Positions 1 through 64,000 of a DNA stretch of 64,000 nt are shown here, piece by piece. The stretch spans positions 73,904,001 through 73,968,000 of the forward strand of contig OX597819.1 in the NCBI GenBank assembly GCA_951406725.2. The letters are read 5' to 3'. The notes under the pieces were generated by a model. The model saw nothing but the letters and a program-made list of their open reading frames with translations. It searched no databases and was not told where the DNA came from. Source of the DNA: Octopus vulgaris (Eukaryota). Every line of letters begins with the position of its first letter. Position 1 is the stretch's first letter. The translations under genes were made by a program, and so were the position numbers.

Positions 1-1798
1 CAGTAAGATATAAGTAATTCAAAGATTTTAAAAGGCGGTGGAGCAGTAGTTTCGTACTTTCTTACAATATTTAGTTTTGTACTTTCGTTCTGAGTTCAAA
101 CCGTTTGAGATCGATTTTGCTATCCTTTGAAGTTCGATGCTGACAAAAGAAAATATTGGTTATATATTCATGATCAATTAAATTGATCATATCCATCTCC
201 AACAAGTTTACTTATTTTACAGAAGCGATCAATAAGTCAATGGTTGATATGGTCAAAGGCAGAGAATGATTGATGGATCAGTGTAGAGGGATGATAGATA
301 TAGATCCTTTCCGAGTAATATAGACTCATAGGGCCGGTTTCCTGGTTTCCGTGGGGCATATATCTGCCCTACCTGCTCCCCTGGATGCCGGTCTGTTGCA
401 GGATTCCTCATTTTTGCCAGCTAAGTGGACTGGTGCAACGTGAGATGAAATGTTTTGCTTAAGAACTCAACGCATCACTCTGTCCAGGAATGGAAACCAC
501 AATCTTAGGATCATGAGTCGAAAGTCTTAACCACTAAGCCGTGTGCCTCTACGATCAATCACTATCAAGAACTTACTACCCCTAATTACAGCACAGTTAA
601 TCCAAACACTAACTTTTCCTTTTTAGATATCTTGTGTCTGTTTCAAATAATTTTCGTTATGGTGAGTAATGTGAGGGTTAAGAGTCCAAGAATTAGTTTC
701 GATTCCCGATTCCAAGTTCATTCACATCTTTTACATACAAAATGCCTTTGACAAAATTATGTGTCACACGCTCATATTTTCTTACTTTCTGACAAAAAAA
801 AAAAAAAATCGAAATACACACAAACATAATGTCTGCTATTAGATTTCGATCAATGTCATTGCTTGATTGTTCTCTTGAATACGAATATCACGGATGTGCC
901 TTTTCAGCCCTTACACTCTTTTACACATTTAAAGATGTGGCAATGATGGGCGCCTCTTGTAGTAGGTGTTCATAGAGCTTACCACCTACGTTGACATATA
1001 CCTTCATTCCATCATGGAAGTTTTCGCTGAGTGCCTTGCTCTTTTTCGGCAGCGTCAGCTATGGGATGCATGAGATAAGGGAGATGTTAACATTCAAGCG
1101 ATATGACGGTGTCTGAAGCTTTTTAAGGTGATAAAAGACCTTGCGCCAAGCCAATCCCACTATCTAAATGATGTCTGCATTTGTCCGCAAAGAAGACCTA
1201 ATCTACGTCATAGGATGCAAACGAAGTCGCAGGTGTTACATCAGAGTTTTCTTTTACCTAGAGAGATATCTAAACAAAGACTAGGGGGTCATTGACTCTA
1301 CAGAGTTCATCCGCCCTTTAACAAGTTTAGTTTTTCGTCCTGCAGAATGTCTAACGGAAACCACCCTCCTTACCAACCAGGCTTAGTAGAGTTGTCAGTA
1401 TTGTCGCTGACGGTTCATCCATGCGTAATTTCTTTCTCTCCCTGCTTAAGTTCAAATCTCTTGAGCATTACGAAGTGCATTCTATACAGAGAATACTTCT
1501 CTCTAATCTATAAACTATGCTCAGCCGAGCGCTACATATAGATAACACTCATGGATAAGCAATCCTTGGGCATGTCTACAAAACTATCCCGATCCCAGTC
1601 AAACTTTTTTTTATATATATACATATGTACATTTTTTGTATTAAATGTATTTAATATTTAATGTATATCGACTGACTAACTTGCTTGTCCTTACATTTAT
1701 TCCTTTACCTGCTGAAGTTCAAATCCCTTCAGCATTACGATGTGTATTCTATACAAAGAATACCTGTCTCTAATCAACAAACTATATACATACATACA

Positions 1799-1831
<33 letters not shown>

Positions 1832-1832
1832 T

Positions 1833-2128
1833 TTCCAGAAGTTTATCATTTAGAATATATATGAGCATGTCTAGATAATCAACTATAGGCATGAGAATAC
1901 ATACATGAAACATACAAATTTGTGCATACATACATACAAACATACATACATACATACATACATACATACATACATACATACATACATACATACATACATT
2001 CAAACAAACAAAAACGCCCTAGTGTTGATGTTGAAATTCCAGTGAAGGAGGCCTTGGATCTAGGTTAGAAACCGGTTCTTTATTTGCAAGAAATCTTGAA
2101 ATAAACTGAATAATGACATACATACATA
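1833..2128 (+). mobile_element. 3' end/UTR of R4/Dong-type RLE LINE embedded in (TACA)n
   Basis: Matches the reverse complement of the 3' end of the RLE-coding copy at 41905-42210 (ttccagaagttt...gagcatgtctagat...gttgatgttgaaatt...gcaagaaatctt...aataatg). Flanked by TACA repeats. Confidence 0.8.
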
Positions 2129-2129
2129 C

Positions 2130-2450
2130 TCACACACACAACAGGCTAGATGTCGTTGTTTGGAAAAGATAAAAAATGCATGTCCCGACATTAGAGCTCA
2201 GCCGCTCTGCTGATTCATATATCTCTTTGAAAATAAGAAAGAGAAAGGATAACAACGGACAACTGCTTCGAAACATTCAGCTTATGTATGTACCTAGATA
2301 ATAAATCCACAATTATATAAATAATAATCAGTGCACTTGGCTTTGTGAGTAAATGTCTAACGGACAATTTGGAAAGGCCAGGGTTTTCAGAGAAAAACAT
2401 CAACCAACCAACTCGCACATTACAAATACAATCTGTAAGTAGGATATAAG
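2130..2450 (+). pseudogene. Degenerate R4/Dong-type restriction-like endonuclease fragment
   Basis: Translates to HNRLDVVVW..LELSRSAD..QLLRNIQLMY..SALGFV..LERPGFSEK..LQIQSV with stops, paralleling the RLE at 42200-42720. Confidence 0.6.
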
Positions 2451-2554
2451 CAAGGCTTTTCTCAAGTGCAAAGCATGAACCAGTCTTTCTTATCCACATT
2501 CATACAATGAAACTTCGTAAATTTGTAAGAAACCAGCTCCTTCCCAATACGCCA

Positions 2555-2858
2555 CGTGTGGATTAATGGTTAGCGTACTCAGCTCATGATCGTACGGTGG
2601 TGTGTTCGATTCCTGGCGATGCATTGTGTCCTTGTGCAAGACTCTTTATTTCTCGTTGCTCCGGTTCACTCCACTGGCAAAAATGAATAGTGCTTGTAAT
2701 TCAAAGGGTCATTCCCTTCACGTTCTATGTCACTCTGGATTTCTTTGAGAACAACATAAAGGGTTTGCTTGCCTGTGGAACACTCAGCCACTTGCACGTT
2801 AATTTCGGTTGATTGGGTCAAATGGAACCCTCATTGTCGAAACTGGCGGTGTGCCAGG
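2555..2858 (+). mobile_element. tRNA-derived SINE (family D)
   Basis: A/B-box-like head (tggttag...gttcgattcc), then gtgtccttg-gcaagac. Related copies at 32118-32430 (+) and about 400-545 (-). Confidence 0.65.
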
Positions 2859-3165
2859 GTTTTCTTTCTTTTTTTTTAAAATATATTTAATGTGTTATGC
2901 ACTCAACTGAACATTGTTATTTTCAACGTCTAAATGTCTCACACAAGTCGTTGTTAATGAGATTAAAATATTACGACAATCATTGATCTCCTCTTCATGC
3001 ATGAAAATTGCTTACATAATATTATATATATATATTTTATTAGATGTGCTTATAAATAGTTCAAACCTGTTCTAAAAACATACATAAGGAGGAAGGCATA
3101 TTTATCTGTACACATATTGTAGTGGTGGTAATGGCCGATCACACACACACACACACACACACACG

Positions 3166-3227
<62 letters not shown>

Positions 3228-3474
3228 GTGAGAGAGAAAGAATCGTCGACAGAGGAAGAGGAGAGAATGTAATTATATGTATATATATATATATAAATGT
3301 TTTCAACCAGAAAACTTATATTCAAATTATTTAAGCTCCAAGAAATTTGATAAAAATTAACCGAGAGCGATTGTATGGCTACCATATTTGCTGACTATGG
3401 TGGTCAAAGCATACTTCCAAAGTTATCATATGACACCTAGCACTCTACTATAATATAATATAATATTAGGAAGG

Positions 3475-3880
3475 TCGGCGAGTTGGCAGAAACATTGCGT
3501 TTCTGAGTTCAAATTTCGCCGAGATCGACTTTGCCTTTCATCCTTTTGGGGGTCGATTAGATAAGTATCAGTTATGCACTGAGGTCGATGTAATCCACTT
3601 AATCCCTTTGTCTGTCCTTGTTTGTCCCCTCTATATTTAGCCCCTTGAGGGCAATAAAGAAATAACTATTTTCTATTTTAAGGGCGGCGAGCTAGCAGAA
3701 TCTTTAGCACGGCAGGCGAAATGCTTAGCCGTATTATGTCTGCTGTTACGTTCTGAGCTCAAATTCCACCGAGATCGACTTTATCCTATCGGGGTCGACT
3801 AAATAAGTACCAGCTACGCACTTGGATCGATGTAATCCCTTTGTCTGTCTTTGTTTGTCCCCTCTATGTTTAGCCCCGTG
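3475..3880 (+). mobile_element. Two SINE family B copies (tRNA head plus MetaSINE-like central domain)
   Basis: ggcggcgagctagcagaa...ttctgagttcaaattccgccgaggtcgactttgcctttcatcctttcggggtcgat, repeated many times in the window. Confidence 0.8.
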
Positions 3881-4007
3881 TAAGACATAAAGGTATTCCT
3901 TCGGATATGGTATCAAGAGAATAAAAATCGTTCTGTTCTATGTATTTGTTCGGCAATTTCTATTAAAAATCTTATTTCTTTAATTTTTTTCCTGTTCACA
4001 TGCTGGC

Positions 4008-4009
<2 letters not shown>

Positions 4010-4038
<29 letters not shown>

Positions 4039-4240
4039 CATACATACATACATACATACATACATACATACATACAAACAGACAGACAGATAGACAGATA
4101 GACAAACAGACATACAAACAAAAATACCCTGTTGTTGATGTTGAAATTCCAATGACTGAGCCTTGGATCTAGGTTAGAGTCCTGTTCTTTTTCTATTGGC
4201 AAGAAATCTTGAAATAAAACTGAATAATGACATACATACA
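4010..4240 (+). mobile_element. Short 3' end of R4/Dong-type LINE in (TACA)n
   Basis: Same 3' UTR as 2010-2128 and 41905-42020 (-), with TACA repeats on both sides. Confidence 0.75.
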
Positions 4241-4311
4241 CAAATATACAAAAGTGCACTTAAACATATACATATTCTACAATATATCATATTATATTAC
4301 TTTACATTATA

Positions 4312-4865
4312 AGGCGGCGAGCTAGCAGAATCGTTAGCGCGCTGGACGAAATGCTTAGAAGCATTTCGATCGTTGCTACGTTCTGAGTTCAAATTCCGCC
4401 GTGGTCGACGTTGCCTTTCATCCTTTCGGGGTCGATAAGTACCAGTTAAACACTGGGGTCGATATAATCGACTAGTCCCCATCCCATAAATCTGAGGCTT
4501 TGTGCTTCCAGTAGAAAGGATTAGAAGGTGGCGAGTTGGTAGAATCGCTAGCATGCTGGGAAAAATGCTCAGCGGTATTTTGTCTGCCGTTATGTTCCGA
4601 GTTCAAATTCCGCCGAGGTCGACTTTGCCTTTCATCCTTTCGGGGTCGATTAATTAAGTACCAATTACGCACTGGGGTCGATGTAATCCGTTTATCCGTT
4701 TATTTGTCCTTGTTTGTCCCTTCTGTGTTTAGCCCCTTGTGGGTAGTAAAGAAATAGGTCTGCCGCTACGTTCTGAGTTCAAATTCTGTCGAGGTCGAAT
4801 TTGCCTTTTATCCTTTCGAAATCAATAAATTAAGTAGACCCCTGCCCCAATTTCAGGCTTTGTGC
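4312..4865 (+). mobile_element. Cluster of three SINE family B copies
   Basis: Repeated head and gcctttcatcctttcggggtcgat core. Confidence 0.8.
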
Positions 4866-5129
4866 CAAATCTTCGCTTAATTCTGGTTCCACAATTTTAA
4901 GCCAAGCGAAGACGTGACTCTCTTTCCCTGGATAGGTCGCTAGTGCATTGCAAGTAACTTTCACTAAACTCTGCTACCTATAGGCTCCAGCATGGCTGTG
5001 TATGCTTAAGAAGCGCACTTTTAGCAATGTGATTTAGTGTTCAGTTCTGGTGTGTGGCATCTTGGGCAAGTATCTTCTGGTTTGGACCCGGGACGACCAA
5101 TGCCTTCGGAAACAGCATGCAAATCCATC

Positions 5130-5166
<37 letters not shown>

Positions 5167-5220
5167 TAAAATATAAAAGAGAAACAAACGCTGAAGATGT
5201 TAATCCTTAAATCATGAAGT

Positions 5221-5304
5221 CCTCTACATACGTTTCGACGGGTGCACTCCAAAATGTCTGGTAGGATAAATAATGGTCAGCAGTGCACCAATCTCTTTAG
5301 GAGG
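5221..5304 (-). ncRNA. Type I hammerhead ribozyme, core mutated (CUAAAGA)
   Basis: Minus strand: CCUC-CUAAAGA-[GGUGCACU/AGUGCACC stem II]-GAAAC GUAU GUA-GAGG. Confidence 0.75.
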
Positions 5305-5546
5305 TTTATAATAACAAGCTAATCAAATAAACATGTTAACAGAAAAAGGAGGGCCTACAAAATGTAACATATTTATGTTTATATGGACACAGGCGTTCAC
5401 ACTCAATCATGGGACGTGTAAATATAAACATTATATTCATACAAAAACAGAAACGTATACAAACACATACATACACACTAATCAAAATATAAACACTTAC
5501 ACGTATATATATATATATATATATATAAAATATTATATATGGTACT

Positions 5547-5927
5547 TTTGGAAATATGCTGTGCTTGAGAAGACCCGGCAAGCCAAATGAGACCATAACC
5601 TCGTGACCTATGCCAGGGGTGTAACCAGCCCACTTATGTGTACTTTCCTTCATTGGACACTAAATTCTGCTTGCGAAGACCTGTTGAGGCAAGTGAAATC
5701 GAAATCAAATTCAATGAATAGCATCCGTACTAGTGGAGCGCTAAGAGCACCATCCGAGCGTGATAGTTGACAGAGCGGCTAACTGGCTTCCGTGCCGGTG
5801 GCACGTAAAAAGCACCATTCGAGCGTGATCGTTACCAGCGTCGCCTTTCTGGCACTTGTGCCGGTGGTACTGGCCTTGCGCCGGTGGCACGTGAAAAAAA
5901 TATTCGAGTGAGGTCGTTGCCAGTGCC
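5547..5927 (+). mobile_element. RTE-clade LINE 3' end and UTR
   Basis: Encodes ...WKYAVLEKTRQAK*, homologous to 6660-6720 (-). The 3' motif gccggtggcacgt is repeated. Confidence 0.65.
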
Positions 5928-6659
5928 ATATACATACATATTCTGAGATATACTCACACACATATGAATATATATCTCTCTACACATATACTCGTACATA
6001 TTGATGATGCGACGACTTAGAATCAAACCTTTACTAAAATATACGCTAACGTTCACATACTAATACTCACAAACTATCATATACATATACATACATATAT
6101 CCAGTAGTGGATATACCTCAACTTCTCCTCCTCCCACCCTAAACACACAAAGCTCTCCATCTCCTATTCCCAATTCCTCCGTCTACACAGGCTTTGCAGC
6201 GACAACCATGACTTTGGGACTCAGTCTCAACTCATGGCTCGCCACTTCATCCTACGTGGATATCCCCTCACCACTATCCACACCACCCTTGCCAGTGCAC
6301 GTTCCGTGGACCGTGCATCTACTCTCTGCCCCCGCACCCGCTCCGCCATCACCTTTTTCTCTTCACCTACCACCCCACCACCTTACTTCTCCGACGCACC
6401 ATTCACCGAGCCTTCTGGCGACTCCAGTCCGACCCCTCTTCGCCGTGAGTAGGGATTAATCTTCTCTTTTCGTTCCTTTGTACCACATGAGCTCAACTCT
6501 CCTCCCCTCTTCATCCAACCCTCCTCCTCTCTCCTCTCTTCCTCTCATTCCTACTTCCTCCCACCTACCTCTCCTTTCTTGCTTTGGCACCTACTTCCTC
6601 TCTTCACTCCTACCCACCTTCTCCATTTCACCCTCTCCCTTCATCGTCACCCCTCCCTC

Positions 6660-7390
6660 GTTATGGTCTCACTTGACTTGTCGGGTTTTCTCAAGCATAG
6701 CATATTTCCAAAGGTCTCGGTCACTTGTCATTACCTCGGTAAGGCCCAATGTTTGAAGGTCGTGCTTCATCACCTCATCCCAGGCTTCCTGGGTCTACCT
6801 CTTCCACTGTTCCCTCGACTGATAGGGAGCAAGAGGCCCTTTGTTACCAGCAGAGGTAAGAGCTCTCTGAAAATTTGCCCAGGCTATTTTTATTCTAGCA
6901 GCTATACTTTCAGAGCATCCACCCACCACTACTGATTTGGTCCCCTAGGTAACAGAAGCTATCAATTACTTGTAGTTTTTCTCCCTGGAATGTGACAGAA
7001 GCTGTTCTCTTCACATTTTCAGTGTTTATTGCTCCTGAGCATTTACCACATACAAAAACTATCTTCCCAGTTAGTCTTCCTTTGATATTGCTGCACATCT
7101 TATGTGTCCATAGCTTACACTGGGTACATCTTATGGAATTACTACCTACACCTTTTCTACAGATCGAGCAGGGCCTCTACCTGAACGGATTTGTGGTTTG
7201 TCTGCCTTCCTACTTATTAGGGCTTTGGTTTTAGCCAGGTTGACTCTAAGGCCCTTCGATTCTAATCCTTGTTTCCACAACTGAAACTTTTCCTCGAGTT
7301 CTGATAGTGACTAAGCAATTAAAGCAAGGTCATCAGCATAGAGGAGCTCCTAGGGGCATCCTGTCTTGAATTCCTCTGTTATTGCCTGGA

Positions 7391-7395
<5 letters not shown>
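6660..7395 (-). pseudogene. RTE-clade LINE reverse transcriptase fragment
   Basis: VFQAITEEFKTGCP*ELLYADDLALI...GLESKGLRVNLAKTK; Cys-rich segment; FCYLGD; C-terminal ...DRDLWKYAMLEKTRQVK*. Confidence 0.85.
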
Positions 7396-7442
<47 letters not shown>

Positions 7443-7489
7443 TAAGACGTGGAATATAAGCCACTGAAAACATCTGTGTATCACGTGTA

Positions 7490-7539
<50 letters not shown>

Positions 7540-8137
7540 ATCATTGGTTAATGAGGTATCTGACACCTGAGCCCCTAGACACGAAAATCTGGCTTGCTAT
7601 GATCTAGTGGGCAACAGACTTTATACTGATAAAACAATAGAAGGATAGCTGAATAGCGGATGGAATTGGTATGCTTCAAGAACAACAAATCGTTTACAAA
7701 GAACACAGCTATGAAATCCGTTTACCGATACAGAAACTGATATCTAGCCAATAAAAAACAGAACAAACAAAAAGAAAACATCTTCCAGTTCCTTTTTCTT
7801 TAAATTCCTTATCCTTATCTTTCTGTGACCGGTTAGTTCTCACCAATGATTTTGTTTTGCTCGTAATATTTAAATGTGATCCTGTGACTAACATTCAACA
7901 TAGTATTTCTTTTATTTTTCTTTTATTTCTTTTACTTGTTTCAGTCGTTTGACAGCAGCCATGCTGGGGCACCGCCTTTAGTCGAAAGAATTGACCCCCA
8001 GGGTTTATCCTTTGTAAGCCTAGTACATTATCTTGCCAAACCGCTAGGTCACGGGGATGTAAAAATGCCATCATTGGTCGTCAAGCGACATTGTGGGGAC
8101 AAACACAGACACACAAATACACACTTACATACATCTT

Positions 8138-8169
<32 letters not shown>

Positions 8170-8500
8170 CCTCTCGCCCCCCTCTCTCTCTCTATATATA
8201 TATATATATACATATATACATAGAGATTATGAGGAGTAATGGTGTCAATAAGACCCAAAGGTGTCAGGTAATGCTGAGTCAGTGCTATGGACAGACTATA
8301 GTTAAGCTCCAGGTTCGGTGATTATGCGAATGAGGAGTCCAACATAGGTCATATATCAGCATGTGTATATATAAAAATTTGCAGAATGAGATAAAATTCC
8401 AAGGCTGTGAAAGATTTTAGAACATTTATAAATTTCTCCACTTCACTCTTTATTTCATATCTTATCTAAAATAACTATTGCTTAACCATTTTCTCACACC

Positions 8501-8548
8501 GTCTCCAATGAAGGGATATATAAAATACCCTGGAAACAGCTGTAAGAC
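8501..8548 (+). ncRNA. Type I hammerhead ribozyme, degenerate core (CCAAUGA)
   Basis: GUCU-CCAAUGA-AGGG/CCCU-G-GAAAC AGCU GUA-AGAC. Lies in the spacer of inverted repeat 8393-8433/8551-8590. Confidence 0.7.
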
Positions 8549-9023
8549 CTATTTATAAATGTTCTAAAATATTTCACAGCCTTGGATTTTGTTGAAGTAC
8601 AGAAAAAAAAAGAAACACTTCAGGTAAAATATAGACCCTGAATGCAAATGAAGCCGAACTGTTTGTAAAGCATTATTTAGTCCGGAGCCTTAGCGATGTT
8701 TTCCATAATTCTAATGATATTTAGAAAAAAAACTGAAAGCGTATAGTTTGTAATTTAATTGTGCTCAACAGCTGTTTTAATAGCATAAAACATCATTATG
8801 ATGTTGCGAAAACATCATTACGTCATTAAAATATATAATTAATTTAATGATAGGCGCAGGCATGTCTGCGTGGTTAAAAAGGTTGCATTGGAACCAAGTG
8901 GTTTCGGGTTCAGTTCCACAGCATGGCAACTTGGTTAAGTGCGTTCTACTATAGCCTTGTGCTGACTAAAGCCTTGTGGTAGAGGGCAACTGTAGAAACT
9001 CGACATATATATGTGTGTGTATG

Positions 9024-9060
<37 letters not shown>

Positions 9061-9271
9061 TGAAATAGAAAGATGAATAATCTTGTTGCAGATTAATCAA
9101 AAGTTTAACCGATACCTTGGTAGCAAAAATCACAGCAGAAGACAGCACGGTTGGAGGTACAACCATATGGTGTTGCAACCGTGCGTTGGTGCGGATAATT
9201 GAATTTTAATATTATTAGTGAATTGAAGAAATGGAGTTGAACGAAGATTGAACAGAAATCGTTTTATTGCA

Positions 9272-9351
9272 TTCTACACGTGTTTCGAAAGGCACAATTT
9301 ACCAAATTCCGATTGAATAAGGAGACCATATTGTGTCTTTCTCTTCAGGAA
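9272..9351 (-). ncRNA. Type I hammerhead ribozyme, intact core (left arm)
   Basis: Mirror image of 9531-9610. Confidence 0.85.
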
Positions 9352-9530
9352 GAAATAGGAAATCCGTTGGAAAAAACAAAAACAGAACAGAGGCGGAGCA
9401 AAACAAATCGAACGAGGCTCCTAAGAGCCCATGGCCAAACTCTTTGGCCATGGGCTCTTAGGAGCCTCGTTCGATTTGTTTTGCTCCGCCTCTGTTCTGT
9501 TTTTGTTTTTTCCAACGGATTTCCTATTTC

Positions 9531-9610
9531 TTCCTGAAGAGAAAGACACAATATGGTCTCCTTATTCAATCGGAATTTGGTAAATTGTGCCTTTCGAAAC
9601 ACGTGTAGAA
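9531..9610 (+). ncRNA. Type I hammerhead ribozyme, intact core
   Basis: UUC-CUGAAGA-[GAAAGACACAAU/AUUGUGCCUUUC]-GAAAC ACGU GUA-GAA. Confidence 0.85.
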
Positions 9611-9665
9611 TGCAATAAAACGATTTCTGTTCAATCTTCGTTCAACTCCATTTCTTCAATTCACT

Positions 9666-9760
<95 letters not shown>

Positions 9761-10817
9761 TGTATGTATGTATGTGTGTGTGTGTGTGTGTGTATGTATC
9801 TGTGTGTGTTTGTTCTCCACTATCGTTTGACAACCGGTGTTGGTTTTTTACGTTCCCTTAACTTCTGCAGTTCAGCAAGAGAGTTTTATAGGAAAAGTAC
9901 CAGATTTGTGAAAAAAAAAAAAAAAAAGAAAAAAGAAAAAGGAGAAAGAAAGGTAAGAATGTAATGGGGTTGATTTGCTTCGACAATAATTCTTCAAGAT
10001 GATGTTCCAGCATGGTTGCAGTTCACTGACTCAAACAAAAAAAAGTTAAAAAGTAAAAAGATGCTGTTCCCATTTTTCAATTCTCACAGGCACTTTATAT
10101 GAGGAACAATCAACTACGCCCCTTCTCTCGTTAATAATAATAAAAAAAAGGTTTACACTTCAATGACATCACACATTTACAAAAACAACAATTATACAGA
10201 AATATAAAAATATTTCCTTACCTTGGCCATTCACATTTCCCATGTTATAATTTATTCACCTTTCGAAGTTTTTCTTGTTTTTGTAAATTCCACTTATAGA
10301 ACTTTCCTTTTTAAAATTAGTAAAATTCCGAAAAATCCCAAACGCTTCAAAGCCAAGTTCTAAAGCAAACACTTAATACGTTCTTGTTTCTTTGGTCAGT
10401 GTATGTTAAATGTCTCTTGGTTAAGTGATCGTTCCCTTGGATGCTTGTTCCTAGATTTTTCTAATCTTCTTAGAGAATACAAAAGAGATAATGTCCACAA
10501 AATCCACAATTATGCTGAAATTACTAGCCTGGATTCATTCTCGAATTATCATCTTCGTTATTAAGATGACCGTCGGCATCTTCCCCATTGTCGTCATGGC
10601 GTTTATAATTACATTCTGCAATGACAAGGAAAATCGGAAATAGCACGGACATATCACGTTTAGCTTTACAGCAACTGGATTGCAACCTGTTTCTCTTTCA
10701 CTTGTCTCTCTCTTCCTACCCCTTCACACTCATACATACACGCGCGCATGCTCACACATACACACATGCACACAGACACAGACACACACACAAACACATG
10801 TAGTTATGTATATATTC

Positions 10818-11028
10818 TTTTATTCTTTTACTTGTTTCAGTCATTTGACTGCGGCCATGCTGGAGCACTGCCTTTAGTCGAACAAATCGACCCCAGGACT
10901 TATTCTTTGGAAGCCTAGTACTTATTCTATCGGTCTCTTTTTGCCGAACCTAAGTTGTAAGGACGTAAATACACCAGCATTGGTTGTCAAGCGATGGTGA
11001 AGGGACAAACACACACACACAAACATAT

Positions 11029-11074
<46 letters not shown>

Positions 11075-11268
11075 GCGCGCGCACACACTCACACACATAC
11101 ACACACACACACACATGATGGGCTTCTTTCAGTTTCCGTCTACCAAATCCACTCACAAGGCATTGGTCGGCCGGAGGCTATAGTAGAAGACACTTACGCA
11201 AGGTGCCACGCAGTGGGAGTGAACCCAGAACCATGTGGTTGGTAAGCAGGCTACTTACAACACAGCCA
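10818..11268 (-). mobile_element. Full-length SINE family A (tRNA head, internal TG/TA microsatellite, CR1-like tail)
   Basis: Head-microsatellite-tail layout. Further copies at about 25487-25830(+), 28555-28915(-), 38215-38585(-), 40110-40530(-), 43885-44935(+), 52175-52592(+). Confidence 0.85.
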
Positions 11269-11305
11269 ACACGAATACATACATATATGCAAGCATGCAT
11301 GCATG

Positions 11306-11377
<72 letters not shown>

Positions 11378-11385
11378 CATACATA

Positions 11386-13357
11386 TGAAGTGGTATCAAA
11401 AAGTTCCGTCACTAGTTCTGTTTAATAAAAAAAATAACTTATTTACTTAACCTCATCTTCTTCGAAATAGTCCCCTTGCCCAGCACTACACTGGTCCCCG
11501 CATTTATGCCACTTTTGGAATCCGGTCTGGAAGTCGTCTTTCTGTAAGCGAGTCGAGGACCTTCTGCGATTCGCTCTGGATTTCAATAACGGTGTTAAAA
11601 CGGTGGCCTTTGAGCTGCATTTCCATGTTGGGGAAGAGATGAAAGTTCGCAGGTGCTAAATTTGGCAAATAATGCGGGTGCATGGTGCTTTGGGCGAGAA
11701 ACTCATGAGTGAGAAAAGCTCGGTTGACAGGGTGCATCGTCGTTATAAAGAATCCAATTCTTCGCGCTCCACAGATCTGGTCGTTTTCGCAGAATGTCCC
11801 CCTCTCAAACGCTTTAAATCATCGAAATGGAACTCTCGATTGACGGTCTGACCCGGGGGATGAATTCTCGATGCACAATACCGCGGAGGTCGAAAAATAT
11901 ACAAAAAAAAAAACAAAAAAAAAAAAACGATGAGCATGCTCTTGAGTGAGCTGAGGCTCTGTCATGCCTTCTTCGGTTGTGGAGATGAAGCCCTCTTCCA
12001 TTGTGATGACTGCTGCTTCGTCCCAGGGTCGTACCTATAGACCCAATTCTCATCACCGGTAATGATACACAACATGAAGGATGGGTCACCAGCGGCACAC
12101 TGACGTAGATCTTGACAGACTTTGACGCGATGTTCTTTCTGCTCAGTGATCAGGAAACGGGGAACAAACTTGGCAGTGACACGCCACATGTTCAATTCAG
12201 ACGTTCGGATTGCCTGCAAGAACTCATACAACAGACCAACAACATCAGCAATGTTGTAGATTGTCCTCCAACAATTCTCATTCACAAATTGATGGAATTT
12301 CTCCACATTTCCGGCTGTGATACTTGTGGCAGGTCTTCTAGGGTTGTTCTTCTGCTTTTGAAGCGCCTGTGCCACTCGAAATATTTATTTCTTTATTGCC
12401 CACAAGGGGTTAAACATAGAGGGGATAAACAAGGACAGACAAAGGGATTAAGTTGATTACATCGATCTCAGTGCGTAACTGGTACTTATTTAATCAATCT
12501 CGAAAGGATGAAAGGTAAAGTCAACCCCGAAAGGATGAAAGGTAAAGTTGACATCGGCAGAATTTGAACTCAGAATGTAATAGCAGACAAAATACCCTTT
12601 TCTTTATTACCAACAAGGGGTTAAACATTGAGGGGACAAACAAGGACAGACAAACGGATTAAGTCGATTACATCGACCCCAGTGCGTAACTAGTACTTAA
12701 TTTATCGACCCCGAAAGGATGAAAGGCAAAGTCGACCAGAACGTAACGGCAGACAAAATACCGCTAAGCACTTTGCCCGGCGTGCTAGCGATTCTGCCTG
12801 CTCGCAGCCCGAAATATTGCGAAATATTCTTTTCTACTCAAGGCACAAAGCCCGAAATTTTGGGGGAAGGGGCCAGTCGCAACTGGTATTTATGTAATCA
12901 ACTCCGAAAGGATGAAAGGTAAAGTCGACCTCGGCGGAATTTCAACTCAGAACGTAGCGACAGATGAAATACCACTAAGCACTTCGCTCAGCGTGCTAAC
13001 GATCCTGCCAGCTCGCCGCCTGAAATATTGCGAAATATTGCGTAAAACCTATGGCTTTATCGCCTTAAGCTTGCCGAAGCATAATCAATGTCTCTATAGC
13101 AGACTTTACAAGTTTAACGGTAAACTTCACATCCGCTCTTTGTTTCAACTTGCTGTCCATAACAAAATCGCAGATTACAGCATACATGTGATCACAAAAA
13201 GACAAATTTTACAACTTACGACTTAAGTAACACAGCGATGTCACTCGGCATACTGCTTCGGGATGTTCACTGCTAGATCTCACTGCGCACGCAACGGTGT
13301 GCTGCCATTTGTTGGCTCGCTACAGAACTAGTCCGGGAGCTTTTTGATACCACCTCG
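11386..13357 (-). mobile_element. Decayed full-length mariner DNA transposon, interrupted by SINEs at 12385-13020
   Basis: TIRs tgaagtggtatcaaaaagttcc...actagttctgt / acagaactagt...gctttttgataccacctcg with TA on both sides. Transposase pieces: MDSKLKQRADVKF (ATG at 13160), ITGDENWVYRYDP, HPHYLPNLAPANFHLFP. Confidence 0.92.
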
Positions 13358-13475
13358 TACGGATATACATATCACACACACATACACGTACGCACACTCA
13401 CACATATATATATATACTTGTGTGTAATACATATAAATATGAAGATAAAAAGATTGAACCCCACCACACACATAT

Positions 13476-13639
13476 AATTGTTAAACAGGACGTCAAACAT
13501 TAAGGCAAGGCAAACATCTCAAGTCATATATACAATATTATTATAGGAAGAAATTTTGAATTTCTTCCTATAATAATATTGTATATTATGACTTGAGATG
13601 TTTGCCTTGCATTAATGTTTGACGTCCTGTTTAACAATT
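13476..13639. repeat. Near-perfect palindrome, about 80-bp arms
   Basis: aattgttaaacaggacgtcaaac...ggaagaaatt / aatttcttcc...gtttgacgtcctgtttaacaatt, with 1-2 differences. Confidence 0.92.
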
Positions 13640-13800
13640 TTAGATCCGCTGCGTCGGAAATCTGCAATGGCTCCATAACTACCGTCTCGGCTATAACCTT
13701 GGAGCCCCAGTAATCCGTTACAGCACTTAACCTAGCGTAACTAAGCGTTTATGATCACCTGCGGACTAAACCTCAATACTATGTACATACATACGTAAAT

Positions 13801-13855
<55 letters not shown>

Positions 13856-14261
13856 GAGAGAGAGAGCGAGGAGAAAGAAAGAGAGGCAAAGACAGAAAGA
13901 GAGAGAGAGAGAAGGGAGACCGAGAAAAACAGAGAAATGGTAGACCCGGATTAAAACGGATGCAGGATAGCTCTTGGTGATATAGCAACACACATCTAGC
14001 GCTCCCCAAAACGCGCGCGCGCGTGTGTTAGTGTGTGTATCTGTGTCTGCATGTATATATCTGTGTCTGTATGTGTGTGTGTACGTACATATAATAAAAT
14101 AGATAAGTGGATATACGGAAAAAATTAGCCGGATTACAGGAAGTAGTCAGCATCATAACAAACCGAAAAATTGATGTATTTCATCTTTATGCTTATACAA
14201 GTGTGTGTCTGATTTCGTGCGCTCTTCATGTTAATACCTGTTTATTCGAGTATAAGTGTGT

Positions 14262-14326
<65 letters not shown>

Positions 14327-14584
14327 TGCGTGCGCATTCTTTTCATGCACATGAATTTTATGCATAATACATATGCATATATGGGTACAGGACGTCACGA
14401 AACGTATACAACATGAAATACGAAAACGACATGGATTACGAAATACGAAAACAGCATGAAATACAAAGGCGAACTTGGGTATCTGAACAACGAGAGAAAT
14501 GAATGGAAAACAAGTCAAGTAACAAAAAGAATGACCCTGTCAGCTGTTAATCTACTTCACATTTCGAGCAATTCACGACAAGTT

Positions 14585-15043
14585 GGAGGTGGAAATAGCA
14601 CAGAAGTAAATCTAAGATATTTCAATTTAAAAAGGAATTTGATAAAAATGATTTAAAATATTATATAAAGAAAATATTACCGGTTCAATGATGAATCTCA
14701 GCTTATCAGATATCAGTAAAAATTCATAAAAATTTGAAGTGAAAACAGTTTATCTTCTTCCTGGGAGTCAAAAACTGCCTGGAGATTTTTCTGGAGATTT
14801 TTCGAAGTCTGAACTCAATAGCAAACTATATTTACAGAAGACTTCAATGAACAATTTCCAGACGTTATTGACCTCCAGACTGTTTTTACTTGAAAGTTTT
14901 ATAATTTTTTACGGATATTTGATAAGATGAGATTCTTCATCGAAACAGTCAATATTTTCTTTATATATTTTTAAAAATCATTTTTATTAAATTCTTAAAT
15001 TGAAATGTCTTAGATTTATTACTGTGCTGTTATTTCCACCTCC
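14585..15043. repeat. Diverged long inverted repeat with a degenerate HHR in each arm
   Basis: ggaggtggaaatagcacag... versus ...ctgtgctgttatttccacctcc. HHR-like folds at 14915-14955(+, UUGAUAA..GAAACAGUC) and 14673-14714(-, CUGAUAA..GAACCGGUA). Confidence 0.8.
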
Positions 15044-15092
15044 ATCTTTTATATATAAATATTTGATTTGTATAGATGTCTAATATTTTTTC

Positions 15093-15176
<84 letters not shown>

Positions 15177-15265
15177 TGTTGAAATTTACAGAAAAACAAA
15201 AGACCAAGACAGGTGTATAAACAACAAGCAGGAGTATTAGTTTGACGCTCGGGAGAGTGAGAAAG

Positions 15266-15304
15266 TCCTTTACGTTTCGAGCCTACGCTCTTCAGCAGAA
15301 AGGA
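15266..15304 (-). ncRNA. Minimal type I HHR, family B (core CUGCUGA)
   Basis: CCUUU-CUGCUGA-A-GAGC GUAG GCUC-GAAAC GUA-AAGG. Confidence 0.7.
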
Positions 15305-15387
15305 ATACGAAAAAATAAACAGGAATAGAATAAAAGAATATATATATATATATATATCTTGTGCATGGCGACTTTTGAATCACCCTG

Positions 15388-15463
<76 letters not shown>

Positions 15464-15682
15464 TAAAAATTAGGGAAGTTATTTCCGAGTCCACAGGGAA
15501 GAGAAATTCAATTTAGTGCTAATGAAATGAATTACTCGCTCTATTATATACATATATACAACTAGAAACATTTTTGTTCCTTTTTTAGTAATGAAAAATT
15601 ATTTCTACGATTTCTAGTTGTATAATTTTTATTGTCATGTCTTTATACTGGATGTAAATTGTAAAATAGTTTTATATAATCC

Positions 15683-15784
15683 GGACCTGAAGATTGGCAG
15701 TATAGTCGGATTGATATGGCATTGAATTTCGAGACCTATTTCAGCAATACCGATAGATATATTGTCATGAAACGCGCGTAGTCT
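15683..15784 (+). ncRNA. Type I hammerhead ribozyme, intact core, long stem II
   Basis: GGAC-CUGAAGA-U-[UGGCAGUAUA/UAUAUUGUCA]-U-GAAAC GCGC GUA-GUCU. Confidence 0.85.
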
Positions 15785-15923
15785 ATATAATTTAATATAG
15801 GATTCAGAATAAGAATTGTAGATATTGATTTTAATAAAATTTAATCTTATATATCACTATCATAGATAATGTCGTTCAATGTTGATTGAGTTGCTTGAAG
15901 GTGGTTTTCTTTCTCTCTCTCTA

Positions 15924-15959
<36 letters not shown>

Positions 15960-16064
15960 AGGCAAAAGGACAACAAAACCCAGGCAAGACGAGTATTTCA
16001 AGTCATTTAGAATATCTAATTACAGTTAGGTGAATTTGAGGTAATTAACTAATTAATTATTGGA

Positions 16065-16135
16065 TGTCTTACAGCTGTTTCTGGGATATTCTAAGTGATA
16101 AATTAGCATCTCTAGGTATCCTGTCATCAGAGACA
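16065..16135 (-). ncRNA. Type I hammerhead ribozyme, canonical CUGAUGA core
   Basis: Minus strand: UGUCU-CUGAUGA-[GGAUA../..UAUCC]-GAAAC AGCU GUA-AGACA, with a 5-bp stem I. Confidence 0.88.
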
Positions 16136-16254
16136 AGGTGAGTATGTCTCCCGTCTGTATTCTTCTATCTCTTGTTTTACTCCATTATAATTCGTGAATT
16201 CCCTGTCCAGAACTTTCATACATACCCACTTTGCCTCTGTTGACAGAATACCCA

Positions 16255-16331
<77 letters not shown>

Positions 16332-16402
16332 TGGAATTTACAAAAAAACAAAACAAAACAAAAGACGGCTGTATTAGTTTAACGCTCGGGAAGTGAAACA
16401 GT

Positions 16403-16438
16403 CTTTTACTTTTCGAGCCTACGCTCTTCAACAGAAAG
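16403..16438 (-). ncRNA. Minimal type I HHR, family B (core CUGUUGA)
   Basis: CUUU-CUGUUGA-A-GAGC GUAG GCUC-GAAAA GUA-AAAG. Confidence 0.65.
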
Positions 16439-16505
16439 GAACACAGAAATAAACAGGAAGAGAAAATAAAAAAAGGTTTAGTGGATATCGATCAATCATG
16501 CTCCG

Positions 16506-16606
16506 TATTTTTGAAATACTATAACTGAGGAGAGTTTAAGTGATGTCCGCATGTTCCTATTATATATCACTCAAATCTGAAACATATATTAAAGGATTTC
16601 AAAATA
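16506..16606 (+). ncRNA. Type I hammerhead ribozyme (CUGAGGA core, long stem I)
   Basis: UUUUGAAAUaCUAUAA-CUGAGGA-[UUUAAGUGAU/AUCACUCAAA]-GAAAC AUA UA-UUAAAGgAUUUCAAAA. Confidence 0.75.
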
Positions 16607-16652
16607 TCTCTGTTTTGGTTCGACTTCATTATTACAACTATATATATATTTA

Positions 16653-16728
<76 letters not shown>

Positions 16729-16761
16729 TATATATATATACACACACACATATATATATAT

Positions 16762-17068
16762 GTGGAGGCGCAATGGCCTAGTGGTTAGGGCAGCGGACTC
16801 GCGGTCGTAGGATCGCGGTTTCGATTCCCAGACCGGGCGTTGTGAGTGTTTATTGAGCGAAAACACCTAAAAAAGCTCCACGAGGCTCCGACAGGGGGTG
16901 GTGATCCCTGCTATACTCCTTCACCACTCTTTCTCTCACTCTTTCTTCTGTTTGCCTGCTCGCTTAGCCAGCGGGGTGGCGTTTATCGAAGGCTAAAACA
17001 ATGCGAACGCATTGTGACCAGCGATGCGTAACAACATCTGATGGACTGGTCGTTCACGTGATCACGTG
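16762..17068 (+). mobile_element. tRNA-derived SINE (family C)
   Basis: tggcctagtggttagg A box and ggtttcgattccc B box. Its 3' tail is shared with 39055-39160. Confidence 0.8.
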
Positions 17069-17077
17069 ATATATACA

Positions 17078-17124
<47 letters not shown>

Positions 17125-17169
17125 GTATATACATACATATGTATATATGTATATATATACATATATATT

Positions 17170-17203
<34 letters not shown>

Positions 17204-17218
17204 AATATATACATACAC

Positions 17219-19853
17219 TGCCTTATAAAAATAGAAGTTCTAATCACATTAGAACAACACATAAGTGTACTTCTTATGGGAGACTTCAATCTACCCAATG
17301 TCAGATGGCCCGAGGGCCTTTCTCTCCCAGGAATGACACGATGTGAACGAGGACAGGCGAGGTCCCTCCTGAACCTCATCAACACCCTGTACATGGAGCA
17401 AGTAATACATCAACTAACCAGGGCAGGTAACATACTGGATCTCTGCTTCACAAATAATATGAATCTCATCCATAATGTGAAAGTGACACCGACACTACTC
17501 TCGGATCACAACATGGTAGAGCTGACCATGTATGGGCCAAAGGAAAGCATGGACATGCAGCCTATAAGAAACTCTCAGAATCTTTCCAGCTTGAACTTCC
17601 ATAAGGCAAACTGGAAACAAATTCAGAAAGAGATCCTCAAACAAAACTGGCCTGAATGTCTCTCCTCGCCAGACATCGACATGAAACTTCAACAATTCAT
17701 GTCTGTAATGCAAGCCATATACTACAAATGTGCCCCAGAGAGAAAGGCCACTGCACACAAGAACAAAATCCCCAGAGAGAGGAAAATTCTAATGAGACGG
17801 CGTACAAAAGTTTCAAATCGCCTAAACAAACAAATTGAAAGCAGTGAAAAGTCCCGCCTGAAAATAAAACTGTTGGAAATTGAAAAATGTCTGCAACTCT
17901 CCCATGAAAAGGAAAGAGCAGACAAAGAAGCCTGGGCTATAGACAACATAAAATCTAACCCCAGAGCTTTCTACAGGTATGCCAAAGAAACAGCTATGGT
18001 GCACTGTAGGATAGGGCTACTCCTTGAAAAGGATGGCACACTCACAGGAAATCCAATGAGGGTAAGTGAAATACTAAATGAGCAATTCAAGAGTGTTTTC
18101 ACTCCACCCCTTGGGCATTTCCAAGTCAGCAATCCAACTAACTTCTTTACCACTGCAGGTATAAAATCAGAGGCAGCGATGATTGATTACATCAACATAA
18201 AAGAAGACGATGTAATAAAGGCTATAGATGAAATGAAAACAAACTCAGCTACTGGCCCAGATGGATCCCCAGCAATCCTTCTAAAAGTATGTAAGAGAGT
18301 CCTAGCAAGACCACTGCAGTTCCTCTTTCAGAGCTTCCTTGCAACTGGCAAACTTCCAAAAAAACTGAAGGAAGGTAAAATATGCCCTATTCATAAAGGA
18401 GGTAGCAGAGCGGAGGCCAAGAACTACAGACTTATCTCTCTGACCTCACACATCAGCAAGGTCATGGAACGAATAGCCAGAAGGAAACTAATCACCTTCC
18501 TTGAAGAAAATGACTTGCTGCCTGACACCCAACATGGTTTCCGACCAGGAAGAAGCTGCTTAACTCAGCTCCTACAACACTATGACTGGGTGCTGAAACG
18601 ACTGCTCAACCACTCAAATGTGGAGGTCATATATCTCGACTTTGCAAAGGCCTTTGATAAAGTCGATCATGGAATGATATGTCACAAACTGCGTGATTTT
18701 GGCATAGTTGGAAAATTGGGAGAATAGCTTCATGACTTTCTGAAGGATAGAAGTCAGGTGGTAGTTGCCAATGGGGCCATTTCCATTAACACGCAAATAG
18801 TGAGCGGTGTTTCGCAGTGCACTGTTTTGGGACCACTACTGTTCATAATGGCCCTCTCAGACATGCCCTCAGCCACGCAGAGAGCCACGATCACAAGTTA
18901 TGCAGATGATACAAAAGTTTCACAGGCAATACAGAACCCTGAAGACACTAAGCACCTGCAATGTGAGCTGGACAAAATATACAAGTGGGCTGAAAAGAAT
19001 AGCATGCAGTTCAATGCTGAAAAAGTTCAAGCTTTATGCTATCAGCATGCAAAACTAAATGCAATACCCAATGTATACACTGGACCTGGAGGGATTGCAA
19101 TCCCGGAGGCACAATCAGTGCATGACCTGGGTATTTACATGAGTGATGACGCAACCTTTCATGTACATGTTGCTAAATTGGCAATGAAATGTAGGCGGCT
19201 GGCCGGATGGATTCTTGGAACCTTTAGAACAAGAGAACAAGAAACCATGATGGTCCTCTGGAGGACACTTGTCCTAAGCCACTTTGACTATTGCTCTCAG
19301 CTATGGTCACCATCCAGTGTCAAGTTGATCACAGAACTTGAGGTGATCCAACGAAGCTACACGAAGAAGATAGCCTCTGTGCTGCATATAAGCTACTGGG
19401 AAAGACTCAAGAGATTAAGATTCTATTCCTTAGAGCGTAGGCGAGAAAGATATGCCATAATATACATCTGGAAGATCCTAGAAGGACTTGTCCCAAACTT
19501 TGGCATCGAGAGTTACACAAATGCCAGAACTGGGCGCCACTGCGTGGTGCCAAGGACTCCGAATTTGCCATCAAGATGTAGGACAAGATACTGTGATAGC
19601 CTGGGCTTCAGAGGCCCACAGCTCTTCAATATCCTCCCGAAGAACCTGAGGGACCTGCATGGGGTGGATGCAGATGTCTTTAAAGTAGGACTTCACGGCA
19701 GGAGGTGCAGATGAGGGCAGTTGCATCGAACTCCCTCATGCGCCAAATGGCAGTTCCTAAAAAGCATTCGTGAAGTAAAATCATGTAGCAACACCAAATG
19801 GCGGTGCCTCAGCATGGCCACAGCTCGTGAGCTGAAACTAGATAAAAAAAAAA
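17219..19853 (+). mobile_element. 5'-truncated CR1-group LINE: APE C-terminus plus RT, one in-frame stop at 18725-18727
   Basis: GDFNLP, LDLCFTN, SDH (APE); QHGFRPGRSC, YLDFAKAFDKVDH, YADDTK (RT); SLERRRERY. The two ORFs are in the same frame. Ends in an A-rich tail. Confidence 0.95.
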
Positions 19854-19890
19854 TACACACATATATATATATTACTATACACACACACAT

Positions 19891-19952
<62 letters not shown>

Positions 19953-20369
19953 TCCTATCATTATTTAAGTCATTTGGTTTACGTTAGCTTTCAGGACTAT
20001 TTTGAATTTGGATATTGTTTACTTTTTGTATTTAGTAAAAAATACTTTTCGTATTTGTCTGGGAGATGCAACCTACCTTGCATATCTAAAATGTATATAC
20101 ATACGTACATACATACATATATACGTACATACATTCATACATGCATACACACATACATACATTTATCAATTCATGTATTATTTCATTCATAGACATACAT
20201 ATATGCACAGATACATATATTCAACCAAGCATAATGCATACATACATACATACATACATACATACATAATACATACATACATACATACATACATACATGC
20301 ATGCATGCATGCATACATGCATACATACATACATACATACATACATACATACATACATACATACATACA

Positions 20370-20400
<31 letters not shown>

Positions 20401-20561
20401 CAGGGCAGAAAGAACCGTCGCTGAGCCGGGCACTGCCTGAGGACCCGGAGCTCTGAGGGGCCTGCACTCTACTTGTTAACGCTACTAAAACACATATTCA
20501 TAGGGGCTTGGTAAACAGTTATACCCGAGGGCTCTTAATACTCTCAGTCCGCCCCTGGTAC

Positions 20562-20614
<53 letters not shown>

Positions 20615-20639
20615 CTTACATAAATACATTCATACGTAT

Positions 20640-20725
<86 letters not shown>

Positions 20726-20899
20726 TCATTCATACATAAAGAAAACAGCTACACACGATGTTGGCCATATTGAGACCGACGCGTCAAAAGAATATTGGTG
20801 AAACTTAAAAATTGAAACAGCCACGAAATTAAAACAACCGACCAGATATTTTTTGTGTAAGATCACGAAGAGAAGTTGTGTTCTTTGTGAAAATTAGCT

Positions 20900-21210
20900 G
20901 CCCTCTGGACAGCAATGTGGTTAGAAAAATACGAAAGAAACAGGACATTTAGGGACTATTGCTAATCCGGCATCCAACATACACTTTTAGTTTCATACCT
21001 AGTTTTATTGTAGCAATATACATACTAAGCTGCCTGAACTTGGGGTCTTGGAGAGAGAACGCAAATCATTATTTCATGCACAACAAATGATCATGATATC
21101 TGGAACAATAAAGATCTACGAGGCCTTCTTTAAGATTTAAAGGACGATGAACAAAACAAGAGGCTTTCCTTTACAACCCTGCTACCAAGCAGGTGGCCGG
21201 TCAAAATTTA
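20900..21210 (+). mobile_element. Degenerate R4/Dong-type LINE 3' end
   Basis: LLIRHPTYTFSFIP and SGTIKI segments resemble the C-terminus of the RLE ORF at 42200-42400. Confidence 0.45.
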
Positions 21211-22193
21211 TTCTGCATTCAAACTCATTGATATTCAAACACATGGATGTTCAAACACATACTTAAAACATTCATACACAGGAATATATACATACGCTAA
21301 TACATACACTCACATACATATAAAAGCATGAATGAATATATAAATAACTCCCTCCCTCCCTCTCTCTCCCTCTCCACCTCTCTCTGCTCACATAAGAATA
21401 TACCATTGCTTAATTTTGACATAAAACATTGATTTTTACAAAAATTACAACCACCACATTAATAGCTATTTTCAACACTTACCTTTTTATGAAATAATAA
21501 ACCCTAAATCACCTTCAAAAAAGCACAGACAAATGACGAAGAATAAATAACAAAGTAAGGAATTCCTTCCTCTTATCGAATGTAAATAATAATCCAGTTG
21601 GCTGTTTTTCTTATCTCGTAATTCTTCTTTTAAGTCGTTCATTAACCTCGGCAGACGATAGCGCAAAGACAAAACTAAGATGGCGCCTCTGTCCAATTAC
21701 ATTGTGAAGCAGAAATATAACTAACTCTACCTTGTGTTTAAATCATGGACAACTCACGAAGAAGACTACAGAGATGACACTCATTGTTACTGCTTAGCTT
21801 GGAGGATTATTAGCTCTCTTAATCCTCATTATTTACTTATATCTATTCTCCTCTCTCTCACATTCACTCACACGTTCTCATCTCTTTCTCTCTCCCCGTT
21901 CTCTCTCTCTCTCTCTCCCTCTCTCTCTCTCCACACACATACACACATGCTGGTGCATGTTTGTATATGCGGCTTTGTGTGTTTAGTGTGCGTATTTCTG
22001 TATGCGTGTGTGTGTGTGTATGTGCGTGCTTGTAAGTGTATGTTCTCGTCTATGTGTGTAGTGTGCGTATTTGTGTATGTATGTGTGTGTGTGTTTGTGT
22101 GTTCGTGTTCGTGTGTGTGCATGTGTGCGTGTCTCTGTGTGTGCGTTCTTGTAAGTGCATGTTGTTGTGTATGTGTGTATGGTCGTGTGCTGA

Positions 22194-22228
<35 letters not shown>

Positions 22229-22632
22229 TTGCATATATGAAATGCTTAACCGTCACTCGCAAGCGAGTAAACCTGGTAACTTTCCTAATCGTTCTAGGTG
22301 CCTTTGTAGTCGCGAACAGACGTATGCACCCTCTCGGCCCTCTCTGTATTGACCTAGCGGAATATCGAGGATGTTACAACTGGAGCGAGCAACAGTTGTA
22401 CCAGTTATTAGTTGGTACTCATTTTCAGCCTTGCAGACTGAAGCAACGTAGCTAGAGCCAGTTAACAAAAAGAAAACAAAACAAAAGAACCCCCTCTCCA
22501 GTTATGCTTGCTTTGGCATTATTTTCGATACCATCTTCGTATATTTTGATAATTTTATTCTTTGGCGCTAAACATGGTTACCTATGACTAGGAATTTTAA
22601 GATTTTTGCAGTGAGTAATATATATATGTATG

Positions 22633-22692
<60 letters not shown>

Positions 22693-23574
22693 TAAAGGGT
22701 GAAATATAATTAATTTAATAAAATCAATAAATTTCACCTAGTAGTATTTCGGTATGGAAAGGACCATATTCGGTAAAAATTTATATAATTATAATAAAAG
22801 GTTTTTTGCAATAAGTTGCTTAAACCACATACCGAAAATATTAGAAATAGCAGTCAAAGGGCTACTATTACTATTACTACAAAAATAAGTCTCCGCAAAC
22901 AACAGCCTTTGTAACTAATATATATATATTATATTTTTGGTGCGAATGGTCTTTTATTACGGTGCCGTGATTTACAATCCAGTAGATAATAATAATGGGA
23001 TTTTTATAAAGGCTTAAAGCTTATGGTGATCACCGTGCAATGACTAAGGAGAATAGTCTAATAAAGGGGCATATTAGCCCTCGAGAGAAAAAAAGGCTTT
23101 CCTATCCGCATGGATTTGTTTACTTCCCAAAGCGTAGATATCGCAAACTGTAGGGGAAGAACATTAAGTTTATGTTAGATTTTCTCATAGACGCAGTTTG
23201 CGAATAAAAAAAAAACAAACTTGGTAAATATTTAATCAGGCCACCAATTAATGCACGAAATGCAAATTTGCTTAGTCATTTCAGTTAATATTTTGTTTGT
23301 AACTGATTTAAATAGCAATTGCTATCAATTTCTCTGTATTAATTATTTTCTTAATTATTATACTATTTGTTCATTCCTCTTGTACTAGAGTATAAATACT
23401 TTGACGTAGGGACTGAACTCACGCCCTCCAGATAAGCTATAGCACTCAATTCTAGTCATGAATGATAATTTACTTTAAAAGTAATTTCTTATTGATAATT
23501 TTTGTCATTGATATATTTTCTTAAGTAGCAGCTCTCCTATAATGTTCATGGCTTTTTTTTTTTTAAATGAGGTA

Positions 23575-23790
23575 TCATCCAGTCAAACTGATTGCCCGGG
23601 CCAGCCTGACTATCCCCTCTCCATCCCCCCGATCTTCCATTAGTGTTTTTAAGTCTTCAACTTGGCATCCAACATCTTCTACACGTTGTTGTATATACGT
23701 CTTCCGTGGTCTTCCAGCCACTGTGGTACCATGATTTGGTGCCCACAGCAACACATTACTCACAAGTTCTTCTTTTTCTGGTGCAAGAGA
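23575..23790 (-). pseudogene. RTE-clade LINE C-terminal fragment
   Basis: ELVSNVLLWAPNHG..GRPRKTYIQQ..EDVG..DL..LMEDR. Confidence 0.75.
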
Positions 23791-23799
23791 GGCACTGGT

Positions 23800-25345
23800 A
23801 CATTTAGACCAGTCTAAAACATTTGATAAGGTCAACCATCGGTACTTGGCGGCAGTACTCGAGAGGGCTGGCCTGGGCCCGACCTTCTGCGGTTGGATTG
23901 CTGCTTTGTACAGCAACATCTAGTCTGTCGTCAAAGTGAATGGTTTCTTTTCTAAACCATTCAGGATCGAGTCAGTGCGTCACGGGTGTCCCCTGTCTCC
24001 GCTTTTGTATGTGTTGGCTTTTGAGACATTGCTGCGGAAGCTGGAGACACTAGGGGGCGTGCCGAATGATCTGTGGTATGCACCTGGAGGAGCAAGCCGA
24101 TGACATCTAATAACGTCGTGGGGCATTGGATGGAAGGTCCTATTAGTTGCTTGAGGTCTGGTTTGGCCCAGACCTCCAGATAGAGAAAAATTAGAAGGAG
24201 GTAACCAGTAAGGTGACTGCTCTAACCCTGACCTGGTCTGGGCGGGCGTTATCTTTGCTAGGGAAGGCGGAAGTGGTGCAGATGTTTATAGCATCAGTTA
24301 TCACCTACCGTCTGAGCGTGGTGCCTTGACTCAATATGTGGCTAAACAAGTTGGAGAGAATCCTTTTCCGATTTTTGTGGAAGGGAGGAAAGCCTCTTGT
24401 GAAGCGCTCTGTCTGCTGCCAGTAACCGCTAAAGGGTGGGCTAGGGATGCCTTGGCTGAAAACTCGCGTTAAGGTTGAGGCATCTCTGGCCTAATCTGGA
24501 AGGGGAGCAGGTGTAGTCACTGCACGCCCGGTTCTACCTTCCGCGGTTAACGTCCTTAACGGACATTGGTACATGAATCAAGCAGAGACTTAGGCTGAGA
24601 TTGGCAATTGGAGTGCCGTCAGGCACTTCAGCTACTCTCTCGGGCGGACAATGTTGGCAACGGGAGTTCCACCGCGGATTTTTATAGTGGGTTATATCCG
24701 AAGACGCCTTGGGGGGAGACCTTGGGCTACGATGAAAATCAGTTGATCAAACTGTTCAGGAGAACGTTCAGGCCAGGGTGTCTGGATAATTACCAGAAAT
24801 CCCTGGTTTGGCAGTGCTTCCGAGCAGCGTTAACTGTTCGAGATAAACTGTCAAGGCATGGAAGTACTGTCTCGCCGACATGTCTGAGATGCAGGCAGGA
24901 CAGGGAAACCGTTTTGCACGTATTTGTGGAATGCCCGGAATTAACGGGACTGATAGTTTTCACAGAACAACTGTTGTTATCGATGGGAGAAGTACAGCTA
25001 TCGGCTGAGTCTATCATCGAGATTGTTCCGCCTCCCTCCCTTAACAGGGAAAGGAAGGCTTGTTTTTCCTGCGTAGTAGCCATACTGAAAGAAGCAGTAT
25101 GGAAGACACGAGTAAGAGGAATAGTGACAGGTACTTTTGTCTCCGGTCAGGGGTTGGTGAACATTTTTAATTACTACCTCATGAGTAAGATCAGACTGGA
25201 GAAGAGGTGCCTGTCATTGAACACGTTCGTGAAGAGATGGAAGCCTGTGGAACGCAAGCTGAGAGTGATTGGCACCAGGAAAGTGGGGTCAGTGGAAGAA
25301 AGCAATGGTTCTACCCAGGTGTCCGGAGGCCTTTCCTTTTGACGT
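23800..25345 (+). pseudogene. Tx1/L1-clade LINE ORF2 relic (RT plus C-terminal zinc knuckle)
   Basis: LDQSKTFDKVNH..VRHGCPLSPLLY; CLRC..ETVLHVFVEC in ORF 24608-25342. Multiple stops and frameshifts. Confidence 0.85.
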
Positions 25346-26009
25346 CATTCATTGCAAATCGCAATGACAAATATATTTTATTATATTTTAAATGTTGATC
25401 ATTGTAAATTTTCATTCGAACTGTAATTTTTAATTTTGTCTGTCCTTGTTCGTCCCATCTTATGGCAAATGTTATGAAATAAAGAACCCACATGGTTCCG
25501 GGTTCAGTCCCACTGCGTGGAACCTTGGACAAATGTTTTCTACTATAGCCTCGGGCTGACCAAAACCTTGTAAGTGGATTTGGTAGACGGAAACTGAAAG
25601 AAGCCTGTCGAATATATTTATATACGTATATGTTTCTGTATTTGTTCCCCCACCATCGCTTGACAACCGATGCTGGTGTGTTTACGTTCCTGTAACTTAG
25701 CGGTTCGGCAAAAGAGACCGATAGAATAAGTACTAAGCTATATAAAGAATAAGTCCTGAGGTTTATTTGTTCGACAAAAAGGTGGTGCTCCAGAAAGGCC
25801 GCAGTCAAATGTCTGAAACAAGCAAATGGATGCATTTCCCAATAACATTTAATACGGCAGGAATTTTTAAAAACATGGAATGGCTATGAAAAGCTACCCG
25901 AGTAAAATAGGAATTCATGGTGAAGAAGTCCATGGGGAAAGAACGGTCGAGAATCACGGATCTACAGAAAGAAAAAAAAATGCAATTTCATGATGAAATA
26001 GAAAGATAT

Positions 26010-26805
26010 TTATTTCTTTATTGCCCTCAAGGGAGCTAAACATAGAGGGGACAAAAAAGGACAGACAAAGGGATCAAGTCGATTACATCAATCCTAGTGC
26101 ATAACTAGTATTTACTTAATCGACCCCCAAAAAGAATGAAAGCCAAAGTCAACCTCGGCAGAATTTGAACTCAGAACGTGGCGGCAGATGAAATATCTAT
26201 TTCGTTAGTACCCACAAGGGGTTAAACACAGAGAGGACAAATAAGGACAGACAAACGGATTAAGTCGATTATATCGACCCCAGTGCGTAATTGGTACTTA
26301 TTTAAGCGACCCCGAAAGGATGAAAGGCAAAGTCGACCTCGGCAGAATTTGAACTCAGAACGTAGCGGCAGACGAAATGCCTATTTCTTTATTGCCCACA
26401 AGGGGTTAAACATAGAGGGGACAAACAAGGACAGACAATCGGATTAAGGTGATTATATCGACCCCAGTGCGTAACTGGTACTTGTTTAATCGACCCCGAA
26501 GGGATAAAAGGTAGAGTCGACCTCGGTGGAATTTGAACTCACAACGTAACGACAGACGAAGTACCTATTTCTATTTCTTTACTACCCACAAGGGGCTAAA
26601 CACAGAGAGGACAAACAAGGACAGACAAACGGACAAAGTCGATTACATCGATCGCAGTGCGTAACTGGTACTTAATTTATCGACCCCGAAAGGATGAAAG
26701 GCAAAGTCGACCTCGGCGGAATTTGAACTCACAACGTAACGACAGACGAAGTACCGCTAAACATTTCGCCCGGCGTGCTAACGTTTATGCCAGCCCACCC
26801 CCGCT
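26010..26805 (-). repeat. Tandem array of four SINE family B units (about 186-190 bp period)
   Basis: Units begin near 26013, 26199, 26384 and 26574. Only the last carries the full tRNA head. Confidence 0.9.
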
Positions 26806-27068
26806 TTAAAATAGAAAATATTAATACAATGAAATGGAATAAGAAGAAAATATAAAAGGATGGCTAATTGTTGAAACGTTATTGATAAAATTATTGATAA
26901 TCACAGATGCAGATTAATGGACTCGGCTCCCCAATTATTCGAAGATTAAAGATTTAGCTGAGTTAATCCTCTCCAGCTAAAGTTATCAGTAATATTGGCG
27001 CACGTGCACATGTGAATGAGTGATATGTGTTCATGAATGTATAGAAATATGGAAGTGTGTGTGAGTGA

Positions 27069-27110
<42 letters not shown>

Positions 27111-27313
27111 GTGAGTGTGTGCGTGTAAGTATGTGTATATGTGTGGTATGTGTGTGTGTGAGAGAGACAGTGCGCATGTGTAATTATGTGTGTGAGAGTG
27201 CGTGTGTGTGTTTGAGTGTGTGCGTGTGTGTGTGTGAGTGTATGATGTGAGAGTGTGTGTGTGAGTGTATGATGTGACAGTGTGTGTGTGTCAGAGTGAA
27301 TGTGTGTATACAC

Positions 27314-27406
<93 letters not shown>

Positions 27407-28911
27407 AACTGGGGTTTGACAAAATAATGAAAGCACTTTGTCAAATGGACATTTCATTAGTCTATCCGTAGTCGGTTCATCTTTGGCAACGTCGTGGAAT
27501 TGACTCGCTCAGGTTCTGAACGGTTGCGTGATTAAAAAAGAGAAATCCCTTGCGTTAGGAGAGTCGGATGTGCGTATAATCGGTGAAAGGATGCCTGAGA
27601 CTTGGTGGGTGGGGTGGGGGTGGGGGAGAGGCAGGGGAGCAGGGGAGCAGGGAAGAAGATATTCTCAAACCGGAAACCTGTCTCGAGCGTTTTCAATAGA
27701 ATGAACTTCTCGAGTGGCACCTAGGGTGCCAAGGATGGGTATTAAACCGATCAACGTGGTATGTCTCACTCAAAAAGACCCGAGTGAGATTTGAACTCAG
27801 AATCTAATGAGCTGGAACAAATACTGCAACATATCCAATTCTTACAGTTCCACCCCATCGCCCTTGGAATAATACTTTTTTATCGGCCCCGAAAAGACGA
27901 AAAACAAAATTAACTTCAGCACGATTTGAACTCAGAATTTATGGAGTCAGGACAAATGCTATGAGACATTTTGTCTGATGCACTGACGGTTGCCGATTCT
28001 CCGCTTTTGAGAGAGATTTAGTTGTCATTTCTAGCAGGTTGAGCGCCTTACTAGAAACGAGAATGCCAAGCATGTCGTTTCCAAATTTCTGGCTGAGTAA
28101 ATAGCGTCATAGTGCTGTTTTTCTCACAGACAGTACCCAACCGACCCTACAATACTGTGTAGTCGACAAAATAAAAAAGAACCATGCATATGCACGAAAT
28201 TAAAAATATATAAAATGGCGACAATTTACCCATCGCACTCTGTATAATAAAATATAAAAGATGGCTAAAACGAAAAGATACCAATATAGAATTGTTACCC
28301 TTATTAAAATAATTACATACATATATTTTCCTTGGAGGCAAAAGTTAGTATTTGAACCCAGAACTAAAGGAGCGGTAATAAATACCGCTAAAGTATTTCA
28401 TGTTGATCCTAACGCTTTGTCGTTCGAAAAAGAAGTGTACAGCGATTCACACAGTGGCAGGTATATTAAATGGGAGGTAAATCTTCAACAACATTTTCAA
28501 AATTATGTCCCTTGTAAGATTATCAGAAATCTCGACATATCCTGTACATGTTTCAGGTATTCGACTACGGCCAAGCTGGAGCACCTCCTTAAAGAGTTTT
28601 AGTCGAACAAATTAGCCCCAGTACTTCTTTTTTGACTCTGTTACCTATGTTGTCGGTCTTTTATTGCCGAACTGCTAAGTTACGGGGACGTAAACAAAGT
28701 AACACTAATTATCGAGCGTAAGTGAATGACAAATCCAAAGTCACACACACACGATGGGCTTCTTTCAGTTTCCCTCTATCAAATCCACCCACAAGGTTTG
28801 GTCGGCCCGAAGCTATTTCAGAAGACACTTGCCCAAGGTGCCCCGCAGTGGGACTGAACTCGGAAACATGTGGTTAGGAAGCAAGCTTTATACCACACAG
28901 CCACTCCTGTG

Positions 28912-29015
<104 letters not shown>

Positions 29016-29716
29016 ACACACACACATATATATACGTATATATATATATACGTATATATATATACGTATATGTAATTTTATTTTGCGAACGTTCGTTACG
29101 CAGTCAGACTTTTTTCTTTCTTCCTTTTTTCCGTTATAGAGTCCTGTAACTTTACGCCCCTCTCCCCTTCTCTTACTCACGTCTTTAGATTTTCTGTTGC
29201 TTATAAGATCATCACCTTTTCTTTTCTTCCCCCTCTTTGCGTCTTCTAGTCTATATGTATACACCAAGTGAATTTTGCATGCGAGCAAGATTGCGTATAC
29301 ATATGTGTACATGTATTTGCGTGTATATTTTTCGTTTTGCATTTATGTTTGTATATGTATGTGAACTGTGCACATCTATCTGTGTATTTTGATGTATATA
29401 TGTATATCGCTGGTTTAGTATGAGTATGTACTGTTGTGAAATATTTTAATGTTTTAATTTTAATTTTAATGTATTAATTGTATTAATCGAATTATATTTT
29501 CTATATAATTAATGACTATGTATTTGAATCAACTCTTCGATTTAAGGTTTTTCCTTGATTTTTATAATTTATATTGAACTCATTTATTTCGTTTATTTTG
29601 TTTATCGCTTGCCTAAGACCGTTATTTGAAAGGGCCAATGAAACAAATCCATTTTTAAAGGTGTATCATTTAGCTAGTTTTGATCAAATTGTTATTTCGG
29701 TTCTATTTTAACATAA

Positions 29717-29754
29717 CTGTCCGACGAACAAGAACGTGAAACTCCGAGTAACAG
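29717..29754 (+). ncRNA. Minimal type I HHR, variant core (CCGACGA)
   Basis: CUGU-CCGACGA-AC/GU-GAAAC UCCGA GUA-ACAG. Confidence 0.7.
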
Positions 29755-30229
29755 CTTTTGTTATATTTCTGCTGCTTATGACGAGCTTCTTTCAGTTTCC
29801 GTCTATCAAATCCACTCCCAAGGCTTTGGTCGGCACGAGGCTATAGCAGATGGCACTTGTTCAAGGTGCCACGCATTGAGACTGAACCCGGAACCGTGCG
29901 GCTGGAAGTTCAAATATGAAATATTTTTTCGATCAACATTTGTTTGAAGTTTTGGCACAAGGCCAGCGATTTTAGGGGGTGGGTGGGGTAGTCGATTCCC
30001 TGTGCCCCAGGGCTCGATGGTTGGCATTTGAACTCAGAACGGAAAGAGTCGGACGAAATGCCGCTAAGTGCGCTAACGATGGCACCAGTTCGCCGCCTTT
30101 CTCCAGGCAATATCAACAATAAATGTGGAGTGATTGGTAAGTTGTTGCCAAGTTAGAAATATCAGTTTAGTTTTGATTCTTGTATTTGCTTTACGCCTCG
30201 TTACTAATGAAATGCACAAATGATTTAAA

Positions 30230-30400
30230 ATGGTTCTGACGAGATATGTTGCTGCTACCGATGGGGTAGCCATGGCTGAACTCACAGTGCCTCGAGAGGA
30301 CAGACTTGACATTTCTCACGAACTGAAGAAAGCTATCAAGGACATAGAAGCTGAAACCAGTTCAAGATGGCTGTGGTTGGTTAGAGACTATACATAGAAG
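30230..30400 (+). pseudogene. HERO/NeSL-type RLE LINE C-terminal fragment with internal deletion
   Basis: MAELTVPREDRLDISHELKK..AIKDIEAETSSRWLWLVR resembles the ELTVP-E...SRWLW motifs of that group. Confidence 0.5.
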
Positions 30401-30858
30401 TCTTCTGTAATCAACGATTAATTCAATCTTCACTGCGTCAGTCAAGTGAAGGGCGCAGGCTTAGGGACGAAACCCTTCTGAGCTGGAGATATCTGGTGAA
30501 GTATTGCAATAGATTTAGTCACAATCAAGAGAAGAGTTTGCAGTCTTTCTAAGTCGCTCTTACAGTTTCTGTGTTGCGCAAAGAATCTTTGATATTTATT
30601 TCACTTAAAAATATTCCGAAAAGCCACAGATCGATATTCAATGAAATGGGTTTGTTTATGATATTAATAATGTTGTTTAATTGCTAGTCAGTCGTCACTA
30701 GACAAAACCTGTGAGCAAGTACGTCTCCGTTGAGACTATCACTTCTTTTATAACAAATCCACGTCCGCCATATCTAATGTGCTCTTTTTTTTAAAGATGG
30801 TAGGATGTGATTAGGAGATTCAACTGTTACTTCTAGAAGATCGAATGACCACGAAGAG

Positions 30859-31917
30859 CAGTGTTTCTCAACCATTCCCCCTCCCCATGGAGCCCCTTTG
30901 ATTCCTATTTTGCTCCTATTTTTACGTTTTTATAATTAATCGTTAAGAGGAATTGTTTTGAATACGTTGGCTCCCGAGCCTCATTTCACATTTTATCCCA
31001 GGGTCCCAATACGATATTAATTGTGACATGAGCGGCGTAATATTTTTACACTATACCATACGTGAGGCAAGGGTCACACAGGTAGTGTTAGATACTCACG
31101 TCCCACCGCAGGGTCGTGTGGTACCTTACTTCATATCACAGCCTAGATACCACACGACCTGCCCGTGGTCAATTAAAAATTTGGGGTATTTTCTAAAGGA
31201 AGCTCTCAAATCTTTTTCAAAAAGAACTATTTTGGTTTCCATGGCAAGTAAAATATTTTTCATTCCCTTCTGTTTCTATAGGAAAAATTTATCGATTTTT
31301 TCAAAAAAGAACTATTTTTATGGAAGCTGTTTATAAGCCATTAAAAAAAACCCACAAAAACCGTTAGATTCACTTCAACATTTAAATTTAATTTGCCCAA
31401 ATATTTTCGTCGCTTTGAGACCGCGACCTGTTCACTGACCACGCTGCAATTGTTTTTGTTTCAGCACACGATCTCAGATCGGGTCACATGCTATGCAAGT
31501 ACATCTCTGTAACCATTTTTGTTTCAATAGCAAATATAATTTTCTCAATACTCAATCTTTTATTTTACCTCATTACATGGTGAAATCAGAAGAAAATCGA
31601 AAAGAAAATATAAGAAATCTATAAAAAAATTGTTCTCTTAGTGTAGCAAAAGCACAAATCACAGCAATCAGAGCATTCCAGCTCTCAGAAAGCCTTTAGG
31701 AAAGAAATTAAGAAACGACCCGCTGTTGGGTCGGGCGGGACTCGTAAACATACCACTACGATTCACCGGCAGGACGTGTGGGAGCCATTGTGTTAAAATA
31801 TTACTAAAACATTTTGTGCACTGGAGAATTATAAGCAATATATTGCGCATAAATTTTAATGTAAAACCTTATATGGATCCCGAAAGTGTCGAATGGGGCC
31901 CCGGATGAGAACCACTG
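30859..31917. mobile_element. hAT-like MITE containing a nested insertion
   Basis: TIRs cagtgtttctcaacc / ggatgagaaccactg. Related to 46217-46587. Confidence 0.6.
30963..31792. mobile_element. Putative piggyBac-like non-autonomous element
   Basis: Imperfect TIRs tacgttggctccc / gggagccattgtg, flanked by TGAA and TTAA. Internal hairpin gcagggtcgtgtggta/taccacacgacctgc. Confidence 0.4.
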
Positions 31918-32694
31918 GCCCCTTTGTTTAATTGTTTATGTGATGGTGTATGACGAATGGGTCGGGTGAAGGTCGATTCCTAGGCCGTATGCTGTGTTGT
32001 ACTCTTCAGCAAGACGCTTCGTTTCACTTTGTTTTTCAACAATAGCCGTGCCAATGGATCGGCGTCTCTTTCAGGGTGGGCACGGTGTTTCCACCTCAGT
32101 TATACGTCATGAGTGAAGGTGCATGGCTATGTGGTTAGGGTATTCGACTCACGATTGTAAGGTGGTGAGTTCGATACTCGGCGACGAGTTGTGTCCTTGA
32201 GCAAGACACTTTATTACACATTGCTTCAGTTCACTCAACTGGCAAAAAATAAGTTGTACCCGTAGTTCACAAGGGGCCAACCTTCTCACATTCTGAATCT
32301 CCCTGAGAACTCCGTTAACGGTGCCTGTGTCTGCGGAGTGCTCAGCCACTTGTACGTTAAGTTCACGAGCAGGCTGTTCCGTTGATTGGATCAACTGGAA
32401 CACTCTACATCGTAACCGACGGAGTACCAGTTATACACCACGGGAACTGAGTCAAGTTCTGGTTTTATTAGTTCTGGGGGTTATGACAGAGCTACAGTAT
32501 TGTTTTATTCTTTTACTCTTCTCCTTGTTTCAGTCATTTGACTGTGGCCATGCTGGAGTACCGCCTTTAGTCGAACAAAACGACCCCAGTACTTATTCTT
32601 TGTAAGCCTAGTATTTATTCTATCGGGTCCTAAGTTACGGGGACGTAAACGCACCAACATCGGTTGTCAAGCGATGACTGGGGGACAAACACAC

Positions 32695-32752
<58 letters not shown>

Positions 32753-33385
32753 TTGTATGTAGTGGATCATGCAGGCACTTAACAGTTCAACGGCACCTTT
32801 CTCACGGTAAAACGTAGTTTTTCTGTGAGCGACACCAGTTAGATTTACCGGTTGCCTTTGCTAAGCCGGAATAATATATTCGCGACTTGACCCTTCTAAC
32901 CTCTTCTAGGCCACTAGGGGCTGGAATGGAGCTAATAGACACCCCTCCCCCCCAACGAAATCTATTGTTCTCAACAATATGTCTAACAAGAACTCCGTAA
33001 GCCAAAGCTAGTGAGAACCTAGTTGGCAAAAAGGAGATGACGAAGAGGCGACCACAGGCAGAATCCAGTTAATGAGAGAAAGCTTACCAGTGTGAATGTC
33101 AACTATGATACAGTGTCTTATCACAACATCACTGCTGTTCAAATGTCAGGCACCATGAAAGTATCATTTTATCAATTCCTTACATTTAACATTTCTCTCT
33201 ATTTTCCTCTAATTCCTAGTTGGGTGGCTAGCAGTAAACCAAACATAACCAGCAACAACATACAAGAAAAGATAACTATTGTTTTGCCGCGAGAAAAGTG
33301 CTGTTGAACTTGTTAAGTGAAATTTGGCGATCGAGGATCGAATTCACGCTATGCCTGCATGATCCACTACAAACACACATACACA

Positions 33386-33426
<41 letters not shown>

Positions 33427-34534
33427 GACGAGCTTCTTTCAGTTTCCGTTTACCAAACCCACTCACAGGGCTTTGGTCGGCCCGAGCCTATAGTAGAAGA
33501 CATTTGACCAAAGTGCTACGCTGAGGGACTGAACCCGGAACCATGCGGTTGGGAAGCAAGCTTCTTACCGCTTGGCGGCGTCCTTCCAGCACTTTACGTC
33601 CTGAGTTCAAATTCCGCCGGGCTCAGCTTTGTCTCTCATCCTTTTAGGGGTCAAAAAAGGAAGGTGATGTCATAGCCTACAACCTAATTTCTCTTCTCAA
33701 AATAAGTAGACTTGTGCCAATATTACATTTTAGACGAACAGCAGACGTATTTTCCATAAACTCATCAAACTCCGTTTGGTATTGTTTTTTCATCTGATAA
33801 GAGATTTCACACTTGACGAAAAAAAAAAAAAAAATGAAAAAAAAAAGAAAAAAGGTTTTGTATTTGCTCTGCGAGATTCTTGATTTAAAGTTGTTTGTTG
33901 AAACAGGTTTTGTTATATCTTGTGATGTCTCATTGTGCCAGGAAATACCTCCAAAATTCCAACTACACCACCAAAATAAAACAAACAAACAAACAAACAA
34001 AAACAACCCCGAAACAAAACAAATAGGATCATTATTTCCAGTTTTTGTGATCTACATTTTGGAAAATATATGAACGTCATAAATTCCATTCTTCCTCTCC
34101 TTTGAGACGAACAACGATGCTTTTAACTCTTAATTGCTGTTTTTGTTTAGCTCTAAGTAAGTTACGACCAAGCAAACTTATTAATAGAATTCCAGCGTTG
34201 ACCTTCTCTCTTCTACATACATACATACATACATACATACATACATACATACATACATACATACATACATACATACATACATACATACACGCACAATACG
34301 CATATATATATATACTTTTATTTGTTTTAGTCATTTGACTGCGGCCATGCTGGAGCGCCGCCTCTAGTCGAACAAATCGACCCCCAGGACATATTCTTTG
34401 TAAGACTAGTACTTAATCTATCGATAGCTTATGCTGAACTGCTAAGTTACGGGGACGTAAACACACCAAGTGATGGTGGGGTGACAAACACAGACACAGA
34501 CACACACACACCACACACACATACACACACACAT

Positions 34535-34584
<50 letters not shown>

Positions 34585-34639
34585 ACATGGAGATTGGGAA
34601 GTTAATAATTGTTTATTATTAACAACAAATTAGTCATCA

Positions 34640-34734
34640 TTCCCTTACAGCTGTTTCAATTAATACTCAGTAACTTTTAAGTAAATATTAAATTTATACT
34701 TCTATGACCTGAGCATAATATCTTCAGAGAGGAA
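34640..34734 (-). ncRNA. Type I hammerhead ribozyme, intact core, in PLE 3' UTR
   Basis: UUCCUCU-CUGAAGA-[AUUAUGCUCAG/CUGAGUAUUAAU]-U-GAAAC AGCU GUA-AGGGAA. Confidence 0.8.
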
Positions 34735-34939
34735 AACAACATACCCTTGGATGTTTTATATGTGTTTATGGATTCATTATAGCAGACTGAATGATATTGT
34801 TTATGATTTGTATTTTTATATGTTCGAGCGAGGAGTTTGCAGGTTGATTGGAAATAAGAGGTATTATACAAGAAAACTGAATTATAAAGAGAAAGAATAA
34901 GATGAAAGTAGTTAAGGTGGGGGTGGGCTGAAAGATTAT

Positions 34940-35294
34940 TTAAGATCAATAAAAAGGAATTTGACATATGTCTGCAAGAAAAAACTCTTTCATCTCTCGA
35001 ATTTACAAGAGAACCGTTCATTTTCATTATTTTATAACTTTCTTCTAGGCATAATTTGCAGATCTTGTTATTATGTCTATAAGAGGGAGCCGAAGAAAGT
35101 ATTTTCCAACAAATCGAGTAATCTATATTACTTCTTTTCAGTTGGCAAACCTTTTTGGATAGACCTGTGCTATTTTCTTTTCTAGGGTCATTAAAGTATG
35201 ATCTGTGATTATTTAATTTTAATTTGAAAGAATTTTGTGTACATCCGATGTAAGTAAATTTAGAGAGATTATGGGTAATAATTGCTACTTGGTA
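34940..35294 (-). pseudogene. Penelope-like element GIY-YIG endonuclease (Naiad-like)
   Basis: Stop-free frame: YQVAI..FTYIGCTQNSFKLKLNNHRSYF..TGLSKKVCQLK..YSICWKIL..Y..CKLCLEE..LVNSRDE..SCRH. It runs in frame into ORF 34677-35027. A frameshifted CNCR..CC motif lies near 35520-35555. Confidence 0.88.
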
Positions 35295-35871
35295 TTATTT
35301 TGCCCTTATATATCTTTTTTATTATCTTTTCCCCCTTTTTTCTTCTTTCTTATTCGTAACCTATTCCATTTGTATGATATGTATATTAAAAAAACTACCT
35401 CTCTGAATTATCTCAATTTTTATTTATTAATTTTGTAATTTTTTTTGTGTTTCTTACAAATCTATTTATATTAACCAAAATTTTACAGATGATATACGCT
35501 TATACTTACAGTAATTCTAAGTGTACAACAATCACTTCTACAAATTGCACAGACTATCATAGATATAGTTTATTTATCATTTTGGTTATGCATGTAAATA
35601 GATTTATAGTATTTCCACACTTTTTTCTCCTTATTAGTATTAATATCATTTTAATTTTTCTATCATAATAATTATCATTACTTCTTCTAACGTCTTTTCA
35701 ACTTAATATTAACACCGTTTAATATAATTAATAGATTATACATTATATTTTATATTTCACTTATAAAACTTATAAACTTTATACATATACGTATGTCATA
35801 GATTATTCATGTTATTATACAAATGTATATGGATGTGCATATGTGTGTATACATCTGCATATGCGCACACA

Positions 35872-35928
<57 letters not shown>

Positions 35929-35935
<7 letters not shown>

Positions 35936-36350
35936 TTAGAGACAAAATCACTATTAGGCAAATCAAATAATGAAAAACTTAAGCCAATACATAAGATTAT
36001 TTCATTTATATTATTTAAATATATAACAAAATTAGTAAAAAAAATATAATTAATATCACACTACGATCGTTTCATGGCTGCTAACTTCTTCAAAAATTTG
36101 AACAAGTTAGCAGCCATGAAACGATCGTAGTGTGATATTAATTATCTTTTTTTAATAATTTTGTTATATATTTAAATAATATAAATGAAATAATCTTATG
36201 TATTGGCTTAAGTTTTTCATTGTTTGATTTGCCTAATAGTGGTTTTGTCTCTAATTTAATATAATATAATATTTTACTATAAAATTGGATTCAATCCTAA
36301 ATCTGATTTTTCCCTGTAAGTTTGGATTTATTCCTAATATTTATTATTAT
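35929..36350. repeat. Palindrome (centre about 36095, arms about 165 bp) plus a 90-bp single-copy extension, between (TA)n tracts
   Basis: Arms are reverse-complementary. Each carries the 3' half of an HHR (CAU-GAAAC GAUC GUA-GUG). Same family as 47841-48185. Confidence 0.92.
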
Positions 36351-36429
<79 letters not shown>

Positions 36430-36448
36430 ATTCGTTAGCTACTGCATA

Positions 36449-36486
36449 TCTTTCTGTTGAAGAGCGTAGGCTCGAAACGTTAAAGA
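36449..36486 (+). ncRNA. Minimal type I HHR, family B (core CUGUUGA)
   Basis: UCUUU-CUGUUGA-A-GAGC GUAG GCUC-GAAAC GUU-AAAGA. Confidence 0.72.
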
Positions 36487-36583
36487 CTTGTTTTATTTAT
36501 ATTTCCTGAGCGCCATACTAATACAATTGTTCGTTTGTTTTCCACCTGCCTTCGTCTTCTGTTTATTTTCATAAAGCTTCCCG

Positions 36584-36626
<43 letters not shown>

Positions 36627-36632
36627 TTATGT

Positions 36633-36665
<33 letters not shown>

Positions 36666-37376
36666 CAAACATATATGTACATATCCTTTTATCATATTTC
36701 GTAGTTTCTGTTCCTTTTGAATGCACCAGTATACAAAAAATGTATATACATATGTTTAAATAATATTCTTTTCTTATATTGGAGATTTATACATATGAAT
36801 TACTTCTCGTATCTTTATTATACTTATTTTTCTCGCACTTATCACTCCATAATAATAAAAACACTTTTTTATTACATCCACTTTCATCACTATGTTATAG
36901 AAGTTAGAAAATTATTTATACAAATATCACTACGGTCTTCTATCTCTTTTATCTATATGTAGATTCTCAATTCATATTGTATCTTTTTAAAAATATATAT
37001 CTAACATAGTTAAAATATAAAAACGTGTATTTCTTCAAAAAATCTTTCTTACGGCAGTGTTCCAGCATGGCCACAGTCACATGACTTTGCCATTTTAATC
37101 CCGAGCAAGGCCGGGTATCTCTGCTTGTACCTTATAAACCAACATTCCATTCTTTTATCAACTGCAAACCTCCCTTGTTTGTATTTAAATTTCCAGTATC
37201 ATCTCAATTCAATTTATTAATTTATTGTTCTAAGTCTATTTACCTGCGCTATCTTATTTCCAATCAGCATGCAAACTCCTCGCTCGAACATATAAAAATA
37301 CAAATCATAAACAATATCATTCAGTCTGCTATAATGAATCCATAAACACATATAAAACATCCAAGGGTATGTTGTT

Positions 37377-37471
37377 TTCCTCTCTAAAGATATTATGCTC
37401 AGGTCATAGAAGTATAAATTTAATATTTACTTGATAGTTACTGAATATTAATTGAAACAGCTGTAAGGGAA
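37377..37471 (+). ncRNA. HHR copy with mutated core (CUAAAGA)
   Basis: Inverted duplicate of 34640-34734 with a G5-to-A change. Confidence 0.75.
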
Positions 37472-37547
37472 TGATGACTAATTTGTTGTTAATAATAAAC
37501 AATTATTAACTTCCCAATCTCATGTTCTTTTTCCTCTTATATATATA

Positions 37548-37595
<48 letters not shown>

Positions 37596-37780
37596 CACAT
37601 ACATACATATACATATATATGTGTGTATGTGTGTGTATGTGTGTATGTGTGTGTATGTGTGTGTGTGTTGTGTGTGTGTGTCTGTGTCTGTGCTTGTCAC
37701 CCCACCATAACTTGGTGTGTTTACGTCCCCGTAACTTAGCAGTTCAGCATAAGCTATCGATAGAATAAGTACTTATCTCA

Positions 37781-38198
37781 TCTACTATCCTCAGATTCTT
37801 TCCCATCAAACTTTGGTTTCCAATATTTTATTATTTTTATTCAGCTCGCAAGTTCGTCTGTCCCTATAAAATGTTAGTGTTTTGCTGTCTGCCTTGAAGC
37901 AGACCTTTCCGTTGTCACTGCTTGATATTTATGATTGATCTTTCAAAATATTTTTCTTTCTCAACTTACTCAAGATCTTTTGTTGTTTATAAATGGGAGA
38001 GAGATAGATAAAGAAAAATAGAGAGTAAGAGAAAGCGAGGGAGAGTCCGAGAGAAATGAAGAGTAAGAGAGTGGGAAAGTGAGAGAGAAAGGAGAGAGAA
38101 ACAAAGAGGGAAAATGTGGTGATAAAAAACAGAAAAGAAGCAACAGAAAGTAACAACCACACTCTTACCTGCGCGTGGAGCGGGCCACCTTAGGCTAG
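37781..38198 (+). mobile_element. Putative non-autonomous Helitron
   Basis: A|TC start; subterminal GC hairpin cctgcgcgtggagcggg; CTAG|T end. A similar 3' end (cccgagcaaggccggg...cttgt) lies at 37099-37128. Confidence 0.5.
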
Positions 38199-39158
38199 TA
38201 TATATATATATTACTCTTTTACTGGCTTCAGTCATTTGAGTGTGGCCATGCTGGAGTACCATCTTTTATTTGAAGAAATCGCCCCCTGGACTTATTCTTT
38301 GTAAGCCTGGTGCTTATTCTATCGATATCTTCTGCCGAACCGCTAAGTTACGGAGACGTAAACTCACCAACACCGGTTTCTAAGCGATGGTGTGTGTGTG
38401 TGTGTGTGTGTGTGTAACAAACACAGACACAAATGCACACTCATAGGATAGACTTCTTCCAGTTTCCACAACGAAATCCACTGACATGGCTATAGTAGAA
38501 GACACTTGCCCAAAGTGCCATGCAGTGGGACTGGACCCGGAACCATGTGGTTCGGAAGCAAGCTTCTTACGACACAGCCAATCCTGGAAAAAATGTATTG
38601 AACGAAGCAGAAGACAGAAGCTCGTTCTATTTGGAACGTAATAATAACAGGAAATACTATAGCAAATAGTATGTTGATTGTGTTGCGTAAGTCTGAGTCA
38701 GAGCCGGAACACTACTGTCCGTTCATTAGACATTATGTTTTTATCTTGTTATTTTTAGAGTTCGTTGTGTAGCAGAGAAGCTGATTTTGTAGCCACGCAG
38801 TACCGGGTTCAGTCCAACTACACGGCACCTTCAGCAGGTGTCTTCTGCTATACACACGGGCTGAGCAAAGCCTTGTGTGTGTATTTTGTAGACAGAAACT
38901 GTGTGGAAGCTCGTCGCGTGGCTTTGATTGCCAGATGAACGGCGCATTGTATTCATGAGAGCAAAGCACTTAATTCGATGTTGCTTCAGGCCACTCGGCT
39001 GTAAATGGCTCACTCTGAAACGGACAAGACTTCCAATCAGGGGACAACGTTGGCATGCTCGCCTAGCCAGTGGGGTGGCATCATTCAACAGCTAAAAACA
39101 ATGTAAAGCGCATTGTGACCAGTGATGTATTACAACGTCCGTAGTCTGGTCAATCACT

Positions 39159-39207
<49 letters not shown>

Positions 39208-39491
39208 AATATATATATATATATAGGCGCAAGCGTTGCTGTGTGTTAAGAAGCTTGCTTCTCAACGAAATAGTTCCGGGTTCAGTCCCACTGCATGACA
39301 CCTGAGCATGTCTTTTACTATAACCTCGGGCCAACCAAAGCCTTGCGAGTGGATTTAGTAGATGGAAACTGAAAGAAGGTCACATAAACACACACACATA
39401 TGTGTGTGTGTGTGTGTGTATATATAAGAAAGAAGCAAACTCTAAAAAATAGAGCAGTAATTATTACAACAAAAATTTTAATTTTGGACAT

Positions 39492-39550
39492 AGAGTTACC
39501 CAAGGTTTCGCATCCACAAACAAAGCCTTGTGGACAGCTCATCAGACTCT
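39492..39550 (-). ncRNA. Type I hammerhead ribozyme, canonical core
   Basis: AGAGU-CUGAUGA-GC[CCACAA/UUGUGG]GC-GAAAC CUUGG GUA-ACUCU. Confidence 0.88.
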
Positions 39551-39655
39551 CTTTAAATACAAAATTTAAATATCTACATCCTCGAGTTCTGAGCGTTTTC
39601 TCAAAATTTAAATTTAAATACAAAATTTAAAATATTTAAAATTTTGTCTTTGTAT

Positions 39656-39715
39656 AGAGTCTGACGAGCTGGCCACAAGGCTTTGCTTTGTGGGTGCGAA
39701 ACTTTGGATAACTCT
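39656..39715 (+). ncRNA. Type I hammerhead ribozyme (CUGACGA core)
   Basis: AGAGU-CUGACGA-GC[CCACAAGG/CUUUGUGG]GC-GAAAC UUUGG AUA-ACUCU. Confidence 0.82.
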
Positions 39716-39743
39716 ATGTCCAAGTCTATTGGACTTTCCGCTA

Positions 39744-39777
39744 TTTCCGAAGAAGAGCGTCTGCTCGAAACGTTAAA
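39744..39777 (+). ncRNA. Minimal HHR, family-B relative (core CCGAAGA)
   Basis: UUU-CCGAAGA-A-GAGC GUCU GCUC-GAAAC GUU-AAA, followed by the family tail tttcctgagcg...ctaatac. Confidence 0.65.
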
Positions 39778-39882
39778 CCATCTTTCTTTTCTTTCCTGAG
39801 CGGCTTCTAATACATTACATGTACCACGTCCTTTGTTGTTTATTTTTGTGTTTGTTCTTTCTTTGGATTCACTATATATACA

Positions 39883-39963
<81 letters not shown>

Positions 39964-39980
39964 ATATATATACATACCTA

Positions 39981-40051
<71 letters not shown>

Positions 40052-40345
40052 TTATCAATGTATGTATTATTTTATTCTCAACTTTCGAAGAACAATGATA
40101 TAGATATTCTTTTATTCTTTTATTCTTTTATTTGCTTCAGTCATTTGACTGCGGCCATGCTGGAGCCCTGCCTTTTTAGTCGAGCAAATCGACCCCGGGA
40201 CTTATTCTTTGTAAGCCTATTACTTATTCTATCGTTTACTTTTGTCGAACCGCTAAGTTACGAGGACACAAACGCACCAGCATCGGTTGTCAAACGATGT
40301 TGGGGGTGACAAACACAAACACGCAAATACACACACACACACACT

Positions 40346-40378
<33 letters not shown>

Positions 40379-40559
40379 TTATATATGCGACAGGCTACTT
40401 TCAGTTTCCGTCTACCAAATCAACTCACAAGGCTTTGGTCGGCCCGAGGCTATACTAGAAGACATTTGCCCAAGGTGCCACGCGGTGGGACCGAACTCGG
40501 AATCATGTGGTTGGTAAGCAAGCTACTTCTGATGCCTGGTTCAAGCCTTCTGACATCCT

Positions 40560-41645
40560 AAGCCAAAAGGATCAGAGAAAGGGAACGATATCAATTAAAC
40601 AGAGGAAGACTTCTGAATAAAAAAAAGAGAGCGATTAAGACTCGAAACTGGAGAACGGAGACAATGTGAATTAGAAAGACAAGAAATCCGACGTTTAAAC
40701 GAAAATTGTGACCAAAGCGCTGAAAGACGAGAGCAAGATCGAACGAGAAATCAACACATTCGTTGATTAGAAGCTCAGCGACTTCGAAACCAACACCGTC
40801 GACTCCGCAACCATCAAGATGTTGACGTCTTTCTTGGAGAAATGAACAAAATATTCCCTCATTGTTGAGGTTTCAAATTTCCAGGAGAAACTCTGCCAAC
40901 TTTTGCAGTGTGAATGAGAAAGTGAATTTAGTGCCGTTACCTGACTTACCACCGGAAATGGAAGAATTATTTGAAGTTCGGACAGACGTGGGAAAAAATT
41001 TCAGAAAATATGCCAGGCAGTACAATAGTATTTTTCAAATGACATCTTTTGATTGCAAAGAGAGTCGGCAACATGAACATTACAATCCTTCGGTCATAAC
41101 ACATGGACAAATTTACCATTTCCTGGGTCCACTAATTCCAGATGCCAATGAGTAAGCCAAATTTATGCAACTATACTTCTTGGACCCACAAGATTCAGTC
41201 TAACACAGGATGAGAATTTTGAAAAACGAAGCAGAGCTAGAAGGAAGAATCGTAGTACGAATTGAAACAGTTTTGAGTGAGAGAAATCCATATATTGCTT
41301 CGTCCAAAATGGCAAACGAATTATTCAGAGATATGCCAGAGGCCACGCTTATTATTTATGAGAGCAGGAAGCCAACTGGGGAGCAAGAGAGGCGCTGGAA
41401 TGCGCCAACTGTAAATGAAGTCCCTGTTATTTTACCCAATACGAATCAATATGCATCTTCTAGGCATATCATCTTGAAGGAAAGTGCAAGTGAACTGACC
41501 ATAATCTCGGAAAGTCATCATTCGTATGACTCCTTGCAGTAGGTTCTCTTTTTCCCTGAAGGTAACAATGGGTGGAAGATCAGCTTGAATATAACAAATG
41601 ATAAGCGATTGACAATCAAGAAATATTATGCCTGCAGAATGATCC
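40560..41645 (+). pseudogene. Helitron Rep/helicase N-terminal region relic
   Basis: FRKYARQYNSIFQMTSF; HGQIYHFLGPL; NPY; RRWNAPTVNEV; HHSYDSLQ*VLFFPEG..GW. Confidence 0.9.
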
Positions 41646-41904
41646 TTTCCACTGAAGGCACAAAGGCCTGAAATTTTGGGCATCAACCCCAGTGCGTAAA
41701 TGGTACTTATTTCATCGACCCCGAAAAGATGAAAGGCAAAGTCAACCTCGGCGGAATTTGAACTCAGAACGTAGCATCGGCTGGAGGCTATAGCAGAAGA
41801 CACTTACTCAAGGTGAACCCGGAACCCTATGGTTGGGAAGCAAGCTTCTTACCACACAGTCACTCGATAAAGCATTTTGAAAGAATGAAAAGAGAAGTTG
41901 ACTA

Positions 41905-42800
41905 TGATATGTGTATGTATGTATGCATATATGCCATTATTTAGTTTATTTAAAGATTTCTTGCCAAGAGAGAAAGGCTTCTTCATTGCAATTTCAACAT
42001 CAACAACAGGATATATTTTTGTATGTATGTATGTATGTATGTATGTATGTATGTATGTATGTATGTATGTATGTATGTATGTATGTATGTATGTATGTAT
42101 GCATGCATCTATATATGTGCAGATTTGTATGTTTTATGTATGTATTCTCATGCATATAGTTACATATCTAGACATGCTCATATATATATTTAAATGAAAC
42201 TTCTGGAAAGTTTTACAGATTTTTACAGTTCTAGTGATGGCTTGGATCTGTAGTCTTCGAATTAGCTTTCTCGTTTCTGGTTTTGAAAAGCCTAATTTCT
42301 CAAGATTGGTATTAGGCAGTGTATTACATATCCCAGGCCCCAATAATTACAGGTATAAACCTGAAACTGTAATCTGGATAGAGTAACTGCAGATTTCTCA
42401 ATAGTTCAGCATAGGTGTTCTCTTTTTCATTGATCTTCAGCTTTATGTTAACATCCGCTGGGCAGCTAATTTCCACAACTGTGCACAGTTTCTCTTCTCT
42501 ATCCCAAATCATTATATCAGGTCTGTTGTGCTTACATTTTACTGAGGTCTTCACTGGTACATTCCACCAGTATTCCTTTTTATTATGAGTGGCTATGCAT
42601 TCTATCATATTGTGAGTTCTTATTTCTTTGTCCTCGGGATTATCCTTCCTACGGATTTCATTATAGAATGTACTAGCTACATCGTCATGTCTCTTCGGTA
42701 GATAATATTGTGATGACATTTTCGGACAGCTGCTTATGATGTGGGTGATATCTTCACTGTGAACTCCACAAAGTCTGCATCAGTTGTCGCATTTTACTGT
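41905..42800 (-). mobile_element. R4/Dong-type LINE 3' part: zinc knuckle, RLE and UTR
   Basis: CRLC..EDITHIISSC; RHD; HNRPDI..VEISCP..EK..Y; UTR with internal (TACA)n. Confidence 0.9.
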
Positions 42801-44035
42801 GAACATGTTAAGCTGACAGACCTTACAATATGCCGGGTTCCGTGGGGGAAAAAAACCCATTTAAATAAAAGGGGTCCTCGCTGGTGAAAAGTTTGGGAAC
42901 CACTGCCGTAGACACACCAAAAGAGCTAAAGGGACCGATTGAATAAATATCAAACGTAAAAGATGAACACCAGAGTCATACCCGTCGCTAAAGGGGTGCA
43001 CTGGACGGCACTGGACAGTGCTTCTTCTCCCTAATGAATGGCGCACCCTCAGATTTACAGGGATACACATATTTTGAAACTCCACTTTCGCATTATTACA
43101 AATCAGTCCCCCCCAGAATACACTGAAGCAGACCTCACCGGAGTCATGTTGGTCAACTAAACCCTGGAAGGTGGTGTTCCAGTTTGGCCGCAATCCAATG
43201 ACTGAAAACAATTAAAAGAGAAACAATAAAAGAAAGACATGATCTAATAGCCATTTGGTTGCTATTTCTAGCATGTCAAGTGACCATATTTTGTTGGTGT
43301 AGTTGTTATTACCAATCATTGACAATAATATTACGGGGCTAATTCTTTTCTACTCTAGGCACAAGGCCCGAAAATTTTTGTGTGTGTGTGTGTGGGGGGG
43401 ATCGATTAGATTGACACCAGGACGCAACTGGTACTTAACTTATTGACCCCAAAAAGAATGAAAGGCAAAGTCGACCTCGGCGGAATTTTAACTCACAACG
43501 TAGCGGCAGACGAAATACCTATTTCTTTACTACCCACAAAGGGCTAAACACAGAGCGGACAAACAAGGACAGACAAACGGATTAAGTCGATTTCATCGAT
43601 CCCAGTGCGTAACTGGTACTTATTTAATCGACCCCGAAAGGATGAAAGGCAAAGTCGACCTTGGCGGAATTTGAACTCGGTACGTAGCGGTAGACGAAAT
43701 ACCGCTAAGCATTTCGGCCGACGTGCAAACGTTTCTGTCATCTCCTAATTACTAATTTCATAATCGTGTTAAGGAACGTGAGTAAGCGTTCTAGATCAAC
43801 ATGCCGGTCTATTAGTCACAAAACGACTCACTGCAATACATGTCGTATGAGACAATTGAAGCGCAAACGGAATTGCTATGAGTGATGTGTGTGGTAAGAA
43901 GCTTGCTTCCCAACCACATGGTTCCGGTTTCAGTCCCACTGCATGACACTTTGGCTAAGTGCTTACTATCATAGCCTCGGGCCGACTAAAGCATTGTGAG
44001 TCGATTTGGTAGACGGAAATTGAAAGAAGCTCGCC

Positions 44036-44206
<171 letters not shown>

Positions 44207-44303
44207 TATATCATATATTATATATCATATATATCTGTCCTGTTTTTGTTACCAACTTTGACCCTCCGCAAATCCCAAATTTTATTTTGGTTCGCGGGAG
44301 CAA

Positions 44304-44378
44304 CTGTTTTCCCGAAGGTACATATTGTCGTGAATTGCTCGAAATGTGGAGTAGATAAACAGCCGACAACTGATGAAG
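44304..44378 (+). ncRNA. Degenerate HHR-like motif in a dispersed repeat (other copy at 14410-14582, minus)
   Basis: CUGUUUUC-CCGAAGG-..-GAAAUGUGGAGUA-GAUAAACAG, followed by a second CUGAUGA. Stems II and III are weak. Confidence 0.35.
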
Positions 44379-44497
44379 AGGCGTTTTTTTTATGTTACCT
44401 GTCTTGTTTTCCATTTGTTTCTCTCGTTGTTCGCGAAAAAAAACTTTGTCTTCGTATTTCATGTTGTTTACGCTTTGTGACGTTCTGTACCGATATA

Positions 44498-44581
<84 letters not shown>

Positions 44582-44598
44582 CATATATGTATATATGC

Positions 44599-44656
<58 letters not shown>

Positions 44657-44670
44657 ATTATTTATATTAT

Positions 44671-44725
<55 letters not shown>

Positions 44726-46216
44726 CATTTCTGTGTCTGTGTTTGTCCCCCAACATTGCTTGACAACCGATGTTGGTTTGTTCACCTCCCCGTAAATTAG
44801 CGGTTCAGCGCAAAACCTGACAAAATATGTACCAGGTTTACAAAATAAGTGCTGGGGTCGATTCATTCAACTAAAATTACAAGGCGGTGCTCCAGTATGG
44901 CCGCCGTCTAATGACTTAAATATGTAAAAGATAATAGATAAAACGAGATATCATTTATCGTTTACTTGTCTACTTGTTTCAGACTGCGGCCATGCTGGGT
45001 CACCGCCCAGAAGACTTTTTCTTGTAGTCGACTCGATCGACCTCCTAGTACTTACATTTTTAAAGCCTAGTGCTTATTCTTTCGGTTACTTATGCTGAAC
45101 CGCTAAGTTCATTTTAAACACACTAACACTGGTTATCAAGCAGTAGTGGGGAGCAAACACAGACTCAAAGACACACACACACACACACACACATACACAC
45201 ACACACACACAAACAATCACACACACAAAGATACACATATATACTTACACACACGTACTTACACACACACACACAAAGATACACATATATACTTACACAC
45301 ACGTACTTACACACACATACACACACAGACACACACATATACACATTCATACACACACATACACACATACATACACACAAACATATGCACACAAACACAC
45401 AAACACACACACACATGCTTTCACACATACACACACACATACTTACACACACAGACACATACATACACACACATGCTTACACACACATACTTACACACAC
45501 ATACACATACAGACACGCACACATACTTACACACACACATACACACATACACACACAGACACATACACACGTGCACATACACGACGGCCTTCTTTCAGTT
45601 TCCGTCTACCAAAGGTTTTGGACTGCCTGAGACTATAGCAGAAGACACAAGGTTTTGGACTGCCTGAGACTATAGCAGAAGACACTTGCCCAAGGTGCCA
45701 TGCAGAGGAACTGAACCTGGAACCATGTGGTTGGGAAGCAGGCCTCTTACCACTCAGCCACACCAGTCTATTTTTGTGAGACAGCTCTCATGCTGGATTT
45801 GAGGTTAATGATGTTGTAATTGCCATGTCAGTAATTATCTTCTGCCTTGATCGTCTGCACTCACAAAACATAAAGAAGGGAAATTTTCATTTCCATAGAA
45901 ATGTGAATTAGACTGTGATTAAAATTAATTAACTAAAACTATGAGTAGAGCCAGTCATTAGATCAGTGACTAATTAAGGTCAGGAAAGCAGGGGACATCA
46001 CTTCCGAAATTGACATTTTATTGAAAATTATTTGAAAATATTTTAATAAGTCTTTGATTTGCAAAATTCTTGATGTGGGCTCATGTACTGAAACAAATTT
46101 TGATATACCTTGCGATGGTCATTATGTTTATAATATACACACGCACTGGTTCTGCTTCACTTCTAGCTATTTAACCAACTATCTAATCATTTGTTTGATT
46201 AATCATCTGCTTAACC

Positions 46217-46587
46217 CAGTGGTTCTCGACTGGAGCTCATATGACTCCAGGGGTTCTATATAAGATTTTTTGGGGTCAAGCAAGTAACATAGTTAATTGA
46301 AAATTTACGGTATTATTTTAGGGGTCCACGAAAAATTTTGCTTTAGATATATTTATTGCGAGAAACAATTAGGTTTCTTTCTCTAACGCTTTACATAGTT
46401 AAACATGTTTCCGGCCAAAGAAACATGTTCTCTCAGAGAGTACTTTTGCAAACCTACATCAGGGAATGTGTGAAATACAAAATACGAATTTGAAAGAAGC
46501 ATATATAAAACTAGTTTTTAAACATCGAATGGCTGTAAAATAGTAATCAAAGGGGTCCAAAGTTTAAAAAATAGTTGAGAAGCCCTG
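46217..46587. mobile_element. hAT-like MITE
   Basis: TIRs cagtggttctcgac / gttgagaagccctg, with an imperfect 8-bp TSD gcttaacc/gtttaatc. Confidence 0.7.
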
Positions 46588-47097
46588 GTTTAATCAAGCA
46601 ATTAGATGTGTTTGTCAAAGTCCTTTCATCATCACCATTTGGGACCTCATGACATGCCCTCACTATTCAACGTTTGTATCTTAGTTTTAGGTAAAGAAGT
46701 TAAATTGAACCGTGTCTTTATTATTGGTATGATGATTCACTTGAGATAATTACAAATAGGATATAACGAGGAGTTACAGTGGGGTGAATACTATGGACAT
46801 GTTTTGCTCTTATAGCACCTCATAAGTGACGCATAGTTTAACCATTACTGCAAATTATAGGGGTAAAATTTATTCCGTTAGAACAAACTGTACTGCGATA
46901 AACAACACGAGAGAGACACTTATATTGGCTTTTTGGCGCAAAATGCACATTTGTTTATATCGCTGGTCTCGTCAAAGACGAACGCTCGACCGCTAGAGAT
47001 AGCAGCGACTCATCTCTCCGCATGCGATACACACACACACACACATATCTTTCCTTTCCTGAGCGTCCAATAACACTATACTTGTTCATGTTTGGAT

Positions 47098-47214
<117 letters not shown>

Positions 47215-47291
47215 AATATATAGATATATAAATAAATATATATATATTACATTTCTAAATATCTGATAGAGATATGTACGGTGGTGGGGCG

Positions 47292-47671
<380 letters not shown>

Positions 47672-47686
47672 TATATATATATATAA

Positions 47687-47751
<65 letters not shown>

Positions 47752-47791
47752 GATAGAGCCAGAACAGGTGTTGCTGTCGCGATTAGGCTTG

Positions 47792-47840
<49 letters not shown>

Positions 47841-47846
<6 letters not shown>

Positions 47847-48185
47847 AATATTAGGGAATAAATCCAAACTTACAGGGAAAAATCAGATTTAGGATTGAAT
47901 CCAATTTTATAGTAAAATATTATATTATATTAAATTAGAGACGAAACCACTATTAGGCAAATCAAACAATGAAAGACTTAAGCGAATACATATGATTAAT
48001 TTATATTATTTAAATATGTAACAATTATTAAAAAATATAATTAAAAAATATAAAAAATATATTAATTATATTTTTTAATAATTGTTACATATTTAAATAA
48101 TATAAATTAATCATATGTATTGGCTTAAGTCTTTCATTGTTTGATTTGCCTAATAGTGGTTTTGTCTCTAATTTAATATAATATA
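47841..48185. repeat. Second copy of the 35929 palindromic family, opposite orientation
   Basis: Extension 47841-47920; arms 47921-48044 and 48062-48185; (TA)n on both sides. Confidence 0.92.
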
Positions 48186-48537
48186 TATATATATATATAT
48201 ACATTAGTGACAGAGGCAGAATTAATATCGAGAGGTAATATTTATCACCACTCAAACGTGGGAGTTCTGTTAGAACAAACTATACTGTGGCAGATACCTC
48301 GAGAGAAACTATCATATTGGCTTTTTGGTGCAAAAAGTACACTTGTTTATATCACTGGTGAGGAGATACATCCCCGCCATCTCCAACGCCGAGAGTTTGG
48401 AAGTATACTTCTTAGCACATAGCCAGGCCTTTGCCTCTATATTAATTTTTAAAACAAAAATATTTTTTAATACTTCAGATAAAATTGAATTAAATTTCTC
48501 ATTTGTATAACTCCTCCCGTAACCACTCTGTTAATTT

Positions 48538-48765
48538 TCTTCTTCTTCTTCTTCTTCTTCTTCTTCTTCTTCTTCTTCTTCTTCTTCTTCTTCTTCTTCT
48601 TCTTCTTCTTCTTCTTCTTCTTCTTCTTCTTCTTCTTCTTCTTCTTCTTCTTCTTCTTCTTCTTCTTCTTCTTCTTCTTCTTTTTCTTCTTCTTCTTCTT
48701 CTTCTTCTTCTTCTTCTTCTTCTTCTTCTTCTTCTTCTTCTTCTTCTTCTTCTTCTTCTTCTTCC
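48538..48765. repeat. (CTT)n microsatellite
   Basis: About 75 units; the source of the poly-L and poly-E ORFs. Confidence 0.98.
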
Positions 48766-49282
48766 AGTCCCTTACATGTCACGGAAACCAAGTAACCGGC
48801 CTCTTGAGTGCCAGTCCTCGAGGAAAAAACAAAACAAAAAAAAAACAGAGCTACTCTTAAAATCTATAAATAGTGTTCTAATTTGTTATTTCGCCCCGTT
48901 AATGGATCAAATCATTGTGTAAACCATAGAAATACGCCTTGTTTAACAAATGTTGTCAATGTAGACTATTTTAGAGCTCATTACCATGTATTTACTTTAT
49001 AAGGACATGAGAGAACAGTTCATTATTGTGTTAACAGCGTCACAATAAATTTTACAATGAACAGACGATCTTCAACAACATTCAGTTTTTAATTTACATT
49101 TGGCAGAGTGTATGAGGGAAACTGCTGAATATAGTCAGGAGGTGCAGGATGAAAAAAAAAAAAGAAATTAAAGGGAAAATTATTGACATTTAACGGAGAT
49201 TTATCCTCATATGGTGTAGCGGCTACTAACCCCAAGATTCCAAGCAGTGACCTGAATAATAATAATAATAATAATAATGATG

Positions 49283-49334
<52 letters not shown>

Positions 49335-49383
49335 CATCGAAAAATACCTTAGGAATGAGAACCCAGATTCGAAATTTCCCCAA

Positions 49384-49429
49384 GACACCTGATGAAGGCT
49401 GGAGGGTATATCAACCGAAACGTTGTGTT
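49384..49429 (+). ncRNA. Minimal type I HHR, canonical core, next to (AAT)n
   Basis: GACAC-CUGAUGA-A-GGCUG/CAACC-GAAAC GUU-GUGUU. Confidence 0.82.
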
Positions 49430-49634
49430 AACGACAAACAAGATGAGGACAAATATCCATCAAATGTAAATAATGTAAATAATGTAAATGATGTACATAA
49501 TTCCTCATCTCTTAAATATAGAACTAGAAGGGAAAATATATTCCCGTGAGATATCAGAATCAAACATTGAATTGATTTTGGTATATCATGGGAGAGCAGA
49601 GATGGTGTTTAAAGAAAAGTATGCAGTAATGGTA

Positions 49635-49885
49635 GGGAGAACAATTGGGGGACAGCCAACTGGGAGACAGCTAGATGGGGAAACTGGCAACTAGGAAATA
49701 GGCAAGTAAGGGACAAGCAAATGGGGGACAGGAAACTAGAAAATAGCCATATGTGAAGACAATTAAGAAGGACAGAGTCAATTGGAACACAGACTATAAG
49801 AAGAGTCATTTGGGAGTCAGACAATTTGACTTAAGGGCAAGTGTCCAACAGATATTCAAGTGACAGTGTAATTGGGTAATGACTA
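49635..49885 (+). repeat. Degenerate minisatellite, about 15-bp period (caactgggagacagc-like)
   Basis: Recurring caa-tggg-gaca units. Confidence 0.6.
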
Positions 49886-52800
49886 GCTTGGCCACCCGAT
49901 TGCCAAAGTGAGACATATGATTTTTTTGTTTTTGTTAAATTCTAGGTCTGCTTTGATCATGCTGGCTTTCCTAAAGTAGATTCCACTTATGGCCATCCCG
50001 TTTTCTTTTTTCAGACAGTTATTTATAGATTGAAAGAAAAGAAGAAAAAGCACACCCAGAATGTGGTAATGAATAATGTGTGCACAGAACTCAAATCTCT
50101 TCATAAATGGACCAACTTTTCTACCCGGGGCTGCAGATTGGTTTTGCCTCACCAGAAACTGGATGAACCGCACAACATATATTCCCATATCCTTCTTCTA
50201 CACATATTTTTCTGGCAAGAACTAAAGTATCCATTACTTTTAACGTGGTCTTGCAGTGCACCCATTCATAATCCCGGGTGGTTCTGTGGCGACACAAATT
50301 TCTATGTTCACCACCCTGCACTACAGTTAGATAATTGTAGACCCTACTCTGTGTTCACCTGTCCTTTTTGGTAGGTCTTGTTTTTTGCTTTTTGTTCTGC
50401 CGGGTCTCTAGTAAAATTCCTCAGCAGGCTATCCAGGTGGAGGTGGTGGTTTCATCGCCGATGACCAATCGACAGGTCGTAATCTGCATCAGTTGCACAT
50501 CTTCAGGCGTAGAGGGCCGTTCAGGTTTCTATGTTCAAACATTTTGTCTTACAATTATGTCGACCCAAATCAGCCTAAATCTACCGTATCTCTTCCTTTT
50601 TATCTTTTCTACCGGTAAGGGGAAATCCTCTTACTCAATAATTTAGCGTTATTTTGATAGGAATATATAACGCGTGAAGATGAATCAAGCAACTTCTACT
50701 CAACATAGCCGTGTGATCTGATGTAAGCACCCACAAAATATATAAAAATTGTCTCGAGTTCTCTGATCTCTTGTCTCTGGGATCTCTGGTCGTATTTTAT
50801 GCTGTGTATCACGTTGGGATGGCTAAGGATCAGTTTCTAATATGTTTCATCTCATCATGGCACATTGCCACCAGTTTTGTGTGTAGCATTCAGAATTCGA
50901 TCATCGTTTAACACACACGTGTGAAATTTGACTGGCAACTGTTAGTGCTGTCTCTACGGTTGTTTTCGGAGTAAGAGGCGGAAAGAAAGAGAGTTTGCTA
51001 AGAAATTGAAGAGATGGAGAAATTTACTCAAGGGGAGAGACGCTCAGGGCTTTTTTTTGCTTTATTATAATGCGATGTCATTTTCCTATGAATGAGAGAA
51101 CGTATGAAAGAGTATTTCCATATAATTTATTTTTTATTCATTTTGGATGTCCTTAGTAGCTGCAGATAATGTTATTTCGTTCTTATTGGAGCTTATCAAT
51201 GCAACGCAATTTGGGATTATGAAACTAGATGAACTGAGTTAGGAATGGAATTCGGTCAAAAGAAATGTCAATATGTATTTGTTGAACGCGAGTAAACTAC
51301 TTTCAAACAAAACACATTCACATTAATGGTCTTTCTCCTCTACACAGAATATATGTTACACATTCCTATGTATTAACAAAAATGTTTCACTGAAGGGACT
51401 TAAGAAATATGACATCCTCTTATTAAAATAATGTTATATTATATTGTATTACACATCATAATATATTGAATTATAATTAAACTATGTCATAGCGAATTTC
51501 TAGTACCGGTAATAGTGCTAACATTTTATGTTTTATTGTACTATAAAGGAAATCCGTTTCGTTCATAAAACCAACGATATCCTAACATGAAGTAGACGTT
51601 TCCGCCGAAATAATGAAATTTATCTCTAAATATAAAAACATTTTACTGTCTCTAAGTATTATGTGTATTCCTCAAATAATATCTGCTAGCCATTACCGGC
51701 CCAAAACAAAACAAAACAAAAAACCCAAATATATTTACTTGATGTGGTTCAAAAAGAAGGTTGCTATCAGCGTAGATGTGAAGAGTGGACTACTCATGAA
51801 TCACTAAATTTCTGAAGATGCCACACGCGACCACAAAAATTCCGGACAAATATGATTCAACATCGGTAAACCAACAAAATATAACGAATTGATTGTTTCC
51901 TGGAAACTTGAGAAACACTAAGAGGTAAAATCCCTAAAGGACGACTCATAATCATTACGTCAAAATTTGAAGGGCCATACTCTTGTCATCTAATTGCAAG
52001 AGATATGGACTAATAACCTAATTAATAAAACCGACATGGAAAACCCTATTCTCTAAATTGCGATAAAAATCTCGGTTAAATGTCACGTGTCTGGAAAACA
52101 TTAGGACTGTGAGAGTAACTGTTAAAAAAAAGTAATTAAGGTGGCGGCAAGGAGCGGAATACTTTGTGTATGGCAGGCGCAGGCGTATCTGTGTAGTAGG
52201 AAATTTGCTTCCCAACAACACAGCTCCGAGTTCAGTCCTACTGCGAGGCACCTTGGGCAAGTGTCTTCTACTATAGTCACGGACCGAATAAAGCCTTGTG
52301 AGTGGATTTGGTAGACGGAAACTGAAAGAAGCCCGTCGTATGTGTGTGTGTATGTGTATATGTATGCGTGAGTGTGAGTGTGTGTGTCTTTCTGTGTTAG
52401 TGTTTGTTCCTCACCACTGCTTGATAACCGGTGTTGGTGAGTTTGCGTTCTCGTAACTTAGCAGTTCGGCAAAAGAGTTCGATAGAATAAGTGGTAGGCT
52501 TAAGATGAAAAAGTACTGGGATCAATTCATTCTTTAAGGTGGTGCTCTTTCATGGTTGTAGTTTAAAGACTGAAACATGTAAAAGATAAAAGGCACAAAA
52601 TGAAGATTTAAATGGTTGAGTATTCCATAGAAATTGGTATATCTTTAACGTAATTCTCAGGTAGAATCAGGGACACAGCGTTACAAACTTGTACATTTTG
52701 TATTACAGGTTGCCACTACTGTTTCTCTCTGTCCAGTTTTATCCACAAAGTATGGACCAGGCTGAGAGTACAAAAACTGTATTTGACCAAAATGTCGCGC

Positions 52801-54485
52801 AGTGAGATCAATACTTCACGGTTGCGAAGCGAACTTCCAAACCATTCAGCCACATTGCACATGATAAATTCAGTCAACTAAGAAATAGAGGGTCTGTTTT
52901 AAGTAACAATAAAATATGTCATTTGACGTTAGAAGGAGTTTAGAACAGACTACCAGATAATTACACTCTGTTTGCATACGTTTGGCAGGAGCCAAAAGCT
53001 TCTCATATTCTCTCTTCGTCTGATTCTTTAACACAACATATTTATTGAAAAATAATTATTAGCGTCAGAAGCAGTGTTAGTACCAAAAAGCAATCTTCAT
53101 GTTCAACTTAACGCGGATGTTTTGTTATATTGCTGAATATTGCGATGTTCGCCTTTAGAGGTCTTCTCATATGGACACATGATACTTAAAATCACACTTA
53201 TTTATACTGTTGGTAGGCCATAATCGTCTGCTACGGGTGTCGGAACTGCCAGATCACATGATTTCGACGTATTATTTTTCTTCAGTGACAGCTGTCCGTT
53301 CGCTGTATACCAGCCAAATCTCACTGCCAATGATATATAGAATTGTAGTGTTGTAGAAATATTGGACAAAGCTGTAACAATAAGAGGATAAGCCAGAGGT
53401 GATGAAAGGAACTTGAGCCGAAATCAGTTCTTCATTAAATGTTTATTGTTACTTTAGAAAGAGATAACAAACGTGATGGTTAGGTAGAGTAAAATAGAAA
53501 GGAAAGAAAGACAGCGTTCCTTTCACAATATCTTGAAGGTCTATGTTTGTGTGTGTGTGTTGTGTGGGTTTAGATAGAGAGGAATTCCGCTGTGTGGTGA
53601 GGAATGTTGATATATCGAAGCGGTTAGCTTGTGTTGACTTGCATAATTTGCCGACAGTCAGGTTGTAGAAGCAGAATCAGGTGAAAGTATGGCGGTGATT
53701 CGATTCCACGGATACACAAGATTTTTTTCTGTAAACTGCTTTTAACATTTTCTTATTATTATCAAAGAATGTATATACGTATTGTAATTTTTTGTGCCTA
53801 ATATTTTAATGAACTTTTTAATATTTTCCCAAGATTTTTCCTTGTAAACTGTTTTTAACATGTTCTTATTATTATCAAAGAATGTATATATGTATTGTAA
53901 TATTTCGTGACAACTAGTACTTAACACAACAAAGCTTTTACATGTTACTTTTGACAATCTTTTCCTAAAAAAAGTGAAACCGGTCAAGTGAATAAACATC
54001 TTTTAAAATTGCATTTTCAAACCTTCTTTCATATATAATTCCACTCGTGCGGTACCTTACAACTTCCCTTTGTTATATATATATATTGGTTTCAAATTTT
54101 GGCAGAAGACTAACAATGTTGAGGAGGGAGTAAATTGATTACATCGACCCCAGTGTTTAAATGGTACTTATTTTATCGACCTTGAAAGGGTGAAAGGTAA
54201 AGCTGACTTCCGCGGAATTTGAACTCAGAACGTGAAAACGGACGAAAAGCCGGTAAGCATTTTGTCCGGCGTGCTAACGATTCTGCCAGCTCACCTTACA
54301 TACACACACTGCTGTGTGGTGACGAATGTTGATATATCGAAGCGGTTAGCTTGTGTTGACCTGCATAATTTGCCGATAGTCAGGTTGTAGAAGCAGAATC
54401 AGGTGAAAGTATGGCGGTGATTATATAAATATAAATAAATAAATATATATGTGTATATGTGTGTATGATACACACACAGACACAC

Positions 54486-54547
<62 letters not shown>

Positions 54548-54738
54548 ATCTCTGAACGAGGTATGAACGTGTGTATCATGTCAGGTTGAAAATGGGAAGG
54601 ATGGCTTTCCTTTGCAAATACTGATAAGGCACAGAAAGTGTGTCAATAGCCAGTTGGAGGAGGTGTCCTCCTGGGGCTACAAGCTGCAGTAGCATCCGCC
54701 CTTAAGGTTAGCCACATTGAAGTGGCAAATATACTTCA

Positions 54739-54785
<47 letters not shown>

Positions 54786-54879
54786 AAGCCATCTGATTTA
54801 GAATTACGTACAGTTAGTGCATGACCAACATTGAGTGCGCCAATGAGAATTATGGAAAGAAGAAATAGAATTAAAGAAA

Positions 54880-56050
54880 CCACTCCACATAAAGGAAATT
54901 GAGAAATTCTGGAAATTCTGGGAGAACATTTTGACAAAACTAAAACAACACAGCGAAGAAATATCTTGGGTTAATAGAGAATATCAAAGACCGAATAAAG
55001 TTGAAGAACGTGAATGGCTACCAGTAGGAGTGCCAAATCTGACCTTCAGTAAAGCACAGAAATGCAAAACATAAAGAATAGAGCAAATAGCAGATTACTG
55101 GTTACATGCACTTCCAGGGGTACATAAGGTCCTACCCGAGGAAATCACTTCATTGTTCAGATGACTAATGAAGCTCTAAAGTGGTTGAGGAAAGGCACCG
55201 TTTACCACCTTCCCAAAAGCAACGGCAACTAAAAAGAATGCAATGAACTATATAGGCCCATTACATGTCTCATCAGATTCTAACCTTGATACTAACAGAG
55301 AAAATGTACACCTTCCTCGAAGAAAATGTGAACATGCTACAATAACGAAGAAAGTGGTGAACGTTACTCCTAGGGTGGTTATGATCAGAGACTGGTCAGC
55401 AGCATGAGCCTTGAAAACTCGCAAAACGAATAAGAATTTGAGCACTGCATAGATCGACTGAAACGAAGTTTTGGACAGTGTTCCACATGGTATTGAAAAA
55501 GAAATATACAAAATCTCTTCACTCATCTCAGGTTTTCACCGACATTGTATGACGAAATAGTTGGCAACTCTTTTCTTAGCCACAACAATGAAGTCATGAA
55601 TCTAACAAAATGGAAATAAACTGTGGAATTTTCCACGGTGACTCCTTATCACCATTCTTCTTCAGTATAGAACTCTTCTCTCTTTCAAATGAACCAAACA
55701 ACATATTGTGTGGATACAAACTTATTAATAACAGCAATAAAAGACTCATCAATCATCTCTTTTTTCTTATGCTCGATTTAAAGTTGTATGCTCGTATTGA
55801 TAAAAAATTAGAAGGCCTTTATCAACGGTAAAGCAGTTATGATTTCGGAGACGATTCTGGTCTCAATAAAAGTGCAAAAGAAACTTTTAAAAGAGCAAGT
55901 TGACATGATCTGGTCAACTTGAAGTAGATACAACCACAAAAGAACAAAATCCAGAAGGAACTTCTAAAATATCTTGGTATTAATGAGGCTAATGCTATTC
56001 AGCACGCACAAATGAAGGAAAATATTCCAAAGGAGTACAACAGAAGAGAA
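54880..56050 (+). pseudogene. Highly decayed R4/Dong-type RT
   Basis: INCGIFHGDSLSPFFF; INHLF..MLDLKLYA; KYLGI. Confidence 0.75.
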
Positions 56051-56917
56051 ATGCTGGTGCTGAAAACTTGATTGAACTCCAGAACCTCGGTGCTGAACAT
56101 GCGAAAAGCTGCTATAAGCATCTACCTTAACCAGTATTTGGAAGTAACGACATCGCCGCCCTTTGGGACTTTCCAGTACACACTGGTCGACCAATTAACG
56201 CCAGATGCTGTTATTAAAGACACCAAAAGCAACTTTTAGATATGATAAATGTACTTGCCAAGGTATATGCGTAATAAATTGGTTATACATCTACAATACA
56301 CAAAACATTTAAACAACTTTTACAATTCTCAATATCTAATTATAAAAATACAATTGGTTTTTTTTAAAGCATTAAATAGCCGTGAGGGTCCAACCGAGTA
56401 AAATGGCAATCAAAAAGGATCTATAGACAAAAAATGGTTGAGGTGATGGTGAATGAAATGTGTAATTTTCTTTTTTGGATTAAGTTTTTTCCTCCATTAC
56501 TTAGTCCGTCTGTAACGCCTTCACGTGATTAGTTGAAGGAAAAGGCGAAGAACGAAAGAAAAAGGCGATAAAAAGAGGGCAAGGCGAAAACTGAGAGAGA
56601 AAGAGGAGAGTGCTGTGTATTAAGCCTATAAATTGTGCATAAAGTATATTAAGTGTATATATAAAGCGCATCAAGTAATCATCGTATTCCAATTTCCTTC
56701 ACTTTTCAATGATTAGCAGACGACTGAGTATCTTTTGATGCACACACAACACAGGCTAGGCTCTCAGGTTTGCTTTTGGATAAAGTTTTCAGAAATAACC
56801 CGATAGGTTTTTACGATCAATTCCGTGAAATATTCACGAGTTCTGCTAGTTTTATTAATTCATTGTAATTTATTGTTTTCGTTTGTTTCTGTTGGTAATA
56901 ATGTTTGTCCTGTGTAA

Positions 56918-57290
56918 AGGCAACGAGCAGGCAAAATCGTTAACACGCCGGGCAAAATGCTTAGCGGTATTTCGTCTGCCGCTACGTTCTGAGTTCAAAT
57001 TCCGTCGAGGTCGACTTTGCCTTTCATCCTTTCGGGGTCGATTAAATAAGTACCAGTTACGCACTGGGGTCGATTTAATCGACTTAATCCATTTGCCTGT
57101 CGTTGTTTGTCCTCTCTGTGTTTAGCCCCTTGTGGGTAGTAAAGAAATAGGTATTTCGTCTGTCTTTGCGTTCTGAGTTCAAATTTCGCCGAGGTTGACT
57201 TTACTTTTCATTCTTTCGAGGTCGATAAAAGGAATACCAGTTGATTATTGGTGGCGATGTAATCGATTTACCCCTTATCCTGTGCAAAAT
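56918..57290 (+). mobile_element. SINE family B dimer
   Basis: Full copy joined via aaagaaatag|gtatttcgtc to a second unit. Further clusters at 43350-43740(-), 54100-54295(-), 58780-59190(-), 59630-60065(+), 63830-64000(-). Confidence 0.85.
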
Positions 57291-58652
57291 TTTGAAACCG
57301 ATAATGTTTACTCTGTGTCACTCATTCGTCTGTCGCTTTTTTGTTTGTTTGTTTGTTTGTTTCTTTCTTTTGTTAATCATTATGAATCATTGAGTGCAAG
57401 AGGATGTTTATTATTGAATTAGTGACCCTATTAAAGGTGATTGCTATGAACACAATGCTTATTTTAATAAACTCAATATCGATCTTTATATGTCCCGCGA
57501 GTATTTCCAAACTTCATCGAAACAATATTTCGAAATTCGATCTTCAGCGGAAGCGAGCTGTCTTCAATTTCGCCACAGTTATCCCCAGAAAACCAGAATT
57601 GTCATAACATCAGAATTTCTTGTTGACCCAAATGTCGGGCTTAGCGTTTAGTTGTGAGACAACAAATTGCAAATTACACGAAACCTATTAACTTTACTTG
57701 GAATTCAAAAGTTTCTCCAGTTTTTTTATGACCTGATATGGTAACCGCGAAACAAAACCATATCACTGTTTGCTTTTCCCAAGTTATCTGTCTACAAATT
57801 ATACAACTTTAATTGACGTTCCTCATATTGGTCTTACTAACAGATTATTAGTGCACTAATGATAATGAAAGCTTTTATTTCGACGGGGAACAGAAATCAG
57901 AACAGAAAATTGTTGCAATTTATAATTAGGTGGCTGAAAATAGCATATAATTAACATACATTGTTTGAATGTTAGCTGTAATGAATAAACATTGTAAATT
58001 TGTTTTCGTCACTCTGAGTAATATCAAAGAACATGATATCTCTTATATTTTATCTTTCACTTGTTTCAGTCATTATACTGTGACCATGCTGGGGCAATAC
58101 CGTGAAGAATTTCAGTTCAACGACACCAGTACTTGTTTTTTTTATTTTTTAAACCAAGTGGTTACTGTATCGGTCTCTTTTGCCGAACTGCTATGTTACA
58201 GGGACGTAAACACACCAACGCGCCGGTTGTCAAGTGGTGAAGGGCACAACCACAGATACAAAGACACACACATACACACACACACAAACACACACGCACA
58301 CAAACACACACACAGATATACAAGATGGGCTTCTGGTATCTATTCCCCATTCCTTTGTTAGTTAGCAGTGGCTGATTGTCGGCTGGGCATACTCTGTTCA
58401 CAGTGGCACACATGCCAGGCGTGACACATTCACCATTGTTGGTTCCAGTTGTCATTCAAGATTAGAAAGCTTCTACTACCCATGAGAAATATACTAGTTA
58501 ACCCATAGCTGGGGCCCTGACGGGTCCTACTATTCCGGGCCAAAGTAGACCTGGGAATAGTTGTGGGTCAAAGGTGGTTCTACACATCTGGAAACCCTGG
58601 AACTACCGAACCAGGACCCCACAACTGGATGCAGTTTAAAGACATGCGCAGG

Positions 58653-58722
<70 letters not shown>

Positions 58723-59224
58723 GCCATCACCAAACTTCTCAGAGTTCTCAATTTCACTTACTCTGACTAACTCTTTCTACTTTCGGCTTAAGGCCCGAAA
58801 TTTTGGGGGAGGGGGCCAGTCGATTAGATCGACACCAGTACGAAACTGGTAATTAATTCATCGACCCCGAAATGATGAAAGGCAAAGTTGACATCAGCGG
58901 AATTTGAACTCAGGCGGACGAAATACCGTTAAGCATTTCGTCCGGCGTGCTAACATTTCTTATTTCTTTATTGCCCGCAAGGAGCTAAACATAGAGGGGA
59001 CAAACAAGGACAGACAAACGGATTAAGTCGATTAAATCGACCCCAGTGCGTAACTGGTACTTATTTAATCGACCCCGAAAGGATGAAAGGCAAAGTCAAC
59101 CTCGGCGGAATTTGAACTCAGAAAGTAGCGGCAGACAACATACCGCTAAGCATTTCGTCCGGCGCGCTAACGTTTCTGCCAGCTCGCCGCCTTTTGTTCT
59201 GGTTAATTCTGTTAGAGCAGACAA

Positions 59225-59628
59225 TAATCTTGTCTCAGACTCTCTTTCCACGATACTTAACACCCAAGTACCAATCTCAAAATCCTTGCTGTCCCCAATA
59301 AAACAATTTTCTGAGCATGTTCTATCCTCATGCCAAACCCAGTTTCTCCAACAAATTTCTCAAACCTGGCCCTTATTAATGCTCCCGATGACCCCTCAAC
59401 TGCTACAATGACAGTTACTCTCTTCATTGTCCACATTCGTATAGTCTCATCTTTTCCAGTTCTTTGTTATTCATTCTTACACCTCCAGATATGGCAATAT
59501 CTATGAATTTGGTTTCCTTCATCACTTTGTCAACTACAACAATGTCTGTTCCTCGAGCATCAACCACAGGATCACACAGGATTGTAAAATCCTACAACAT
59601 CTTGTTCTCTATATTCTCGGTGACGCCT
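59225..59628 (-). pseudogene. R4-type RLE fragment
   Basis: KML*DFTILCD..TDIVVVDKVMKETKFIDIAI. Confidence 0.6.
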
Positions 59629-60599
59629 TAGGCGGCGAGCTGGCAGAAACGTTAGCACGCCGGGCGAAATGCTTAACGTTGTTTCGTCTGTCTTTACGTT
59701 CTAAGTTCAAAGTACGCCGAGGTTGACTCTACCATTCATAATTTCGGGGTCGATAAATTAAGTACCAGTTATGTACTGGGATCGATCTAATCGACTGGCC
59801 CCCTCCCCAAAATTTCGAACCTTTTGTCTAGAGTAGAAAAGAATATCTAAGGATTTAAAGGCAGCGAGCCGGCAGAAACGTTGGCACGCAGGGCGAAATG
59901 CTTAACGGTGTTTCGTCTGTCTACGTTCTGAGTTCAAATTCTTTCGAGGTCGACTTTGCCTTTCCTCCTTTCGGGGTCTATAAATTAAGTACCAGTTGCG
60001 TACTAGGGTCGATCTAGTCGAGTGGCCCCCACCCCCAAAATTCGGGCCTTGTGTCTAGAGTAGAAAAAAAAAGTATTCCCTGTGACGCCTCCTGATTTAT
60101 GCTCCTACCTTTCAAGATCCTACTTCTCACACAATATCCAATGAACATACCTACCTACGTTATGTTGCCTTCTTTTCTGTTTCTTTTGAGCTACTTTGCT
60201 AATCCAACTTGTTTACACATCTACAATAACAACAACAACAACAACAAAACTCAAACACAAAGTAAAGAAAGTAGCATTACAAGCTACATGGTGATAAACA
60301 CACACACACAAAAAATAACGCGAACTCATGTAGTACATAAAAACAGACACAAACATCTCACAAACAGATTTCACAACACTCACAACCCCGATACCTACAC
60401 ACGTACAAATCATTCCAGCAACACAAGACCTAAAATACACACGCTAAAAACTAAATTCGCAATGGAAATCGGTGAATATTTAGTGATCTGTTGGTGAAAA
60501 CATCCTAATCAAACCGGAGGGACGGACAAACTGCCCCTCCACACAAAACCAAGTAAGTTTTCCTTCTAATTTTTCTTATCTCAATAACCTAGTTCTTGC

Positions 60600-61075
60600 T
60601 CAGAATAGGCAGTGTGAATGCAAGTGGCTTGGGGTCGTCTTGGAAGCAATGTCAGCAGTTCAACGGCCTCAGGTTACCGAACATCGATGTGGTTGCCATC
60701 AGCGAGGCCAGAATGTCCGAGCCATGAGACTTCAAAGCCATTTTCGAAGAGTATGAAGTGTACGCATCTCGAAGTCGCCCGGAAGCAGGAGGCAGGGTCC
60801 CCGTGTTGTTTCGGAAGGACCTGGATCTCACGATACGGATCATCTTCCTAGAATCGGAAGGTAAGTGACGATGCTGGGCATAATCAGTGATGAAGGACAC
60901 GCTTTTAATCTAGTTACCGTCTATGTCTCAACGGGATAAGGACGACTAGATTGCTTCAGGTGCCTGGAAGTTTTCTGGGAATATCCCACTCATTAGTGTT
61001 AATGAACTACTGGAACGGGATGTTAGATGCGCGCTGGTACTGTATGGACTAGTAAACAAGGGAGGAGGGTGCGTC
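60600..61075 (+). pseudogene. Tx1/L1 APE endonuclease N-terminal fragment
   Basis: RIGSVNASGL..IDVVAISEARM..GGRVPVLFRKDLDL..FNLVTVY. Confidence 0.7.
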
Positions 61076-62143
61076 AAGACACCGGTAATAAGCTTCCACA
61101 TAAGTGGTAAACAGGTTATAGTTTGAAAATTTGATGCCAAGGGGTCCTTGAAGCATAGCAGCGTTCGTCCACTCGTCATCCTGGCAGGGACGTGACCTTG
61201 CTATAGGCAGTAATCCAGTTGCGCAGCGATCCTTTCATGCAACTGTGCAGATCTCTTCAGCTAAAAGCCTTGTACTCCAGTTGGGAATGGTCCTTACCAA
61301 TTTGCTATTTTTTAAACTTCTGTCTCACTGTTTATATATTAATTCTGACGTCCTTTTGTCTGGGTACAGTTCTGTTCGAAATCGTTGTATCTAGCATATC
61401 TTTTCAATTTGGCTTTTAATGCTGTCACCTTTCGTGTCAATTCTTCATGCACCGTTTGTTTCCCCCCTTTCTTCTAACCTGTACAGTCAATTCAATTTTC
61501 TGATTACTACCTTATCCTTGAGCTCTTCTCTAATTATCCTATTCAATTCCTATTCGTATTCTCTTCCTTCAGTTTGGTTCTTTCTTTTAATTTGCTTTTT
61601 ATATCTTTAGTTTTTCGCGTGTAGCCTACCATGTTAGCTACGACATTAGCAACAGCTATGATTTGCTGGCTTGTTTCACCGATGTTTTCTGTTTTGATTA
61701 AACTTAAAAGTCATTTACTTTGCCTGTGGCTCTCCTCACATATTTTCTATCCATATATCTTATCTTTAGTGGTACTTCATTGTTCCCATCAGACACTTTA
61801 CCTCGCAACATTTCTAAAATCTTGTGCAGTACTTATTGTCACTTGTCCATCTAAATCGTCTTCATTGGTGATTTTATCAGTATTCTCTGGTACTTTGTGG
61901 TTTCCATTTGTTTCCTATTCTTCATCACTTACCCCCTCATTACCGTTTTCTGCTACTGTTATTTCATTCTCCTTCTGGTCTTTTTTTTTTAAAGTTTCTC
62001 TGAATTTCTTCAATCTCTACTCCTGTAATCCAGTCATTCCTACAGATTACTCTTGCTGGACGGATTCTTCAAAACCTCCTTTTTCATCCTATATTCTTTT
62101 CACTCGATTCATGAAACCTCTTTATATTTTAATCAGTGTCTCA

Positions 62144-62184
<41 letters not shown>

Positions 62185-62244
62185 GTCCATTCATAGTAAA
62201 CAAATATCAAGATGAAACTTCGTTTGTTATTTACTTTTTATTTT

Positions 62245-63480
62245 TCATATGGTCCAGTCTGTGCGGATTTTCTCCAATGATATTAAGATGGAGTTTGGAC
62301 TCTCAAAATGTGCTACGATGGTGATGAGTCTAGGAAAGCTTGCCAGGACGGAAGGCATATGGTTAACAAGTGGTGAAATGATGAAAGAAATTCAACCTCA
62401 ATCCAGCTATAAATACCTGGGAATACTTGAGGCAGATGGAATCAAACAGTAAGACATGAAAGAAAAGACAAAATGAGAGTACCTGCGGCGAGTGAGAAAA
62501 ATATTGGTTTCAAAGCTGAACACCAGGAACAGAATTTCGGCAATAAACTCGCGTGCAGTCGCAGTATTTCGCTATTTCATCGGAATCCTGAAGTGGAAAG
62601 AAAAGCAGCTAAAGGAGATGGGCAGGAAATCAAGAAAGCTCCTAATGATGCATGGAGCCCATCATCCACGTGCAGACACTGATCGCCTATACATGAAGAA
62701 AGCAAATGGAAGAAGGGGACTGATAAGTGTGGAAGACTGCGTGCGTATCGAACACAAGAGCTTAACGGGATACCTAGCCCAAAATAAGGAATACATGAAG
62801 GCTCATAAGTAGAAATCCCTGGTAAACACGAAAAGTTAGTTCAGCTATTCAATGAGATTATGAGAGATCCCCCCAAAACATCTGGTTGGTTAGCAAGTGG
62901 TATTACTTACATACTCCCATAGAATAATGAAACCAAATTAAAAACAAAACAAAACAATAAACTATAGGCTCATAACCTGTCTATCTACCACGTATAAAAT
63001 TTTAACATCCATCCTCATGGAGAAAACATGCGCATTTATGGAACAGAAGGATACTTTCCCCACTGATCAAAAAGGGTGCCGAAAAATCTCATATGGATGC
63101 CAAAATAAACACCTTATCAATTGCATGATCCTTAAGAATCGTAAAATCAAACGCAGAAATTTCAGTTCTGCATAGATTGATTATAAAAAGGCCTTTGACA
63201 GCAAACAACATTCAGTCTGTTTATTGATTGACATGAGCATACCTTGTGATCATAATATCTCGGCAAAAGAGAAGATATAAAGCTCGGAAGATATAAAGAT
63301 TTGCTGATCGAAATCGAAAGAATGTGGCATCTCAAGTCAGTTGCAATACTAGAGATTGTAGAAGCACTTGGAATGATAAAAAAAGGAACGGAAAATTATT
63401 TGAGGATGACTCCTGGCTTACCATCCATGCAAGAAGTGCAAAAAATTGCCTTCAATAGATGTCACACGTATTGAGAAGAG
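62245..63480 (+). pseudogene. Scrambled R4/Dong-type LINE fragments
   Basis: FSNDIKMEFGLSKCA; YKYLGILEAD; HHPRADTDRLYM..GRRGL; DQKGCRK..GC; IDYKKAFDS. A related minus-strand piece lies at about 61080-61700. Confidence 0.8.
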
Positions 63481-63578
63481 CATTGGCGCTGTGAATTTTC
63501 TATCCTCCCACTTTATTTTCTGTTTTCTTTTTTCATTTATTTCCTATTTTTTCTTTACTTTTTCTTTCTTTTTTCATT

Positions 63579-63656
<78 letters not shown>

Positions 63657-64000
63657 CCTTTTGTATCATATGGCTTTGCAAAAGAACAATCTGGTGTGTT
63701 TATTCTAATGGCCTAGTAACCTATTCAATGAGTTTCTTTGTGCTAGGTGTCGGGAAGACACTCGGCAAGAAATGGAAGCAAAAATTGAAAGACGAGGCAA
63801 ATAATTGTGGTAATAATCCTTTCTACTAAAGACACAAAGCCTGAAATTTGTGGGGAGGAGACCAATCAATTACATCCACCCCAGTACTCAGCGGTACTTA
63901 TTTTATCAAACCCGAACGGGTGAAAGGCACAGTCGACCGCGGTGGCATTTGAACCCAGAACGTAAGGACGGACGAAATGCCGCTAAGCATTTTATTCGGC

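What the first reader, a model, noticed from the sequence alone, without database searches (positions are those of the whole stretch)
34408..37773. Naiad-like Penelope relic with inverted pLTR that co-duplicated flanking host DNA
The minus strand gives GIY-YIG (YIG..FK..NH..CxLCLxE..NxRxE..CRH), then UTR, intact HHR, (TA)n and a SINE. An inverted copy 2.4 kb away repeats the UTR and HHR plus the microsatellite and about 90 bp of SINE with the same private variants (tcgatagcttatgctgaactgc, shared deletion). This links the HHRs to a PLE protein and suggests 3' read-through transduction or a local fold-back duplication. The ATG-based ORF track misses most of the domain.
Basis: partly seen in the sequence, partly recalled or inferred. 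Interest (0 to 1): 0.75.

Follow-up and report, generated by a model that had tools for sequence, protein, structure and literature searches.

The report
Local inversion fusing two Penelope relics
This is ordinary transposon debris: a small local inversion likely copied about 450 bases in mirror image and joined the endonuclease stub of one dead Penelope-type (Hydra clade) jumping gene to the ribozyme-bearing end of another, so it does not show that these elements carry host DNA along.

Summary
The mirror-image copy is real (34408-34859 against 37252-37773; 9 substitutions in 365 aligned bases; shared private SINE variants). The interpretation mostly fails. The GIY-YIG is C-terminal: other copies carry RT upstream and the RWK, DKT and CxCx5C motifs, so it is Hydra clade, not Naiad. 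The hammerhead segment is not this element's 3' end. Other copies continue into a different 2.3-kb UTR with their own hammerhead; the segment belongs to a sister family and meets the EN at a 3-base microhomology. Most of the 'spacer' is the EN family's own UTR in opposite orientation. Ten other inverted pairs of the hammerhead family are 79-95% alike, have the tail on one arm only (a rule this scan noted before on other DNA) and share no host flank; here neither arm has the tail, and the right end cuts into a young repeat through a 7-base filler. One run labelled as another organism lacks the fusion. Best reading: one DNA-level inversion with breakpoint duplication and deletion (template switch 3-1-2-4 or staggered break), long after insertion. 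The right hammerhead has a core mutation. Low interest.

The parts
34331..34500 (+). Complete copy of an abundant SINE; its last 93 nt plus tail are duplicated
   Evidence: Repeat families D6-D8, D14; 23 other copies compared
34408..34859 (.). Left arm of the inverted duplication (SINE end, (CA)n(TA)n, family-B 3' end)
34580..34859 (-). 3' end of hammerhead family B (sister Hydra-type family), short end, no tail
34636..34736 (-). Predicted type I hammerhead, intact core, 63-nt helix II region, palindromic CAGCUG helix III
   Evidence: motif and fold; activity untested
34857..34859 (.). Junction J1: family-B end fused to family-A EN at a 3-base microhomology (TCT)
   Evidence: bridged by contigs in 5 of 6 runs laid
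34857..35295 (-). 5'-truncated fragment of Hydra-clade family A: C-terminal GIY-YIG and about 100 nt of UTR
35295..35296 (.). Junction J2: blunt head-to-head join of EN fragment and family-A UTR; likely an old Penelope-type 5' inversion
   Evidence: 7 of 20 family-A loci have such a partner; age inferred
35296..37053 (+). Family-A 3' UTR piece (starts about 380-410 nt after the EN fragment's end in other copies), with later inserts
37054..37127 (.). Junction J3, a 40-nt SINE head (minus strand) and a Helitron-like 3' end
   Evidence: sequence; J3 bridged in run X18; Helitron label from recalled end features
37128..37535 (+). Family-B 3' end, 123 nt longer on its 5' side than the left arm; hammerhead core mutated (37386)
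   Evidence: contig 37101-37299 in run X3
37252..37773 (.). Right arm of the inverted duplication, ending inside the SINE
37774..37780 (.). Junction J5: 7-nt filler resembling 37786-37793; likely a locally templated insertion
   Evidence: origin inferred
37781..38199 (+). Young repeat with Helitron-like 3' end, cut on its 5' side by J5

Best explanation
The two arms are mirror copies of one stretch, and a single local DNA rearrangement likely made them, long after the transposons had inserted. Inferred ancestral order on the plus strand: SINE, microsatellite, family-B end (minus), Helitron/SINE scrap, family-A UTR (minus), then head-to-head the family-A EN fragment (plus) running on into its own UTR, then the young repeat. 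Synthesis or repair would have left this template at 34859, joined the opposite strand at the end of the EN fragment through a 3-base microhomology (J1), copied 2.9 kb backwards to the equivalent of 34408, and returned inside the young repeat with a 7-base filler (J5). That inverts the middle, duplicates about 450 nt and deletes the rest of the family-A UTR and the 5' part of the repeat. This is the 3-1-2-4 template-switch geometry; repair of staggered breaks gives the same product and cannot be told apart here. Shown: the parts, their orientation, the junction sequences, relative ages. Inferred: the ancestral order, that J2 and J3 are older, and the repair pathway. The structure probably has no function.
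For: (1) Arms differ by 9 of 365 bases (2.5%, 95% CI 1.1-4.6), while each is 84-87% alike on average, at most 90%, to 34 other family-B copies. (2) In 10 other tail-out pairs of family B the arms are 79-95% alike (79-88% for the 8 arms over 100 nt) and 0 of 10 share a collinear host flank. (3) In 9 of 10 pairs exactly one arm has the full 136-150-nt tail, the tenth has 24 nt on one arm; here both arms have 0. (4) All 15 EN copies that reach the J1 position continue into other sequence; 13 of 20 ten-kb loci show the window's spacer UTR downstream in the same orientation and 0 of 20 show family B there; 5 of 20 reach family A's own 3' end, which holds a different hammerhead. (5) J5 lies inside a repeat whose copies are 95-97% alike to the window's; all 19 fetched copies go on at least 113 nt further 5', and that part is not in the window. 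(6) 7 of 20 family-A loci have a head-to-head inverted partner at the 5' truncation, so J2 needs no new event. (7) In run X20 a 337-nt contig fits 34857-35004 with 1 difference only from its letter 190, i.e. it leaves the window exactly at J1. (8) No closer donor copy among the scored candidates.
Against: The 189 unmatched letters of the X20 contig were not shown, so their identity as family-A UTR is inferred. X20's three EN pieces differ by only 1 in 335 bases, less than the arms differ from each other (P = 0.002 if the rate were 2.5%); this needs error-prone copying, copying from another allele, or bias from listing only close, unbroken contigs. 7 of 9 substitutions are on the right arm, which fits error-prone copying by either a repair polymerase or an RT. 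J2 and J5 are not bridged in the rows listed (tables were cut). The published 3-1-2-4 events were modelled as short-range; this one copies 2.9 kb. Genome searches scored only 40 candidates each.
Confidence: 0.7

Rival explanations
1. Two DNA-level steps: an inverted duplication of 2.4 kb (UTR to SINE; new junctions J2 and J5), then a deletion at J1 that removed most of the left arm of the unstable palindrome.
For: Gives the same sequence; J2 is blunt and cannot be dated; long inverted repeats are deletion-prone (established knowledge).
Against: Needs three new junctions instead of two; head-to-head junctions like J2 are common in family A (7 of 20).
Confidence: 0.15
2. Penelope-mediated 3' transduction in cis: a read-through RNA (UTR, hammerhead end, microsatellite, 93 nt of SINE) was reverse-transcribed and pasted next to its donor in opposite orientation; J1 is a later deletion.
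For: The right arm looks like a 5'-truncated copy ending past the element's end; 7 of 9 substitutions are on it; capture of host DNA between pLTRs is reported in a rotifer (PMC3846280, passages).
Against: The 3' junction is inside a repeat with a filler, not at (TA)n where family ends lie. No two of 41 family-B loci share a collinear downstream flank; the only high-identity pair is a young SINE at different offsets. A purified Penelope RT starts at two fixed internal sites of its RNA (PMC11167929, passages), which would leave a downstream flank uncopied. Needs an added deletion.
Confidence: 0.08
3. The right-hand SINE piece or the whole right arm is an assembly error.
For: Microsatellites on both sides; J2 and J5 not bridged in the listed contig rows.
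Against: The arms differ at 9 places; arm-specific letters are read without difference in independent contigs (34646-34732 and the variants at 37267/37269 in X3; 37441-37508 in X2); J1 and J3 are bridged.
Confidence: 0.05
4. An original inverted pLTR made at insertion, as the title says.
For: Tail-out inverted copies are the family's habit (10 of 40 loci) and a known Penelope feature (PMC8557442 section 6).
Against: Arms are far younger than the copy, neither has the tail, host flank is shared, and EN and hammerhead come from different families.
Confidence: 0.02

Closest known systems
Hydra clade of C-terminal EN+ Penelope-like elements (Craig et al. 2021, PMC8557442; Hydra-1_Obim listed for Octopus bimaculoides in its supplement)
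   Same: RT then C-terminal GIY-YIG; RWK, DKT, CxCx5C, CxxC and CxH motifs; hammerhead in the pLTR; (TA)n targets; inverted 5'-truncated partners.
   Different: Another family: the N-terminal residues shown for Hydra-1_Obim differ from L063 (compared by eye); N-rich linker; 3' UTR about 2.3 kb; helix II region 51-64 nt in family B against a 22-nt one in the listed Hydra-1_oBim motif; family-B tail 136-150 nt against the 30-40 nt reported.
Naiad elements (PMC8557442)
   Same: Related GIY-YIG endonuclease, (TA)n preference, inverted partners, present as remnants in cephalopods.
   Different: Naiad EN is N-terminal, with CxC and DKA motifs and no canonical hammerhead; here EN is C-terminal, DKT, hammerheads present.
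Four-point template switch, type 3-1-2-4 (Loytynoja and Goldman 2017, PMC5453318)
   Same: [quoted passage not shown]
   Different: Modelled there as short-range events in human and chimp; here 2.9 kb copied and several kb probably lost; ancestral allele only partly seen.
Inversions with inverted duplications at breakpoints from staggered breaks (Ranz et al. 2007, PMC1885836)
   Same: Inverted duplication at an inversion breakpoint, reported for 17 of 29 Drosophila inversions.
   Different: Those are chromosome-scale; this is about 3 kb, with a deletion at the other end.

Membership tests
Naiad PLE | GIY-YIG N-terminal to RT | tested here: not met
   RT thumb and YRDD lie upstream of the EN in other copies; UTR follows it
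Naiad PLE | DKA motif | tested here: not met
   L063 reads FDKTGNLY
Naiad PLE | No canonical hammerhead | tested here: not met
   Family A has a hammerhead core in its 3' end (L076; similar in L065, L071, L063)
Hydra PLE | C-terminal GIY-YIG after RT | tested here: met
Hydra PLE | RWK motif near N-terminus and DKT | tested here: met
   L063: RMRWKALFFD and FDKTGNLY; seen in the one locus that reaches this far, not in the window copy
Hydra PLE | CxCx5C linker; CxxC and CxH around the conserved E and N | tested here: met
   CNCRNPNTC-type linker in 12 of 20 loci; CKLC and CRH in the window
Hydra PLE | Hammerhead in pLTR and (TA)n insertion | tested here: met
   L063 has a direct 5' copy of the family-A 3' end before its ORF; ends run into microsatellites
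Hydra PLE | Phylogenetic placement of the RT | not tested
   No reference proteins were available to the tools; protein search found nothing, Pfam no GIY-YIG hit
Hydra PLE (family B, the hammerhead segment) | pLTR leading into a Hydra ORF | tested here: inconclusive
   1 of 29 tail loci (L243) runs into an ORF start with RLRW*ALYFD, 43% over 47 aa to L063, E 2e-9; its RT and EN were not found; 0 of 18 sister-EN loci show family B downstream
Penelope inverted pLTR made at insertion | Arms as old as the copy, tail on one arm, no shared host flank | tested here: not met
Type I hammerhead ribozyme | CUGANGA and GAAA core, helices I-III, UH cut site | tested here: met
   Left copy only; core pattern found in 20 of 34 other copies, 19 with CUGAAGA; right copy has G5A
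Type I hammerhead ribozyme | Self-cleavage | not testable with these tools
   Such motifs cleave poorly and probably as dimers (PMC4209133, passages)
Template switch 3-1-2-4 | Spacer inverted relative to the ancestral allele | tested here: inconclusive
   Only the J1 side is seen in a possible ancestral allele (X20)

The most novel reading that the evidence does not exclude
A Hydra-type Penelope enzyme copied a read-through RNA past its own fixed start sites, carried about 190 nt of flanking microsatellite and SINE, and pasted it beside the donor: 3' transduction in cis by a Penelope-like element.
Probability: 0.08. Interest if true: 0.5.

Novelty: new member of a known kind. Interest (0 to 1): 0.15.

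Why it matters
Little. It is a caution: a hammerhead next to a GIY-YIG stub can be a rearrangement chimera, and a young inverted repeat in Penelope debris need not be a pLTR. It adds two Hydra-type families with long UTRs and an unusually long tail, and a kilobase-scale example of an inversion with breakpoint duplication. If the transduction reading were true it would show that Penelope RT can start downstream of its usual sites.

Tried and rejected
Rfam at gathering score: 0 matches. Pfam on the 205-aa frame: only a weak unrelated hit, E 0.11. Homologue search with the 112-aa EN among longer proteins: 19 candidates, none scored; weak evidence. Family B against family A's 3' end: no match better than E 0.12. 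Walking family B upstream gave at least 1.6 kb of AT/CA-rich sequence and no ORF. Cross-matches between A-downstream and B-upstream lie at scattered offsets and were read as SINEs, not checked one by one. L036/L084 seemed to share flank on both arms, but at 70% it is two separate SINE insertions. I first took 37781 for the natural start of a Helitron sitting in (TA)n, which would have favoured retrotransposition; one search showed that other copies continue further 5', so I dropped it. Run X20 has no cover over 35448-35681 and 36852-36968; at depth 5-9 this proves nothing, but my model predicts that sequence there. The left flank 33600-34200 has no long match elsewhere. A paper search for Penelope plus transduction, flanking, retrotransposition (listing only, 15 of 18 shown) named no study on the subject; this is not proof that none is in print.

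Full report
Setting. The window is G000:C6:73904001-73968000 in a 2.8-Gb genome.

Observation. The arms 34408-34859 and 37252-37773 are real. Outside the microsatellite they differ at 9 of 365 bases. They share private SINE variants: 8 positions against the majority of 23 other copies and a deletion of about 10 nt.

What the protein is. A genome search with 34585-35300 split into two kinds of match, query 6-444 and query 442-714; among 46 matches only the window spans both. Upstream of the EN in other copies lie an N-rich linker ending in CNCRNPNTC and an RT thumb with YRDD. L063 is nearly whole: a direct 5' copy of the family's 3' end, then RMRWKALFFD, FDKTGNLY, RT and EN. These are the marks of the Hydra clade in Craig et al. 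2021 (PMC8557442; I read sections 6 and 11, passages, and searched its supplement), which lists a Hydra family in Octopus bimaculoides. Naiads have the EN at the N-terminus. No tree was built.

What the hammerhead segment is. In other copies the EN runs on into a different UTR. After about 380-410 nt that UTR matches window 35296-37053 on the plus strand (13 of 20 loci), and it ends about 2.3 kb after the EN fragment in its own hammerhead. Family B was found downstream in the same orientation in 0 of 20 loci; one has a partial copy the other way round. Family B is an abundant repeat (1416 candidates, 40 scored) with a short end and a 136-150-nt tail. One of 29 tail loci runs into a Hydra-like ORF start, so B is probably the pLTR of a sister Hydra family. 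The hammerhead core is CUGAAGA, a long helix II, GAAA, palindromic CAGCUG, UA; the left copy is intact and the right has G5A. That G5A inactivates hammerheads is recalled. The folds (-17.7 and -11.2 kcal/mol) had no shuffle control.

Is the mirror copy a pLTR? Tail-out partners occur at 10 of 40 family-B loci (two of the 40 were picked because a partner was visible, and less DNA was held upstream for four). Their arms are 79-95% alike, none shares collinear host flank, and the tail sits on one arm only (I ran this count after reading the same rule in earlier notes, having seen the pattern). The window's arms are 97.5% alike, share flank and both lack the tail, while each is at most 90% alike to 34 other copies. 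The duplication is therefore much younger than the insertion.

Junctions. J1 (34857-34859) joins family B to the EN through TCT. J2 (35295/6) is blunt and head-to-head; 7 of 20 family-A loci have such a partner. J3 (37053/4) joins the UTR to a SINE head. J5 ends the SINE piece at 37773, adds 7 nt resembling 37786-37793, and enters a young repeat at 37781 (all). All 19 fetched copies of that repeat continue further 5', and the missing part is not in the window.

Reads. Contigs bridge J1 in X1, X2, X3, X18 and X19 (4 studies, 3 organism labels; one may be the assembly's source), J3 in X18 and the 37252 boundary in X3. In X20, a fourth label, a contig fits the EN with 1 difference and leaves the window exactly at J1; its other 189 letters were not shown. 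J2 and J5 are not bridged in the rows listed. Against a simple clock, X20 is closer to the window in the EN (1 of 335) than the arms are to each other.

Mechanism. With J2 and J3 old, two new junctions explain everything: leave at 34859, join the other strand at the EN's end, copy back 2.9 kb to 34408, return inside the repeat. PMC5453318 (passages) names this order 3-1-2-4: an inverted repeat around an inverted spacer. Staggered-break repair gives the same (PMC1885836, abstract only). I put 0.7 on this, 0.15 on duplication then deletion, 0.08 on transduction in cis, 0.05 on assembly error, 0.02 on an original pLTR. Against transduction: the junction is not in (TA)n, no two of 41 family-B loci share a collinear flank, and Penelope RT starts at fixed internal sites in vitro (PMC11167929, passages). 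Other papers seen as passages: PMC3846280, PMC4209133, bioRxiv 10.64898/2026.07.22.740005 (its supplements are closed and might list related families).

Verdict. Known clade, known kind of rearrangement, no sign of function. Interest 0.15.

Noticed in passing
family B loci L081-L120, L184-L212: The one-sided tail is 136-150 nt, against 30-40 nt reported for Penelope-like elements; family A seems to have a similarly long one (L063, L071, L076).
   Followed up: partly
L243:7385-7880 (minus): Family-B end and tail run straight into a Hydra-like ORF start that breaks off after about 65 codons; the only link of family B to a protein found.
   Followed up: partly
window 9209-9673: A 461-nt near-perfect palindrome (99.3%) ending at a (TA)n tract, with hammerhead-like words in its arms; probably a young head-to-head Penelope-type insertion.
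   Followed up: no
window 35927-36263: A 337-nt palindromic insert of a very abundant repeat inside the family-A UTR.
   Followed up: no
window 36437-36585 and 39744-39777: Short copies of another very abundant element with a minimal hammerhead-like motif (degenerate core, GAAACGUUA).
   Followed up: no
L093 (G000:C11:51318120) and window 37095-37127: A Helitron-like 3' end abuts family B at the same base in both loci: a shared old insertion or a preferred site.
   Followed up: no
G000, matches at 42-44% identity: Dozens of identical-scoring GIY-YIG matches in open frames up to about 890 aa point to a young, possibly active, related Penelope family.
   Followed up: no
G000:C11:12549975, 12576717, 12607292: Three similar EN copies about 27-30 kb apart, probably a segmental tandem duplication.
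   Followed up: no
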